Shown here one piece after another: positions 1-64,000 of a stretch of 64,000 nt of DNA. Under the pieces are notes generated by a model. The model made no database searches. It had not been told where the DNA came from and was given only the letters and a program-made list of their open reading frames with translations. The position numbers were made by a program, and so were the translations under genes. How positions within the stretch are numbered: position 1 is the first letter of the stretch; each line of letters opens with the position of its first letter. Source of the stretch: Devosia sp. (lineage in GTDB: Bacteria; Pseudomonadota; Alphaproteobacteria; Rhizobiales; Devosiaceae); NCBI RefSeq assembly GCF_036563435.1, contig NZ_DATCMJ010000006.1, forward strand, positions 63,995-127,994, written 5' to 3'.

Positions 1-618
1 ATCGCCCGAAGGGTGGTTGTGCACCAAGATGATGGCGGTGGCGGACAGTTCGAGCACCCGCTTGATGACCTCGCGCGGATAGACCGGCGTATGGTCCACC
101 GTCCCGGTCTGCTGCACCTCGTCGGCGATCAGCCGGTTCTTCTTGTCGAGAAAGAGAATACGGAACTGCTCGATGGATTCGAACGCCATCTGGCTGCGGC
201 AATAATCGATCAGCTGGTTCCAGGACGACAGGATCGGCTTGTCATGGTCGATGCCGTCGCGCCCGAAGCGGGCCGCTACCGCCTGGATCACCTTGAGGTG
301 GGCGACGGTCGTGGGACCCAGTCCCTTGATGGCGGCAAGGCGCGCCTGGCTGGCCGAGAACACGCCGGAAAAGGAGCCGAATTCCTTGAGCAGGGCCTTG
401 GCCAGCGGCTTGGTGTCCTTTTGCGGGATGACCATGTGGAGCACGAGTTCGAGGAGTTCGTAGTCCTCAAAGGCGTCGGCGCCAAGCTTGAGGAAGCGCT
501 GCCGCACGCGTTCGCGGTGGCCGGCATGATCGGGCTTGGCGCCGGCCGCATCGGAATGCGGCATAGCATCAAGAGCGGGGAAGGGCGCCTCGGCGAGTTC
601 GACGGGGCGCTTCGGCAT
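1..618 (-). CDS. radC: RadC-family JAB/MPN-domain protein, partial (C-terminus runs off the left window edge)
   Basis: Reverse translation from ATG 618-616 reads [13 protein letters not shown]...[34 protein letters not shown]...[55 protein letters not shown]. The HNHPSG motif sits at the edge. The start overlaps the map stop (TGATG). It is absent from the ORF track because it has no stop in the window. Confidence 0.85.
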
Positions 619-1451
619 CAGGCAGCCCGTGCAGCCAGGGGATTGAACAGGCCGCCGGGCGACACGGTGAAGATTTCGCAGCCCGTCTCGGTGATCCCAA
701 TCGTATGCTCGCATTGCGACGACAACGTCCGGTCCCGCGTCACCGCGGTCCAGCCATCGGAGAGGATTTTCACATGCGGCCGGCCCAGATTGATCATCGG
801 CTCGATAGTGAAGATCATGCCGGGCTTGAGCGGCACGCCCATGCCCGGTGTGCCGAAATGGAGGATGTTGGGCTCGTCGTGGAAGAGCTTGCCCACCCCG
901 TGGCCGACGAAATCGCGCACCACGCTCATGCGCTCGCCTTCCGCCAGCGTCTGGATGGCCGCGCCGATATCGCCCGTCGTGTTGCCCGGCCTGGCCGCCG
1001 CCATGCCCGCGTCGAGGCTGGCATAGGTCACCTCGATCAGCCGCTCCGCCTTGCGCGAGATTTCGCCCACCGGATACATGCGGCTCGAATCCCCGTGCCA
1101 GCCATCCACCACCAGCGTCAGGTCGATATTGACGATGTCGCCCTCGCGCAGCGGCCGCTCGTCGGGAATGCCGTGGCACACCACATGGTTGATCGAGGTG
1201 CAGAGCGAGTGGCGATAGCCCTTGTAGAATAGGGTAGCCGGCACGGCATTGTTGTCGCGCGCGAATTCATAGGCGATCTGGTCGAGCTTGGCCGTCGACA
1301 CGCCCGGCTCGACGAATTCGGTCAGGATGTCGAGCGCCCGCGCCGTGAGGCCACAGGCCTTGCGCATGCCCTCGAAGCCCTCGGCGCCGTGCAGCGGAAT
1401 GACGCCGGCGGTGCGGCGGGCCTTGGCGGGCGCTTCGACAAAGGTGATCAT
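618..1451 (-). CDS. map: Type I methionine aminopeptidase
   Basis: ORF 618..1529, trimmed to the ATG at 1451 ([13 protein letters not shown]...). Contains [56 protein letters not shown] and [12 protein letters not shown], which are typical of MetAP. Confidence 0.93.
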
Positions 1452-1576
1452 GGAGGACTCCGGCTGTTGAAGGGCAAAATAGTCCCTCGTCCCGCGGTTG
1501 GGAAGCCTCCGGCGCCAGCTTGACGCCACTATCGCGCCGGAGCATGTCTGATGAACAGCAACCCAGAGAACATCCC

Positions 1577-2350
1577 ATGTCCGCAGACAGCATCACGGCC
1601 GGCCTCCTGGTGATCGGCGACGAAATCCTTTCGGGCCGCACCAAGGACGTCAATATCGGCGCCACCGCCGAATTCTGCACCGATCTGGGCATCGAGCTCA
1701 CGGAAGTGCGGGTGGTGAGCGACGATACCGACGCCATCGTCGAGGCCGTCAACGCGCTGCGCAGGCGCTATACCTATGTGTTCACCACCGGCGGCATCGG
1801 CCCCACCCATGACGACATCACCGCCGATGCCATTGCCAAGGCCTTCGGCGTCGCCCTGCCGATCAACCCGGAAGCGCGCGCCATGCTGGAGGCGCGCTGG
1901 AAGCAGACCGGCACCGAGGTCAACGAGGCCCGCCTGCGCATGGCCCGCATTCCCGAGGGCGCAACGCTGATCGTCAATTCGGTCAGCGCCGCCCCCGGCT
2001 TCCGCATCGGCAATGTCCATGTCATGGCCGGCGTGCCGGTGATCATGAAGGCCATGCTCGAGGCCATTGCGCCCACGCTCGAAGGTGGGCGCAAGGTGCA
2101 GTCGGTGACTATCAAGGCAGCCGTGGGCGAGGGGACTTTGGGCAGCCCGCTGGCTGCCCTCCAGGACCGCTTTCCGGACGTCAAGATGGGCAGCTATCCG
2201 CAGATGGGTAAGGACCGGGTGATGACCGAGCTGGTGCTCCGCTCCGCCGACCTCGACCGCCTCAACCTTGCCGCCGGCGAGGTCCGGCAGATGGTAACGC
2301 AGGTGCACCTGCGCGAAGGCGTGGCGCTGCCCGACGACGAAGTTTACTGA
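1577..2350 (+). CDS. CinA-like / MoaB-MogA-type molybdopterin-binding domain protein
   Basis: Reads MSADSITAGLLVIGDEILSGRTKDVNIGATAEF...FTTGGIGPTHDDITADAIAKAFG. The start is uncertain: in-frame alternatives lie at 1544 and 1520. Confidence 0.8.
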   Translation: MSADSITAGLLVIGDEILSGRTKDVNIGATAEFCTDLGIELTEVRVVSDDTDAIVEAVNALRRRYTYVFTTGGIGPTHDDITADAIAKAFGVALPINPEARAMLEARWKQTGTEVNEARLRMARIPEGATLIVNSVSAAPGFRIGNVHVMAGVPVIMKAMLEAIAPTLEGGRKVQSVTIKAAVGEGTLGSPLAALQDRFPDVKMGSYPQMGKDRVMTELVLRSADLDRLNLAAGEVRQMVTQVHLREGVALPDDEVY

Positions 2351-2454
2351 CTGGGGGCAAAAGCCTGCGTGCCTGATTGGCGCGGCGTTCCGCTTTTGCT
2401 AAGCACGGTGCCTTGATTTACCGGGCGCTGCCGCGCCGGCGCAGGAGACGTGAC

Positions 2455-2952
2455 TTGAGCAACGCCAACCAGAAATCCTTTCCCGTCACCTGGGACCAGT
2501 TTCACCGTGACAGCCGCGCCCTGGCCTGGCGCCTGGCCGGCATGGGAAGCTTCGATGCCGTGGTGGCCATCGCCCGCGGCGGCCTGGTTCCCGCTGCCAT
2601 CGTCGCGCGCGAGCTCAATATCCGCACCGTCGAGACCGTGGCGGTCAAGAGCTACGACCACCAGAACCAGGGCGGCATCCAGGTGCTCAAGCCCATCAGC
2701 CAGCCCATCCTCGACATCGCCAAGAATGGCGGCAAGATCCTGATCGTCGACGACCTCGTCGACACCGGCTCCACCGCCCGCGTCGTCCGCGACATGCTCC
2801 CTGGCGCCCACTTCGCCACCGTCTACGCCAAACCCAAGGGCCGCGACCTCGTCGACACCTTCATCACCGAAGTCAGCCAGGACACCTGGATCTTTTTCCC
2901 GTGGGACCTGGACGTGGCCTATGTCGCGCCGATCAGTGGTGGGACGGACTGA
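2455..2952 (+). CDS. gpt: Xanthine-guanine phosphoribosyltransferase
   Basis: Contains [19 protein letters not shown], the PRPP-binding motif [14 protein letters not shown], and C-terminal [14 protein letters not shown] prefer the TTG start at 2455, which follows AGGAGA at 2444-2449; the ORF-track start at 2377 adds an R-rich tail. Confidence 0.9.
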
Positions 2953-3068
2953 CGGGGCAGCCCGATCGATTGTGGGGCACGCGTAGCAGCAAGGGTCTGC
3001 AAGGGGGTGGGTTGCGGACTGGCGGCTTTCGGCTGAAAATGTGCCTTGTCAGCCGGAAAGGACACTTC

Positions 3069-3642
3069 GTGCATTACCGTGAGGCGCTGCCCAAGACGTC
3101 GACGGCATCACTCCTATCCATGTCATAGGTGGCCAGCAGGCCTATGCTGGTATTTTGCCCGCAACCTATCTCGAATGCGTAATGCCTAAGGAAAAAGCGA
3201 TCTCTGGCGGTCTCGATTGGGCGAAGGGATAGATCAGTCCAGAATGTCGGTAATGGTCGCCGAAGAAGCGAACGATCTTGCCGGTTTTGCTTGCTTTCTG
3301 TTCGACCAAGAACAGGATTTTGGGACTTATCTTCACAACATTTACGTCGCCAAAGGTTATCAGCGAAGAGGCGTAGCCAGCGGCCTGCTTGCAGCAGGGA
3401 TTGAGGCTTTCCATGCAACTAGGCGTGGGGAGCCCGTGCATTTGCTCGTCTTTGCCAAAAACGCGCCGGCCCGAGCTTTTTATGATCGATTAGGCGGCAG
3501 AGTGATCGAACAGATTGAAAGAAGTCGCGCTGGAAGCGAGCCTGTAGCTCTTTTTCGATACCAGTGGGCGTCTGCAAACAAGCTGCGAGAGGCTTCGCTG
3601 CGGCAGATATCAGGGAGCGGCATTAATCGGTCTAGTGGCTGA
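3069..3642 (+). pseudogene. GNAT-family N-acetyltransferase, apparently disrupted by two frameshifts (only the 3' ORF 3217..3642 is intact)
   Basis: The intact ORF carries the acetyl-CoA core YVAKGYQRRGVASGLL but lacks the usual N-terminal region. The missing N-terminus is readable upstream in two other frames. One is VHYREALPK (from GTG 3069). The other is QDVDGITPIHVIGGQQAYAGILPATYLECVMPKEKAISGGLDWAKG (3083..3229, stop at 3230). This region is AT-richer. Confidence 0.55.
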
Positions 3643-3699
3643 CATGGGGTCGGGAGCAGCCATGGTCGCTTAGGCGGATTGCTCCTTCAGCCAACCTCT

Positions 3700-4059
3700 C
3701 AAAAACTTATCCCCGCCTCCCTTCACCCGTGCCAAACTCCACCCATTCCCGCCACGACACGCAGTGCCGACGAAGCACTGGGCGGGGGGAGTGGTAGCCG
3801 GAGTCGCCTGGCACCGGCGTGGATGCTGACCACCGGTAGGCGGGGGACGTGAAAAGGAGAAGGGGGGGATCCCCGCCCGATCGCCCAACCGGACGTTCCT
3901 TCATGGAGCCGCTCGATGCATGCGCGGGAAAAACCAGTTCGTGTGAAGCGGCTTTCGCCTCTTCAACTCCCTCAAACAGGCGGCGCAAGCCGTCGGGGCG
4001 AAAGCCGCTTCCCACCGTGCAACCGCGACGCCAACTGGCCGGGCGGCGTTTTGTGTTGG
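3700..4059 (+). repeat. 360-bp direct repeat, copy 1 (candidate structured RNA or att-like element)
   Basis: By-eye alignment to 7844..8203 in the same orientation shows about 16 substitutions and no indels. It contains several stable hairpins. ORFs crossing it in all frames are R/P/G-rich and not protein-like. Confidence 0.85.
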
Positions 4060-4086
4060 AGCAGGTCCGAAGTGTCTTGCCCCTTT

Positions 4087-4174
4087 ATCATCGAAGTCGG
4101 GCAGGACACCTGGATCTTCTTCCCCTGCGGCCTGACGTGGCCAATGTGGCACAGGTCGGTGGGCGACGGACTGA
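4087..4174 (+). pseudogene. Remnant of a gpt 3' end (second, diverged copy of the last ~30 codons)
   Basis: atcatcgaagtcgggcaggacacctggatcttcttcccc...acggactga aligns with gpt 2863..2952 at roughly 80% identity with 2 single-nt gaps. The track ORF 3916..4230 reads [14 protein letters not shown], against [14 protein letters not shown] in gpt. No upstream gpt body is present. Confidence 0.8.
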
Positions 4175-4289
4175 GGCGATTGGTCCCTGACGATCATGAA
4201 GCTGATGGGCGGCAAGGTGCTCTGCAGTAGGCAGCCTCACGGAGTGCCGCTCTGCGGCAGAGAGCTTGTCCGGCGGTGAGCAAAAACGC

Positions 4290-5039
4290 TTAGCTGGGTG
4301 AGAAGCGAGCTGTCTTGGGCATTCGAAGGTATGTGGGATCGAACTCGGCTGATCGAGCGAGGCCGTCCCAGTCCTTGATGGTGATGAGGTCTCGCTCCCA
4401 GCTGATCACCCCGCGCGCTCTGAGCTTCTGTATCGCGCGATTGGCATGAACTGGCGTAATGGCCAGGCACTCACCAACTGTGGCCTGCGACAACGGAAGG
4501 TGGAAGCTGTAGTCGTCGACCCTGCCAATCTGCCGAAGGCGCAGGTAGAGCTCACAAATCAAATGGGCAAGGTGCTGGTGGGCCTGGTAGCTTCCCAGGC
4601 AAAAAGTCCAGCGCCTGTGCGTGCCGCCATCGACAAGCGTGTTCAACCACAACAGGCGGACGAGCCCGGGATTTTGTTCGTAAATCTGCGTCAGCCGTTC
4701 GTGCGGGAACATGGCTACCTGGCAGGTCGTCAACGCGACTATGCCATGGTCCAGCGGCTTCATCAGCAGGCTATGAAGGTCAACGAAGTCCCCGGCTACG
4801 TGCAGCGACGTTATCTGGCGAGAACCATCCAGCTTCAGGTTATAGCGTGCTGCAAAACCGCTCAGAAGCAAGGTACTGTGAGAGGGCGACGTGCCTTCAA
4901 GCACCAGCTCCGTGTCGGGCGGCACCTCGCGCTCGGAGCTTACCGCCTGTTCGAGAAGCGCCTGCTCTTCCCTGGAAAGAGGCCCGTAGTTCAGAAGACG
5001 GGCGATCAGGAGCCTCACCAAGGAAGCGTCGGAAGCCAT
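4290..5039 (-). CDS. Crp/Fnr-family transcriptional regulator
   Basis: ORF 4290..5129, trimmed to MASDASLVRLL at 5039 (GGAG 5 nt upstream). It has an N-terminal cNMP-binding-like fold (LVLEGTSPSHSTLLLSGFAARYNLKLDGSRQITSLHVAGDFVD). The C-terminal HTH is LPLSQATVGECLAITPVHANRAIQKLRARGVISW. Confidence 0.85.
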   Translation of the reverse strand: MASDASLVRLLIARLLNYGPLSREEQALLEQAVSSEREVPPDTELVLEGTSPSHSTLLLSGFAARYNLKLDGSRQITSLHVAGDFVDLHSLLMKPLDHGIVALTTCQVAMFPHERLTQIYEQNPGLVRLLWLNTLVDGGTHRRWTFCLGSYQAHQHLAHLICELYLRLRQIGRVDDYSFHLPLSQATVGECLAITPVHANRAIQKLRARGVISWERDLITIKDWDGLARSAEFDPTYLRMPKTARFSPS

Positions 5040-5193
5040 GCTCTTTCTCCAATTAGGGCAAGAGCAAACCGCTTCTCCCAATCGTCTGCGACCTAACTTG
5101 GCGGCATTCGATGCGCTCGCTGTTATCACAACTATCGTGAAGACGCGCTATTCTGCATCAATACGTCTAATCCATCTTATAGGTATTTAGCGG

Positions 5194-5211
5194 TTCCGAA
5201 TTTTTTCGGAA
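5194..5211. promoter_or_regulatory. Perfect palindrome TTCCGAA-N4-TTCGGAA, a candidate operator in the divergent Crp-family / DUF6894 intergenic region
   Basis: ttccgaa tttt ttcggaa at 5194-5211 lies between the regulator start (5039, minus strand) and ORF 5258 (plus strand). The dyad spacing fits a dimeric HTH regulator, but it differs from the FNR and CRP consensus sequences. Confidence 0.4.
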
Positions 5212-5257
5212 ACAGTGGCGCCTTTTCCATTGGTACTCCGCATCAGGAGATTACCGC

Positions 5258-5524
5258 ATGGCCCGTTTTTTCTTCCACATTGTGGATGGTCAATTTGTCC
5301 CCGATACTAACGGGATTGAATGCAGCACGCAGGCACAAGTCAAAAATCAGGCAGTTCGTATCGCCGGTGAGATGATCAAGGACCTCGGTTCGGAAGTGTG
5401 GGGTACGAGTCGCCTAGACCTCTTCGTCTGCGACGACCAGAACAATACCCACCTGAAACTGTCGTTTTTTGCCGAGGACGTTTCTGGTACGCTGGGCAAG
5501 TTGGTGCCTGAGTCGTCCACATGA
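5258..5524 (+). CDS. DUF6894-like small protein
   Basis: MARFFFHIVDGQFVPDTNGIECSTQAQVKNQAVRIAGEMIKDL... matches the pattern I recall for DUF6894 (MPRYFFH..DG....D..G.E.......A...A). AGGAGA lies 8 nt upstream of the ATG. Confidence 0.65.
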   Translation: MARFFFHIVDGQFVPDTNGIECSTQAQVKNQAVRIAGEMIKDLGSEVWGTSRLDLFVCDDQNNTHLKLSFFAEDVSGTLGKLVPESST

Positions 5525-5730
5525 TGGTCAGGGCGATACAGCTTTCCGAAGCAGGGGCAGCACTGGACGCTGTCGCGACGGAAGCGGACCTGATGCAGTG
5601 GCACGACGACTGGATGAGCAGTTCCGAATATGTCGGAATGTCCGACGACGAAGCAGGATTTCTCGAAGCATCTTTCGAAGCGAGGGCCCGGCTTTTCGCT
5701 GGCGTTACGCAGAAGCCGCCGTCGCTGTAA
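5521..5730 (+). CDS. Hypothetical acidic small protein, translationally coupled to the DUF6894 ORF
   Basis: Its ATG at 5521 overlaps the upstream TGA (ATGA). It encodes a 69-aa acidic product (MMVRAIQLSEAGAALDAVATEADLMQWHDDWMSSSEYVGMSDDEAGFLEASFE...). I recognise no family. Confidence 0.45.
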   Translation: MMVRAIQLSEAGAALDAVATEADLMQWHDDWMSSSEYVGMSDDEAGFLEASFEARARLFAGVTQKPPSL

Positions 5731-5760
5731 GCCTCCCTGATCGCTCGGCAACACGCGGTC

Positions 5761-6462
5761 CTAGCGGTTCAAGACCTCCGCCATGGATTGGCCGATCTGC
5801 CCGCCGGCATAGGCCTCCCCATATTGCCTGCGGGCATCCCCGGAGAGCTTGCTGAGGGCCGGGAGGGCCGAGACGCGGCGGCAGAGCGCGGCCGTCATTG
5901 GGGCGCTTTCCTCGAGCAGCGTCCGGATCGCGCTAAAGCGATCGGTCATGGTGGTCCACAAGGTGGCGGTGATCACGTCCGCAATGGCTGGTGCCACGCC
6001 GCCCAGCATGAAGCCGCTGTCGGCCTGGAGCCCGTGTCGACGCCCGGTTTCTTCCCAGATGCGCATCCACTGCTGAAGCCTGGGCTTGAACTCCTCCCAG
6101 CGCTCCGGCGTCCACATCGCCTTGCCGCCATCGAGGGTGATCTCGTCGATCACGTCATTGGCGTCGTTGACGATCTTCATGGTCATCGCCCGCTCCTGGG
6201 GCGTGTCCGGCAGGAGGTTCAGCGTTTCGCCGAGATAAAGGATGATGGCCGGCATCTCCGCGATGGCGAACCCGGTCGTCAGCTCGATCAGCACCGGCGG
6301 CCCCATGAACGGCACCGGCATGTCACCGATCGCACCCTGCATCAGCCGCGAAATCTTGCCATCTCCACCCTCGACCCAGCTCTTGCCGGCAAAAGCGAGC
6401 ACCGCCCGGACGAATTGGCCGCGAAACGGGACGGACCAATAGAGCAGTTCATAGTCGGCCAT
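5761..6462 (-). CDS. Glutathione S-transferase family protein
   Basis: ORF 5761..6570, trimmed to MADYELLYWSVPFRGQFVRAVLAFAG at 6462 (GGAG upstream). It shows a thioredoxin-like N-terminal domain and a helical C-terminal domain typical of GSTs. Confidence 0.75.
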   Translation of the reverse strand: MADYELLYWSVPFRGQFVRAVLAFAGKSWVEGGDGKISRLMQGAIGDMPVPFMGPPVLIELTTGFAIAEMPAIILYLGETLNLLPDTPQERAMTMKIVNDANDVIDEITLDGGKAMWTPERWEEFKPRLQQWMRIWEETGRRHGLQADSGFMLGGVAPAIADVITATLWTTMTDRFSAIRTLLEESAPMTAALCRRVSALPALSKLSGDARRQYGEAYAGGQIGQSMAEVLNR

Positions 6463-6664
6463 GGGGAGCTCCTGCGAGCGTTGCAGCCTGTCGCCAACGC
6501 TCTCGAAGGCGATCGGTTCGATCGATGCCGATCTCTGACGCAGCGGCTGGTGCCGGCTCGCAAGCTTCATCAGCGAAAATCGGCACGGCCGTTTACGATA
6601 AAGATCAGATATGCACTCGTTGGTGGCTCAGGTCTGTTAGCTATTTGGCAACCTTGGGCAAGAC

Positions 6665-7723
6665 ATGCAGAAATCAAGCACCTACCGGCCAGAGCTAGAC
6701 AGCATCCGTGCACTATGCATCATTTTTACTGTAGCCGGGCACGTACCTGGAGCGATGCCTCTCATTAATGGCAGCGTAGGAGTTGATGTCTTCTTTGCGC
6801 TTAGCGGCTGGTTGGTCACGAGTCTGCTGCTCAAGGAGAGGCAGGTCGCCGGGGAAATTTCTCTTGGCTCCTACTACCTGAGGCGCACATTCCGCATCGT
6901 GCCGCTTTATGCTCTGACAATTGGCTTGTACTTTTGCGCTGCTTACCTGCTGCAGGCGATGCTGTCCCAGGGTGAGGAACTCTCGGCCTTTCAATCGGGC
7001 TTCGTGTATTTCGTCACATTCAACGGTGAATACATGTTGCACCGTGACGGGCTGTTGTTTGGCCACTCATGGACCTTGGGGATCGAAGAAAAGTTCTACC
7101 TCTTTTGGCCGCTAGCTATCATTCTGCTGGGGCAGCACAACATCTCTGTTCTTCTCGGCGCAACCATTCTCGCCATCACCATCCTGATTTTGCCGGCTTC
7201 CAACCCAGAACTGCTCGTTAGAGGCTATGTTGGATTGGCTGCCGGTGCTTTCGCCGCCATAGCTTCCTCGCGCTCTACAGCGATCTCCCGCGGCTTTGGG
7301 AACTTGATTGCTCCGCGGTTAGCACTTTTGGGCATTGGCTTTGCTTATTTGGCATCAGTTTTCCTTCCGACTGCGATCATATGGAACCTGCTGATATCCC
7401 TTTTTGCAGTGCCGCTGATCGCTCACTTGTGGATACAACAGAGTGAAGGCTCCATCGGCAAAGTGCTGAGGTGGACGCCACTCGCGGCCCTTGGTCGGCT
7501 TACCTATGCGGTGTACCTAACTCACGTCCTTGTGATAAATGCCGTTTTGCTGGTTCTAGACCGCTTGGGTTGGTCGCCGGGATGGTGGCTCACCTTTCTC
7601 CTTTCGTATGCTGCGTCACTCTTATTGGGGGTTTGCTTACATCTCTTCATCGAGAGGCCCTTTATTGCGGCGGGCCGAAACTTATCGAGACGCTCCATCA
7701 AAGGTACTGCCGTGCCAGTTTGA
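6665..7723 (+). CDS. Acyltransferase family 3 (OafA/YrhL-like) membrane O-acyltransferase
   Basis: RPELDSIRALCIIFTVAGHV...VDVFFALSGWLVTSLLL...RRTFRIVPLY...SWTLGIEEKFYLFWP is the canonical acyltransferase-3 motif set. The protein has about 10 hydrophobic segments. Confidence 0.88.
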   Translation: MQKSSTYRPELDSIRALCIIFTVAGHVPGAMPLINGSVGVDVFFALSGWLVTSLLLKERQVAGEISLGSYYLRRTFRIVPLYALTIGLYFCAAYLLQAMLSQGEELSAFQSGFVYFVTFNGEYMLHRDGLLFGHSWTLGIEEKFYLFWPLAIILLGQHNISVLLGATILAITILILPASNPELLVRGYVGLAAGAFAAIASSRSTAISRGFGNLIAPRLALLGIGFAYLASVFLPTAIIWNLLISLFAVPLIAHLWIQQSEGSIGKVLRWTPLAALGRLTYAVYLTHVLVINAVLLVLDRLGWSPGWWLTFLLSYAASLLLGVCLHLFIERPFIAAGRNLSRRSIKGTAVPV

Positions 7724-7843
7724 TCGTCGGCAGTGGCTTCAGGATTGCCGGGTGTCACCAAGCTCAGGGTCGTTGAAGCTGCTTTTGAGCCCGGAGTGCT
7801 GCCTTGGATTGCGCCTCAGTTCAGGAGCAGCAGGCGACCACTG

Positions 7844-8203
7844 CAAAAACTTATCCCCACCCTCCTTCACCCGTGCCAAACTCCACCCATTCCCGCCACG
7901 ACACGCAGTGCCGACGAAGCATTGGGCGGGGGGAGTGGTAGCCGGGGTCGCCCGGCACCGGCGTGGATGCTGACCACCGGTAGGCCGGGGACGTGAGAAG
8001 GAGAAGGGGGTAATCCCCGCCCGATCGCCCAACCGGACGTTCCTTCATGGAGCCGCTCGATGCATGCGCGGGAAAAACCAGTTCGTGTGAAGCGGCTTTC
8101 GCCTCTTCAACTCCCTCAAACAGGCGGCGCAAGCCGTCGAGGCGAAAGCCGCTTCCCACCGTGCAACCGCGACGCCATATGGCCGGGCGGCATTTGGCGT
8201 TGG
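7844..8203 (+). repeat. 360-bp direct repeat, copy 2, ending 58 nt upstream of tRNA-Leu
   Basis: Same as copy 1. Hairpins lie at 7906-7924, 7941-7956 and 8007-8018. A 17-bp perfect stem at 8089-8105/8139-8155 encloses a GCAA-tetraloop hairpin (8123-8138). Confidence 0.85.
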
Positions 8204-8261
8204 CCGAACGGCCACTAACGCGTTGGCACCGCGCGTCCCCCATGCTACCTCCCCCTCCGCC

Positions 8262-8347
8262 GCGGGCGTGGTGGAATGGTAGACACACCGGACTTAAAAT
8301 CCGGAGGGGGTATCCCCGTGCGGGTTCGAGTCCCGCCGCCCGCACCA
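8262..8347 (+). tRNA. tRNA-Leu (anticodon UAA), CCA encoded
   Basis: Cloverleaf by hand. Acceptor is GCGGGCG/CGCCCGC. The anticodon stem CCGGA/TCCGG closes the loop CTTAAAA. The long variable arm is AGGGGGTATCCCCGT, the T arm is GCGGG-TTCGAGT-CCCGC, and the discriminator is A followed by CCA. Confidence 0.95.
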
Positions 8348-8359
8348 CAAGGAGCCGCC

Positions 8360-8740
8360 ATGATCGAGCGTATCGAAACCGGAATCGCCCCCTCATCGGC
8401 ACCGATCAGTGACGCGGTCCGCGCCGGCAATCACCTGTGGCTCGTGGCCATTGCCGAAGATCCGCAGACCGGCGAGATCGTCGAGGGCGGCATCGAGGCG
8501 CAGGCACGCCGCTGCATCGAGAACCTCGAGATCGCGCTCAAGGCGGCCGGCGGCACGCTCCGCAACCTCGTCATGGTGCAGATATTCCTCGTCGACAGCG
8601 CCGACGCCGCCGGCATGAACAGCGTCTATCGCGAATTCTTTACCCAGCAACCATTCCCGGTGCGCGCAACCGTCGTGGTCAAGGAGCTCCTTGCAAAGGG
8701 CCTCCGCATCGAGATCACCGCGCAGGCGGTGCTGGGCTGA
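8360..8740 (+). CDS. RidA/YjgF/UK114 family (reactive intermediate deaminase-like) protein
   Basis: Reads MIERIETGIAPSSAPISDAVRAGNHLWLV...NLVMVQIFLVDSADAAGMNSVYREFF...PVRATVVVKELLAKGLRIEITAQAV. AAGGAG lies 6 nt upstream of the ATG at 8360. The ORF-track start at 8276 falls inside the tRNA. Confidence 0.85.
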   Translation: MIERIETGIAPSSAPISDAVRAGNHLWLVAIAEDPQTGEIVEGGIEAQARRCIENLEIALKAAGGTLRNLVMVQIFLVDSADAAGMNSVYREFFTQQPFPVRATVVVKELLAKGLRIEITAQAVLG

Positions 8741-9027
8741 TGCTGCTCAAGCTCGAACTGCTGGAGCAGATCCAGCGCGGCGAGGTCGACCTGGTGTTTC
8801 GCCGCTGGAGCCGGCCGACGGTGAAAGCCGGTGGCACGCTCAAGACCAAGCTGGGCCTGCTCCAAATCGGCGCGATCACCGACGTGGATCCCGCTGACGT
8901 CTCGGAGGCCGATGCCCGCCGCGCCGGCTTCAGCGATGTCGCCGACTTCCGCAAGTGGCTCGACACCATGAAGCCGGGCCACCTGTTCCAGCGCATCGAG
9001 GTCGGTTTCCCGCCCGAGGGGCACTAG
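8740..9027 (+). CDS. Small conserved protein, probably ASCH/PUA-like domain
   Basis: Its ATG at 8740 overlaps the RidA stop (TGATG). It reads MLLKLELLEQIQRGEVDLVFRRWSRPTVKAGGTLKTKLGLLQIGAITDV...ADARRAGFSDVADFRKWL. The family assignment is from memory only. Confidence 0.55.
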   Translation: MLLKLELLEQIQRGEVDLVFRRWSRPTVKAGGTLKTKLGLLQIGAITDVDPADVSEADARRAGFSDVADFRKWLDTMKPGHLFQRIEVGFPPEGH

Positions 9028-9695
9028 AACGGCGTCGGCGCCACGAAGCGCACGAATTCGCCCGTCGTGGGATGGGTGAGGCCCAGTTCCGCCGCATGCA
9101 ACTGCAGCCGGTCGGCCGCCGCCAAAGCCGCAGCATCGGCATAAAAGGCATCGCCCAGAATCACATGGCCGATGGCCTTCATGTGCACCCTGAGCTGATG
9201 CGTTCGCCCGGTCAGCGGATGGAGGCGCACGCGCGTCGCCGCCGCCTCGCGCTCCAGCACCACATATTCGGTCTGCGACGGACGGCCATTGTCCCAGTCC
9301 ACGCGCTGGCGCGGCTTGTTTTCCCAGTCGGTGGCGAGCGGCAGATCGACAAGGCCGCTGTCGCTCTCGATGATGCCGTCGACGCGGGCGATATAGGCCT
9401 TGGTGGTCTTGCGGTGCTCGAACTGCGAACCGATGCGGCCATGGGCGCGCTTGTTGAGCGCCAGCACCAGGACGCCCGACGTATCCTTGTCGAGCCTGTG
9501 GCACATGCCGGCGGTCGGCCAGGTTTGCCGCGCCCGGTACTCGATGCAGTCCCACAGCGACGGGTCCTTGCCCGGAACGCTCAGCAAGCCGCTCTGCTTG
9601 TCGACCACCAGGATATCCTCGTCCACATAAAGGACGTTAAGATAGGGATCGAGGGGCGGGTGGTAGTCGACGAGGGTGGGCATGGGACCGGGCAT
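9024..9695 (-). CDS. RluA-family pseudouridine synthase
   Basis: Contains LVVDKQSGLLSVPG, the catalytic motif HRLDKDTSGVLVLA, then KAYIARVDG and THQLRVHM. Confidence 0.9.
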   Translation of the reverse strand: MPGPMPTLVDYHPPLDPYLNVLYVDEDILVVDKQSGLLSVPGKDPSLWDCIEYRARQTWPTAGMCHRLDKDTSGVLVLALNKRAHGRIGSQFEHRKTTKAYIARVDGIIESDSGLVDLPLATDWENKPRQRVDWDNGRPSQTEYVVLEREAAATRVRLHPLTGRTHQLRVHMKAIGHVILGDAFYADAAALAAADRLQLHAAELGLTHPTTGEFVRFVAPTPF

Positions 9696-9739
9696 GCCGG
9701 GGGTGTAGCAGACCTCAACGAATAGGTGAATGCAGGGTT

Positions 9740-9764
9740 GGAACGGCTAGGAGCCCCATCCGTT
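9740..9764 (+). promoter_or_regulatory. EcfG-type (general stress response ECF sigma) promoter, GGAAC-N16-CGTT
   Basis: GGAAC at 9740-9744, a 16-nt spacer, then CGTT at 9761-9764. It lies about 27 nt upstream of the csbD-like ORF. CsbD-family genes are classical members of the alphaproteobacterial GSR regulon. Confidence 0.7.
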
Positions 9765-9790
9765 TATCTATCAGGTAAACCACCAAGGAG

Positions 9791-9979
9791 ATGAAAATGC
9801 ACAAGGATCATGCCGAAGGTGCTGGCAAGCAGGCCAAGGGTGCCCTCAAGGATGCCGCTGGTGGTCTGACGGGCGACGAACGCCTGCAGGCAGAAGGCAA
9901 GGCCGACAAGGCCGACGGCAAGCTGCAGCAGAAGGTGGGCGACGTCAAGGAAGCCGCTCGCGACGCGCTGAAGCACTAA
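9791..9979 (+). CDS. CsbD-family stress response protein
   Basis: MKMHKDHAEGAGKQAKGALKDAAGGLTGDERLQAEGKADKADGKLQQKVGDVKEAARDALKH shows the typical CsbD K/A/G-rich repeat. AAGGAG lies directly upstream. Confidence 0.9.
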   Translation: MKMHKDHAEGAGKQAKGALKDAAGGLTGDERLQAEGKADKADGKLQQKVGDVKEAARDALKH

Positions 9980-9999
9980 GCGCTGCCGCCAGCCTATTC

Positions 10000-10027
10000 G
10001 GGCCGTCCTTCCGGGGGCGGCCTTTTC
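10000..10027 (+). terminator. Rho-independent terminator after the csbD-like gene
   Basis: The GC-rich hairpin ggccgtcc...ggggcggcc is followed by ttttc. Confidence 0.6.
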
Positions 10028-10072
10028 GTGTCAGCCTTCCAGGCAAGATCATGGACCCTACCGGACAAGGCA

Positions 10073-10975
10073 ATGAGTTTCACCTTTACCCATCGGCGCG
10101 GCATCGAAAAGCAGGTCCGCCAGATTGCGCGCGAACAGATCGGCAAGGCGCTGGAAGCCTGTGCGGACACGCATGCCGAGTTCGACGCGGTGGTGCATGG
10201 ATTGCGGCGGCGCTGCAAGAAGCTCCGCGGTCTGGTGCGCCTGGTGGAACCGCATCTGGATGGGAGCAAGACCGAGGATCGCGCTTTCCGCGATGCCGCC
10301 CGTTCGCTGTCGGGCAGTCGTGACGCGGCGGTCATGGCCGAAACCTTCGAGGCGGTGCGGGCTTTCGACCGCAAAAGCGGCGAACGCATCGAGCCGTCCG
10401 AGGGCAAGGCGATCCTGCGCTGGCTCCAGAGCCGCGTCGGCCAGACGCCAACCGGAACGGCACGCAAGCAGATGCTGGGCGAGTTCGTCGGCATTTTCGA
10501 AAGGGCTGACAAGCGGGCCCGCGACTGGTCCTTGTCGGGCAAGGGCTTTGCAAAGATCGGCGACGGGCTCGAGGCGACCTATCGGCTGATGCGCCAGGGC
10601 CTGCGCGATGCGGAGCAGGAGGGCACGGCGGAGCTGCTCCATGAATGGCGCAAGCACACCAAATACCATTGGCATCATGTGAGCCTGCTGGAACCATCGG
10701 CGCCAGACATGCTGGCGCCGCGCCGCAAGCTCCTCGACCGGCTGGGCGAAGCCTTGGGCGACCACCACAATCTTCATGTTCTGGCTGAAACCCTGGGCGA
10801 CTACGATGACGCCAAACCCGATGCTCTCGCCGCGGTTCACCGGGCCATCGCGGCACTGCAGGATGAGCTGGCACGGGACGCCTTCGTTCTGGGGCGGCAG
10901 TTGACCGCCGAAACCTCGTCGAGCCTCGGTGATCGCTTCGGGCGCTATTGGGCCCTGTTGCCCAGGGAGAGTTGA
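10073..10975 (+). CDS. CHAD domain-containing protein
   Basis: Helical, with the repeated His-rich signature of CHAD domains: VHGLRRRCKKLRGLVRLV and HEWRKHTKYHWHHVSLL. I chose the start at ATG 10073; the ORF track begins at 10028. Confidence 0.8.
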   Translation: MSFTFTHRRGIEKQVRQIAREQIGKALEACADTHAEFDAVVHGLRRRCKKLRGLVRLVEPHLDGSKTEDRAFRDAARSLSGSRDAAVMAETFEAVRAFDRKSGERIEPSEGKAILRWLQSRVGQTPTGTARKQMLGEFVGIFERADKRARDWSLSGKGFAKIGDGLEATYRLMRQGLRDAEQEGTAELLHEWRKHTKYHWHHVSLLEPSAPDMLAPRRKLLDRLGEALGDHHNLHVLAETLGDYDDAKPDALAAVHRAIAALQDELARDAFVLGRQLTAETSSSLGDRFGRYWALLPRES

Positions 10976-10978
10976 GCC

Positions 10979-11467
10979 ATGGCTACGGAAATCGAACGCA
11001 AGTTTCTGGTTGTCGGCGATGGCTGGAAGGCTTTGGCGCAAAGCAGCAGCGTCATCCGGCAGGGCTATCTCTCGTCCAACGCCAAGGCGACCGTCCGCGT
11101 CCGCAGCTGGGATGACCAGCGCGCCGCCTTGACGCTCAAGGGCCGCGTCAGCGGCATGAGCCGTCCGGAATATGAGTATGACATCCCCGTCCAGGATGCG
11201 CGCGAACTGCTGGACATGGCGCAGCCGCACCTGGTCGAAAAACGCCGCCACATCGTGCATTTTGCCGGCCTCACCTGGGAAGTCGATGTGTTCGAGGGCC
11301 GGCATGCAGGCCTCGTCATTGCCGAGGTGGAACTTCAATCCGAGGCGCAGGAGGTGACGCTGCCCGACTGGATCGGCGCCGAGGTGACCGACGACGAGCG
11401 CTACTACAATGCCAGCCTCTCGCGCAGCGACGGCATGCCGGAGCCGAAGCTTACTGCCAGCGCTTGA
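10979..11467 (+). CDS. CYTH domain protein (triphosphate tunnel metalloenzyme)
   Basis: The N-terminus MATEIERKFLV carries the EXEXK motif. Further on come RQGYLS...ATVRVRS, EYEY and VAEVEL. Confidence 0.88.
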   Translation: MATEIERKFLVVGDGWKALAQSSSVIRQGYLSSNAKATVRVRSWDDQRAALTLKGRVSGMSRPEYEYDIPVQDARELLDMAQPHLVEKRRHIVHFAGLTWEVDVFEGRHAGLVIAEVELQSEAQEVTLPDWIGAEVTDDERYYNASLSRSDGMPEPKLTASA

Positions 11468-11993
11468 AGGTCTTGAGGTGCTCAAGGTTCTTGAGCACCG
11501 TGCCGGTCAGGCGATCGACGCTTTCGGTCACCGGCAGGACCAGCACGTTTTCGGTGGCCGGGTCTGGCACTTCGAGGGTCGCAAACTGCGAATCGAGCAG
11601 GCTCGTGGGCATGTATTCGTGGCTCCGCCGCGCCATGCGCTCGCCGATCACCTCGCGGCTGCCGTGGAGATAGGCAAAGAGGATATCCTCGCCTGCTTTT
11701 TCCATGAGATAATCACGGTAGATGCGCTTGAGCGCGGAGCAGGCCCCCACCGCCGCCCCCTTGCGCTCGGCAGCCTCATGAAGCGCCTGCGCCAGGCGCT
11801 CCAGCCAGGGCCAGCGGTCCACGTCGGTCAGGGGAATGCCGGCCCGCATCTTTTCGACATTGGCTTCGGGGTGGAAGCCGTCGCCATCCAGAAAGGGAAC
11901 ATGGAGGCGCCGGGCGATGGATTGGCCCATGGTGGACTTGCCAGAGGAACTGACCCCCATGACGATGATGATGCGTGCAGGCTTGAGGGACAT
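11451..11993 (-). CDS. gntK: Gluconokinase
   Basis: This is the C-terminal 180 codons of track ORF 11451..12926, starting at ATG 11993. It reads MSLKPARIIIVMGVSSSGKSTMGQSIARRLHVPFLDGDGFHPEANVEKMRAGIPLTD, giving a P-loop plus the GntK motif. It begins 2 nt after the stop of the upstream SDR gene. Confidence 0.9.
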   Translation of the reverse strand: MSLKPARIIIVMGVSSSGKSTMGQSIARRLHVPFLDGDGFHPEANVEKMRAGIPLTDVDRWPWLERLAQALHEAAERKGAAVGACSALKRIYRDYLMEKAGEDILFAYLHGSREVIGERMARRSHEYMPTSLLDSQFATLEVPDPATENVLVLPVTESVDRLTGTVLKNLEHLKTFKRWQ

Positions 11994-11995
11994 GG

Positions 11996-12766
11996 TCACA
12001 CCACCGCCGTCAGGCCGCCATCCACATAAAGGATGTGCCCGTTGACAAAGCTCGATGCGGGGGAGGCGAGGAACACGGCAGCGCCACCCAATTCCTCCAC
12101 CTCGGCCCAGCGGCCCATGGGCGTCCGCCCCTTCACCCAGGCGTCGAAAGCCGGGTCCGCCATCAGGGTCGTATTGAGCTCGGTGCGAAAATAGCCGGGC
12201 GCCAGTCCATTGACGTTGATGCCGTAGCGGGCCCAGTCCGCCGCCATGCCGCGCGTGAGGTTGGCCACGGCCGCCTTGGCCGCCCCATAGGGCGCCGCCC
12301 CCGGCCGGGCAATGTCGGTCAAGACCGAGCAGATATTGATGATCCGCCCTTGGCCGCGCTTGATCATGCCCTGCACCACGACCTTGCTGACGGCAAAGGT
12401 CGCGGTCACATGCGTTGCCAGCAAGCGCTCGAAGCTTTCCATCGGATAGGTCTCGAGCGGCCCGCGGATCTGCATGCCGGCATTGTTGACCAGGATATCG
12501 ATGGGCCCGATCTCGCTCTCGCAATGGGCGACCGCTTCGGTCACGCTGTCTTCGCTGGTCACATCGAACGCGATGGCCTTCACGTCCGCGCCGGTCGCGG
12601 CCAGGTCGGCCGCAGCAGCACCCAGTGCCACGCTGTCCCGCGCGTTGAGGATCACGGCTGCACCGGCCCGCGCGAAAGCCGTCGCCATGGCCAGGCCCAG
12701 GCCGCGGCTCGAGCCGGTGACCAGTGCGCGTTTGCCGGTAAGATCGAAGGGATGAGTGGCAGGCAA
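11996..12766 (-). CDS. Short-chain dehydrogenase/reductase, gluconate 5-dehydrogenase-like
   Basis: Contains TGSSRGLGLAMA (the TGxxxGxG motif), NNAG, the catalytic YGAAKAAV, and the tail SSFVNGHILYVDGG. Confidence 0.85.
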   Translation of the reverse strand: MPATHPFDLTGKRALVTGSSRGLGLAMATAFARAGAAVILNARDSVALGAAAADLAATGADVKAIAFDVTSEDSVTEAVAHCESEIGPIDILVNNAGMQIRGPLETYPMESFERLLATHVTATFAVSKVVVQGMIKRGQGRIINICSVLTDIARPGAAPYGAAKAAVANLTRGMAADWARYGINVNGLAPGYFRTELNTTLMADPAFDAWVKGRTPMGRWAEVEELGGAAVFLASPASSFVNGHILYVDGGLTAVV

Positions 12767-12964
12767 AGTCAGTCTCCAATGAGGGCCAGACCTTACGCAG
12801 CCTCAGGGGTGACGGCAATACGATCCTACCATACAAGATCGGACTTTCGGCCAAAAATTCCCCTAAAGCGACTTCCTTACGGCTCTGGTTTGTGGTCAGT
12901 TCGCCGCCACATTCCATGCACCACACGCATGGGCGAGACGAGAAGTTCTTGGAAGGACGTTTGT

Positions 12965-14383
12965 ATGTCGACAGCGGATATTGGCCTGATCGGCCTGGCG
13001 GTGATGGGCTCCAATCTGGCGCTGAACATCGCGGAAAAGGGCTATACCATTGCCGTCCATAACCGCACGGCGTCCAAGATCGACGACTTCATGGTCACCG
13101 CCCGGGAGCAGGGGCTCGATGGCAAGGTCGTTCCCAAGGCCGACCTGGCGGACTTCATCCAGACCATCAAGCGCCCGCGCTCGATCATCATCATGGTCAA
13201 GGCCGGCCAGCCGGTCGACGACATGATCGAGCAGCTGCTGCCCCATCTCGAGCAGGGCGACGCGATCATCGAATGCGGCAACTCGCTCTATACCGACACG
13301 CAGCGCCGCTTCGACTACCTCAAGCCCAAAAATATCGGCTATCTCGGCGTCGGCGTGTCCGGCGGCGAAGAGGGCGCGCGCCATGGTCCGTCCATCATGG
13401 TCGGCGGCTCCAAGGAACAATGGCACAATGCGGAAGCGGTTCTCACTGCCATCGCGGCCCAGTTCAACGGCGAAAGCTGCTGCGCCTATCTGGGCGAAGG
13501 TGGCGCCGGCCACTTCGTCAAGATGATCCACAACGGCATCGAATATGGCGACATGCAGATGATCGCCGAAATCTATGGCGTGATGCGCGATGGCCTGGGC
13601 ATGTCGCCCAAGGAATGCGCCGACGTCTTCAAGGAGTGGAACAAGGGTCCGCTTAATTCCTATCTGATCGAGATCACCGGCCACGTGCTTGATGCTGTCG
13701 ACGAGCAGACCGGCAAGCCGCTGGTCGACCTGATCCTCGACAAGGCCGGCCAGAAGGGCACTGGCATGTGGTCTGCCGTTGTCGCCCAGCAGATGGGTGT
13801 GCCCGCCACGGCCATCGAAGGCGCCGTCGCAGCCCGCTCGCTCTCCTCGCGCAAGTGGGAGCGCGTCGCTGCCGAAGGCATCTACGGCAAGCCCAACCGC
13901 GCCAAAACCGACGTGTCTCTCGCCGATCTCGAAAAGGCGCTGCTGGCGGGCAAGATCGTCTCCTATGCGCAGGGCTTTGCCGTCATTGCCAAGGCCTCGG
14001 AAGAGTTCGGCTGGTCGCTGCCGCTGGCTACGATCGCCAAGATCTGGCGCGCCGGCTGCATCATCCGCTCGCGCTTCCTCGACCAGATGAGCTCGGCCTA
14101 TGCCAAGGGCGAGGCGGTCAATCTCCTGGTCGTTCCGGACTTCGTCGCGATCATGAAGGACAGCCATCCGAGCCTGCGCAAGGTCGTGGCGGCGGCGGCC
14201 ATCGGCGAGTTCCCGATGATCTGCCTGTCCGCTTCGCTCAGCTATTTCGACAGCTACCGCCAGGCGCAGGGCACCGCGAACCTGACGCAAGGCCAGCGCG
14301 ACTTCTTCGGCGCCCACGGCTTCGAGATCGAAGGCCGCGGCGCCGACCTGCACGGCACCTGGCCCTCGACGCTGGGCAAGTAA
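12965..14383 (+). CDS. gnd: NADP-dependent 6-phosphogluconate dehydrogenase (decarboxylating)
   Basis: Reads MSTADIGLIGLAVMGSNLALNIAEKGY...GVSGGEEGARHGPSIMVGG...HFVKMIHNGIEYGDMQ. The long N-terminal extension of track ORF 12035..14383 is antisense to the SDR gene. Confidence 0.95.
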   Translation: MSTADIGLIGLAVMGSNLALNIAEKGYTIAVHNRTASKIDDFMVTAREQGLDGKVVPKADLADFIQTIKRPRSIIIMVKAGQPVDDMIEQLLPHLEQGDAIIECGNSLYTDTQRRFDYLKPKNIGYLGVGVSGGEEGARHGPSIMVGGSKEQWHNAEAVLTAIAAQFNGESCCAYLGEGGAGHFVKMIHNGIEYGDMQMIAEIYGVMRDGLGMSPKECADVFKEWNKGPLNSYLIEITGHVLDAVDEQTGKPLVDLILDKAGQKGTGMWSAVVAQQMGVPATAIEGAVAARSLSSRKWERVAAEGIYGKPNRAKTDVSLADLEKALLAGKIVSYAQGFAVIAKASEEFGWSLPLATIAKIWRAGCIIRSRFLDQMSSAYAKGEAVNLLVVPDFVAIMKDSHPSLRKVVAAAAIGEFPMICLSASLSYFDSYRQAQGTANLTQGQRDFFGAHGFEIEGRGADLHGTWPSTLGK

Positions 14384-14392
14384 GAACAATCA

Positions 14393-14417
14393 AGCCCCGC
14401 TTCGGCGGGGCTTTTTC
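14393..14417. terminator. Hairpin terminator between convergent gnd and the GGDEF gene
   Basis: agccccgc-ttcg-gcggggct is followed by ttttt. Confidence 0.7.
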
Positions 14418-14421
14418 CCCT

Positions 14422-15663
14422 TCAGGCGCGCATGCGGCTGCCGGTTCGGCGTTCCGCAGCCTGGGGCAGGGCGTGCAGTGCCGGCGCACCAAGGACAGCA
14501 CGGTCCTTGCCGGCGCGCTTGGCCTCGTAGAGCGCCCGATCGGCAGCCGACATCATCTCGGAAATGGTCTCGCCCGCCACCCTCGGATGCAGCCCGATGC
14601 TGACGGTAACGTAGCGATCCGGCGGCAGGCCCGGGAAATGCGCTTGCGAGAGCTCTTTTCGAATAACTTCTGCATGCCCGAGCAGTTCGGGCCGTGATAC
14701 CTTGCCGTAAAAAAGCGTGAATTCCTCACCGCCCGACCGGGAGGTTAGGTGGCCACCTCCGTGCCGGTTCAGCACCTCGGCCACTGCCGCGATCACCCCG
14801 TCCCCCACCGCGTGGCCATAGCTGTCATTGACCAGCTTGAAGTTGTCGATGTCGACGATCATCACGGCGGCGCCGTCCTCGGCCCCACAGGCCGTCAACG
14901 CCTTCTGCACGCCTTTCTGGAAACCGCGCCGGTTCAGGAGCCCCGTCAGGAAGTCGCGATCGGCTTCCACGGTGAGTTCATCAAAGAGCTTGGCCGCCAG
15001 CGATCCGAGGAAGGCGAGTCCGACGGCGATAGCCAGGATTGGTGTCACGGCCTGAACGGTTGCCCAATAGGCGGAGTCGCGAAACGAGCCGCCGGCATTG
15101 GCATCGAGCTGCTTGAGCAGCAGTGCGGCGGGCCGTGCTACGGCCAACACGGTCAGGGCAAAGGAGAGCACGACGAACAGCCAGTCCAGCGCCCGTTGGG
15201 GTCGAGCGCGGAGCAACATCCAGGTCGTTGTCGCCGACAGGATGGTATAGGCGACGCTGACGACATAGATGCGCGCCTCGGTCGAGGGCTCCACCACAAG
15301 GTACCAGGCAAAGGCCGGGCAGCAGAGCGCGATTGAAACGCCGAACAACCGCAGCGGCACCGGCACGCCCGCGCGTTGCAACCCGCCGATGCAGGCGGAA
15401 GCGATGGCTGTGAGAAACAGAATGTTGGCCGCCACGCGGGAGGCTGAGGTGGAGAAACCGGGGAGGAGGTCGTTGACGGCAAATGCCAGCCCACAACTCA
15501 GAAAGGCAAGCGCCAGCATGCCGAGATAGGCTTGATCGGGGCGCTTGCGCCACAAGACGAGAAAGGTGACCGCCAATATGGCTGCCACCGCTGGATTGAG
15601 TAAAGTGAAGAAGAAGTGCCCGACCAAGTGTCGAAACCCGCATGTGCCCCGCAGATAAAGCAC
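14422..15663 (-). CDS. Membrane-anchored diguanylate cyclase (GGDEF domain)
   Basis: The N-terminal ~230 aa hold multiple hydrophobic helices. The C-terminus reads DFLTGLLNRRGF...VDIDNFKLVNDSYGHAVGD...RSGGEEFTLF (active-site GGEEF)...ADRALYEAKRAGKDR. The start codon is uncertain. Confidence 0.9.
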   Translation of the reverse strand: MLYLRGTCGFRHLVGHFFFTLLNPAVAAILAVTFLVLWRKRPDQAYLGMLALAFLSCGLAFAVNDLLPGFSTSASRVAANILFLTAIASACIGGLQRAGVPVPLRLFGVSIALCCPAFAWYLVVEPSTEARIYVVSVAYTILSATTTWMLLRARPQRALDWLFVVLSFALTVLAVARPAALLLKQLDANAGGSFRDSAYWATVQAVTPILAIAVGLAFLGSLAAKLFDELTVEADRDFLTGLLNRRGFQKGVQKALTACGAEDGAAVMIVDIDNFKLVNDSYGHAVGDGVIAAVAEVLNRHGGGHLTSRSGGEEFTLFYGKVSRPELLGHAEVIRKELSQAHFPGLPPDRYVTVSIGLHPRVAGETISEMMSAADRALYEAKRAGKDRAVLGAPALHALPQAAERRTGSRMRA

Positions 15664-15697
15664 TTCAATAGGTATAAAGAAATGTTAAGGGCGCAGA

Positions 15698-16195
15698 TCA
15701 GACAAGAGATTTGAACATCACAAAACTGTCCACATAGCCGTGGACCGGGTGATGAAAGGCCATTGGGAGAGTACCCACGATCTCGAAGCCCAAGCCGCGC
15801 CAGAGGTTTACGGCACGATTGTTGGTGGACACGACGTGGTTGAACTGCATGGCCCGAAAACCACGCTCCTTCGCCCGCGCCAGGGAGTGTTCGCACATCG
15901 TCCGCGCCACGCCGCGTCCCTGGGCTGCGGCGGCAGTCATGTAGCCGCAATTGGCCACATGCGCACCGCCACCTTGCTGGTTAGCCATCAGGTAATAGGT
16001 GCCAAGCAGTTTGCCATCGGCTTCGGCAACGAACACTTCATGCGTCGGACCGAACCAGTAGGCTGCAACGCCCGCCCTATCGAGATCGCGCGCAATGGCA
16101 TAGGTCTCGCCCGCTGCCAGCACGGGCGTGACGATCTCCAGGACCGCTGGAATATCGGCTTCAGCGGCGGGACGGATGCGGATCATCTTCGTCAT
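15698..16195 (-). CDS. GNAT-family N-acetyltransferase
   Basis: Reads MTKMIRIRPAAEADIPAVLEI...MTAAAAQGRGVARTMCEHSLARAKERGFRAMQFNHVVSTNNRAVNLWRGLGF. The start (16195 or 16186) overlaps the 3' end of the upstream MFS gene. Confidence 0.85.
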   Translation of the reverse strand: MTKMIRIRPAAEADIPAVLEIVTPVLAAGETYAIARDLDRAGVAAYWFGPTHEVFVAEADGKLLGTYYLMANQQGGGAHVANCGYMTAAAAQGRGVARTMCEHSLARAKERGFRAMQFNHVVSTNNRAVNLWRGLGFEIVGTLPMAFHHPVHGYVDSFVMFKSLV

Positions 16196-17495
16196 CGATG
16201 GGCGCGATGCGGACCTGGCCGGGCGGCGGGGTCTCAGGAGTATGCGGATGATCGGCAACACTGGGGCGATGCCCCAGTTCGAAGCGCCAGGCGGCTATGC
16301 CAAATACCACAAGGGCGACAATCACGGCGCCGGCGCAAGCGATGAAGGGAGCGCCAGGGAAATAGTGCCCGGCTTCGGGGGCACTGGTATAATATGAAAA
16401 AATCTGGGTGGCAGCCAAGGGACCGATGATGGTCGCCAGCGAGCTGGCGGCGTTGACCGCTCCCTGCAGTTCCCCCTGGCTATTGTCCGGCACCTGCCTC
16501 GACAGAACGCCATTGATGGCGGGCGGCGCCATCCCGCTCACCGTGCCGACGGCGATGAACAGGTAGAGCTGGTAAACATCGGCCGAAAAGGCGATGCCGG
16601 CAAATGCCGCTGCAGCCGCCAGCAGCCCGACGATACCAACCGCCGGTTCGCCGAGACCTTTGGAGAGGGGAGCAGCCAATACGGCCTGGCTGAAGGCGAA
16701 ACCAATGCCGAAGGCGCCCAGCGTCCGGCCGATCGAGGACGAGGTGAAGTGGAACACCTCCACCGTGAAATAGCTGAAAATCGTGGGTAGCGCCTGCGTA
16801 GCGAGTTGCAGGAAGAACAGCACGACCAGCAGCCAAATCACTGCGGGATATTTCCGCAGGGCTGCCACGGCGCCGAACGGATTGGCACGGCGGATGTCGA
16901 ACTTCCGGCGGGAGGCCTTGGGCAGGCTTTCAGGCAGGACCAGCAAGCCAAAAAGGAAGTTGGCAAAAGCCAGGCCTGCGGCGGCATAGAAAGGCACACG
17001 CGGGCCAAGCTCGCCCAGCTCCCCGCCGATCACAGGCCCGATGATGAAGCCAAGACCGAAGGCCGCGCCGATCAGGCCAAAACGGTGGGTACGCTTATGG
17101 GGCGGAGTGATGTCGGCCATATAGGCCGTCGCCGTTGCCAGTGCGGCTCCGGCGATGCCGGCGATGACGCGGCCGATGAACAGGTACCAAACAAAGGGCG
17201 CGATCGACATCATGAGGTAGTCGAAGGTAAGGCCCAGCAGCGACGCCAGAAGAACCGGGCGGCGACCATAGCGGTCCGACAGGTTGCCTAGCACGGGCGA
17301 AAACACGAACTGCATGAAGGCATAGGCGAAAACCAGATAGCCGCCGATGACAGCCGCATTGGCGACGCTGCCGCCGGTGAGGTCTTCCAGCAATTCGGGC
17401 AGGACCGGCACGATGATGCCGACGCCGATCATGTCCAGAAGGATCGTGACCAGAATACAGGCAAGGGTCAGGCGTGAGCGGGTCGCTGCTTGCAT
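16161..17495 (-). CDS. MFS transporter (TetA/DHA1-like)
   Basis: About 12 hydrophobic segments. The loop 2-3 MFS motif GNLSDRYGRRPVLLASL is present. The start is at 17495 (MQAATRS) or 17516. Confidence 0.85.
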   Translation of the reverse strand: MQAATRSRLTLACILVTILLDMIGVGIIVPVLPELLEDLTGGSVANAAVIGGYLVFAYAFMQFVFSPVLGNLSDRYGRRPVLLASLLGLTFDYLMMSIAPFVWYLFIGRVIAGIAGAALATATAYMADITPPHKRTHRFGLIGAAFGLGFIIGPVIGGELGELGPRVPFYAAAGLAFANFLFGLLVLPESLPKASRRKFDIRRANPFGAVAALRKYPAVIWLLVVLFFLQLATQALPTIFSYFTVEVFHFTSSSIGRTLGAFGIGFAFSQAVLAAPLSKGLGEPAVGIVGLLAAAAAFAGIAFSADVYQLYLFIAVGTVSGMAPPAINGVLSRQVPDNSQGELQGAVNAASSLATIIGPLAATQIFSYYTSAPEAGHYFPGAPFIACAGAVIVALVVFGIAAWRFELGHRPSVADHPHTPETPPPGQVRIAPIDDEDDPHPSRR

Positions 17496-17602
17496 GCTGG
17501 GAGCGCAAACCTTCAATGTTTCAGTCGGCTGTGCCGCGCAGTTGACACAGGGTCATATGCCAAGGCAAGGCCGAAGGACGGGCAAGGTTCCATCCCTCTC
17601 CA

Positions 17603-18814
17603 TCAGCGCGATCTATCCTCGTGGGCAGGCGCGCTGGTATAATCTGGAACCTCATAGCCGTAGATCCAGGCGAGTCGGCTCAAGTGGCCACGACTCCCCC
17701 CCAGGGTGATGGCGAGGTCCCGCGCCAAGGTGAGCGGCCAGCGCATGTGGAAAATGCGACCGTTGGTCAGCGATGTGTTGGCGACACGCGCAACACGCTC
17801 CCGCCGCGCCAGCTCGTACTGGCTGAAGGCGGATTCTGTGTCCGCAGCGCCTTCCAGTGCAGCAGCAAGCACCGCCGCGTCTTCGATGCCCATGGCAGCG
17901 CCCTGCGCCTGGAACGGTACCATGGCATGAGCGGCATCACCGACAAGGGCGATGTTGCCGTCATGCCAGCGCGGCGTGGACACGGTATAGAGCGGCCAGG
18001 GCGTCCAGCTGTCGCCGGCCGCGGCCAGCAGAACTTCGGTCGCCGCACCGCGGCGCGCCTCCTTGGGAAGCACCGGTTGTGTTCCTGCGGCATCGGGCTG
18101 CCTGTGTTCCGAGAAGAGAGCCAGGTTCACCTGCCGGCGGTGTGGCAGCGGATAGCAGACCAGATGGTAGTTCGGGCCCAGCAACACCGAGACGCTATCC
18201 GGCCGGATCTGGCTTAAGATTGAGTCGGCGGGCACGAGGGTGCGCCAGGCGATACGATTGCCATACCGCGCTGCATCGCCACCGAGAACCGCAGTGCGGG
18301 TCTTGGAGTGAACTCCATCCGCGCCGATGAAAGCGTCACCTCGGCTGGTGCGGCTCTGCCCGTCAGTCTCGTCGATGGAGACGGTGACGCCTCGGGCATG
18401 CGATACCACATCCCAGGAGCGGACGCCGAAGACGAGATCGATCCGCGCATGACGACGGCAGGCCTTGTAGAGCACGTCGGCAAGATCGGCCCGGTGCATC
18501 ACCGCGTAAGGGGCGCCGAAGCGCTCGCGCATGATGACGCCCATTTCCATGGTGACCAGCGGCCGCGAGCCGCCGGCAAATACGTCCAGTCCCTTCGGAT
18601 CGAGGCTCCGCGCCGTCAGCGCCGCGCCGAGGCCCAGCCTGTTGAGGATCTTTCGTGCATTGGGACTGACCTGGAGCCCGGCGCCGAACTCGGAGACAGC
18701 GGCAGCGCGCTCGAGCACAACCACACTCGCGCCGCGTTGGGCGAGCGAAAGAGCAAGAGTCAGGCCGGATATGCCGGCGCCGGCAACAAAAAAGGTCTGC
18801 CCATCAAGGGGCAT
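17603..18814 (-). CDS. FAD-dependent aromatic-ring monooxygenase (salicylate / 3-hydroxybenzoate hydroxylase-like)
   Basis: FFVAGAGISGLTLALSLAQRGASVVVLE is the GxGxxG dinucleotide fold. Also GADGVHSKTR and ALVGDAAHAMVPFQAQGAAMGIEDA. Confidence 0.85.
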   Translation of the reverse strand: MPLDGQTFFVAGAGISGLTLALSLAQRGASVVVLERAAAVSEFGAGLQVSPNARKILNRLGLGAALTARSLDPKGLDVFAGGSRPLVTMEMGVIMRERFGAPYAVMHRADLADVLYKACRRHARIDLVFGVRSWDVVSHARGVTVSIDETDGQSRTSRGDAFIGADGVHSKTRTAVLGGDAARYGNRIAWRTLVPADSILSQIRPDSVSVLLGPNYHLVCYPLPHRRQVNLALFSEHRQPDAAGTQPVLPKEARRGAATEVLLAAAGDSWTPWPLYTVSTPRWHDGNIALVGDAAHAMVPFQAQGAAMGIEDAAVLAAALEGAADTESAFSQYELARRERVARVANTSLTNGRIFHMRWPLTLARDLAITLGGSRGHLSRLAWIYGYEVPDYTSAPAHEDRSR

Positions 18815-18823
18815 GGTTCAGCC

Positions 18824-19063
18824 TCAGGCGGCCTGGACGAGTGCCGATGACGGGTTCGCCGTGCCCGCTTCGAGGCGGGAGTTATATACGAAGTGGGTCG
18901 AGCAGTAGGGGCAGACGATCTCGCTGTCCTTGCCCATGTCGAGGTAGATATGGGGGTGATCGAATGGCGGAAGTGCGCCCACGCACTGGAATTCCTTGGA
19001 GCCGACCTCGATCTGGCGAAGGCCTTCAGTGTTATGGAAATGGGGCGTTGGGCCGTGTGCCAT
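18824..19063 (-). CDS. Zinc-finger domain protein (NDUFS6-like zf-CHCC)
   Basis: Trimmed to ATG 19063. It reads MAHGPTPHFHNTEGLRQIEVGSKEFQCVGALPPFDHPHIYLDMGKDSEIVCPYCSTHFVY. Confidence 0.75.
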   Translation of the reverse strand: MAHGPTPHFHNTEGLRQIEVGSKEFQCVGALPPFDHPHIYLDMGKDSEIVCPYCSTHFVYNSRLEAGTANPSSALVQAA

Positions 19064-19199
19064 GACGATAAACCTGTTTGATTTGCGCGGACCATATGCC
19101 AAGGACGGCGCGAAAGAAAGAGTTAGCACCACCGCTCGAAAGAGCCTCGTCCGGTGCTTCATACGCTATCACATTGCTAACATCTGGGACGGATCTGCC

Positions 19200-19961
19200 T
19201 TGCCTCGCTACCAGTCGGACGGATTGAGCCTCGCCTACCAGACTTTCGGCGACGGACCGCCGGTGCTGTGCATCCACGGCTTCGCCTCGAGCGGCAAGGT
19301 CAACTGGATCGACACGGGCTGGGTCGAGACGCTGACGGGTGCCGGCTACCGCGCCATCACGCTCGACAACCGTGGCCACGGCGACTCGGACAAGCCCTAT
19401 GATCCGGAGCAGTATTATCCGCAAGCGATGGCAGGCGATGCACTGGCGCTGCTGGATCATCTCGGAATCGAGCGGGCAGCGGTGCTGGGTTACTCCATGG
19501 GCGCGCGGATCAGCGCCTTCCTTGCCTTCGAGCATGAGGAGCGCGTCGCCTGCGCCATTTTCGGCGGCATGGGGATGAACCTCATCAATGGCCTGACTGA
19601 TGGCAACGACATCATTTCCGGCCTGCTGGCGCCGACGCTGGCCGGCCTGACGCATCCGACAGCGCGCCAGTTCCGCATTTTTGCCGAACATACCGGCGCC
19701 GACCGGGAAGCCTTGGCGGCCTGCATGGAAACGTCGCGACAGCCGATGGCCCGCGCGGATGTCCGCCGCATCAACATGCCCGTGCTGGTCGCCGTCGGCG
19801 AGGCGGACGAGATGGCTGGTTCGCCCGCACCACTGGCAGAATTGCTGCCGCAGGGTGAGGCCTTCGTGATCCCCAAGCGCGACCATATGCGGGCAACGGG
19901 CGACAAGGCGTTCAAAGCTGCTGCGCTCGGCTTTCTGGGCAAGACGTTCCCGGTTCGGTGA
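19200..19961 (+). CDS. Alpha/beta-fold hydrolase
   Basis: Contains LAYQTFGDGPPVLCIHGFASS and the nucleophile elbow GYSMGA. The ORF-track N-terminus overlaps the divergent Zn-finger gene, so I propose a TTG start at 19200 (uncertain). Confidence 0.8.
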   Translation: MPRYQSDGLSLAYQTFGDGPPVLCIHGFASSGKVNWIDTGWVETLTGAGYRAITLDNRGHGDSDKPYDPEQYYPQAMAGDALALLDHLGIERAAVLGYSMGARISAFLAFEHEERVACAIFGGMGMNLINGLTDGNDIISGLLAPTLAGLTHPTARQFRIFAEHTGADREALAACMETSRQPMARADVRRINMPVLVAVGEADEMAGSPAPLAELLPQGEAFVIPKRDHMRATGDKAFKAAALGFLGKTFPVR

Positions 19962-20048
19962 CATTCGTGAACCAATTGCCCGTCCATGACTTTGTTTGTG
20001 GAAGTGGTTAGCCTATATCGGTAGCTGTCGATGAAGCGGAGACGCCCG

Positions 20049-20885
20049 ATGTCAGCAAGCGCGACCAAGTCAGCTGGACTGCAGTCCGTGGACCCGGTTT
20101 GGGACGCGGTGCGTGCCGGCGCGCGCCAGATCGTGGCGTCGGAGCCTTCCCTGGCCAACATGGCCGTTTCCGCTATTCTGAACCACGATAGCTTCGAGCA
20201 GGCGCTGGCTCACCGGCTGGCCGCGCGGCTGGACCATGACGACGTCTCTGCCGACCTGATCCGCCAGGCTTTCGCCGAGACGCTGGTGGATGCGCCAGAG
20301 ATCGGCGAATTCGCCCGTGTGGACTTGGCTGCGACGCTGGAGCGCGATCCCGCCTGCCATCGTGCAATCGAGCCACTGCTCTACTTCAAGGGCTACCAGG
20401 CCATCCAGACTCATCGGTTCGCCCATGCCATGCTGAAGGCTGGCCGCCGCGACTTCGCGCTCTATCTGCAGAGCCGGTCGAGCCAAGTGTTCCAGGTCGA
20501 TATCAACCCCGCTGTTGCCATGGGCAAGGGGATCATGCTTGACCACGGCACAGGGCTGGTAATCGGCGAGACGGCAACCATTGGCGACAATGTCTCCATG
20601 CTGCAGAACGTGACGCTGGGCGGCACGGGCAAATCGGACCAGGACCGGCATCCCAAGATCGGCAACGGCGTGCTGATCGGGGCAGGCGCCAAGGTGCTGG
20701 GCAATATCAGGATCGGCGACTGCTCGCGCATCGGGGCCGGCTCGGTGGTCCTCAAGGAAGTCCCTCCACGCGTGACTGTCGCCGGTGTTCCGGCCAAGGT
20801 CATTGGGGAGGCCGGTTGCGCTCAACCGGCACTGGTCATGGACCAGATGGTGCTGGTGCACGATCTTAACGCCGAGCGAAGCTAG
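20049..20885 (+). CDS. cysE: Serine O-acetyltransferase
   Basis: Contains LERDPACHRAIEPLLYFKGYQAIQTHRFAH. The hexapeptide-repeat region reads GIMLDHGTGLVIGETATIGDNVSMLQNVTLGGTGK...RHPKIGNGVLIGAGAKVLGNIRIGD. Confidence 0.92.
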   Translation: MSASATKSAGLQSVDPVWDAVRAGARQIVASEPSLANMAVSAILNHDSFEQALAHRLAARLDHDDVSADLIRQAFAETLVDAPEIGEFARVDLAATLERDPACHRAIEPLLYFKGYQAIQTHRFAHAMLKAGRRDFALYLQSRSSQVFQVDINPAVAMGKGIMLDHGTGLVIGETATIGDNVSMLQNVTLGGTGKSDQDRHPKIGNGVLIGAGAKVLGNIRIGDCSRIGAGSVVLKEVPPRVTVAGVPAKVIGEAGCAQPALVMDQMVLVHDLNAERS

Positions 20886-21033
20886 CGCCGATACTTCCCA
20901 TCGGAATGGCTGCAGCGTTGGCGGGCAAGCGCGCATCACATGTTGTCACCGCTAAAATGGCACCGTTGCGGGGTTGTCAGCGTTTAGCCTGTGACTAGAT
21001 TGCGGCCTCAACCAAATCAGCAGGACTTTCCCA

Positions 21034-21252
21034 GTGAACCATCCCGAGATCATCAAGCTGCAGAAGTTCTTGCAGCTGAAGTTCAACAACAAGAACATCG
21101 ACGTGCGGCCGCGCGCCAAGCTCAATGACTCTGTCGAAGTTTTTATCGGCGATGAATCGATCGGGCTTATCCACGCGGACGACGAGGACGGCGACAAGTC
21201 CTACATCTTCAACATGTCGATCCTCGACATCGACCTGGATGACGTCGGCTAA
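21034..21252 (+). CDS. DUF3126-family small protein
   Basis: MNHPEIIKLQKFLQLKFNNKNIDVRPRAKLNDSVEVFIGDESIGLIHADDEDGDKSYIFNMSILDIDL matches the pattern of the alphaproteobacterial DUF3126 family as I recall it. Confidence 0.75.
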   Translation: MNHPEIIKLQKFLQLKFNNKNIDVRPRAKLNDSVEVFIGDESIGLIHADDEDGDKSYIFNMSILDIDLDDVG

Positions 21253-21257
21253 CCAAG

Positions 21258-21287
21258 AAATCCCCGCCTTCGAGCGGGGATTTTCTT
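21258..21287 (+). terminator. Rho-independent terminator
   Basis: aaatccccgc-cttcga-gcggggattt is followed by a T-rich tail. Confidence 0.7.
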
Positions 21288-21294
21288 TAGGCGC

Positions 21295-21981
21295 TTACCA
21301 AGCGCCGATCGGGCGCAGCCACAGCGCCATCTGGTCGTCGAACTGGCGCCAATGCTCGAGCAACCGGGCATCGAATGTGTAGACAGCGGCGATGCCGCTG
21401 GCCAAGTGAACCGTCCGCACACATTGCGCGCCAGCGTCCGGCGTCACCGGCTGCTGGCATTTGGCCACGAAGGGGTTGGGCGAAAGCGCATCATACCAAA
21501 CCGTCTCGCCGGCGTACCCGACCGTGCCATTCATGGGCTTGCCCACGAGGCCAGGAACGCCCGAGAGATTTTCGTTCGCAAACTGGTGCAGATAGACTCG
21601 GTCGAGCAGGCTAGCGCTGGCGCGAGCGCGGCTGCGCGGCAGCAGCGTGACATTCACCCAGGCTGGTGGAGCACCCGCCTCAGGGGCAAAGCCAAGCTTG
21701 AGATCGATCTGGTCGGTAAAACCGCTGCGGATTTGTTCGCCGAAGCGGAACCAGCTCGTGGGAATCGCCAGATCCTTGCCGGAGATGGTCTGCGTCACGT
21801 TCTCCGTGTCACCCAGGGTTGGCGTGCGAACTTGATCGCCGCGGCCCAGCATATCGATCAGATAGGCTGTTCCTACCGCCAGCAGCAGCACCAGAACCCC
21901 GATCGTCAGCAGGTTGTAGACCATGCCGGACCGCGTCGGCTCTTGGCCTGAGACCGCCGATTGGGAAGACACGTCCAGCAT
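21295..21981 (-). CDS. Hypothetical protein with a single N-terminal membrane anchor
   Basis: A coherent 228-aa ORF. The hydrophobic helix is VYNLLTIGVLVLLLAVGTAYLI, followed by a soluble domain. I recognise no family. An alternative start lies at 21924. Confidence 0.55.
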   Translation of the reverse strand: MLDVSSQSAVSGQEPTRSGMVYNLLTIGVLVLLLAVGTAYLIDMLGRGDQVRTPTLGDTENVTQTISGKDLAIPTSWFRFGEQIRSGFTDQIDLKLGFAPEAGAPPAWVNVTLLPRSRARASASLLDRVYLHQFANENLSGVPGLVGKPMNGTVGYAGETVWYDALSPNPFVAKCQQPVTPDAGAQCVRTVHLASGIAAVYTFDARLLEHWRQFDDQMALWLRPIGAW

Positions 21982-22082
21982 TAACCAGTTTCTCGGAGGG
22001 GAGGTGACAGGTCATGGAGCGCCCAATATGCTTAATGATGTGTTAACGAGGCTGCCCAGCGCAGCCAGAATGGGCGGATGGC

Positions 22083-22403
22083 ATGACCAAGGAATTGTTG
22101 GCAGCAGCGTTTTCCATCGGCATGGGACTGTGCATGGCCGGAGTCGTGACGCACCTTTACCAGCTGCTGTTCAAGCAGCCGGCCATGCTGCGCTACGACG
22201 GCGAGACGTTCTTGGCCTCCATGGGTCATCTGGCGATGAGTTTCGTTTGCGGCCCCTACATCATGCTGCAGACGGGCTGGACGCCTGCGAAGGACGGAAC
22301 GATCTCGACGAGTTCGGCGCTGCTCTCCGCCATGGTCGGCTTCAGCTGGGCGTTCCTTACCGGCCTGCTGTTTCTTGGAACCTATGCGTCGATCGGCATC
22401 TGA
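22083..22403 (+). CDS. Hypothetical small integral membrane protein
   Basis: 106 aa with 3 or more hydrophobic helices (LLAAAFSIGMGLCMAGVV, HLAMSFVCGPYIML, LLSAMVGFSWAFLTGLLFLG). Confidence 0.55.
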   Translation: MTKELLAAAFSIGMGLCMAGVVTHLYQLLFKQPAMLRYDGETFLASMGHLAMSFVCGPYIMLQTGWTPAKDGTISTSSALLSAMVGFSWAFLTGLLFLGTYASIGI

Positions 22404-22417
22404 CGGATTAGCGTCCT

Positions 22418-22460
22418 CAAACAACAAGGCCAGCCGTCAAGCGGCTGGCCTTGTTGTTTG
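22418..22460. terminator. Bidirectional terminator-like hairpin with a 19-bp perfect stem
   Basis: caaacaacaaggccagccg-tcaag-cggctggccttgttgtttg lies between convergent genes ending at 22403 (plus) and 22509 (minus). Confidence 0.65.
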
Positions 22461-22508
22461 AAACCCTTGTCAGGGTAGGTGGGCTTCGGAGATTGGGATC
22501 GCTTTCGC

Positions 22509-23135
22509 CTACTGGATCGCGGCCGTGATGGTGACGTCGCGGTCGTCCATCATGTCGACCCACTGGCCCGCATTGGCCTGCGACTGGCGCTTGATGAACT
22601 TGTAGGGGGTCTGGCTCCACAGGTCGACAGAGCCAATCTGGTTGTCGAGCACCAGGTCGCCGCGGTCGGTACGCACCAGCAGCACGGCGTGACCATCGCC
22701 ATTGGCCTGCTTGACGACAGTCATCAGCAGCGTGCTGGCGGGCCAGCCGGCATTAATCAGTTCGCGGCGCTTGGCCAGCGCGAAGTCTTCACAGTCGCCA
22801 TAGCCGTTGGGGTAGGTCCAGAACTCGGACACCTGATAAAGCTGCTCGTCGGTGACGGGTGTTACGGTCTGGTTGACATAGGCGTTGATGTTGAGGAGCT
22901 GCTGCCAGAGCTGCTCGTCCAGGGCTACCGCCGATACAGGCTTGGCATGCGCGGTGCACTCAGCCGGACGAGCCTTGCAGAATTCGAGGTGGCCGACAGG
23001 GATGCTGGTGGCGACTGTGCCCGTCTGAACAAAGGCGACGTTGGTCGTGTCCAATGCATGGGCCGGGGCGGCTAAGGCAGCAAGCGCCAGCACGGCGCCC
23101 AACACATTCCGCAGTCCCTTGTCGATCGAAAACAT
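22509..23135 (-). CDS. Periplasmic transglutaminase-like cysteine peptidase (BTLCP / LapG-like, DUF920)
   Basis: The signal peptide is LGAVLALAALAAPAHA. The catalytic region reads WTYPNGYGDCEDFALAKRRELINAGWP...GDGHAVLLVRTDRGDLVLDNQ, giving the C-H-D triad context. Confidence 0.85.
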   Translation of the reverse strand: MFSIDKGLRNVLGAVLALAALAAPAHALDTTNVAFVQTGTVATSIPVGHLEFCKARPAECTAHAKPVSAVALDEQLWQQLLNINAYVNQTVTPVTDEQLYQVSEFWTYPNGYGDCEDFALAKRRELINAGWPASTLLMTVVKQANGDGHAVLLVRTDRGDLVLDNQIGSVDLWSQTPYKFIKRQSQANAGQWVDMMDDRDVTITAAIQ

Positions 23136-23411
23136 CGTGTGATCTCCCTGATGGAGACCACGTTAGAAGCGGCCACTTAGGGCGATCGGAAAACTGCAAT
23201 GCAGATTTTATGCGTGTTTTATCGATTGGATTCGGCTGCGGTTAACCATGGAGGGGTGGAGGAGTCTTTGCTGGCCACCTGCTCCTAGCCTGCCTGTCCT
23301 AAGGGAGGAACAGACCGAGGGCGTGTAGCATTCGTGCCATTCGGGCATAGCCCTTATGGCCTGCTCGCCTCAAATCGATCCCCTGGATCGGTTTACCCTA
23401 GGGAACGGCTC

Positions 23412-24044
23412 TCAGTTCATCCGCAGGTTCTGCTGAATGACCGTCAGCATTTCCTGTGCGGAGGCAAATTCCACGGCGACGCCGTTCTGGAAATGGCGGA
23501 CGACGCGCGCCCGCATGCGGCCCAGCGTGACCGGCGTGCCCATTGCCGGCCGCACGTCGAGTTCGATAGCGGCGCCCGAGAGCGAGATATCGATGATCTT
23601 GCAGTTGTAGCGGCGTCCGTCATCGAGCACGACGGTGGAGTGGCGGATATCGGGGACGACACGTTCGTGCCGCCGATCTTCGGGCAGATCGAGGATGTCC
23701 TTGTTGGCCAGCCAGGTGAGTTGGGCCGCCAGTTTGTCCCGCTTGCGCGGTGAGGCGGAGATGTCCATTTCGAACCCGCCTTCGGCCTGGCTCTGAATCG
23801 TGCCTTCGATGCGACCGATATGGTCGATATAGGCAATGACCTTCTCGCCGTCCTGGCCCGGAACGGGGGCGACTACCAAGGCGTCGCCGGGCGACATTTC
23901 GAGGATCTGGCAGGGAAATTCACGCCGGTCGGCGAGCATATAGCGGCCCAGCACCGAAACCTTCACGCGCTGGAACTTGCCCGCATCCGCACGCGTGCGG
24001 TTGGGGGCAATAAACTGCGGTGAGGGAAGGTCGTCGCTCAGCAT
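23412..24044 (-). CDS. PilZ domain protein (two PilZ-like modules)
   Basis: The N-terminal module reads RTRADAGKFQRVKVSVLGRYML...CQILEMSPGDALV. The second reads DRRHERVVPDIRHSTVVLDDGRRYNCKIIDISLSGAAIE, which shows the RxxxR and D/NxSxxG c-di-GMP-binding motifs. Confidence 0.8.
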   Translation of the reverse strand: MLSDDLPSPQFIAPNRTRADAGKFQRVKVSVLGRYMLADRREFPCQILEMSPGDALVVAPVPGQDGEKVIAYIDHIGRIEGTIQSQAEGGFEMDISASPRKRDKLAAQLTWLANKDILDLPEDRRHERVVPDIRHSTVVLDDGRRYNCKIIDISLSGAAIELDVRPAMGTPVTLGRMRARVVRHFQNGVAVEFASAQEMLTVIQQNLRMN

Positions 24045-24174
24045 TCACCAGACCGCCAGCACATTCGATTACTTGCGCAAACCTAACCGCTTCTGGTTAA
24101 CGCAAGGTGACAAATACCTGACATGCCGTTCCGCAAGTCAGTATGCAATGGCGCTGATTTGACGAAAATGCCGA

Positions 24175-24828
24175 TTACTGGCGACCGCCGTCAATTACGG
24201 CAAGATGGGCGTAGCGACGTGCGGTACGACCATAGACCACAGCAGGCAGGCCCATCGGCGAAGCGCCGCCGCTGAAGCTGCTCTCGTTGACGACACTCGC
24301 CGCCACTTCGCGCACCGAGTCTTCCGTGCCCATGTCATCGGGCCAGATCAGGCGCAGCCCGGTGATGCGCTGTTCCATGATCGGCTGCACGCCCAGCCAG
24401 TAGGGCTCTTCCAGTGCCGTCATCGCGCCAAGCAACCGCGTATGTGTCGAGCCGTTGTGACGCAGCGGCATCAGGATGGTTTCAAAGCTGACCTTGGTGT
24501 GCAGGGCAGTGGTGCCCTGGAAGGTCACCAGGGCGACGGCATGATCTTCGGTGACAGCCCGGATCAGTGTGTCCATGGCGTCGTGGTCGCGCTCGTGCCA
24601 GAGGGCGCTGAAGGAGCGGCCCTTGAGCTCGCGGCAATAGCTGGTGCAAAGATGGGACCCGGCGAGGCGGAAGGAGAACTTGTCGCTCTCGTCGAGTTCC
24701 AGAATGAACGTGTTGGCCAGTGCCTCGCGAATGCGCGTCGGATCGATATCCTTGCGGTCGGGTGCGCTACGCGAACCTCGGATCGAGTTCCAGTATTCGT
24801 AAAGCGTTCTGGTGCTGTTCTTTTGCAT
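24175..24828 (-). CDS. PAS_5 (DUF1457-type) PAS domain protein
   Basis: LYEYWNSIRGSRSAPDRKDIDPTRIREALANTFILELDESDKFSFRLAGSHLCTSYCRELKGRSF matches the family signature as I recall it. Confidence 0.75.
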   Translation of the reverse strand: MQKNSTRTLYEYWNSIRGSRSAPDRKDIDPTRIREALANTFILELDESDKFSFRLAGSHLCTSYCRELKGRSFSALWHERDHDAMDTLIRAVTEDHAVALVTFQGTTALHTKVSFETILMPLRHNGSTHTRLLGAMTALEEPYWLGVQPIMEQRITGLRLIWPDDMGTEDSVREVAASVVNESSFSGGASPMGLPAVVYGRTARRYAHLAVIDGGRQ

Positions 24829-25010
24829 TCTGATTGGACCCGATCAGCCTGTCGCCAGCGTTCCCCCCGTGGAACGCTTTCGCCGCTCCGAGACATTGGC
24901 AAAAGCCGGCGGCAAAAGCGCTCTTAAAGGAAAGTTAAGGTTAACGCGGGGGCTGCCATGTGGAAAAGAACAGCCAGAGGCGCAGGACGCCAGCGAGTCG
25001 GAGCGAAGCG

Positions 25011-25745
25011 ATGATTGAACAAGGCGAGACGCCGGTGAATCCAGAGCAAAAGGGGCGGGAGCCGATCTTCCTGTTGCCAGGCGCTGTCACCGCGATGATC
25101 GGCGTCCTGCTCGCGATTCATCTGGCATCAACCTATGCGCTTAATCAGGACGGCTATCTGCAGCTGATCTTCTGGCTCGCCTTCCAGCCGCTTCGCATCG
25201 TGGCGGCGCCCACTGATCCGTCCCTTGCCGTGCCGCTGCTGTGGACGCCGTTCACCCATGCTCTTCTGCATGGCGGCTGGGAGCATGTTCTGGTGAACAC
25301 CGCCTGGTTCGCGATCTTTGCGACCCCACTGGCGCGGCGCTATGGAGCGGGCCCGATGTTGATCATCTTCTTTGTGTCCGCCGCGGCCGGCGCAGCGCTC
25401 TTTGCAGCCACAACGCTGCTCTCGGGCTCGTACCTGATCGGCGCTTCGGGCGGTGTCGCGGGGCTGACCGGAGCGGCCGTGCGGTTCATCTTCCAGCCCG
25501 TCATCGTAGCGCAGCATCCCGAAACGGGCGAGCGCATGGTGCTCGGCCGGCGCCTCGCGAGCTTCGGCGACTTGTTGCGCGACAACCGGGCACGGTTCTT
25601 TATCCTGATCTGGGTGGTACTCAATGCTGCAGTGCCGTTGCTGCCGCTCGTCACCGGCATGGAAATGTCAGTGGCCTGGCAGGCGCATCTCGGCGGCTTC
25701 TTCGCCGGTATCCTGATGGTCGGGCTTTTCGAGCGCCGCCACTAA
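25011..25745 (+). CDS. Rhomboid-family intramembrane serine protease
   Basis: Contains FTHALLHGGWEHVLVNTAWF and the catalytic GASGGVAGL, plus AHLGGFFAGILM. I chose the start at ATG 25011; the ORF track begins at 24960. Confidence 0.85.
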   Translation: MIEQGETPVNPEQKGREPIFLLPGAVTAMIGVLLAIHLASTYALNQDGYLQLIFWLAFQPLRIVAAPTDPSLAVPLLWTPFTHALLHGGWEHVLVNTAWFAIFATPLARRYGAGPMLIIFFVSAAAGAALFAATTLLSGSYLIGASGGVAGLTGAAVRFIFQPVIVAQHPETGERMVLGRRLASFGDLLRDNRARFFILIWVVLNAAVPLLPLVTGMEMSVAWQAHLGGFFAGILMVGLFERRH

Positions 25746-26971
25746 GGCGCGCTCGGCACCTTGCTGCGGCTCAGCTCCGCCGTTCTCGTGAGGAGCCAGG
25801 CAAGGGCAACCAGAAAAAGCAGGCCACCGCCGAGGATCAAGCCGTCGAAGATAGGGTCGGGCTGCCGGGCAGACTTGACGGCTTGAAGGAACATGCTGAG
25901 GACGGTGCCGATGGAAAAGACGGCGAGCCCTTGGCGTCCCATGAGACGAAGGGGGGCCGCAATCGCGGAACTGGCTAGGCGCTGCATCACCGGTAGGTGA
26001 CCTAGGAAATAGAACAGCGCCAGCGCATGCAGCAGGCGCGGGAGCGCCAGAAAGGTCTTGTCGAACCAGGTGATGTAGAAGGGCAAACCCGCCTGTGACA
26101 GCGCAGAAAGGCCGCTCATCCCGAGCTTGCCCACGGGCGGAACCTTCATCCAGAGCAGGACCAGCAGCAGGAACAGGCCGCAGGCGGCAAACAGCACGCG
26201 ATGGTAGGGGATGAAGCGGCTGCCCGCTTTCATCGCCGCTCCGGACAGGAGACCTATCACGAAAAGGATTTGCCAGGCGAAGGGATCGAAGAACCAGCCG
26301 CCGGAATTGGGAAAGGCCGGCAGGTTGAGCCGGAACTGTCCGGCCACGGCCCAAAGAAGTATCGAGGCCGACAGCACGAGCCAGGGCTTTCGCAGACCCG
26401 CGAGCAGCACTAGCGGCGTGATCAGCAGCAGGGTCATATAGAGCGGCAGGATGTTGAGATAGCCCAACTGGTGACTGAGCAGCGGAATTCCAATGATGGT
26501 GCTTAGCGGCTTCTGGAACAGAGGGGCGACGTTGTTCTTTGTCAGAAGCTCCGGCAGATCGAACCAGAGGGCGCCCGCCGCAAAGATAGCCAGGCTCGCC
26601 ATAGTGATGGCGATGTGGACCAGGTAGAGCTGACGCGCGCGCGCCCAGACCTTGGCCGTGGCGGCCCAGAGGCTGCCGCTGCGGAAGCGGTTGGAATAGG
26701 CTAATCCGGCGGCCATGCCGGACATGAAGACGAAGGCTTCGGCCGCGTCGGAAAAGCCAAAATTGCGGTTGGTAAAGTTCTCGTAGACCGTGCCCGGCAC
26801 GTGGTTGACGAAGATCATCACCAGCGCAATGCCGCGAAACATGTCGAGGCGCGCGTCACGTCCGACCGGAGCACTAGTCTCCTTTGGTGCAGCGGACGGC
26901 AGGACAGCACGGATCAGGCTGGGGCCAAGCAGGCCCGCAGCGCGATGGGACGCCAGTTCAGGCAATGACAT
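25742..26971 (-). CDS. opgC: OpgC-family membrane protein (succinylation of osmoregulated periplasmic glucans)
   Basis: Contains RLDMFRGIALVMIFVNHVPG and about 10 TM segments. It lies directly downstream of opgH and overlaps it by 14 nt. Confidence 0.8.
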   Translation of the reverse strand: MSLPELASHRAAGLLGPSLIRAVLPSAAPKETSAPVGRDARLDMFRGIALVMIFVNHVPGTVYENFTNRNFGFSDAAEAFVFMSGMAAGLAYSNRFRSGSLWAATAKVWARARQLYLVHIAITMASLAIFAAGALWFDLPELLTKNNVAPLFQKPLSTIIGIPLLSHQLGYLNILPLYMTLLLITPLVLLAGLRKPWLVLSASILLWAVAGQFRLNLPAFPNSGGWFFDPFAWQILFVIGLLSGAAMKAGSRFIPYHRVLFAACGLFLLLVLLWMKVPPVGKLGMSGLSALSQAGLPFYITWFDKTFLALPRLLHALALFYFLGHLPVMQRLASSAIAAPLRLMGRQGLAVFSIGTVLSMFLQAVKSARQPDPIFDGLILGGGLLFLVALAWLLTRTAELSRSKVPSAP

Positions 26972-28721
26972 GTGTTGGCGTTCTCACAGACGCAGCATCG
27001 GCCTCGATCGATGAGCCCTGAATGGTCCAGGCCGTCATGATGGCGCGTTGTTCCTTGATTACGGAACTCGGTGCAAGCTCTGAATCCGTGGCGAAGAGTT
27101 TGGGCGTAGCAGTGCCGCGCTTGGGGCGTGAGGTCCAGGAGATCAAGACCGGCGCAAGGAGGGCAGGCAGCATGGCTGGAGCCACCCAAATTGCGCTGCC
27201 GGAGGCAAGCAGCACGGCCCCTGCAAGCGTTGCTGCTGCAATGGCCACGATCCACCAGCTCGCGCGCCAGGCATCGGCGAGGCTGATCCAGTTCTGGCCG
27301 CGGCGTGTCGCGGGCCACCCGCCATCGATGCCGAGCAGCACCTGGATGACAGCGCGGCTCTGAAGAAATAGCAGGGTGGGCGCGAGGAGGGTCGAGAGCA
27401 CGATTTCGCCAACCACCGATCCGCCAGCGGCAAGCGTTCCGCCAAAGGAGCGGTTGCGTCCGTCCAGGATGCTGCGCAACCATATGGCTAACTTGGGCAG
27501 GAGCAAGATGGCGGCGACGGCGATAGGCAGGGTCCAGGCGCTGATGTCGGTCTTGCTGAAGCCACGGACAACAGACGGTTGTTCCGGTACTAACGCTACC
27601 ATGCTGGCGACCAGAAGCAGGAGCCAGAGTGGGGAAGCCAGATAGGCCATGATGCCCTGCAGGAAGATGAAGCGGCTCCAGAACTTGAGACCGGGCGCAC
27701 CGACGAGGCGGGCGTGCTGCAGGTTGCCCTGGCACCAGCGGCGATCGCGCTTGGCATATTCAATGAGGTTGTCGGGGCCTTCCTCGAAGGAGCCGGGCAG
27801 GGCCGGGTCCATCTGCACCTTCCACCCGGCGCGCGACAGCAGTGCTGCTTCGACATAGTCGTGGCTAAGGATGTGGCCGCCGAAAGGGGGTTTGCCGGAC
27901 AGTTCAGGCAGGCCGCAGCTGGCAGCAAATGCACGTACCCGAACAATGGCGTTGTGACCCCAATAGGGACCCTCATTGCCCTGCATCATCGCGGCGCCGC
28001 GCGCAAAGGTGGGCGACAAGTAAGCGGCGGCAAACTGAAGCGACCGGCCGAACAGGGTGCGCGCGTTGATCACGTGCGGCACGGTCTGGAACAGGCCGAG
28101 CTGAGGATCGGCATCCATCCGCCGTGCCATTTCGCCAATGGTCGCCCCTTCCATGAGGCTATCAGCGTCAAGGATCAGGGCGTAGTCGTAGGCACCGCCT
28201 GAGCGAGCGACGAAATCTTCGATATTGCCAGCCTTGCGGCCGACATTGCGCTCGCGCCGGCGATAGAAGATGCGGCCGGCGCCCATGGGTTCGTCGATCA
28301 GCCGATTGAACCAAACGACCTCAAGCGCGGCTGTTTCCATCACTTGCGTGTCGGAAAGGATGACGAAATGGAAGCGCTCAGCGATGCCCAAGGCAACGAG
28401 GCTGCGGTTCATGGCAGCGATACGCGAGAAGGTGGCGACCGGGTCCTCGTTGTAAACGGGCACCAAAATGGCGGTCATGCCCTTGGGCGCCTGCGTCGGC
28501 TCGCCCTGGATGAGCCTTGAGGGCGTAAGCACGCCCAGGATGGCTGCAGCACTGCCCCAGATCAGCCAGAAACCGGTAAGCACGACGAGGGCCGTACGCA
28601 ACAGATCGATTGCTGTCACGCCGCCCTGGCCGGTGAGGCGCAGGAAAACGTAGGCGCCGGTAATCGTCAGCGCGGCAGCAAGCGATAATGCCAATAGGCG
28701 AAGAGCGGTAGAACGACGCAT
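26958..28721 (-). CDS. opgH: Glucans biosynthesis glucosyltransferase H
   Basis: The GT2 core reads AILVPVYNEDP...FHFVILSDT...RRRERNVGRKAGNIEDF...ILDADSLM...GHNAIVR...ILSHDYVEAALL...DRRWCQGNLQH, flanked by TM segments. Confidence 0.93.
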   Translation of the reverse strand: MRRSTALRLLALSLAAALTITGAYVFLRLTGQGGVTAIDLLRTALVVLTGFWLIWGSAAAILGVLTPSRLIQGEPTQAPKGMTAILVPVYNEDPVATFSRIAAMNRSLVALGIAERFHFVILSDTQVMETAALEVVWFNRLIDEPMGAGRIFYRRRERNVGRKAGNIEDFVARSGGAYDYALILDADSLMEGATIGEMARRMDADPQLGLFQTVPHVINARTLFGRSLQFAAAYLSPTFARGAAMMQGNEGPYWGHNAIVRVRAFAASCGLPELSGKPPFGGHILSHDYVEAALLSRAGWKVQMDPALPGSFEEGPDNLIEYAKRDRRWCQGNLQHARLVGAPGLKFWSRFIFLQGIMAYLASPLWLLLLVASMVALVPEQPSVVRGFSKTDISAWTLPIAVAAILLLPKLAIWLRSILDGRNRSFGGTLAAGGSVVGEIVLSTLLAPTLLFLQSRAVIQVLLGIDGGWPATRRGQNWISLADAWRASWWIVAIAAATLAGAVLLASGSAIWVAPAMLPALLAPVLISWTSRPKRGTATPKLFATDSELAPSSVIKEQRAIMTAWTIQGSSIEADAASVRTPTHVIA

Positions 28722-28737
28722 GAGGCTCCTGGTCGAC

Positions 28738-28848
28738 CTATCGACCGGTAATCGCCGATAGAGTCAGCCGGATCACGTCGAAGAAGCTCCGCCGTTCGAG
28801 CATCTGCTTGGGCATGTCGAGCGGGGCGTCAGGCAGAGACCTGGCCAT
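28738..28848 (-). CDS. Candidate 36-aa small ORF between opgG and opgH (opgI-like position)
   Basis: Found by hand; it is below the ORF-track cutoff. ATG at 28848 is preceded by GGAGAATTCCCC. It reads MARSLPDAPLDMPKQMLERRSFFDVIRLTLSAITGR and stops at TAG 28740-28738. It fills most of the 147-nt opgG-opgH gap. Confidence 0.35.
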   Translation of the reverse strand: MARSLPDAPLDMPKQMLERRSFFDVIRLTLSAITGR

Positions 28849-28868
28849 GGGGAATTCTCCGCTATGCT

Positions 28869-30470
28869 TCATGCTTCGGGCCTCCACTGATAGAGCCAAG
28901 TTTCGGTAAGTTTGCGCCCCAGGCCAACGACATAGGCCTTGAGCTCGAGCGGCACCGTTCCGTCGGTTTCCACATCGAGCACCAGGCGCCAGACACCATT
29001 AGCTTCGACACGAGAAAGCACGGAACTCACAATGGTTCCCGCGCTGGTTGTCGCAAGGACGTCGAGTTCATCTTCCTCGGTCATACCCGCGAGATCCCCA
29101 CCTTCGAAGTCGATGACGAACTTACGGAACGAGGCCTTGGATTCGACACCCGAAACGCCGCCAACGCCGCTGCGCGTTTCAGCTACATAGGCGAGCGACG
29201 CGTCGGCGCCGGGGTTCAGATCACCCCAAACCATGCGGTAGCTGAACTCGCGCGAGCTGCCGGCAGTTACCTGCTCCGCAGGCACCCAGAACGCCCCGAT
29301 ATTGTCGTCGGCCTCGAGCTTGGCCGGGATCTCGATCAGGCGCACCATGCCCTGGCCCCAATCGCCGATAGGCTCGATGCGCAGCGAGGGGCGACGCTCG
29401 TAGTGTGCTCCGGCGTCCTGATAGGTCTCGAAGTCGCGCCCGCGCTGGTAGAGGCCAAAGGCGCGCGGATTGTGCTCGGCGAAGTACGAATTGCCCAGCG
29501 TGCTCGAGTTGTTGAGCGCGCGCCACAGCACCTCGCCCGTTTCCATCTCGATGAGCAGCCCGTTGCTGTCATGGACTTGTGGCCTGTAATCGTCGAACCC
29601 GGCGCGGTTAGCTTCGGCATAAAGGAACATGGAGGTCAGCGGGGCAACGCCGAGCTCCTTGACGTCAGCCCGGAAAAACAGCCGGGCCGTCACTTCCATG
29701 ATGGTTTCCTGCCGCGTGTCGCGCGCCGGCGTAATCAGAAAGCGATAGGCGCCCGTGACGCTCTGGCTTTCAAGCGCGGCGTAAACGGTGAGCGGGCCAC
29801 CGGACACAGGCTTTTCAGCATAGAATTCGGAGAAGCGGGGAAATTCCTCAGGCACATCGAGCCATGAGTTCATCAGCAGGCCACGGGCACTCAGGCCATA
29901 GACATTGTTACGGCCCAAGGCGCGAAAGTAACTGGCGCCGAGGAAGGAGACGACTTCATCGTAGGTGCCGGGGCGGTTCATCGGGTAGTTCACCCGAAAG
30001 CCGGCAACGCCCGGGAACTCCGCAGCCGAGGCGGCCTCGCTGACGGCTTCATCGTGGTAGTCGAAATCAGCCGCGCTGAAGCCGATAGAGTGGGCTTTGC
30101 CGTCCACGATCTCATAGACATAGACGGGCTCAGGGAACAGCCAGCCCATGTGGAAGGCCTGCAGGCGGTAGCCCAAATCCTCTGCCGCCCACTTACTGGC
30201 TTCGGTGCGGTACTGGATGCGGCGATAGGCGTCGTAATCGAGGCCCTTGAAGGCCTCTGGCAGCACGTCTGGTGCCGGCTTGAAAGGTTCAGCCGCCAAG
30301 GTCTGCATTCTCTGGCTGAAGCTGTCGAAATCGAAGGCAAATTCCTTCGCCGTTTCGATTTGTGCGAGAGCCGGTGTGGAGAGCGACGTCGTGGCCAGAA
30401 GAGAGATTGCTGCCAGTCCCTTAAGGAACTGACGACGCGTGTGCGGAGTTGGAATGTGACGCTTCAACAC
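28869..30470 (-). CDS. opgG: Periplasmic glucan biosynthesis protein, OpgG/OpgD family (Tat-type signal)
   Basis: The twin-arginine leader is HTRRQFLKGLAAISLLATTSLSTPALA. The MdoG-family body includes FRVNYPMNRPGTYDEVVSFLGASYFRALG and IGAFWVP. Confidence 0.9.
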   Translation of the reverse strand: MLKRHIPTPHTRRQFLKGLAAISLLATTSLSTPALAQIETAKEFAFDFDSFSQRMQTLAAEPFKPAPDVLPEAFKGLDYDAYRRIQYRTEASKWAAEDLGYRLQAFHMGWLFPEPVYVYEIVDGKAHSIGFSAADFDYHDEAVSEAASAAEFPGVAGFRVNYPMNRPGTYDEVVSFLGASYFRALGRNNVYGLSARGLLMNSWLDVPEEFPRFSEFYAEKPVSGGPLTVYAALESQSVTGAYRFLITPARDTRQETIMEVTARLFFRADVKELGVAPLTSMFLYAEANRAGFDDYRPQVHDSNGLLIEMETGEVLWRALNNSSTLGNSYFAEHNPRAFGLYQRGRDFETYQDAGAHYERRPSLRIEPIGDWGQGMVRLIEIPAKLEADDNIGAFWVPAEQVTAGSSREFSYRMVWGDLNPGADASLAYVAETRSGVGGVSGVESKASFRKFVIDFEGGDLAGMTEEDELDVLATTSAGTIVSSVLSRVEANGVWRLVLDVETDGTVPLELKAYVVGLGRKLTETWLYQWRPEA

Positions 30471-30700
30471 AATGCCCTATGGGTCTCGTTTGGCCGACTT
30501 CTTCGGCAAAGCGCGAACGCCGCCTAGAGCAAAAAGTTGTTGCATAGCGGGCATTCGCAAGGAACATAGCTCCTGGCCCGTTTGAACGCGGCGGCGCTAC
30601 GTGATTGGCGTCAAAAAGTCCGACGATTCCCGCCATTTTAAGGCACAAGCTGCCTTAATCTCACAAAGCCGTGAATCCGTGCGCAATTGCCGCACGCGTT

Positions 30701-31153
30701 TCAGTGCCCGTAGACCTCATTTGGGTCGAATAGCCGGGGCTGAAGGGTGTCAGTCAATACAGCCTGCCCCTCCACGAGCTGGACGGTGCGGTAAAAGCAA
30801 CTCTTGCGCCCGGTGTGACAGGCCGCGCCCCTGCCGGTTTGCTTCACCACCAGCACCAGCGCGTCCTGGTCGCAATCGGTGCGAAGTTCGACAACCTGCT
30901 GCAATTCACCCGACGTCTCGCCCTTTTTCCAGAGCTTGCCGCGGGAGCGTGACCAATAGTGTGCGATGCCCGTCTCCAGCGTAAGCGACAGGGCTTCGGC
31001 ATTCATGTGAGCGAGCATCAGCACATCATTGCTGCCATGCTCGACAGTCACTACCGTGATGAGGCCGCTCGGGTCAAAACGCGGTGAAAAGGCCGAGCCT
31101 TCCTCCAGCTGTTCATGCGACAGCCCAGCAGGGTCAGCAAAAACAATTGTCAT
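30701..31153 (-). CDS. hisI: Phosphoribosyl-AMP cyclohydrolase
   Basis: Reads [77 protein letters not shown]. Confidence 0.93.
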
Positions 31154-31169
31154 GTCAGCTCCAGCGGCT

Positions 31170-31790
31170 CTAACGCCGGATCATGGCGTAGAAGCGATCC
31201 TGCTCAACGCGGTCCTCGGCAAAAGTGCCTGTAAACCGGTGCGTCACGGTGGCGGCTCCATGGGCGCGAACACCGCGCATCGACATACACATGTGTTCAG
31301 CCTCGAGCATCACGGCCGCGCCGCGGGGATGCAGATGCTCGTTTATGGCGTCAATGATCTGCGCGGTGAGATTTTCCTGGGTCTGCAGGCGCCGGGCGAA
31401 GACATCCACAAGGCGAGCAAGCTTGGAGAGGCCTACCACGCCTTCCTGAGGCAGGTAGGCGATGTGTGCCTTGCCGACGAAGGGTACCATGTGATGTTCG
31501 CAATGGGAGCTGAAGGGAATGTCCTTGACCAGAACGATATCGTCGTAGCCGCCGACTTCCTTGAAGGTCTTGGCGAGTATGGCGCCGGCGTCTTCGTCAT
31601 AGCCGCCAAAAAACTCGCCATAGGCCCGCACCACGCGTGCCGGCGTTTCCAGCAGACCCTCGCGGTTAGGGTCATCACCGGCCCAGGCAAGAAGCGTGCG
31701 CACGGCAGCCTCCGCTTCCTCGCGCGTCGGGCGCGAGGGGAGGGCAGTGGAAGTGCGAAGGGCGCCGATCGGCTTGGTCATCGCGTCCAT
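31170..31790 (-). CDS. folE: GTP cyclohydrolase I
   Basis: Contains [15 protein letters not shown], the signature [20 protein letters not shown], then [12 protein letters not shown] and CMSMRGV. Confidence 0.95.
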
Positions 31791-31932
31791 GTTGGTCGGC
31801 TCCTAAACGCTTGGCCATTCCGCGAGACCAGAGCGAAAAAGGCAGGTGCGGCAGTCGAGCCTGACACTCTGCGTATCAGCCTCTATATAAGAGGGGCGCC
31901 GAGCGCTCACAAGAAACAGAATTGTCCGGTTA

Positions 31933-32385
31933 ATGGAACTTAGCGATCTCTATTCCCAGAAAATCCTGGACCTCGCCGGGAATGCGCCTAACCCGGGGCG
32001 GTTGACGCGCCCGCATGTCAGTGCCCGCAAAGTCAGTCGGGTTTGCGGCTCGATGATCGAAGTCGATGTTGCGGTTGAGAACGAGATCATCGTTGCCTAT
32101 GGCCATGACATCTCCGCCTGTGCGCTGGGGCAGACATCGGCTGCGGTGGTGTCCAGGGAAATCGTTGGAACGCCAGTCAGCGAATTCAGGCAGTTGCAGG
32201 CGCAGATGCTGGCCATGCTCAGGCAGGATGGTCCTCCACCTGAGGGGCGTTGGAGCGATCTTCGCTATCTCCAGCCGGTGCGCGACTTCAAGGCACGGCA
32301 CCTTTCGACCATGCTGGTTTTCGATGCGGTGGTGGAGGCATTAGAGAAAGCTAAGTCCGCAGAATCGGTTACGGCACGAATTTGA
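31933..32385 (+). CDS. NifU/IscU N-terminal-like iron-sulfur cluster scaffold-domain protein
   Basis: Reads MELSDLYSQKILDLAGNAPNPGRL...SRVCGSMIEVDVAVENEIIVAYGHDISACALGQTSAAVV. Confidence 0.75.
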   Translation: MELSDLYSQKILDLAGNAPNPGRLTRPHVSARKVSRVCGSMIEVDVAVENEIIVAYGHDISACALGQTSAAVVSREIVGTPVSEFRQLQAQMLAMLRQDGPPPEGRWSDLRYLQPVRDFKARHLSTMLVFDAVVEALEKAKSAESVTARI

Positions 32386-32696
32386 TGGAGCGGTTCAGCA
32401 GCTATCTCTGGCGGGCAGTGGACCTGCCGTTCAAGGTCGCGGCGGTATTCCTGATCACCATCTACCGCTACACGCTCTCGGCCTTTGCAGGGCGGACCTG
32501 CCGCCACTTGCCGACTTGCTCGGAATATACCAGCACGGCCATATGGCGTTTCGGGTTCTGGCCCGGTGGCTGGATGGGTCTTGCCCGCTTCGTGCGATGC
32601 CGCCCCGGCGGGACGCATGGCTATGATCCGGTGCCGGAAGGTGTGCCTGCAGGTGCCAAGTGGTATGCGCCCTGGAACTATGGGCGCTGGCATTAG
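32382..32696 (+). CDS. yidD: Membrane protein insertion efficiency factor YidD
   Basis: Reads IYRYTLSAFAGRTCRHLPTCSEYTSTAIWRFGFWPGGWMGLARFVRCRPGGTHGYDPVP. Its ATG overlaps the upstream stop (ATGA). Confidence 0.9.
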   Translation: MMERFSSYLWRAVDLPFKVAAVFLITIYRYTLSAFAGRTCRHLPTCSEYTSTAIWRFGFWPGGWMGLARFVRCRPGGTHGYDPVPEGVPAGAKWYAPWNYGRWH

Positions 32697-32777
32697 GCTG
32701 GCATTAGAAGCAAAGCGTGATAGACAGGCGCTCTTGCAGCGATTTCGCTGCCATTGTCCAATTCTGGAGACCCTAAA

Positions 32778-34760
32778 ATGACGATCAAGGTGACGTTCCC
32801 CGACGGTGCAGCTCGCGACTATGCGCGTGGCACCACTGGGACCACCGTTGTCGAGGGCATCTCCAAGTCGCTGGCCAAGAAGACGGTGGCGATGCGCTGG
32901 AACGGCGTGCTCAGCGATCTCAGCGATCCGCTGGAGCAGGACGGCCGCATCGAATTCGTCACGCGCGACAGCGGATCCAAGGACGTGCTGGAACTGATCC
33001 GACACGATGCCGCACACGTGCTGGCGGAGGCGGTGCAGGAGCTGTGGCCCGATACGCAGGTGACGATCGGTCCGGTGATCGAGAACGGCTTCTATTACGA
33101 CTTCAAGCGTGACGAGCCGTTTTCGGAAGAAGACTTCCCGGCTATCGAAAAGAAGATGGCCGAGATCATCGACCGCGGTGCCGCCTTCACCAAGGAGATC
33201 TGGACGCGCGATCAGGCGAAAGCCTTCTTCAATGCGCGTGGCGAAAACTTCAAGGTGGAGCTGGTGGATGCCATTCCGGCCGACCAGTCGCTCAAGATGT
33301 ACAAGCAGGGGCAGTGGATCGACCTCTGCCGCGGGCCGCATATGCGCACCGTCAAGGATGTCGGCATGGCGTTCAAGCTGACCAAAGTGGCGGGCGCCTA
33401 TTGGCGGGGCGACAGCAACAATCCGGTGCTGTCGCGCATCTACGGCACGGCTTTCGCAAGCAAGGAAGAGCTCGAAGCCTATCTCCACATGATGGAAGAG
33501 GCCGAAAAGCGCGATCACCGCAAGATCGGGCAGGAAATGGACCTCTACCACTTCCAGCCCGAGGCGCAGGGATCGGTGTTCTGGCATCCGCGCGGCTATG
33601 TTCTTTACAACCAGATGGAAGCCTATATCCGCCGCCGCCTAAACTCTTCCGGCTATGTCGAGGTGAAGACCCCCCAGCTGATGAGCTCCAAGTTCTGGGA
33701 GCAGTCGGGGCACTGGGGCAAGTATCGCGAGAACATGTTCGTGGTGCCCGACGAGGTGCCCGGCACGGAAGAGGAAGGTCCGGTCCTGTCGGGCAAGGGC
33801 GACCTGATGGCGCTCAAGCCGATGAACTGTCCGGCACACGTGCAGATCTTCAACCAGGGCATCAAGTCATACCGCGACCTGCCGCTGCGCATGGCAGAAT
33901 TCGGCTGCTGCCACCGCAACGAGGCGCATGGTGCGCTGCATGGGCTGATGCGCGTGCGCCAGATGACGCAGGACGACGCCCATATCTTCTGCCGCGAGGA
34001 CCAGATCCAGAGCGAAACCGAGCATTTCGTGCATCTGCTCTATTCGGTCTATGGCCATATGGGTTTTGACAACGTGGTCATCAAACTGGCGACGCGGCCG
34101 GAGAAGTTCGGCGGTACCATCGAGCGCTGGGATGCGGCCGAGAAGGCGCTGGGTGATGCGCTCCGAGCAACGGGTTATGACTTCGAGATTGCCGAGGGCG
34201 AGGGAGCGTTCTATGCACCCAAGCTCGAATTTCACCTTAGGGACGCGATCGGACGCTCCTGGCAGGTCGGAACGCTGCAGCTCGACTATGTCTTACCCGA
34301 GCGGCTCGACGCCACCTATGTGGCCGAGGACGGATCACGCAAATATGCGGTGATGCTCCATCGCGCGATCCTGGGATCGCTCGAGCGTTTCATCGGCATG
34401 CTGATCGAGAACTATGCCGGCAAGATGCCGATGTGGCTGGCCCCGACGCAGGTGGTGGTGGCGACCATTGTCTCGGAAGCGGACGAGTATGCGCAGAAGC
34501 TGGTCAACCAGCTGCGCGCCGGCGGCATTCGCGCCGAACTCGATACGCGCAACGAGAAGATCAACTACAAGGTGCGCGAGCATTCGGTCGGCAAGGTGCC
34601 GCTGATGTTCGTGGTGGGCAAGCGCGAGGCCGAGGAGGGCACCGTCTCGGTTCGTCGCCTTGGCACCGAAGGGCAGAAGGTGGAGCCGTTCATGGATGCG
34701 CTGGTCGCGCTGATGGCGGAAGCAACACCGCCCGACCTCAAGGCCGCGCAGGCTGCCTGA
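32778..34760 (+). CDS. thrS: Threonine--tRNA ligase
   Basis: The TGS domain starts at [15 protein letters not shown]. Also present are the editing domain [11 protein letters not shown], class II motifs (FRNE-like [28 protein letters not shown]), and the anticodon-binding tail. Confidence 0.96.
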
Positions 34761-34990
34761 TGCCGCAGCGTCCGTCCAATCGCGAGATCAAGGCCCTGAC
34801 GCATCTCGGTGAAGAGAATGCGTTGGGGCCGGGCGACTTCAAGGACATCGGCGAGAAGGTCTTTGCCGGCATGCTCAAGAAGGGCTGGGTAGTCGAGGCC
34901 GAAGGCATGCCGGGAAAATACCGGGCGACCATCAAGGGCCTGACCATCCACGAGGGTGAGATCATCTTCGCGGGCCGCCTGCGCCGATAG
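34760..34990 (+). CDS. Hypothetical 76-aa protein, translationally coupled to thrS
   Basis: Its ATG at 34760 overlaps the thrS TGA (TGATG). It reads [77 protein letters not shown] recognise no family. Confidence 0.5.
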   Translation: MPQRPSNREIKALTHLGEENALGPGDFKDIGEKVFAGMLKKGWVVEAEGMPGKYRATIKGLTIHEGEIIFAGRLRR

Positions 34991-35003
34991 TGGAGGAGCG
35001 GGG

Positions 35004-35432
35004 ATGGCTGACCCCATTGTTATCACCCGCTCCGTCTCCATCGACCCATCCGAGATCGAGGAGAGCTTCGTCCGGGCCTCCGGTCCGGGTGGACAGAATG
35101 TCAACAAGGTGTCGAGCGCGGTGCAGTTGCGCTTCGATCTCGCCAACTCGCCGAGCGTCCCCGAGGCGATGAAGCGGCGGGTTTCGTCCTTGGCCGGCAA
35201 GCGACTAACCAAGGACGGCGTCATCGTCATCACGGCGAACACGCATCGCGATCAACCCATGAACAGGGCGGATGCTCTGGAGCGGCTCGTGGGGCTGCTG
35301 GTGGCCGGAGCGCAGGTGCCCAAGGCACGCGTGGCCACGCGGCCAACGCTCGCAAGCAAGCAGCGGCGGCTGGAGGGAAAATCCATCCGCTCGCAAGTCA
35401 AGAAGCTCCGGGGCAGCCCGCTCGACGGGTGA
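35004..35432 (+). CDS. arfB: Alternative ribosome-rescue factor ArfB (peptidyl-tRNA hydrolase, GGQ motif)
   Basis: MADPIVITRSVSIDPSEIEESFVRASGPGGQNVNKVSSAVQLRF is followed by a basic C-terminal tail (KQRRLEGKSIRSQVKKLR). GGAGGA lies upstream of the ATG at 35004. Confidence 0.9.
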   Translation: MADPIVITRSVSIDPSEIEESFVRASGPGGQNVNKVSSAVQLRFDLANSPSVPEAMKRRVSSLAGKRLTKDGVIVITANTHRDQPMNRADALERLVGLLVAGAQVPKARVATRPTLASKQRRLEGKSIRSQVKKLRGSPLDG

Positions 35433-35465
35433 CGCTACCGAAGCAAACAAGAAGCGGAGACGGAG

Positions 35466-36869
35466 ATGAGCGGCACGAGCCTCAAGTTCGGGACCAGCGG
35501 ATTGCGCGGCCTGGCAGTGGACCTGGAAGGACAGGCTGCGCGGCGCTATACGGCCGCCTTCCTCCGCCACCTCGAGAAACTGGGTCAGGCCGGCGGCGGC
35601 ACGGTGTTCATCGGCCGCGATTTTCGCCCGTCGAGCCACGCCATCATGCGTGACTGCGCTGCCGCCATTGCTGCTGCAGGGTTGACGCCGGTGGATTGCG
35701 GTGCGGTACCGACGCCAGCCCTGGCGCTCCATGCCATGGCTGCAGGATGCGCGGCGATCATGGTGACCGGCAGCCATATCCCCTCGGATCGCAACGGGCT
35801 GAAGTTTTACCTGCCCGTCGGCGAGATCAGCAAAGCGGACGAGGCAGGGATCCTCGCTGAACTGCGCAATGAAATGGTTGCCGATCTTGTCGGGGACGTC
35901 GCCGACGCGTTCGACGCGGCTACTGAGCGCTACTTCGAACGTTGTGCGTCGCTGCTGCCGAAGGGCGCGCTGAGCGGCTGGCGCATTGGGGTCTTCGAAC
36001 ACTCCACGGTCGCGCGCGACTTGCTGAAGCGGATCGTCGTGCACTATGGCGGGGACGCTGTTCCGCTGGGCCGGAGCGATGTCTTCGTGGCCGTGGATAC
36101 TGAAGCGTTCGGCGACGAGGTCTTCGCCCCGCTGCCGCAGTGGATTGCCGAGCAGCGTCTCGATGCCTTGATCTCGGCCGATGGCGATGGCGATCGGCCC
36201 TTGCTGATGGACGCCGCGGGGCAGTTCGTGCGTGGCGATGTTCTGGGGCTGATCACGGCGCGCTATCTTGGTGCACAGACGGTGGTCACGCCCGTGACCT
36301 CCAATTCGGGTATCGAGCGGACCGGATCCTTTTCGCGGGTGCTCCGTACGCGCGTTGGATCGCCCTATGTGATCGAAGCCATGACCGGGGCTCCGGGTTC
36401 GGTCATTGGCTTCGAGGCCAATGGCGGGACCTTTGTTGGCGACAAGGTCACGGCGGCCGGAGTCCCGCTGCCGGCGTTGCCGACCCGCGATGCCCTATTG
36501 CCGCTGCTCTGTGTGCTTGGCCTGGCAGCTGGCAAGGACACCAGTGTCGATGCACTGGTCCGGCAACTGCCGTTGCAGCACGCGCTGGCGGACCGGCTGC
36601 AGAACGTGCCGAGCGAACGAAGCGCTGCTTTCCTATCCAGGCTGTCAAGCGACAGCGACTATGCCGCCACAATCTTCGAGCCGCATGGCATTGCCGACCT
36701 GTCGCAGATTGACGGCCTGCAGTTCCGCACCCGTTCGGGGGACATGGTGCACTTCCGTGCGTCCGGCAATGCGCCCGAGCTGCGCTGCTATGTCGAGGGG
36801 AGCACGCCCGAAGTGGCAGAGGCGCTGCTGGCCTGGGGCATGGCTGCGGCTGCACGCGCAGTGGCCTAA
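35466..36869 (+). CDS. Phosphomannomutase/phosphoglucomutase (alpha-D-phosphohexomutase family)
   Basis: Contains FGTSGLRG, the active-site Ser loop MVTGSHIPSDRNGLKF, the metal loop SADGDGDRP, and FEANGG. Confidence 0.88.
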   Translation: MSGTSLKFGTSGLRGLAVDLEGQAARRYTAAFLRHLEKLGQAGGGTVFIGRDFRPSSHAIMRDCAAAIAAAGLTPVDCGAVPTPALALHAMAAGCAAIMVTGSHIPSDRNGLKFYLPVGEISKADEAGILAELRNEMVADLVGDVADAFDAATERYFERCASLLPKGALSGWRIGVFEHSTVARDLLKRIVVHYGGDAVPLGRSDVFVAVDTEAFGDEVFAPLPQWIAEQRLDALISADGDGDRPLLMDAAGQFVRGDVLGLITARYLGAQTVVTPVTSNSGIERTGSFSRVLRTRVGSPYVIEAMTGAPGSVIGFEANGGTFVGDKVTAAGVPLPALPTRDALLPLLCVLGLAAGKDTSVDALVRQLPLQHALADRLQNVPSERSAAFLSRLSSDSDYAATIFEPHGIADLSQIDGLQFRTRSGDMVHFRASGNAPELRCYVEGSTPEVAEALLAWGMAAAARAVA

Positions 36870-36876
36870 AGAAGCG

Positions 36877-36898
36877 GGGGCCGCCTAGAGGCGGCCCC
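36877..36898. terminator. GC-rich hairpin between convergent genes
   Basis: The hairpin is ggggccgcc-taga-ggcggcccc. The T-tract is weak. Confidence 0.5.
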
Positions 36899-36905
36899 TG
36901 TTCAA

Positions 36906-38693
36906 TTACTTTGCCGTGGCGTCGACGACGACCTTGCTGACCAAGACGCTTGGATCCTGTTCGGCAGCCATGAAATCCACCAAACCGATTCCTGCTGCGT
37001 CCTTGGCGGTCATGTCGATGGCCAAGTGCTTGGCCTTGCCGCTGACAAAGCTGCTGACGGCTGCGCCAACCTTCTGGGCCTCGGCGGCACCAGCCAGAAC
37101 GCTGATGATGGAGCCTTCCGCCAGACCTGCAAAGACGGGTCGCATGGTGGCTGGGTCTGAACCCTGGTCGGCGGCAACGCTGGCAAGGATGATGTCGGAG
37201 AGACCTTCGTCATGGACATCCAGCGTCAGGTTCCGAATAGCGAGGGCCATGGTTGCCGCCAGTCCCTCGTTCTCATCGGCGCTGAACAGGGCTTCCGTCG
37301 CGTTCGCAAGGGTTCCGCTCAGCACGACGGTCGCCAGATCGGCGCCGGTGATCGATAGTTCTTCGATCGCGATGGTTTCCTCAGCCTCGCTCCAGGCTGC
37401 GTTGAAGGTGAAGCCGGTATCGATGCTGGTGATGCCGAGGTCGATCAGCTGCTGCAGTTGCTCATCCTCGGTGTCGGCGGGGAGGTCGAAAACGATGTTC
37501 TCGGCCGAGGTCGCCACGTCCGTGGGCATGCCGTTGAGATAGCTGCCCAGGGTCAGGTCAAAGCTGCCGACGCTGGCGACTATCCGGTTGCCCTCCATTT
37601 CGGGGTCCGGGATGTCCATGCTGAAGTCGCTGAAGGAAAAGCCTTCGAAGGCGGGGATCAGCGCACGGGCATTCTCCGTGAACCAGGCTTCGTCCAGCAC
37701 TTCAGGTGCATCCTGCAGCACCGCCAAAGGACCGCTGAGGTCCATCTGCTTGATCGTTACATTGCCCAGGGTGAAGGAGCCTTCGCCCTCGACGTCCACC
37801 ACGAAACCATCCATGGAGACTTCGGGATAGACGCCCGGGCTCATGCCACCCATCGACATGCCGGCGATGCTGAAGCTCATCGGCTTGCCGTCTTCCTCAC
37901 CGGAGCAGTCGAAGCCGTCAAAGGTCGCCGGGGTGGTTTCGAATGCGGTGAACATATCGGCATAGAGCCGCACAAGCGCACCCATGACCTGGGGCGAGGG
38001 TGTTTCATCCTCTTCCAGCGAGGAGAGCAGCGCGTAAGCGTCAGCGAAGGAGGAACCGAGCGGCCGCGCCTTGAGCTCGCCAACTTCCATGGCGCCCATG
38101 GTGCACGACATTTCAGGCGCTTCGAAGGTGCCGCCTTCAAAGGTAAAGTCGCTATAAATGGTCTTGAGCTCGGTGCTGCCATCGGACTCGACCAAGCCGT
38201 AGAGCGCGAGCATGCCGGCAATGTCGAAATTGGTGGCGGAGAGTTCGCCGAAATCGGCGGAGCCTTCTTCCCCAGCATCCATGGCGACGCCGCCCAGCGA
38301 CACTGAGGCGGCACGGCCATCGACCACATCGTTCATGACGAAATTGTTGAAGGTCATGGTGGTGTCGCGCGTTTCCCCATCGACCTCTGTCGTTACATCG
38401 AGGATGATTTCCGGGATGGTAATGCTGGCGGCATCGAGGCCAGCGAGGGCTTCAGCATTGTCGACCAACTGGCCGCTGAAGATGTCGCGCAAGGTTTCGT
38501 CATCGACATTGGAGTCGAGGGTCTCGATTTCGGGGATGCTCAGTTCGTAGGACGAGAGCGGCGCGGCCTCTGCAGCCGTGCCCTTGTTCTTGACCTTTTG
38601 GGCCAGGGCAACATTTGCCGGCAGGGCAACGCTGAGGAGGCAGGCGGTGGCAAAAAGAGCGATTCCGCGCCCGGCTGTGGTGGTGGATACCAT
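36906..38693 (-). CDS. Hypothetical secreted, strongly acidic protein (~595 aa)
   Basis: GGGAGA lies upstream of ATG 38693. The signal peptide is MVSTTTAGRGIALFATACLLSVALPANVALA. The mature part is D/E/T/S-rich with no motif I recognise. Confidence 0.6.
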   Translation of the reverse strand: MVSTTTAGRGIALFATACLLSVALPANVALAQKVKNKGTAAEAAPLSSYELSIPEIETLDSNVDDETLRDIFSGQLVDNAEALAGLDAASITIPEIILDVTTEVDGETRDTTMTFNNFVMNDVVDGRAASVSLGGVAMDAGEEGSADFGELSATNFDIAGMLALYGLVESDGSTELKTIYSDFTFEGGTFEAPEMSCTMGAMEVGELKARPLGSSFADAYALLSSLEEDETPSPQVMGALVRLYADMFTAFETTPATFDGFDCSGEEDGKPMSFSIAGMSMGGMSPGVYPEVSMDGFVVDVEGEGSFTLGNVTIKQMDLSGPLAVLQDAPEVLDEAWFTENARALIPAFEGFSFSDFSMDIPDPEMEGNRIVASVGSFDLTLGSYLNGMPTDVATSAENIVFDLPADTEDEQLQQLIDLGITSIDTGFTFNAAWSEAEETIAIEELSITGADLATVVLSGTLANATEALFSADENEGLAATMALAIRNLTLDVHDEGLSDIILASVAADQGSDPATMRPVFAGLAEGSIISVLAGAAEAQKVGAAVSSFVSGKAKHLAIDMTAKDAAGIGLVDFMAAEQDPSVLVSKVVVDATAK

Positions 38694-38775
38694 CGTACAT
38701 TCTCCCAAAGGGGTTTTCGGCATGTGATCGACGCGCCGTTCCGATAATTTCCTCGATAGGCGCTAGAAGTGACGT

Positions 38776-39771
38776 TCAGTAGACGGTCGTCAAGACCTCG
38801 ATCTCCTGCGCAGGACCGGGCCGGACTTGAAATTCAAGGTCGAAGACCTGTTCCCCCTGTTTGGCCAGCACAACATAGTCTCCCTCCGCCAGAACCGTGG
38901 ACGGAAAAGCGCCCAGCTCGGTGAACAGTGTCTCACCCGCGGCAGCTTTGACCGTCCACTCCACGTCGGCAATGGCTTCGCCGCCCGCTTCGGAGACGAG
39001 CTTGAATGAAACCTGGCTGGCGTGGTGGTAGAGCGTCGCGTCCGTCAACTGGCCAGCTTCGACCCGCAGGTCTGCCCGCACGACGGCGTTGATGGTGCCG
39101 AAGTGCGAGACAATGTGGTAGGTGCCGGCGTTGAGAGTGACAATGTCGTTCGGTCGCACGGCTTCGGCAATCGGTGTGCGGCTGCCTTCGTCTCCTGATG
39201 TCAGGATGTCGAAGGTCGAAAGATCGGGCGGGATGGCAATGTCATCGGTGACTGCGGCGTTGAGCCGTAGAGCACCGGCCTCCAGCACGAAGGTCTTCTG
39301 GTTGGCGCCCGGCGCAACTGACAAGGGCTCGCTGGTCTGCGCCCGGCCATAGGCGACGTGAACTACGTATTCCCCAGGGGGAAGCTGCACGGTCGGTTGA
39401 CCCAGTTCAGACTTGGCGACAAGTGCCAGTTCGCCCGTGGCATCGGGTACCGTGTCGAAAACGCGCCAGACCAACCCTTCCGGGATTGCAGGTCCGTCAG
39501 GGGTGATGCTTGCCGTCAAGGTCACCGGCTGTGGAGCAGAGGTGAGCGCAGTAATGGCATCGGTAGCAGGCGTGTCCGAGCCTTGATTGCCGGCAGGCGC
39601 GGTTCTCTGCGGCAAACTATCAGGATCGGGGCGAGGCCGCGGCAAAGGGGGAATATCTCCCTTGCCAGCTTCACCGGTCTCCTGCGCCATGACGGGAATT
39701 TGGAGGAGGCAAGCAGGCACTACTGCGACGGCCAGCACAAGAAGAAGAGCTAGGATTGGTCGCAGGCGCAT
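38776..39771 (-). CDS. Hypothetical secreted protein with a Pro-rich linker and three tandem ~80-aa modules
   Basis: The signal peptide is MRLRPILALLLVLAVAVVPACLL and the linker is PPLPRPRPDPDSLP. Three modules follow, each carrying a G-[ETD]-Y-x-V/I motif (PPGEYVVHV, NAGTYHIVS, AEGDYVVLA). Confidence 0.6.
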   Translation of the reverse strand: MRLRPILALLLVLAVAVVPACLLQIPVMAQETGEAGKGDIPPLPRPRPDPDSLPQRTAPAGNQGSDTPATDAITALTSAPQPVTLTASITPDGPAIPEGLVWRVFDTVPDATGELALVAKSELGQPTVQLPPGEYVVHVAYGRAQTSEPLSVAPGANQKTFVLEAGALRLNAAVTDDIAIPPDLSTFDILTSGDEGSRTPIAEAVRPNDIVTLNAGTYHIVSHFGTINAVVRADLRVEAGQLTDATLYHHASQVSFKLVSEAGGEAIADVEWTVKAAAGETLFTELGAFPSTVLAEGDYVVLAKQGEQVFDLEFQVRPGPAQEIEVLTTVY

Positions 39772-39939
39772 CGGGGTTCCCGGGAAGCAAGGATCGGCAT
39801 TTGGTCGTCATAGGCTACGATTGGGAAGAAGCTGTGTCACAGAGCCAGACGGATGAAAACACTGGAAGTGAGGCCGGGCCAAATTATCGGTGCACCGCCG
39901 CCTGATTGCCGCTATGGCTCACGGCAAAGGAGACACCCC

Positions 39940-40521
39940 ATGCCACCCAATGCCTCGACGCGTGACTACCTGCTGACGCGGCGTTCAGTGGGCATAGCGT
40001 TCCTCAAGGAGCCGGGTCCGAACGCGAGCGAACTGGAGCAATTGCTGACGATCGGCACGCGCGTGCCCGATCATGGCAAGATCAATCCGTGGCGGGTGGT
40101 GGTGATAGAGGGCGATGCGCGGGCAGAGGTGGGCGCCAGGTTGGCGGAGATTCATGCGCGCCGCAATCCGGCAGCGGATGAAGCCAGCCTGGAAATCGAG
40201 CGGCAACGGTTCTTGCCAGCGCCGCTCACCCTGGTGGTGATCTCGTCGCCCAAGGAGCATCCCAAGGTGCCCGAGTTCGAGCAGTTGCTGTCGGCGGGCA
40301 ATGTGGCATTCAACCTGGTTCATGGCGCGCATGCGCTGGGCTTTGCCGCATCGTGGGTTACGCGCTGGTTCGCCTTTGATGAAGAAGCAGCGGCGATGCT
40401 TAGCGTGGCGCCAGGGGAGCGCATCGTCGGGATTGTGCATGTCGGGACGCCGACTACCACGATAGGGGACCGTCCCCGTCCGGCTCTGGACGAGGTGGTG
40501 AGCTACTGGGGGCGGAAGTAA
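39940..40521 (+). CDS. Nitroreductase-family protein
   Basis: Reads MPPNASTRDYLLTRRSVGIAFLKEPGPNASELEQLLTIGTRVPDHGKINPWRVVVIEG...AGNVAFNLVHGAHALGFAASWVT. AAGGAGA lies upstream of the ATG at 39940. Confidence 0.85.
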   Translation: MPPNASTRDYLLTRRSVGIAFLKEPGPNASELEQLLTIGTRVPDHGKINPWRVVVIEGDARAEVGARLAEIHARRNPAADEASLEIERQRFLPAPLTLVVISSPKEHPKVPEFEQLLSAGNVAFNLVHGAHALGFAASWVTRWFAFDEEAAAMLSVAPGERIVGIVHVGTPTTTIGDRPRPALDEVVSYWGRK

Positions 40522-40602
40522 GTACCTGGCAAGGTTGGTTAATGGGCGGTTAACCGTTGGCGGCTATGGTGGCCGGAGCGAATCTGCGGGACGAGCCTTC
40601 CG

Positions 40603-41397
40603 ATGGGCGTACAGCCAATCTCGGTGCCACAAAGCCTTGCTTATGTGCTGACGGCGGCGGGTGACCGGAACGGCGTCGATTTCGACTACCTGCTCCAAAC
40701 CGCCATCCGCGAAAGCAGCCTCAATCCGCAGGCGAAGGCGCAAACCTCTTCGGCGACGGGGCTTTTCCAGTTCCTGGAGGCCACCTGGTTGCAGGTTCTC
40801 AAGGAAGAGGGTCCGCGGCTGGGCTATGGCGAAATCGCTGGGCAAATCTCGCGGACCGGAGACGGTGACTATGTGGTGGCCGACCCGCAAGCGCGGGCGC
40901 AGATCCTGGAGCTGCGCAAGGACCCGCAAATGGCGGCAGACCTGGCTGCGGCCTTCACCAAGTCGAACGGAGAGTATCTGGAGGCCCGGTTCGGCCGGCG
41001 GCCCAGCGCGGGAGAGCTCTATATCGCGCATTTTCTGGGGGCGCAGGGCGCCGAAAGGATGTTCAACGCGGGTCTGCAAGATCCCGACCAGATCGCGGCC
41101 AACCTTTTTCCCAAGCAGGCGGCTGCAAACCGGGCGATCTTTTACTCTGACGGGCAGCCACGAACCATCCGCGATGTTTATCGCGTCCTGGTGGCCAAGC
41201 ACGAGGGCGGCGAGGTCAATGCCGCGTTTTCGGCGCAGCAGATGGCCAGCCAGCCGCAGGCCCCCGAAGCGCCGGTCGTGCCCTCCCGCTTTTCACCCGC
41301 CAACATGTCCTTTTCCGGCCTCTTCAAGAACGAAGAGGAAGTGCCAACAGGCACGAGCGACGGTGGCGGTTTTTTCACCCAGCTCTACGCCCAGTAG
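40603..41397 (+). CDS. SLT-domain (lytic transglycosylase-like) protein
   Basis: LLQTAIRESSLNPQAKAQTSSATGLFQFLEATW carries the catalytic E-S and GLxQ motifs of family 1 transglycosylases. Confidence 0.7.
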   Translation: MGVQPISVPQSLAYVLTAAGDRNGVDFDYLLQTAIRESSLNPQAKAQTSSATGLFQFLEATWLQVLKEEGPRLGYGEIAGQISRTGDGDYVVADPQARAQILELRKDPQMAADLAAAFTKSNGEYLEARFGRRPSAGELYIAHFLGAQGAERMFNAGLQDPDQIAANLFPKQAAANRAIFYSDGQPRTIRDVYRVLVAKHEGGEVNAAFSAQQMASQPQAPEAPVVPSRFSPANMSFSGLFKNEEEVPTGTSDGGGFFTQLYAQ

Positions 41398-41485
41398 AGT
41401 GGTTAGCAAGGTGTTGCCCGACGGGGTGAACCGTTCCTTAAATCTTGGCGGCTAGGATGATCTTCGCCGGCGTGCGGAGAGTGGA

Positions 41486-42688
41486 ATGGTTGCGTATCAA
41501 GAGTTCATGTCGCTATCGCAGTCGCCCGACAGCGAAGAGCGCGGCAGCGCGGCCCACCTGGCTGCACTGGCCTACTTGAATCACACCGGACCTGCCGACG
41601 AGCATGCTGCCCTCTATGCAGCGCTGATGGGCTTTCTCGATGATCCTTCGGTGAAGGTGCGGGCTGCACTCGCCTATGGCCTGCTGCATTCAGTCGAGGC
41701 GCCACGGCCGATCATCCTGGCGCTGCTGCATGACAGCGCCATCATTGCCCGCGCGGTTATCCAGTATTCGCCAGTGCTGATCGATGCAGACCTCGTCGGT
41801 TTGATCAAGACGATGGACCTGCCCATGCTGATGGCCGTGAGCCAGCGGGCAACCTTGAGCACGCGCCTGGCGGCCAGCATCATCGAGCGGGGGCAGGCTC
41901 CGGTCACACTCGGCATCCTGCGCCGGCATGACGTTGCACTCGGCGAGGCGGTTCTTCTTGACTTGACTTCAAGGCATAGCGACGAGGCGGAGATGCGCGG
42001 CGCTTTGCTGGCGCGCAAGGACTTGCCATCTGCGGCACGCCTACAACTGGTGCAGAAGGTCTCGGCCGTCTTGCGGACCGCTCGCATCGTGTGCGGTGCT
42101 GTCGGCGAAGACCGCTTGGCCCGCTTGCTGCGCAACAGTTGCGACACCGCTCTTGCGGCGATCGGCGAACGAGAGGTCATCAAGGGTGGCGGCACCTATG
42201 CCAGCGACCTGATCGTTGGTGACAAGGTCAATACGAGGGTGCTGCTGCATGCGGTGGTGACCGGGCATGTCATGTTCTTTGCCGAGTGTCTGGCGGAGTT
42301 GGCACAGACGCCCCGGCACAAGGTGTTTACCTTGCTGGAGGGCGGAAGCCGTCCGGCGCTGCATGCCCTGCTGGTTCGCTGCGGCTTGGGCGAGGGGGTG
42401 CGCAATCTCCTGGCGCGCCTGGTGCTGCATGCGCGGACCAGCGATCTCGCGGACGATGCCGGGGCCCGGCATTACGTGGTGACGGCAGTGACCGAGGAAT
42501 TGATCGCCGAACATGGCGGGGTGATCCCCGAGGAGCTGGAGGAGGCCTTTGCCTATCTCAGCGAGCAGAACATCATCCTGGCGCGCAGCGCGGCGCGGGG
42601 CGTGATGGCGGCTTTTGCGCTTGACGCCATCAACCCCATGGCTTTGCCGGACGTAGAGACTGACCGGCTGTCGCTGCCGGCAGCCTAG
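41486..42688 (+). CDS. DUF2336 domain-containing protein (HEAT-like helical repeats)
   Basis: [17 protein letters not shown]...[57 protein letters not shown] matches the alphaproteobacterial DUF2336 pattern as I recall it. Confidence 0.75.
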
Positions 42689-43461
42689 AAACGGAACTGC
42701 TCGCTGAGGACGCGCTCTTCGAGGCTGGTGCCTGGATCGAACAGCAAGGTCACGCCCTGCGTCCGATCCTCCTTGATGGTGACTTCAAGGACGTTCTGGA
42801 ATTCCACGTTGTCAGCCACGGCGCTGACGGGGCGCTTGCCTGCTTCACGGGTAATGAAGCGCACCACGGCACCATTGGAGAGGATGGCTCCGCGCCAACG
42901 GCGTGGCCGGAAGGGCGAGATCGGGGTCAGGGCCAGCAATTCCGCCTCGATGGGCAGGATGGGACCATGGGCGGAGAGGTTATAGGCGGTGGAGCCGGCC
43001 GGCGTGGACAGCAGCACGCCGTCGCAGATCAGCTCCTCGAGACGTGTTTCTCCGTCGACAATGATCTGGATCTTGGCCGCCTGATAGGTGGAGCGGAACA
43101 GCGAGACCTCGTTGAGGGCCAAGGCTGTCTGCGTCTTGCCCGCGGTGTCCACCACATCCATGGAGAGTGGGAAGATACGGGTGCGCTGCACGAGATCGAG
43201 CCGCTGGTCGAGGTTGTCCTCGGAGAAGGCATTCATCATGAAGCCGACCGATCCGAAGTTCATCCCGTAGACCGGGATGCCGGTTCGCATGACCCGGTGG
43301 AGGGTCTGCAGCATGAGGCCGTCACCGCCCAGGGCCACGACCACGTCAGCCACATCCAGGGGGTAATCGCCATAGCGGGCCTTGAGACGTGTGGCAGCTG
43401 CATCGGCCTCAGGCGTACCATTGGTCACAAAGCAGATCCGGTTGTTAGGTGGGCTGGACAC
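42685..43461 (-). CDS. nadK: NAD kinase
   Basis: Contains [29 protein letters not shown], and [21 protein letters not shown]. Confidence 0.93.
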
Positions 43462-43561
43462 AAGTGGTCTCCGCTACAAGGCGCGATTGCCTAGCATGAG
43501 GCGCAGGGGCGTTTCCAGCGCCAGCCCCCGGCTGACGCTTGGATGGACGCTGGCGATAGGA

Positions 43562-45592
43562 TTAGCTGGACTGCAGAACGGTTCGGAGCGCCTGAAGCAG
43601 CGCAGTTCGCGTGAAGGGCTTGGTCAGGAGAGGAACGTCCCCGGGGCGTTTGGCGATGTCCTCAACATCGGCAAAGCCACTGATGATCACGGCTGGCCAC
43701 TCGGCCCGCATGGAGCGCGCGGTGGTGATGAGATCCAATCCGGACATGCTGGGCATGGCGTAATCAGTGACGATGACGTCGAAACGGGTTTCGCTGCTGC
43801 TGATGATCTCCAAAGCCTCGACGCCACTAGCCGCGCAGGTCACCTGATAGCCGGCGTCGGACAGGTGCATGCGCGTGAGGTCGCGCAGGCCCACCGCATC
43901 GTCGACCAGGAGCACGGTCTGCCCGGACGCCACCAGCGGCTCGGCCTCGCCACCCAGGGAAGGTGCGTCCTCTTCGGCGTCACTCCTCGACCGGGGCAGC
44001 CAGACTTCCACGACGGTGCCCGATCCCAGTTCGCTGTGAACGCGAAGGCTGCCGCCTGACTGCTGGGCAAAGCCCAGGACGGAGCTCAGGCCCAGGCCGG
44101 TGCCCTTGCCAGGATCCTTGGTGGTGAAGAAGGGCTCGAGGACGCGCTGCAGTAGGTCGGGCGGAATGCCGGCACCGGTATCGGCCACGGACAGCAGTAC
44201 ATAGTCGCCCTGAGCCAGTTCGCCCTGCTTTTCGGCTAGGTGCCGATTGCTTCCCGAGACCGTGACGGTGCCACCGTTGGGCATGGCGTCGCGGGCGTTG
44301 ATCACGAGGTTCATCAGTGCCAGCTCGAGTTCGCCACTGTCCACAAAGGCTGGCCAAAGGTCTTCGTCCAATTCCCACTTGAGGGTGACCAAGCCACCAA
44401 GAACGGGTCCGAGCATGCCGTCGAGGGCGCGGGCGGCGTCCGCGACCCGAACAACTTCGGGTTGCAGGTGCTGGCGCCGGGAAAAGGTCAGCATGCGGTT
44501 GACGAGATGCGTGCCTTGCTGAGCGGCGTGGCGCATCATGCCCAGGACCTTTTGCCCGCGCTCGTCGAGGTCGCTCCGCCGTTCAAGGAGCCCGACGCCA
44601 CTCAAGATCGACGCGAGAAGATTGTTGAAGTCGTGCGCGATGCCACCGGTCAGTTTTCCAATGGCGTCCAGCTTTTGCGACTGGAGCAACTGATCCTGAA
44701 GACGGCGCTGTTCGGTGATGTCGCGCAGGGTGCCGACCCAGGTTCCTTGGCGTCCCGACACCGGCACCCGCTGATCGACGAATACTCGATAGGCGCCGTC
44801 GCGATGCTGCCAGCGATATTCACCCGCTGCGACATCGGCAGACGCCAGCCACGCAGCCTGATCATCAGCGTGGATGCGATCTCGCCAAACTTCCGGACTG
44901 GCTTCGAATGCTTCGGCCGAAAAGCCGGTCAGACTTTCGACGTCGCCAGCGATGAAGACGGGCGTGTTGCTGCCGGTGGTGATCTGGAACACGGCCAGGG
45001 GCAGGGAGCGCAACAGGAGTGCCTGCCGTTCTTCCGCCTCGCGGAGCGCCTGGTCGATCTTGAAACGCTCGGCCTGGGCCTTGAGCGTCTCCTGCAGCAG
45101 CGCCTGCTCGCGCCGGGCGTTACGCTCAATCTCCCGGGTCTTTTCGTAAAGACTGACGAAGACCGAAACCTTGGAGCGCAGTATGACCGGGTCGACCGGC
45201 TTGAACACGAAGTCGACGGCGCCGCTGTCATACCCGCGCATCAGGTGGGCGTCTTCCTTGTTGATGGCAGTTAGGAAGATGATCGGTGTGTCGTGCGACT
45301 GCTCGCGCATCCGCACCAGCTTGGCCGTCTCGTAACCGTCCAGCCCTGGCATCAGGACGTCCAGCAGGATAACCGCGAATTGCCCCTTGAGGAGGTGCCG
45401 AAGGGCCTCGGCGCCGGAGTCGGCGGTGACGATCTCCGCTACGTCTTCAAGGACCTCGCTCAAGGCAAGAAGGTTGCGCTGGTCATCGTCGACTAGGAGA
45501 ACACGCGGGCGGGCAGTCATATGCGGCTCCTCCGCCCCCGATGTGGGTTCCGGCACGATCGCTACGGCAGCATCGGCTAAGGAAAGGCTCAT
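43562..45592 (-). CDS. Hybrid sensor histidine kinase/response regulator (REC - coiled coil - PAS - HisKA - HATPase - REC)
   Basis: N-terminal REC reads [15 protein letters not shown]...[14 protein letters not shown]. The H-box is [14 protein letters not shown], the N/G boxes are [12 protein letters not shown] and DTGAGI...GTGLGLS, and the C-terminal REC is TVLLVDDA...[13 protein letters not shown]. Its ATG overlaps the upstream kinase stop (ATGA). Confidence 0.92.
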
Positions 45593-48500
45593 GCGCCGTT
45601 CGCAATCATGCTCGACCCAGCGCGGGTTTGCGACCGCCCGATCCAGACGCGCAGCAGTGCGAGCAGGAGATCTAAGTCCACCGGTTTAGCGATGTAGTCC
45701 GACGCGCCGGCATCAAGGCATTTCTGGCGGTCACCCTTCATCGCCTTGGCGGTGACGGCAATCAGCGGAATATGAGCCAGGGCAGGGCGGTTGCGGATTT
45801 CGCCCATGGTCTCATACCCGTCCATCTCCGGCATCATGATGTCCACGAGGGCGATATCAACGTCGGTGTTGCGCTCCAGGATTTCGATGCCTTCGCGACC
45901 GCCTTCGGCATGCAGAACTTCAATGCCGCAGGTTTCCAGCAAGCTGGTCAGCGAATAGATGTTGCGGATATCGTCGTCGACGATCAGCACCTTGGTACCG
46001 GCGAGGTCCTGTACACCGATCTGCTCCTGTCCATCCGGGCTGGCATCGAGCGGCCGCTCCAGCAACTGGACCAGCTGGTTGATATTGCCCGCACGGGAGA
46101 GGTTTCGAAGAGCAGGTGGCTCCGTTTCGGCAGGCAGGTTCTCAGTACCAAATAGAATAGTGGCGGCAAGCACCGTCTCGTCCTGATGGGCAAGATTGGC
46201 CAGTGCCGTCTTGTCATCTTCTGCAGAGCGACCGAGCGAGAAGACGATGTGGTTGTATTGGTGCAGGGCCGCCTCGTCGGTATTCGCAGGCAGGAAGTCA
46301 ACAACTGTGACGGAGGTCACTCCGTCTCGGATTGCTTCGGTGGTCGCAGTTCTGCGATCGGTGTCGTTATCGACCACGAGAACGCTGCGTTGCCGGCGGC
46401 CGGGGTCATCAACGATGGAGGCAAAGACCTGGGTCAACTCCTCCTGTTCGACAGGCTTCAGCATGACGGTGGCTGCACCCTTGTCCGATAGACCCGCAGC
46501 GTCTTCGGCGCCTGAGATCACGTGGATGGGGATCGAAGCGGTCTTGGGATCGTGACGGAGAAGGTCGAACAGGACCCAGCCATCGATGTCGGCGAGGCCA
46601 AGGTCGAGTGTCACGGCGTCGGGCATGATCTTGCGCGTGAGCGCCAGGGTGCCGGAACCCGCTGTTGACAAGACGGCCTTTAGACCAGCCGCCCGAGCGA
46701 CGTTGAGCAAGACGCGGCCGAAGGTGGGATCGTCTTCGACGATCAGGATGACCTTGTCGCCAGGTTCGAGATTGTTACGGTCGTCGGCGTCGATTGCTTC
46801 GCTGGTGGAGTGAGCACCGGGAGCGCCTAATTCAGCCAGGGTGGTTTCGTTTTGCTGCAGGCCGAGGCTTTGCGGGCCGTCGAGCGGTACGACGAGTGTG
46901 AAGGTCGAGCCCTTGCCGGGGATGCTCTGCACACGCAATTCGCCGCCAAGGAGATTGGCGATCTCGCGGCTGATCGAGAGACCAAGGCCCGTACCGCCAT
47001 ACTTGCGGCTGGTGGTGCCGTCAGCCTGCTGGAAGGCCTCGAAGATCAGCTTCTGCTTGTCTTCGGGAATGCCGATGCCGGTATCGCTGACGGCTACAGC
47101 CAGCATACGGGGTGCTGTACGTCCGCGCCGTTTGGCTGCTGCCTCCTCCAGCCCAAAGCGCAGCTTGACCTCGCCCTGTGCGGTGAACTTGAAGGCGTTG
47201 GAGAGGAGGTTGAGCACCACCTGCTGCAGACGCTTTTCGTCCGTCCGCATGGTCTCGGGCAGGTCCGGGTCGATCTCGATTGTAAACGAGAGCCCCTTGT
47301 CACTGGCAAGCTGCCGGAACGTGCGCTCCATGTGCTGGCGCAGCTGGCTGAGCTTGAGGTCGCCAAGGTCGATTGAAACGGTGCCCGACTCGATCTTGGA
47401 CAGGTCGAGAATGTCGTTGATGAGGTTGAGCAAGTCAGTGCCGGCGGCGTTGATGGTGCGCGCGAACTCGACCTGCTTGTCATTGAGGTTGCCCTGCTGG
47501 TTGGAGGCCAGGAGCTTCGAAAGGATCAGCAGCGAATTGAGCGGCGTGCGCAATTCGTGCGACATGTTGGCTAGGAATTCGGACTTGTACTTGGAAGTGA
47601 GGGCCAGCTGTTCGGCCTTCTCCTCAAGCGCGCGGCGCGCCATTTCGATCTCGAGATTTTTGTTCTCGACCTGGCGCTTTTCGTTTTCCAGAAGCTGCGC
47701 CTTTTCCTGCAGCTCCTCATTGGTGGCGTGCAGCTCTTCCTGCTTCTTGGTCAGTTCCGACTGGCGTGCCTGCAGCTCTGCAGTCAGCAGCTGGGACTGC
47801 TTGAGCAGGCCCTCGGTGCGCATGGTCGCGGCGATCGTGTTGAGCACGATGCCGACTGACTCCATCAGCTGGTTGAGGAAGGACTGGTGGGTGTCATTGA
47901 ACTCGCCAAAGGAGGCGAGTTCGATCACTGCCTTAACTTCTTCTTCAAACAGCGCCGGCAGGATGATCACGTTGGCAGGGTCGGCAGCGCCAAGGCCAGA
48001 GCTGATCTTGAGGAAATTAGGCGGCACCTCATCGAGCATGATCACGCGCTTGTCTGCGGCGCTCTGTCCGATCAGGCCCTCGCGCAGTGCGAGCTGGCTT
48101 TTGATCGCTGTGCTGTTTTCTGCCCCATAGCTGGCAGCAAGCTCGAGCCGGGTCTCTGAATCCTCACGGTTGGTCACGTAGAACACGCCATACTGAGCGT
48201 TCACCAGAGGAGCGAGCTCGCTCATGATCAGGCGCGACACCGTAGAGAGGTCGCGTTCGCCCTGCAGCATGCGCGAGAAGCGCGCCAGGTTGGTCTTGAG
48301 CCAGTCCTGCTCGGCGTTCTTGAGGGTCTGATCCTTGAGGTTGCGGATCATCTCGTTGATGTTGTCCTTGAGCGCCGCCACTTCACCGGAGGCTTCCACA
48401 GAGATCGAGCGGGTCAGGTCGCCCTTGGTCACGGCGGTGGACACTTCGGCAATGGCGCGCACCTGGGTGGTCAGATTTGCCGCTAGCTGGTTCACGTTGT

Positions 48501-51270
48501 CGGTCAGGTCGCGCCACAGGCCGGCAGCACCGGGCACGCGGGCCTGGCCGCCGAGCTTACCCTCGATACCCACTTCGCGGGCCACGTTGGTCACCTGGTC
48601 GGCAAAGGTCGCCAGCGTCTCGATCATGCCGTTGATGGTTTCGGCGAGCGCGGCGATTTCGCCCTTGGCATCCACCGCGAGCTTCCGCTTGAGGTTACCC
48701 TGCGCCACCGCGGTCACCACCTCGGCGATGCCGCGCACCTGGTTGGTGAGGTTGGTGGCCATGAGGTTCACGTTGTCCGTGAGGTCCTTCCACGTGCCGG
48801 CGACACCTTCCACGCGCGCCTGGCCGCCCAGCTTGCCTTCCGTGCCCACTTCGCGCGCCACGCGCGTCACTTCGCCGGCGAAGGAATTGAGCTGGTCCAC
48901 CATGGTGTTGATGGTGGATTTCAGCTCAAGGATTTCCCCCTTCACGTCCACGGTGATCTTTTTAGACAAGTCGCCGGATGCCACGGCCGTGGTCACTTCG
49001 GCGATGTTACGAACCTGGCCCGTTAGGTTCTGCGCCATGGAGTTCACATTGTCGGTCAAATCCTTCCAGGTGCCGCCCACGCCCTTCACCTGCGCCTGGC
49101 CGCCCAGCTTGCCCTCGGTGCCCACTTCGCGGGCCACGCGCGTCACTTCGGATGCGAAGGAGTTGAGCTGGTCCACCATGGTGTTGATGGTGTCCTTGAG
49201 CTCGAGGATTTCGCCGCGCACCGCCACGGTGATCTTTTTGGACAAGTCGCCCGAGGCCACGGCGGTGGTCACCTCGGCGATATTGCGCACCTGACCGGTG
49301 AGGTTTGCGGCCATGGCGTTCACATTGTCGGTCAGGTCCTTCCAGGTACCCGCGACGCCGCGCACTTGTGCCTGGCCACCGAGCTTGCCGTCCGTGCCCA
49401 CTTCGCGGGCGACGCGCGTCACCTCGGAGGCGAAGGAGTTGAGCTGGTCCACCATGGTGTTGATGGTGTTCTTGAGCTCGAGGATTTCGCCCTTCACGTC
49501 CACGGTGATCTTTTTCGACAAGTCGCCCGAGGCCACCGCGGTGGTCACTTCGGCGATGTTGCGCACCTGACCGGTCAGGTTCTGCGCCATCGAGTTCACA
49601 TTGTCGGTCAGGTCCTTCCAGGTACCGGCGACGCCTTCCACATGCGCCTGGCCGCCGAGCTTGCCCTCGGTACCCACTTCGCGCGCCACGCGCGTCACTT
49701 CGCCAGCGAAGGAGTTGAGCTGGTCCACCATGGTGTTGATGGTGTCTTTGAGCTCAAGGATTTCACCCTTCACGTCCACGGTGATCTTCTTGGACAGGTC
49801 GCCGCGCGCCACGGCGGTGGTCACCTCGGCGATGTTTCGCACCTGGCCGGTGAGGTTCGCGGCCATCAGGTTCACGTTGTCGGTGAGGTCTTTCCAGGTG
49901 CCGCCGACGCCCTTCACGTCGGCCTGGCCGCCCAGCTTGCCCTCGGTGCCCACTTCGCGCGCCACGCGTGTCACTTCGCCAGCGAATGAATTGAGCTGGT
50001 CCACCATGGTGTTGATGGTGGACTTGAGTTCGAGGATTTCGCCCTTCACGTCCACGGTGATCTTTTTGCTCAAGTCACCCGAGGCCACGGCGGTGGTCAC
50101 TTCGGCGATGTTGCGCACCTGGCCGGTCAGGTTGGCCGCCATCAGGTTCACGTTGTCGGTCAGGTCCTTCCAGGTGCCGCCCACGCCGCGCACCTGCGCC
50201 TGGCCGCCGAGCTTGCCTTCGGTACCCACTTCGCGCGCCACGCGCGTCACTTCCGAGGCGAAAGAGTTGAGCTGGTCCACCATGGTGTTGATGGTGGACT
50301 TGAGCTCGAGGATTTCGCCCTTCACGTCCACGGTAATTTTCTTCGACAAGTCACCCGAAGCCACGGCGGTGGTCACTTCGGCGATGTTGCGTACCTGACC
50401 GGTAAGATTCTCGGCCATGAGGTTCACATTGTCGGTGAGATCCTTCCAGGTGCCGCCGACGCCTTCCACGCGTGCCTGGCCTCCAAGCTTGCCTTCGGTC
50501 CCCACTTCGCGCGCGACGCGGGTCACTTCGGAAGCGAAGGCGTTGAGCTGATCCACCATGGTGTTGATGGTGTTCTTGAGCTCGAGCACCTCACCCTTCA
50601 CCTCCACGGTGATCTTGCGGCTGAGGTCGCCATTGGCCACGGCAGTGGTCACTTCGGCGATGTTGCGCACCTGGCTGGTCAGGTTCTGCGCCATGGAGTT
50701 CACATTGTCAGTGAGGTCCTTCCAAGTGCCGGCGACGCCCTTCACCTGTGCCTGGCCGCCCAGCTTGCCCTCCGTGCCCACTTCGCGCGCAACGCGCGTT
50801 ACTTCCGAGGCAAAGCTGTTGAGCTGGTCCACCATGGTGTTCACGACCTTGCCGATACGCAGGAACTCACCGCGCAGGGGCCGTCCGTCGATCTCTTCCA
50901 TCATGGACTGGCTAAGGTCGCCCTTGGCCACGGCGCCAATCACGCGCGCCACCTCGGCGGTTGGCTGCACCATGTCCTCGATCAGCTCGTTGACCGAGCG
51001 GACGCTGGCCTCCCAGCTGCCGGTGGCATTGCGCACATGGCCGCGCTCGCCGATGCGGCCGTCCTTGCCCACCACGCGGCCGAGCCTGGCGAACTCGTCG
51101 GTCAGCGCCTCGTTGAGTTCCACGATTTCGTTGAAACTCTGGGCAATTTCGAAGTCCAAGCCCTCGAAGTCACCATCCAGCCGGACCGAGAAGTCGCCGC
51201 GCCGGAACGCTCGCAGAGCATTCAGAATATGGCGGCGATCAAGCTGTTGAACGAGAGCGGAGGTGGTCAC
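45589..51270 (-). CDS. Giant cytoplasmic poly-HAMP hybrid histidine kinase (~10 x 92-aa HAMP units - GAF - coiled coil - HisKA - HATPase - 3 receiver-like domains), 1893 aa
   Basis: GTG start at 51270 with GAGGAG upstream and no N-terminal hydrophobic segment. The repeated unit is [86 protein letters not shown]. Downstream come a GAF-like region, the H-box [20 protein letters not shown]...GGTGLGLSI, and a canonical final REC (VLIVDDD...[10 protein letters not shown]...KP). Confidence 0.93.
48799..50730 (-). repeat. Seven near-identical 276-bp tandem repeats inside the poly-HAMP kinase gene (three more diverged units extend the array to about 48247..51020)
   Basis: The 92-aa period begins at codon 181. 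The periodicity also shows in antisense and out-of-frame track ORFs, where [33 protein letters not shown] recurs in ORFs 48335.., 49298.., 49601.. and 50558... Confidence 0.9.
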
Positions 51271-51424
51271 GATGAAGTCTCCTCAAAGCTTCAAGCCCGG
51301 CCTGTCTGGGGCAGAGCACGCTGTTCTAGCGCAACCCTATGCTCATGGCACCGGATTGTTCGCTTCGCCACAAAAATCCTCGGAAGGGTTGATCCGACAC
51401 TTATCGGATTCTACACCCCTGCCG

Positions 51425-51814
51425 ATGACTCGCGCTGCCCCACCAGAGCCGGACTTCGTGGAGATGGTCGAAAGCTGTCTCGACTCCGTGTGGTCGCTGG
51501 ATCTGCTTCTGCTCACCCATGCCCAGCCCAAGCGCCAGTGGAACACTGCGGATCTGGTCGCCGAGCTGCGCAGCAGCGAGCTGGTTGTCACCCAGTCGGT
51601 GCGGCGCCTCCTCGAGGCTGGGCTACTGGTCGACGAGGGGGAGGGCAATGTTCGCTATGCGGCTGTTTCAGCGGACCTCGCCAGCTTCGTGGACAGACTT
51701 GATCACGAATACCGCACCCGCCCCAACCAGATCCGACGCATGATCGTGGGGCGGTCCAATGCCAAGCTCACCTCGTTCTCGGATGCCTTCCTCTTAAGGA
51801 AACCACCGCAGTGA
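51425..51814 (+). CDS. Hypothetical protein, possibly winged-helix DNA-binding
   Basis: I prefer the ATG at 51425 (MTRAAPPEPDFVEMVESCLDSVWSLDLLLLTHAQPKRQWNTADLVAELRSSELVVTQSVRRLLEAGLLVDEG). The helix-turn-wing pattern resembles MarR/ArsR-like wHTH, but I assign no family. The ORF-track start at 51263 would overlap the divergent kinase start. Confidence 0.5.
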   Translation: MTRAAPPEPDFVEMVESCLDSVWSLDLLLLTHAQPKRQWNTADLVAELRSSELVVTQSVRRLLEAGLLVDEGEGNVRYAAVSADLASFVDRLDHEYRTRPNQIRRMIVGRSNAKLTSFSDAFLLRKPPQ

Positions 51815-52080
51815 ACCAGACCGTCCAGGTTGCCATCTATGTCCTGTGTCTCGTCGCCAGCGCGGCCTGTACCTGGCTGCTTCTGAGAGGATACAGGCGA
51901 TCGGGAACCCGACTGCTCTTGTGGGCTGGGATCTGCTTTTTCTTTCTGTCGCTCAATAGCACGGCCGTGTTGTTCGATCTTTTGATCTTTCCGCAATGGG
52001 ACTTTCAGGCCTGGCGCCACGCTGCTTCGCTCATGGCGGTTGGTGTGCTGATGTTTGGCCTTGTGTGGGAGTCGGAGTAG
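51811..52080 (+). CDS. Small 3-TM membrane protein (DUF5985-like)
   Basis: Its GTG at 51811 overlaps the upstream stop (GTGA). It reads MNQTVQVAIYVLCLVASAACTWLLLRGYRRSGTRLLLWAGICFFFLSLNSTAVLFDLLIF...ASLMAVGVLMFGLVW. The family name is from memory. Confidence 0.6.
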   Translation: MNQTVQVAIYVLCLVASAACTWLLLRGYRRSGTRLLLWAGICFFFLSLNSTAVLFDLLIFPQWDFQAWRHAASLMAVGVLMFGLVWESE

Positions 52081-52083
52081 ACC

Positions 52084-52335
52084 ATGTTTGCCTTCGTCTC
52101 GGGCCTCATCACCATGGGCTTCCTGGTCTCCGGCTTGTTCTTCATCCGGTTCTGGGTGCGAACCCGCGACATCCTCTTCGCGGCCTTTGCCGCCGCGTTC
52201 TGGCTCCTGGCCGCCAATCAGGCGCTCCTGGCGCTCTCGAACCTGCCGGTGGAGGAGAGGAGCTGGATGTATTTGCTGAGGCTTGCCGCCTTCATCATCA
52301 TCATCGCGGCCGTGGTGCTGAAGAACCGCCGCTGA
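52084..52335 (+). CDS. Small 3-TM membrane protein, paralogous in architecture to the preceding ORF (DUF5985-like)
   Basis: MFAFVSGLITMGFLVSGLFFIRFWVRTRDILFAAFAAAFWLLAANQALLAL...WMYLLRLAAFIIIIAAVVLKNRR shows the same TM1-R-rich loop-TM2-TM3 layout. It starts 3 nt after the upstream stop. Confidence 0.6.
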   Translation: MFAFVSGLITMGFLVSGLFFIRFWVRTRDILFAAFAAAFWLLAANQALLALSNLPVEERSWMYLLRLAAFIIIIAAVVLKNRR

Positions 52336-52390
52336 CTGAAGTGCTGGGCTGCTTTGCCCGTAGAGTGATCTGAGGTGCGCCGCGCTGGAA

Positions 52391-52466
<76 letters not shown>

Positions 52467-52771
52467 GCGACGGTGCGTGTAGCATTGGCCTGCGGCGGGA
52501 GCAACCGGCTCGATGACTTTGCTGGCTCTCGATTTGCTGTGTCCGCGGGAACTATTTTTCTGTTCCTGAGCCTCCGCGGCGGATGCCCTCGCTGCGTCAT
52601 TACGCTCTCGCAGATCGCTGGCGCCAGCAAACCGCAAAGGTGCAGACTTTTATCCCAAACCCCTGCGCTGCCAGGGGTTTCCGGCCGTTCCGGGGCTTGA
52701 AGCGGGGTGCTGTTCCGCTTTACCAAACCAGCAGAAGTGGCCTGTCTGATGGGCCGAGGCTGGAGGCAGGA

Positions 52772-53680
52772 TTGACCCGGGCATTGCTGACGCATCTGCA
52801 GACGCTTGAGGCTGAGAGCATCGAAATTCTGCGCGAAGTTGCGGCCAGCTTCGAGCGGCCGGTGATGATGTATTCGATCGGCAAGGATTCGAGCGTTCTG
52901 CTGCATCTGGCGCGCAAGGCCTTCTACCCATCTCGCATCCCATTCCCGTTGCTGCATGTGAACACGACTTGGAAGTTCCGCGAGATGATCGCGTTCCGCA
53001 ATGCCATGGCGGAAAAGCATGGCTTCGAGCTGATCAGCCACACCAATCCCGAGGGCGTTGCGGCAGGCATTAACCCGTTCGATCATGGTTCCTCCCGCTT
53101 TACCGACATCATGAAGACTCAGGCGCTGCGGCAGGCGCTCAATGCAGGGCGGTACGACGCGGCCATTGGCGGCGCGCGGCGCGACGAGGAAAAGTCGCGG
53201 GCCAAGGAACGGGTCTTCTCCCACCGTAACGCGAGCCACGCCTGGGACCCGAAGAACCAAAGGCCGGAGCTGTGGCGCCTGTTCAATACCCGCCTCAATC
53301 CAGGGGAGAGCATGCGCGTCTTCCCGATCAGCAACTGGACCGAGCTCGATGTATGGACCTACATCTATTCGGAAGGCATCGAGCTGCCATCGCTGTATTT
53401 TGCCAAGCCCCGTCCTGTCGTCGATCGGTCAGGCACGTTGATCATGGTGGACGATGAGCGCTTCCGGCTTGTGCCGGGCGAGACGCCGCGCCAGGAAATG
53501 GTGCGCTTCCGCACCTTGGGAGACTATCCGCTCACTGGGGCGATCCGCTCGACGGCGGCAACCTTGCCCGAGATCATCATGGAAATGCAGACCAGCCGCA
53601 CATCCGAGCGTGAAGGGCGGCTGATCGACAGCGACAGTGTCGGGTCGATGGAAAAGAAGAAGCAGGAAGGGTATTTCTGA
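52772..53680 (+). CDS. cysD: Sulfate adenylyltransferase subunit 2
   Basis: Reads [18 protein letters not shown]...[22 protein letters not shown] (PP-loop)...[18 protein letters not shown]...[14 protein letters not shown] propose a TTG start at 52772, preceded by GGAGG; the ORF-track start is upstream. Confidence 0.92.
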
Positions 53681-55575
53681 TGAGCCTGCCCTTGGCGAGC
53701 CCCGATACCGATATTGCGCTCTGGCTCAACCAGCAGACTGAGAAGTCGCTGCTGCGGTTCCTGACCTGTGGCAGCGTCGACGATGGCAAGTCCACGCTGA
53801 TCGGCCGGTTGCTCTATGATAGCCAGCTCATCCTCGACGATCAGTTAGCGAGCCTCAAAAAGGAGTCGCACAACCGCACTGTCGGGGACGAAGGCATCGA
53901 TTTTTCCCTGCTGGTGGACGGCCTGACTGCAGAGCGCGAGCAGGGCATCACCATTGACGTGGCCTACCGCTTCTTTTCCACCGACAAGCGCAAGTTCATC
54001 GTCGCAGATACGCCCGGTCACGAGCAGTATACCCGCAACATGGCGACGGGCGCGTCCAATGCGGATCTGGCGCTGGTGCTGATCGACGCCCGCAAGGGCG
54101 TGCTGACGCAGACGCGCCGACACAGTTTCATCCTGTCGCTGATCGGCGTGAAGCACGTTGTTCTCGTGGTCAACAAGATCGACCTGGTCGACTACGACCA
54201 AGCCGTCTTCGACAAGATCGTGGCCGAATATCGCGCCTTTGCGGAGCCGCTCGGGTTCAAGAGCCTGGAAGCGGTGCCGGTCTCGGCGCTGCGCGGTGAC
54301 AATATCCTGACGCAAAGCACCAAGACGCTTTGGTTCAGCGGAACACCCCTGGTGCCATATCTAGAAACCATCTCCGTCGCCGAGGATCGCAGTGCGGGCA
54401 AGCTGCGGTTCCCGGTGCAGTGGGTCAATCGGCCCAACCTCGATTTCCGTGGTTTTTCCGGCACGGTTGCTTCAGGCTCGGTCGCGGTGGGCGACGAGGT
54501 GCTGATCGCATCGTCGCGCAAGCCTGCCGTGGTCACCCGGATTGTCACCATGGACGGCGACTTCACACAGGCGGTAGCGGGGCAGGCGATAACGCTGGTG
54601 CTGGACCGCGAGGTGGACATTTCCCGTGGCGACGTCCTCAGCCATCCTCGCGAGACGCCGGAATATTCGAACCAATTCCAGGCGAGGGTCGTGTGGATGA
54701 ACGAGGAGGCGGCGTTTCCGGGCCGCTCCTATCTCCTCAAGCTCGGCACCCAGGTCGTGCCGGCGACCATTACCGACCTCAAGTTCCGCACCAACGTCAA
54801 TACGCTCGAGCATACCGCAGCGACCAAGGTCGACCTCAACGAGGTGGCGACCGTCACCATCGCTACCGACAAGCCGATTGCATTCGATCCCTATGCTAGC
54901 AATGCGCTGACCGGCGGCTTCATCCTCATCGACCGCCTGACCAATGCCACGCTCGGGGCGGGGACCATCGAGTTTGGACTGCGCCGGGCGCAGAACCTGA
55001 CCTACCAGTCTTTCGACGTGAACCGCGAGGTGCGGGCGCAGATGAAGGGGCAAAAGCCGCAGATCGTCTGGTTTACCGGCCTCTCCGGCTCGGGCAAGTC
55101 CTCCATCGCCAACATCGTCGAGAAGCGGCTTACAGCGGAGGGCAAGCACGCCTACATCCTCGACGGCGACAATGTGCGCCACGGACTCAGTAAGGATCTG
55201 GGTTTCACCGAAGCCGCACGCGTGGAAAACATCCGCCGTGTCGCCGAAGTCGCCCGTCTTATGGCCGATGCCGGGCTGATCGTGCTCGTCTCTTTCATTT
55301 CGCCCTTCGAGAACGAACGCCGTTTGGCACGGGAGATCGCTGGCGATATCGGCTTCACCGAGGTTTATGTCGATACGCCGCTGGCCGTGTGCGAGGCGCG
55401 GGACCCCAAAGGCCTCTACAAGCGCGCACGTGCGGGCGAGATCAAGAACTTTACCGGCATCGACAGTCCCTTTGAAGAACCAACGAGTGCCGATGTCGTG
55501 CTCCACGGGGCCGAGTTCACCCCTGATAACCTCGCCGAGCAGTTGTACGGCACGCTGCTCAGCCGGTTGGCCTGA
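53680..55575 (+). CDS. cysNC: Bifunctional sulfate adenylyltransferase subunit 1 / adenylylsulfate kinase (CysN-CysC fusion, NodQ-like)
   Basis: The GTPase region reads LRFLTCGSVDDGKSTLIGRLL, DTPGHEQYTRNM and NKID. The C-terminal APS kinase reads VWFTGLSGSGKSSIAN...YILDGDNVRHGL...FISPF. Its ATG overlaps the cysD stop. Confidence 0.93.
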   Translation: MSLPLASPDTDIALWLNQQTEKSLLRFLTCGSVDDGKSTLIGRLLYDSQLILDDQLASLKKESHNRTVGDEGIDFSLLVDGLTAEREQGITIDVAYRFFSTDKRKFIVADTPGHEQYTRNMATGASNADLALVLIDARKGVLTQTRRHSFILSLIGVKHVVLVVNKIDLVDYDQAVFDKIVAEYRAFAEPLGFKSLEAVPVSALRGDNILTQSTKTLWFSGTPLVPYLETISVAEDRSAGKLRFPVQWVNRPNLDFRGFSGTVASGSVAVGDEVLIASSRKPAVVTRIVTMDGDFTQAVAGQAITLVLDREVDISRGDVLSHPRETPEYSNQFQARVVWMNEEAAFPGRSYLLKLGTQVVPATITDLKFRTNVNTLEHTAATKVDLNEVATVTIATDKPIAFDPYASNALTGGFILIDRLTNATLGAGTIEFGLRRAQNLTYQSFDVNREVRAQMKGQKPQIVWFTGLSGSGKSSIANIVEKRLTAEGKHAYILDGDNVRHGLSKDLGFTEAARVENIRRVAEVARLMADAGLIVLVSFISPFENERRLAREIAGDIGFTEVYVDTPLAVCEARDPKGLYKRARAGEIKNFTGIDSPFEEPTSADVVLHGAEFTPDNLAEQLYGTLLSRLA

Positions 55576-55635
55576 TCACCTCACCCCGCGACGGGTGAAC
55601 GACGTTATGTCCCCGTTCAACAGTTGCCGAGCCGC

Positions 55636-57063
55636 CTAGGCTCGGCCGAACTCGTCCTCGATGCGGATGATGTCGTCTTCGCCCAGGTAGGACCCGGTCT
55701 GCACCTCGATCAGCTCCAGCTCGATCTTGCCGGGATTGGCCAGGCGATGGACGCAGCCCAGGGGCAGATAGATCGACTGGTTTTCGCTCAGCGTGGTGAT
55801 CGTACCGTCCACCGTTACCTCGGCAGTGCCGCGCACCACGATCCAGTGCTCGGCCCGGTGGTGGTGCTTCTGCAGGCTCAGCTTCTTGCCCGGCTTGACG
55901 AAAAGGCGCTTTACCTGGAAGCGCTCTCCCGCGAGCACCGAAGAGTAGCCGCCCCATGGACGATAGGCTGTCTTGTGGATCTCGGTCAGGCCTACGGTTT
56001 CCTTGCCGGCACGGAGTGTCTTGACCATGGCCCCGACCTTTTGCGCCTCAGATAGTCGACCGACATAGACTGCATCGTTGGTGGCAATTACCGCAATGTC
56101 GTCGAGGCCGGACACTGCAACGTGCGCGTGATCGGTCACGACAAGGGAGTTGCTGACGGCATCGAGTGTAACAGAACCCTGCGTCAGGTTCTGACCCTCG
56201 TCGCGTTCCGAGTTCTTCCAGAGAGCGTCCCAGCTGCCCAGATCGGTCCAGCTGAAGTTCACCGCGACCACAGCAGCTTTCTCGGTTTTCTCGAAGATCG
56301 CATAGTCGACCGAGATGTCCGGCGCAGCGGCAAATGCGTCCTGGTCGAGTCGAATGAAGTCGAGGTCGGTCTGTGCTTGATCGATGGCGGCGCGGGCTGC
56401 GGCAAGCGTTTCCGGAGCCAGGGTCTCGCATTCGCGCAGAAAGGCGCCCGCACCCAGCATGAACATGCCGGAATTCCAGTAATAGCCGCCTTCGGCCAGC
56501 ATCTGCGCGGCCCGCTCGGCATTGGGCTTTTCAACGAAGCGCTCCACCGGCTGCACGCCGGCACCGACAGTGGCCTGTGACTTGATATAACCAAAGCCCG
56601 TTTCGGCATGGGTCGGGAGAATGCCAAAGGTCACAAGTCGGCCATCGGCTGCGGCGTCTGCGGCCTGACGAACGGCTAGGCGGTAGCCCTCATCGACGCC
56701 GACCTCGTGATCAGAGGGAAGGATGTGCAGCACCACGTCTTGACCGAAGCGATCAGAAGCAAAGGCCGCCGCGGCGGCTATGGCAACGGCGGTGTTGCGT
56801 GCAACGGGTTCCAGGAGGATGCCTGCGGCAGTCTTGCCGATCTCGGCAGACTGCTCGGCGACCAGGAAGCGGTATTCCGAATTAGTGATGATGATGGCGT
56901 CGGTATAGATCGTCTCGTCACCGACACGCTCCAGCGTCAACTGGAACAGGCTCTTCTCGCCGGTCAGCGTCAGGAACTGCTTGGGGCGGGCCGCCCGAGA
57001 CATGGGCCACAAACGGGAGCCCTGGCCGCCTGCAAGAATAACCGGGACGATCAGATCAGTCAT
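55636..57063 (-). CDS. manC: Mannose-1-phosphate guanylyltransferase / mannose-6-phosphate isomerase (type II PMI-GMP)
   Basis: Reads [31 protein letters not shown]. The C-terminal cupin reads [49 protein letters not shown]. Confidence 0.92.
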
Positions 57064-57265
57064 GGAGAAGGGCCTTTTGTTCTTGGTTGGAGCCGCGCCG
57101 GCCACTTCGATACTATGGCATTCCAAACAATGTCGAGCACCGTCAGCGTTGTCGCATCGGGGAGCTCATCCACCTCCTGAGCTTCGCTCGCACCTACCAG
57201 GACAGGTTGCTGCTGGACGCCGGGCATGGCAAAGCTGGCCCAACGCAGCACAGGAGAATCCCGCC

Positions 57266-58393
57266 ATGAAAACTCGCGCAGCCGTTGCCTTCCAGGCCGG
57301 AAAGCCGCTGGAGATCGTCGAGGTCGATCTCGAAGGTCCGAAGGCGGGCGAAGTGATGGTGGAGATCAAGGCCACGGGCCTGTGCCATACCGACGATTTT
57401 ACCCTGTCCGGTGCCGATCCCGAGGGCTTGTTCCCGGCGATTCTTGGTCATGAAGGGGCCGGCGTGGTGGTCGATGTCGGGCCGGGCGTGACGAGCCTCA
57501 AGAAGGGTGACCACGTCATTCCGCTCTACACGCCGGAATGCCGGGAATGCTACGCCTGCCGCTCGGGCAAGACCAATCTTTGCACGGCGATCCGCAGCAC
57601 GCAGGGGCAGGGGCTGATGCCGGACGGCACCTCTCGCTTCTCCTTCGAAGGCAAGCCGATCCACCACTACATGGGCTGCTCGACCTTCTCGAATTTCACC
57701 GTGCTTCCAGAGATCGCCGTGGCCAAGATCGATGCCGCTGCGGCCTTCGACAAGGTTTGCTACGTCGGCTGCGGTGTTACCACGGGCATCGGCGCTGTCA
57801 TCAACACGGCCAAAGTCGAGATCGGTGCGACCGCGGTTGTGTTTGGGCTCGGTGGCATCGGCCTCAACGTCATCCAGGGCCTGCGCCTGGCGGGTGCCGA
57901 CATGATCATCGGGGTCGACATCAACAACGGCAAGAAAGAATGGGGCGAACGCTTCGGCATGACCTATTTCGTCAATCCGACAGAAATCGATGGCGACGTC
58001 GTTTCCTATATCGTCAACATGACCAAGCGGCGCGGCGACCTGATCGGTGGCGCCGACTACACATTCGACTGCACCGGCAACACCAAGGTTATGCGTCAGG
58101 CGCTCGAATGCAGCCATCGCGGCTGGGGAAAGTCGGTGGTGATCGGCGTGGCCGGAGCAGGACAGGAGATCTCGACCCGCCCGTTCCAGCTGGTGACCGG
58201 CCGCACCTGGATGGGCACGGCCTTTGGTGGTGCCAAAGGGCGCACCGATGTTCCCAAGATCGTGGACTGGTACCTTGACGGCAAGATCGAGATTGATCCG
58301 ATGATCACGCATACGCTGCGCCTCGAAGATATCAACAAGGGCTTCGACATGATGCATGCAGGCGAAAGCATCCGCAGCGTGGTGGTGTACTAG
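57266..58393 (+). CDS. S-(hydroxymethyl)glutathione dehydrogenase / class III alcohol dehydrogenase
   Basis: Reads [68 protein letters not shown]...[15 protein letters not shown]...[15 protein letters not shown] lies upstream of the ATG at 57266. Confidence 0.93.
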
Positions 58394-58410
58394 CGTCTGC
58401 GCCGCGGCCC

Positions 58411-58881
58411 GTGCCCAATCCCACCATCTTTGTCGACGCCGATGCCTGTCCGGTGAAAGAAGAGGCAAGGCGCGTAGCCGAGCGGCTCGGTCTGGTCATC
58501 ACCTTTGTCAGCAATGGCGGGGTGAGGCCGTCGCGCGATCCGATGGTGCGGGTCGTGGTGGTGCCGCAGGGGTCGGATGCCGCCGACAACTGGATCGTGG
58601 AGCAGGCGCAGGCCAACGACATCGTCTTGACCGCCGATATTCCGTTGGCCAGCCGAGCGATCGACAAGGGCTGTCACGTGCTGGGCTTTACCGGCAAGCC
58701 GTTCACGCCAAGCTCGATCGGCATGGCACTAGCCATGCGCGATCTCAAGCAGCATCTGCGCGAAACAGGCGAGATCAAGGGCTTTAATCCGGGTTTCCGG
58801 CCGGCGGACAGATCGGCGTTTTTGAGCGCGCTCGACACTCTCGGGCGCAAGGCAAAGGCGGTCGCGGTAAGTAATCCTTAA
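58411..58881 (+). CDS. YaiI/YqxD-family protein (UPF0178/DUF188)
   Basis: Reads IFVDADACPVKEEARRVAERLGLVITFVSN...ADNWIVEQAQANDIVLTADIPLASRAIDKG. Confidence 0.85.
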   Translation: MPNPTIFVDADACPVKEEARRVAERLGLVITFVSNGGVRPSRDPMVRVVVVPQGSDAADNWIVEQAQANDIVLTADIPLASRAIDKGCHVLGFTGKPFTPSSIGMALAMRDLKQHLRETGEIKGFNPGFRPADRSAFLSALDTLGRKAKAVAVSNP

Positions 58882-58942
58882 GTTCTCGCGAGGGGATTAT
58901 TAACCATAATCGCGAAAAGTGTGCCCGTTCCAAGTTGTTCGG

Positions 58943-59830
58943 GTGCGAGCGGTGTCTCTGTCGCGTTTTGGTCTGTCCATGCTGCTTGCCGGCCTGCTCC
59001 TGGCAGGGTGTGCCAAGCCGCCCAGCGAGTTTCCGAGCTTCAGCGGAACGGCCGACCACGCTGCCGTGACCGGCAGCATCCTGCCGGCCTCCAGGACGTT
59101 GGCGCAGCAGCCGATGCCGGAGCGGATCTTTGCCCCCGGCAATATTGGCGGACGTACACTTGCGGTCTCGACCACTACCGACATCATCCTACGCCCACGC
59201 GAAGTGGTGCTGACCTTTGACGACGGTCCGCGTTCGGGCAAGACGGAAAAGATCCTTGCGACGCTCGACGACTTTGGCGCAAGGGCGACATTCCTGATGC
59301 TTGGTTCGGCGGCCCAGGCCAATCCACGGCTGGCGCAGCGGGTCGCTGCCGCGGGCCACACTGTGGGCAGCCACACGTTCAGCCATGTCGATCTCAGTAC
59401 GATGAGCAGCCAGGCGGCGCTCGACGAAATCGCGCAGGGTGAGCGGGCAGTGCAGGTCGCGCTGGCCAGTGGAGGGCAGACGCTCTCGCCGTTCTTCCGC
59501 TTTCCCTATCTGTCTCAAACAGGGTTCCTGCGCACCAACCTGCTGCAGGGCAACATGGTCGTGCTTGATGTCGATATTGACAGCAAGGACTACTACAAAG
59601 ACGCGCCCGCCGAGATCGTCGAACGCACCCTCGCGCGGCTGGAAGCGCGGGGCAGCGGCGTAATCCTCTTCCACGACATTCATCAGCGTACGGTCGACCT
59701 GCTGCCGCTGTTCCTGGCGGAGCTCAAGGAGCGCAACTATTCTGTGGTTCGCCTGGTACCCAGGGATACGAGCCCCTTTGGCCGCGACCTGATCACGGCG
59801 GAGGCGCCGGAGCTGAGAAAGGGTCTTTGA
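58943..59830 (+). CDS. Polysaccharide deacetylase (NodB homology domain), probable lipoprotein
   Basis: The lipobox is LLAGLLLAGC. NodB motifs are VVLTFDDGP, HTVGSHTFSH, RFPY and ILFHD. The start is ambiguous (GTG 58919, GTG 58943 or ATG 58979). Confidence 0.85.
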   Translation: MRAVSLSRFGLSMLLAGLLLAGCAKPPSEFPSFSGTADHAAVTGSILPASRTLAQQPMPERIFAPGNIGGRTLAVSTTTDIILRPREVVLTFDDGPRSGKTEKILATLDDFGARATFLMLGSAAQANPRLAQRVAAAGHTVGSHTFSHVDLSTMSSQAALDEIAQGERAVQVALASGGQTLSPFFRFPYLSQTGFLRTNLLQGNMVVLDVDIDSKDYYKDAPAEIVERTLARLEARGSGVILFHDIHQRTVDLLPLFLAELKERNYSVVRLVPRDTSPFGRDLITAEAPELRKGL

Positions 59831-59839
59831 TCCTTCCCT

Positions 59840-61450
59840 TCAGCTGCCGTAGGTCGGGAAGACAAGCTTTGGTGCGCTGCTAGGGATCAGGGAGCCGTCA
59901 GCGAAGCTCTGAACCTCGTTGGGACCAACGGATAGCTCGTAGCGGCCGGACGGGGTCTGCAACGTGCCGGTTGCGGTTCGGCTCACCAGGCCAGTAACCG
60001 CCGTCGGGGTACCCAGCCGGTCCGTAGTGACTCGCACTCCATAGGGGAAACGAATGTGCTCCTGGCCATCCCTCAGGATCGTAACATTGCTGCCGTCGTT
60101 CAGGAGCTCGAAGTTCAGGCCATCAATCTCCCGGCTATAGGCGGTTTGGTGGCGCACATCCTTGTGGATTACCTCCTCCGGAACCAAGCCGGTGAACCAC
60201 AAGGTTCCGTCAGGACGCGGAAGGATCCCCGAGCGGCGCTCCATGAAATCAAGAAGGCAGAGGATGGAAGGGGAGTAGCTCTCGGTATAGCCGGGCGCGC
60301 CCGTGAAGGGACTGAGCGTCTGGGGAAATGTCTCCATGTCGAAAAGGGCGGCGAGGATCGGCTTTTGCGCCCAGCTGAGCTCCACATGATGTCCATGATG
60401 CTCGAAGGCGTGAGCGGCACGGATGATGGAGAGGAAGTTCGAGGGCCCTGACCAGGAATTCTGCCCGAAATTCGGGTCGAAACGAGGGTCATCCAGCGCA
60501 ATCGAGGTAAAGGGGTACTTGCTGAAGAACTTTCGCGTGTTGAGCAAATACCGTTCGAGCGCCTGGGCAAAAAACGCGCCGTCTCCGATCTCACAAGCAA
60601 GGACCCGAAGCAGAACATCCGATTGGACCCGCACGAGCTGGCCGTTGCGGTCGCGGTCATAGAAGAAGAAATCTTTCGCATCGAAGCACTGCTCGAACAG
60701 CGCTCTGACGCTTGCTTCTGCCTTTTGGCGCCAGGGTTCAAATGGCTCACCCAACTCTTCGGCAATTTGAGCGAGATGGAATCGCTGGCAAGCGACGTTG
60801 GCGGTCAGGTCAGGCGCAATAAAGGGCAGGATCGGGTTGTCAGGGTGGACCGTACGTGCGTCGTTGTTGAAGGGGCTATCCGGGACATGCCAGAAGCGAG
60901 CTGATAGGTCGTGACCGGTGTCGTAGGTGCAAAAGGCTTCCACGCCGCTAGTGCCGCGGGTGTTCCGGAACCGTACCAGCCAATCATCGTAGCGGGACAT
61001 AGCCGCGTACATCTTGCCCAGGAAGGCACGGTCTCGCCCATTGAGCCGGTAGTGATGCCAGACGCATCGGGCGAGGGGGCTGACCAGCTGGACTTGCGCA
61101 AAGGCCGCTCCAGCGGCCGTGATCTTGTAGGGGATCAACCCGTCTTCGCGTTGAAAATCGGCGAAGGCCGAATAGGTCGTTGTCGCGATATGAGGGAGGA
61201 AACGCGCCAGCAGTTCCGTGTTGATGGTGCCGGTACTTTCCAACCAGCAGCCGTGATAGACGCCGCCCTCGTGAAGAAGAGGCGCTGTCACCTCAGTAGG
61301 CTTTATGCAGTCAAATAACTCACGCACTGCCTTGTCGTAGCGCGCCTCGATACGTTCGGATGTGCAGGCGAAAGCCGTACCCGACGCACGCCACTGCTCT
61401 ACGACCGGGAGGGTGCGCCGCTGGCGCAAACGAGCCAAGAGGTCTATCAT
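59840..61450 (-). CDS. Putative six-hairpin glycoside hydrolase (GH63/MGH1/trehalase-like)
   Basis: 536 aa with a YDTGHDLSARFW acid-motif-like segment and NSWSGPSNFL. It overlaps the upstream sugar ABC ATPase gene by 4 nt. The family-level call is from pattern memory only. Confidence 0.6.
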   Translation of the reverse strand: MIDLLARLRQRRTLPVVEQWRASGTAFACTSERIEARYDKAVRELFDCIKPTEVTAPLLHEGGVYHGCWLESTGTINTELLARFLPHIATTTYSAFADFQREDGLIPYKITAAGAAFAQVQLVSPLARCVWHHYRLNGRDRAFLGKMYAAMSRYDDWLVRFRNTRGTSGVEAFCTYDTGHDLSARFWHVPDSPFNNDARTVHPDNPILPFIAPDLTANVACQRFHLAQIAEELGEPFEPWRQKAEASVRALFEQCFDAKDFFFYDRDRNGQLVRVQSDVLLRVLACEIGDGAFFAQALERYLLNTRKFFSKYPFTSIALDDPRFDPNFGQNSWSGPSNFLSIIRAAHAFEHHGHHVELSWAQKPILAALFDMETFPQTLSPFTGAPGYTESYSPSILCLLDFMERRSGILPRPDGTLWFTGLVPEEVIHKDVRHQTAYSREIDGLNFELLNDGSNVTILRDGQEHIRFPYGVRVTTDRLGTPTAVTGLVSRTATGTLQTPSGRYELSVGPNEVQSFADGSLIPSSAPKLVFPTYGS

Positions 61451-62526
61451 TTCGTGGAGGAGCCCGACCGCACAAGCGACTGACCATTTACATCGAAATA
61501 GTGTGCGTCCATGGCATTCAGCGAAACGCTGAGCTGGTCACCATGCTGATAGGTGGCCTTGCCCGGCGCCTTGACCAGCACGGTTTGCCCGTCAGCGAGC
61601 CGCAGATAGACGAAGACCTCGCTGCCTAGATATTCCAAAAATGACACCGTGCCGGTTGCTGCTAGGTCTCCCCCCTGTTCGAGTGCAAGCTGCTCAGGGC
61701 GCAGGCCGATGGTCGTCTCGCCCGCTGCGTCGACTCCCGGTGGCAGTTGAAGCCGGCCGAAACCAGGTATCTCCGCATGTCCGTCCGTTGCATGCGCTTG
61801 CAGCAGGTTCATCTTCGGTGAGCCGATGAAGCTGGCCACGAACAGGTTGCGCGGAAAGTTGTAGAGCTCGAAGGGCGTGCCGACCTGCTCCACGTTGCCC
61901 TTATTTATAACAGCGATGCGGCTTGCCATCGTCATCGCCTCGATCTGATCGTGGGTGACGTAGATCATCGTGGTGCCGAGGCGCTGGTAGAGGCCGGCGA
62001 GTTCCACCCGCATCTGCACGCGAAGCTCGGCATCGAGATTGCTGAGCGGCTCGTCGAAGAGGAAGAGTTGCGGCTCCCGAACAATGGCGCGGCCAATGGC
62101 GACGCGTTGCTTCTGTCCGCCGGACAGCTGACGCGGCTTGCGCTCCAGCAATTCTTCGATCTGGAGGATCTTGGCCGCCTCCGCCACCCGCCGGGCGATC
62201 TCGTCGCGCGGCATGCGCAGGTTTCCAAGGCCGAAAGCAAGGTTCTTGCGCACGCTCATGTGCGGATAAAGCGCGTAGCTCTGGAAGACCATGGAGAGGT
62301 TTCGCTGCGACGCAGACAGGTCGTTGACGATGCGCTCGCCGATCGCGATCGTCCCGTCGGTGATCTCCTCAAGTCCGGCGATCATCCGCAACAGCGTGGA
62401 CTTGCCGCAACCGGATGGCCCAACGAGAACCAGGAATTCGCCCGACTGAATTTCGAGGTCAATGCCATGGATGACCTCGAAACCTGAATAGGCCTTGCGA
62501 ACTTCGCTGAGAGTGACTGACGCCAT
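61447..62526 (-). CDS. Sugar ABC transporter ATP-binding protein (UgpC/MalK-like)
   Basis: Walker A is GPSGCGKST, the signature is LSGGQKQRVAIGRA, and Walker B is LFLFDEPLSNLD. A MalK-type C-terminal regulatory domain is present. Confidence 0.93.
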   Translation of the reverse strand: MASVTLSEVRKAYSGFEVIHGIDLEIQSGEFLVLVGPSGCGKSTLLRMIAGLEEITDGTIAIGERIVNDLSASQRNLSMVFQSYALYPHMSVRKNLAFGLGNLRMPRDEIARRVAEAAKILQIEELLERKPRQLSGGQKQRVAIGRAIVREPQLFLFDEPLSNLDAELRVQMRVELAGLYQRLGTTMIYVTHDQIEAMTMASRIAVINKGNVEQVGTPFELYNFPRNLFVASFIGSPKMNLLQAHATDGHAEIPGFGRLQLPPGVDAAGETTIGLRPEQLALEQGGDLAATGTVSFLEYLGSEVFVYLRLADGQTVLVKAPGKATYQHGDQLSVSLNAMDAHYFDVNGQSLVRSGSSTK

Positions 62527-62535
62527 GGCAGTTCC

Positions 62536-63456
62536 TTACTTGAGCCCGCTCATTGCGATGCCGCGGATGATGAGCCGCTGGAAGATGATGAAGAACAGAA
62601 AGATCGGCAGGATCGACAAGATGGACATGGCAAACATGGGCCCGTATTGCGACGCTCCGTCCTGGCTCAGGAACATGCGCAGGGCGAGCGGCACCGTGTA
62701 GTCCTCCACATTGTTGAGGTAGACGAGGGGGCCAAGAAAATCCTGCCAGGTCCAGATGAAGCTGAAAATCGCGGCTGTCGCCATGGCCGGCACGCTTAGC
62801 GGCATGATGATGGCCCAGTAGATCTTGAATGACGAACAGCCGTCGATCATCGCGGCCTCGTCGAGCTCGCGCGGAAGCTGGCGGAAGAACTGGATCATGA
62901 GAAAGATGAAGAAGGCGTCGCCGGCAAGGAATTGCGGGACGATCAGAGGCAGGTAGGTGTTCACCCAGCCAAGTTTGAGGAACAGCAGATACTGCGGGAT
63001 GAGGACCACGTGATAGGGGATCATCAGGGTCATCATCATGAGCGCGAACCAGATGGTCTTGCCCGAAAATTCCAGCCGCGCGAATGCATAGGCGGCAAAG
63101 GAGCACGAGACGACGTTGCCGATTACGGACAGCACTGTGACAAGCGTCGAATTCCAGAAGAAGCGCCCGAAGTCCACTGAAAGGGCATTCCAACCGTCCC
63201 AGTAGTTGAGCCAATCAAAGGTTGATGGCCAGAGCGCCAGCGAGCCGAAGATCTGGTTGTCGGGCTTGAACGATGCGGAGAGCATCCAGATCAGGGGATA
63301 GACCATGACGAGCGAGGTCAGGGCCAGGAACACATGCTTGAGGACTGCAGAGCGGCGGGCGCGGCGCGCCTTTGCCTCCCGATAAGCATGTGCGGCGGCT
63401 GCCGTACTTGGCCGCGGCGCGGCAGCGATCGTGCTGCTGATCGGTGTTTCCGTCAT
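62536..63456 (-). CDS. Carbohydrate ABC transporter permease (MalG-like)
   Basis: Trimmed to ATG 63456 (MTETPISST...). The EAA loop is LDEAAMIDGCSSFKIYWAIIMP. It has 6 TM segments. Confidence 0.9.
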   Translation of the reverse strand: MTETPISSTIAAAPRPSTAAAAHAYREAKARRARRSAVLKHVFLALTSLVMVYPLIWMLSASFKPDNQIFGSLALWPSTFDWLNYWDGWNALSVDFGRFFWNSTLVTVLSVIGNVVSCSFAAYAFARLEFSGKTIWFALMMMTLMIPYHVVLIPQYLLFLKLGWVNTYLPLIVPQFLAGDAFFIFLMIQFFRQLPRELDEAAMIDGCSSFKIYWAIIMPLSVPAMATAAIFSFIWTWQDFLGPLVYLNNVEDYTVPLALRMFLSQDGASQYGPMFAMSILSILPIFLFFIIFQRLIIRGIAMSGLK

Positions 63457-63458
63457 GA

Positions 63459-64000
63459 TCAACCCCGCTCGTTTTCGTAATGGACCCAATACTTGCTGGT
63501 CCAGAAGGCGATGGCGGTGAAGGCGGCGATAATAATGAGCAGGATCCATGCAAGGGCGGAGGCATAGCCCATGCGAAGGAAGCTGAAGGCCTCTTCATAG
63601 AGATAGACGGTGAAGAAGAGCAGCGAGTCCAGGGGTGCACCGCTGCCGCCGGAGATAATGAAGGCTCCCGAAAAGCTCTTGAAGGCTTCGATCATCTGCA
63701 GCACGAGGTTGAAGAAGATGACGGGGGCCAGCAGGGGAACGGTGATGGCGACAAACTTGCGGACCGGCCCGGCCGCGTCGATCTCTGCCGCTTCGTAGAG
63801 TTCCTGCGGAATGGCACGGAGTCCTGCCAGGAAAATGAGCATGGGCGAGCCGAACTGCCAGACGGCAAGAACGATCAGGGTCCACAGCGAATAGCGCGGG
63901 TCGGCAAGCCAGTAGGGGCCTTCGCCACCGAACAGGCGCAGGATGGAATTGACGACGCCGTCATAGTTGAAAAGCTGACGCCAAAGTATCGCTACGGCAA
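63459..64000 (-). CDS. Carbohydrate ABC transporter permease (MalF-like), partial (N-terminus beyond the right edge)
   Basis: The EAA loop is LYEAAEIDAAGPVRKFVAITVP. The reading frame stays open to position 64000, and the stop lies 2 nt before the next permease start. Confidence 0.88.
   Translation of the reverse strand, partial: AVAILWRQLFNYDGVVNSILRLFGGEGPYWLADPRYSLWTLIVLAVWQFGSPMLIFLAGLRAIPQELYEAAEIDAAGPVRKFVAITVPLLAPVIFFNLVLQMIEAFKSFSGAFIISGGSGAPLDSLLFFTVYLYEEAFSFLRMGYASALAWILLIIIAAFTAIAFWTSKYWVHYENERG

Follow-up and report, generated by a model that had tools for sequence, protein, structure and literature searches.

A multi-copy repeat family of Devosiaceae with a conserved, strand-specific fold, proposed to be a structured RNA

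The repeat R, which occurs twice in the 64,000-nucleotide stretch of Devosia sp. DNA that we analyzed (the window), belongs to a family whose fold is a real, strand-specific, selected structure. This is a previously uncatalogued, multi-copy accessory family of Devosia-like bacteria from soil and water, confined as far as sampled to Devosiaceae (Devosia, Pelagibacterium and relatives). We lean towards the interpretation that R is a self-contained non-coding RNA element with a putative promoter of its own, acting in trans as an independent scaffold.

We propose that a box at the 5' end of R and a -10-like hexamer would together form this promoter. On the plus strand, ~270-350 nt fold to give a nested 5' hairpin, a variable domain enclosed by a long-range helix, a 21-bp rod with a variable tip and a 3' hairpin. 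R would most likely act in trans, as a separately transcribed scaffold RNA that binds protein or regulates. The variable domain and the tip of the rod may give each paralogue its specificity, and copies are homogenized within a genome, by either gene conversion or re-insertion.

The repeat unit and its fold

The two copies of R in the window are direct repeats on the same strand (Table 1), 4144 bp apart and ~96% identical: 14-15 substitutions separate them, and neither has an indel relative to the other. A reading made from the sequence alone (the sequence-only reading) had described a ~360-bp repeat in two copies, four hairpin elements (a to d) and structure-aware substitutions, and direct comparison of the copies confirmed each of these points. 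Element (a) pairs CAGUGC (7906-7911) with GCAUUG (7919-7924) inside CCCGCC (7892-7897) and GGCGGG (7925-7930). Element (d) is a perfect 17-bp stem, 8089-8105 with 8139-8155, and has the tip GGCGGC-GCAA-GCCGUC at 8123-8138. From copy 1 to copy 2, G-C becomes G·U in (a) and U-G becomes U-A in (d); (b) has one G·U and one opened pair, and (c) differs in its loop only. The other substitutions are spread over the promoter-like spacer, the variable region, one hairpin loop and the 3' tail. Copy 2 on its own folded only moderately better than its shuffles (z = -2.5; 1 of 100 shuffles was equally good); the strong evidence for structure comes from homologues rather than from the window sequence alone.

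Table 1. Positions of R, its parts and its surroundings in the window. A4 is the 14-sequence homologue alignment.
Feature	Position	Strand	Basis or remark
Intact gpt 3' end (gene 2455-2952), left repeat A1	2860-2952	+	Repeat comparison
Module 1 cargo: low-GC segment, GNAT acetyltransferase gene 3244-3642	2953-3700	+	
R copy 1, complete unit	3701-4059	+	Between GNAT gene and gpt 3'-end remnant; direct repeat; covariance-model match 119 bits
gpt 3'-end remnant, repeat A2	4082-4178	+	~80% identical to 2860-2952; begins 23 bp past R copy 1
Module 2 cargo: genes for Crp-like regulator, DUF6894, GST-like protein, acyltransferase_3	4179-7844		
R copy 2, complete unit (5' box, scaffold, 3' hairpin, tail)	7845-8203	+	59 nt upstream of tRNA-Leu
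5' box AAAAACTTATCCCC	7845-7858, also 3701-3714	+	Sharp 5' family edge; nearly invariant in 13 full-length copies
-10-like hexamer CAAACT (homologues CATACT/CATAAT/CATCAT), putative	7877-7882	+	Conserved columns 61-66 of A4
Nested 5' hairpin, helices 2 and 3 (element a), conserved 7-nt loop CGACGAA	7890-7932	+	A4
Helix 4 (long-range), 5' strand	7935-7938	+	Pairs with 8078-8081, encloses the middle of the molecule; A4 columns 122-125 with 331-334
Hairpin, helix 5 (element b)	7941-7956	+	6 pairs, 4 doubly changed, 98.8% paired
Conserved block GCGUGGAUGCUGACCACCGG	7960-7985	+	High A4 column conservation; mostly unpaired in consensus
Variable domain inside R (homologues: 0 to ~130 nt) with hairpin c (8007-8018)	7986-8048	+	Unalignable between subtypes
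Conserved block GGAGCCGCUCGAUGCAUGCG...AAAAACCAG, contains helix 4 3' strand	8049-8081	+	A4 conservation
Helix 8, 21-bp rod with variable tip (element d is the inner 17 bp)	8085-8159	+	A4
3' module CGUGCAACCGCGACGCC-NNNN-GGCCGGGCGGC, terminal hairpin	8160-8191	+	Structure from covariance-model build
Semi-conserved 12-nt tail, U-rich in Devosia copies	8192-8203	+	Copy similarity stops abruptly after tail
Promoter-like TTGGCA-N12-CATGCTA of tRNA-Leu (putative)	8223-8247	+	Conserved in window, L001, L004, L011, L099
tRNA-Leu(UAA), neighbour of R, integration hotspot	8262-8347	+	ARAGORN, Rfam

The fold of R is maintained by compensatory changes. We collected ~30 homologues of R from Devosiaceae genomes and metagenomes and obtained the consensus fold (RNAalifold) from a MAFFT alignment of 14 sequences, A4. 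This alignment includes copy 2, whose covariance-model match (117.8 bits) is on the 3' domain. The consensus has 10 helices and 61 pairs, 28 of them with compensatory double changes, predicted and counted on one alignment, which the slid and shuffled controls offset in part. The proportion of cells able to pair was 96.8%, versus 87.3 ± 0.6 in shuffles, and the number of doubly changed pairs was 28, versus 13.4 ± 2.3, with none of 500 shuffles reaching 28. Slid controls gave 3-7 doubly changed pairs and 40-50% pairing. G·U was found in 87 cells of consensus pairs and A·C in 7, the independent events being fewer than the cells because several of the aligned sequences share a genome or have close relatives as their sources. 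The consensus energy was -93.0 kcal/mol for the plus strand and -65.1 kcal/mol for the minus strand. Based on the pairing, the compensatory changes, the excess of G·U and the plus-strand energy, we conclude that the fold is real, strand-specific and selected. Covariation that supports a fold on one strand is the general mark of a structured RNA, and these data, together with the lack of an Rfam match described below, support the earlier proposal of an unclassified structured RNA with plus as the folding strand.

Elements a, b and d of the sequence-only reading are kept across the homologue alignment through compensatory changes; c lies in a domain that is variable or absent among homologues. 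Helices 2 and 3 have 14 pairs, 10 of them doubly changed, with 97-100% of cells paired. In helix 4, which in the window consists of 3 bp and a G·G mismatch, the pair between columns 123 and 333 is seen as GC, UA, CG and AU. Helix 8 is unbulged and lacks a fixed tetraloop; 9 of its 21 pairs are doubly changed and 98% of cells pair. A second subtype of R has GGCGGCCAUUGG/CCAAUGGCCGCC at this position. Helices 1, 9 and 10 are without covariation support because they are invariant in the homologues, and the helix that closes the 5' and 3' ends may lie upstream of the true transcription start. The block GCGUGGAUGCUGACCACCGG is a candidate tertiary or protein contact. The variable domain is a mosaic between paralogues: that of L087 is common to L081 and differs from that of its genome-mate L098.

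An independent sRNA gene would have its own promoter and terminator; for R, the evidence from the two ends is mixed. The 5' box, which in the window is found only in copies 1 and 2, is probably the -35/UP part of R's own putative promoter. In the 13 full-length copies it is followed by a non-conserved, variable spacer of ~18 nt and then by the CATACT-like hexamers; the 3' end has a GC hairpin and, in Devosia copies, a U-rich tail. A consensus scan found no canonical sigma-70 promoter or terminator in R, and the -35-like box bears little resemblance to TTGACA. The 3' hairpin is made up of CCGC/GCGG and GCC/GGC around an invariant GAC/CGG internal loop, and covariation speaks neither for nor against it because nearly all copies are identical there. 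In L114 this position is taken by a regular UCGCC/GGCGA hairpin, with GGGGUUUUGG after it. The family ends sharply after GGCGGC and the 12-nt tail, beyond which the sequences are unrelated. Homology with L001, a relative without R, begins at ~8198.

R is non-coding. The sequence-only reading found no protein-like ORF in any frame. Each strand does have ORFs (50-180 aa) that run across R, but the view that R is non-coding stands: between the conserved blocks lie indels of lengths not divisible by three, so that no frame is kept. We rejected protein coding for these ORFs, which are Arg/Pro-rich, resemble high-GC artefacts and lose their frame across homologues. We also rejected a "small protein" upstream of R (L084, L096, L090) as a partner; it had no Pfam match and is most likely a chance translation of shared short palindromic repeats.

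No known RNA family matched R. With Rfam 15 (4227 covariance models), the window gave only tRNA-Leu/tRNA at gathering thresholds and nothing further when the cut-off was relaxed to E<=10, and eight homologue loci at E<=10 gave no match on R and no recurring family. ARAGORN found two tRNAs and no tmRNA, and Rfam had no tmRNA or alpha_tmRNA match. The lack of tmRNA, RNase P RNA and group II domain V features noted earlier was upheld, the latter two by negative Rfam searches at E<=10. R is multi-copy, unlike the single-copy RNase P, 6S and SRP RNAs, none of which had an Rfam match. R is also intergenic, and there was no Intron_gpI or group II intron match at E<=10. T-box, group I intron in tRNA-Leu(UAA), retron and integron attC were considered and dropped, as their defining features were absent, and the Rhizobiales-1 and Rhizobiales-2 motifs are unrelated to R. 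Searching the literature by sequence string and keyword found no description of R.

Copies and sites of R

R has several copies per genome and a patchy distribution. Homologues were found at four Devosia loci (L003, L004, L006, L011), at 19 metagenome loci and at pth-linked loci L111-L116, where the adjacent Pth proteins are those of Devosia/Pelagibacterium. The only copy seen in a cultured isolate is a diverged one (D. indica, L003), and all full-length copies found here are metagenome-derived. One assembly, Ga0207773, has at least six copies, as counted from six distinct 3' flanks, and PJUF01 has three such flanks. Contigs break inside R, and so does a Logan assembly of the same strain as the window.

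R is next to pth, hemH, tRNA-Leu, hppA, pal and other genes, mostly with no tRNA nearby. It often lies in a tail-to-tail intergenic region, with a few nucleotides between it and the convergent gene's stop codon, and the pth, hemH and tRNA-Leu loci are occupied in several assemblies. Short palindromic intergenic repeats surround it.

Copies of R evolve in concert. Between assemblies, copies at pth share 73-78% identity, versus 94-98% with copies elsewhere in their own assembly. R occupies the pth site of L111 and L114, and this site is empty in L105, L108, L109, L110 and L113. Presence at pth does not track the phylogeny of Pth, and one and the same site can hold different subtypes. Because many Devosia lack R at the same loci (the five empty sites above), it is unlikely to serve a core cellular function and may be a selfish element. 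Although L105 (empty) and L114 (filled) have both flanking genes in common, no precise insertion junction could be drawn between them: L114 has extra repeats, and the 3' end of its R resembles native sequence downstream of pth. Part of this 3'-end sequence is similar to that at empty pth sites.

The two copies in the window probably did not arise by self-copying of R. They would instead be the right-hand ends of tandem modules, each composed of the gpt 3' end, cargo and R. Such modules may have formed when DNA of a related strain recombined at the gpt/tRNA-Leu hotspot, either through a single crossover (Campbell-type) or through homology-facilitated illegitimate recombination. The same kind of gpt 3'-end duplication is present in L002. 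We looked for a strain with a single R that predates the duplication by exact-protein look-ups (RidA, GNAT, acyltransferase); apart from the source contig, the sole match was a Logan assembly of the same strain.

Alternative explanations

It is possible, though we consider it doubtful, that R is mobile but non-autonomous, whether MITE-like, an orphan guide or scaffold RNA of the IS200/IS605 type, or an RNA-mediated retro-element. The structure would then be kept for mobility and perform no service for the cell, and R would spread into terminator-rich tail-to-tail intergenic regions. Its sharp ends, broken assemblies, near-identical multiple copies within a genome and presence/absence polymorphism, the last two as in MITEs, are consistent with this, as are the discordance between occupancy of the pth site and Pth phylogeny, the varied subtypes at that one site, and the setting among other short palindromic repeats. 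The order of scaffold and then non-conserved flank, as in TnpB reRNAs, is compatible with mobility and not specific to it. However, there was no transposase, TnpB/IscB, integrase or reverse transcriptase beside any of the ~30 copies, nor a retron-type reverse-transcriptase domain among the neighbours examined. The ends of R (AAAAACTTATCCCC... and ...GGCCGGGCGGC) are not inverted repeats, and inspection of the flanks of 13 full-length copies revealed no terminal inverted repeats or target-site duplications. There was no match to R by blastn on the 72,556 plasmids of PLSDB, which are IS-rich, or on the INPHARED phages, by pattern scans of IMG/VR, or among Rfam families linked to mobile elements, such as HEARO. 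Additionally, about ten selected helices and single-stranded blocks, in subtypes that are 50-75% identical, exceed what a DNA-hairpin transposon end needs, and the pth, hemH and tRNA-Leu loci are occupied repeatedly.

A hybrid of this idea and the trans-acting scaffold that we prefer is tentative and, in our view, unlikely. R would be the first example of a new class, both a ~300-nt RNP or ribozyme scaffold and a self-propagating unit, with its own promoter, terminator-proximal spread, homogenized copies, a swappable domain for retargeting and no protein partner encoded in cis.

We think it improbable that R is a passive intergenic repeat of the ERIC/BOX/RIME type, transcribed only within the mRNA 3' UTRs of its neighbours and serving as a stabilizer or terminator. 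The tail-to-tail position close to a convergent stop codon, the modular, BOX-like mosaic build and the partial likeness of the 3' end to empty pth sites would fit such a repeat. The 5' box, -10-like hexamer and variable spacer look like a promoter, which argues against it, and R is far larger and more complex than ERIC, RIME and Rhizobiales-1 (hairpins of 60-127 nt).

Still less probable is that R acts as DNA, single-stranded or duplex, as a recombination or attachment site or protein-binding region tied to the genomic-island hotspot. That hotspot is bounded by repeats, R contains TTATCCCC, which we take to resemble a DnaA box, and folded single-stranded DNA also tolerates G·T wobble. A duplex-DNA palindrome is excluded because of the strong strand asymmetry. 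Ten helices, one of them long-range, conserved unpaired blocks and tetraloops of GNRA and UUCG type are typical of RNA, and most copies are away from any island.

The least credible alternative is that R is co-transcribed with tRNA-Leu(UAA) and serves it in cis as a 5' leader or processing element. As the sequence-only reading noted, R lies upstream of this tRNA on the same strand, and R or its 3' remnant is 55-60 nt upstream in the window, L004, L099 and L098; the suggested leader relationship did not hold. R is not the leader of tRNA-Leu because this gene has its own conserved, putative promoter, the TTGGCA-N12-CATGCTA element, which sits between R and the tRNA and is kept in relatives without R directly upstream. 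Most copies, such as those beside pth, hemH, hppA and pal, have no nearby tRNA, the tRNA of L006 is on the opposite strand, and copy 1 precedes the gpt remnant instead. Many Devosia have 10-100 bp between gpt and tRNA-Leu and no R, and at Devosia tRNA-Leu loci the tRNA may be flipped, fragmented or at variable gaps from gpt. More generally, the constant 5' position and single class of downstream gene of a riboswitch or cis-leader were not found, the downstream neighbour usually being convergent (pth, hemH, others).

Significance and comparison with known systems

If R is transcribed as we propose, it is a new, well-supported family among the large, complex bacterial RNAs without an assigned function. 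Among earlier large orphan RNAs of bacteria, some proved to act as ribozymes, riboswitches or guide RNAs and others to assemble into cages. The combination of properties in R is unusual: a selected 10-helix fold, near-identical copies at housekeeping loci and an exchangeable internal domain. This combination makes it possible to test how a family of RNA genes without an obvious encoded enzyme spreads and stays homogeneous, and cultured Devosia isolates could serve as an experimental system. For annotation, R accounts for recurrent breaks in Devosia assemblies, and it marks the gpt/tRNA-Leu interval as a recombination hotspot.

R shares its size and host group with the two-piece (permuted) alphaproteobacterial tmRNA, the gene for which is a classical site of island integration. 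However, R has no tRNA-like domain, CCA-ending acceptor arm or tag frame, ARAGORN and Rfam were negative, and tmRNA is single-copy.

ERIC/IRU, pneumococcal BOX, Neisseria Correia and rhizobial RIME/Rhizobiales-1 elements are, like R, multi-copy, intergenic, modular and strain-patchy, with RNA secondary structure. ERIC, BOX, Correia and RIME are single imperfect hairpins of 60-150 nt, and Rhizobiales-1 is described in the literature as a ~60-nt hairpin with ~40 copies per genome, whereas R has a 10-helix fold with a long-range helix and far fewer copies.

Alphaproteobacteria have multi-paralogue sRNA families, alpha-r14, alpha-r15/AbcR and "cuckoo" (PMC3927594, PMC3346310). These sRNAs are independently transcribed, with several copies per genome in varied intergenic "nests", and R resembles them in its copies and sites. 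They have 2-3 hairpins in 100-170 nt and are represented in Rfam; R is 2-3 times larger, is unrelated in sequence and has a swappable internal domain.

The HEARO/IscB omega-RNA and TnpB reRNA families include many copies without a protein gene. They and R have in common a structured scaffold of ~200-350 nt, multiple copies and a sharp end followed by unrelated flank. R differs in having no adjoining IscB/TnpB, no Rfam HEARO match and no conserved target/TAM motif that we could see, and in having a promoter-like 5' box and the same loci occupied across genomes.

GOLLD and ROOL are often near tRNA genes. Compared with ROOL, GOLLD, OLE and raiA, R is shorter (~280-375 nt), matches no Rfam model, is multi-copy with concerted evolution, is restricted to Devosiaceae as far as sampled and was not found in phage or plasmid collections. 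These four are orphan large structured bacterial ncRNAs that came from comparative genomics (Weinberg et al. 2010, PMC2864571, and later work). R resembles them in length (several hundred nucleotides), in its numerous covarying helices, and in combining conserved unpaired blocks with peripheral domains that vary; in each case the neighbouring genes do not reveal function.

Conserved fold and strand of R

The four structural elements claimed for R, a ~360-bp repeat unit, were all present in the window at the positions given for them: a nested 5' hairpin (a; 7906-7924 inside 7892-7897/7925-7930), hairpins (b) and (c), and a 17-bp stem (d). The two copies of R are direct repeats on the same strand, 4144 bp apart, and are ~96% identical, with 14-15 differences and zero indels. 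From copy 1 to copy 2, a G-C pair became G·U in (a) and U-G became U-A in (d). The copies also differ by a G·U and an opened pair in (b), and changes in (c) were confined to the loop, all as the sequence-only reading had described. The other differences fell in a 5'-proximal spacer, in the variable middle, in the loop of one hairpin, and in the 3' tail.

The folding energy of copy 2 alone was modestly better than that of shuffles (z = -2.5), and therefore the window by itself is suggestive, not conclusive, for structure. We aligned 14 full-length copies, some closely related to each other; the RNAalifold consensus comprises 10 helices with 61 pairs, 28 of which carry compensatory double changes. 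Counted on the same alignment that yielded the structure, 96.8% of cells were paired (shuffles, 87.3±0.6%; slid partners, 40-50%) and the 28 pairs changed on both sides compared with 13.4±2.3 in shuffles and 3-7 with slid partners. None of 500 shuffles reached either observed value. These counts support helices (a), (b), and (d). In the consensus, (d) lengthens to a 21-bp rod, which in a second subtype of R is GGCGGCCAUUGG/CCAAUGGCCGCC in place of GCGGCUUUCGCC/GGCGAAAGCCGC, and a covarying long-range helix encloses the middle of the molecule. The domain that holds hairpin (c) varies between homologues or is missing from them. The helix closing the 5' and 3' ends never varies, nor do three short 3'-terminal helices, and all four are thus neither supported nor contradicted.

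The predicted pairs included 87 G·U versus 7 A·C, and the consensus fold energy was -93.0 kcal/mol on the plus strand versus -65.1 kcal/mol on the minus strand, indicating that the folding strand is the plus strand, as had been proposed. This asymmetry excludes a duplex-DNA palindrome.

The 5' edge of R, AAAAACTTATCCCC, is nearly invariant and is followed by a non-conserved spacer of ~18 nt and, a few nucleotides ahead of the first helix, a hexamer (CATACT, CATAAT, or CATCAT; CAAACT in the window). We read this layout as a putative promoter; a consensus promoter scan called none at the 5' end of R. The core of the 5' box, TTATCCCC, resembles a DnaA box (TTATCCACA), and it is doubled in locus L111 (~7040-7062, minus-strand numbering; AAAAACTTATCCCTCTTATCCCC). 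The 3' end is CCGCGACGCC-NNNN-GGCCGGGCGGC plus a semi-conserved 12-nt tail, U-rich in Devosia copies, beyond which copies are no longer similar; in L114 a regular hairpin is followed by GGGGUUUUGG.

The claim that R has no protein-like ORF held in part: ORFs of 50-180 aa do cross it, but these are rich in Arg and Pro, and homologues do not preserve the reading frames. With Rfam 15 (gathering thresholds and E<=10) only tRNA-Leu(UAA) was found and no family for R, ARAGORN found no tmRNA, and we found no paper describing R.

The gpt-tRNA-Leu interval and the duplication of R

We fetched 80 loci anchored on gpt. Gpt of the window shares 96% identity with Gpt from Devosia metagenome-assembled genomes (MAGs), which identifies the organism as a Devosia. 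The conserved core order is map-cinA-gpt-tRNA-Leu-(ridA)-orf95-rluA, with 10 bp to ~8 kb from gpt to tRNA-Leu. The tRNA-Leu(UAA) is inverted in seven Devosia loci (L003, L005, L006, L008, L017, L024, and L026), and partial copies occur in L005, L014, L022, L028, L032, and L098 (6769-6820). In L098, low-GC DNA interrupts the tRNA after the anticodon arm. Flipped, partial, and interrupted tRNA-Leu genes are what integrase-mediated island traffic classically leaves behind. An extra gpt 3' end follows the intact gene in the window and, independently, in a Devosia MAG (L002; 8400-8498 and 9150-9252), where the two ends flank a 600-bp insert with an ORF of 179 aa. This part of gpt looks like a point at which attachment or recombination recurs, and the interval as a whole is a hotspot of recombination and integration.

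Features in the window, in gene order
Feature	Position	Remark
gpt	2455-2952	3' end, 2860-2952
Low-GC segment with GNAT gene	2953-3700	GC 52-55%
R copy 1	~3700-4059	5' box core, 3707-3714
gpt 3'-end remnant	4082-4178	80% identical
3.7-kb segment		Crp-like regulator, DUF6894, GST-like protein, and acyltransferase genes
Low-GC part with acyltransferase_3	6600-7800	GC 52-55%
R copy 2	7844-8203	5' box core, 7851-7858
Long-range helix	7935-7938 with 8078-8081
Hairpin (b)	7941-7956
Hairpin (c)	8007-8018
Stem (d)	8089-8105/8139-8155
tRNA-Leu(UAA)	8262-8347	then ridA
1893-aa ORF	45589-51270	minus strand
276-bp repeats	48335-50842	9 tandem copies

The gene order (gpt end, cargo, R, gpt remnant, cargo, R) amounts to two tandem modules. 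GC is ~65% outside the two low-GC stretches, and the low GC of cargo in both modules is consistent with foreign origin. Recombination at the hotspot is the best explanation of the duplication: it would have set a [gpt 3' end - cargo - R] segment of foreign origin beside the resident one in tandem order. We set aside transposition of R as the source. The identity of the R copies (96%) versus that of the gpt ends (80%) fits purifying selection or conversion on R. The window derives from JGI metagenome contig Ga0436436_00086, and a Logan assembly made independently for this strain breaks within R. Elsewhere in the window, the 276-bp (92-codon) repeats, 65-70% identical, sit within an ORF that presumably encodes a large repeat-domain surface protein.

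Copies, neighbors, and turnover of the family

We searched with a pattern from the conserved 3' end of R and then with a covariance model of its 3' domain. The pattern matched 19 metagenome loci; the model confirmed them (90-134 bits) and revealed one further copy in L085, and in the window it matched the two known copies and nothing else. Many matches lie at contig ends with just 29-117 nt of R left (one per end in L085 and L095), and the distinct 3' flanks of R number at least six in assembly Ga0207773 and three in PJUF01, so R is repeated within genomes. The adjoining genes are ordinary and differ from copy to copy: among others pth (L085, L090, L092, L111, L114), hemH (L084, L096, L093), hppA (L082, L083), pal (L081), and tRNA-Leu (window, L004, L099, and a remnant in L098). 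Close homologues of the Pth encoded beside R are exclusively from Devosia or Pelagibacterium; therefore the family, as sampled, belongs to Devosiaceae. Searches of PLSDB plasmids, INPHARED phages, and IMG/VR gave zero matches. In L096, R and hemH are separated by a 600-bp gap, in which Rfam sot2652, a haloarchaeal sense-overlapping-transcript sRNA family, matched weakly at 2176-2330 (30.8 bits, E=0.003; under its gathering score of 61), probably by chance.

Copies of R cluster by genome rather than by locus: those at pth in three assemblies share 73-78% identity with one another, against 94-98% with copies elsewhere in their own assembly. Copies are mosaics of modules; L087 has the variable domain of L081 together with the rod tip of its genome-mate L098. 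Downstream of pth, R is present in L111/L112, present as a different subtype in L114/L115/L116, and absent from Devosia sp. FJ2-5-3, D. riboflavina, Ca. D. phytovorans, Devosia sp. YIM 151766, and L113, a patchy occupancy that does not track Pth similarity. Either gene conversion homogenizes copies, with frequent loss, or R re-inserts at preferred sites; these comparisons yielded no clean filled/empty junction. Just after the pth stop at sites lacking R (L105 4712-4735, L110, L113), GGCAGGGGCGGGTTTT and CGAAGCGGGGTCT resemble the final 15-25 nt of R (GGCCGGGCGGCGTTT; in L114, 6706-6750, GGCGAAGCGGGGTTTT), a likeness that may reflect a remnant, a preferred target, or chance between GC-rich sequences. 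Dense short GC-rich palindromic repeats unrelated to R, such as CCCCGCGAAAGCGGGG, CCCTCGGGCTTGCCCGAGGG, and CCTTCTCCC-N4-GGGAGAAGG, also lie downstream of pth in several Devosia (L111 7090-7800; L108 4703-5010; L114 7000-7170). A "conserved small protein" upstream of R was spurious, arising from translation of such repeats.

What R may be

The best-supported reading is that R is a self-contained noncoding RNA element, with a promoter-like 5' box, a structured RNA of ~300 nt, and a 3' hairpin, belonging to a multi-copy accessory family of Devosiaceae. It would probably work in trans, either as a regulatory RNA or as a scaffold, and the variable domain would be specific to each paralogue. The chief competing reading is a non-autonomous mobile element, in which the structure would serve propagation of the element itself. 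No transposase, TnpB/IscB, integrase, or reverse transcriptase adjoins any copy. That the fold is one of single-stranded DNA is conceivable but unlikely.

It is very unlikely that R is a leader of tRNA-Leu. R lies outside the core and was present in four of the gpt-anchored loci: full-length with the tRNA on the opposite strand (L006), diverged and 900 bp from the tRNA (L011), as a 75-nt remnant of the 3' end (L004), and diverged in a different place (L003). Homology between the window and L001, its closest relative lacking R, starts at ~8198, exactly at the end of R, and includes a conserved promoter-like TTGGCA-N12-CATGCTA just upstream of the tRNA.

We rate the self-contained RNA element as a new family within a broad known kind, structured bacterial noncoding RNAs or RNA repeats, with a real chance that it is something more unusual. 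By analogy only, the nearest known systems are orphan large noncoding RNAs, HEARO/omega RNAs, structured intergenic repeats, and multi-paralogue alphaproteobacterial sRNAs.
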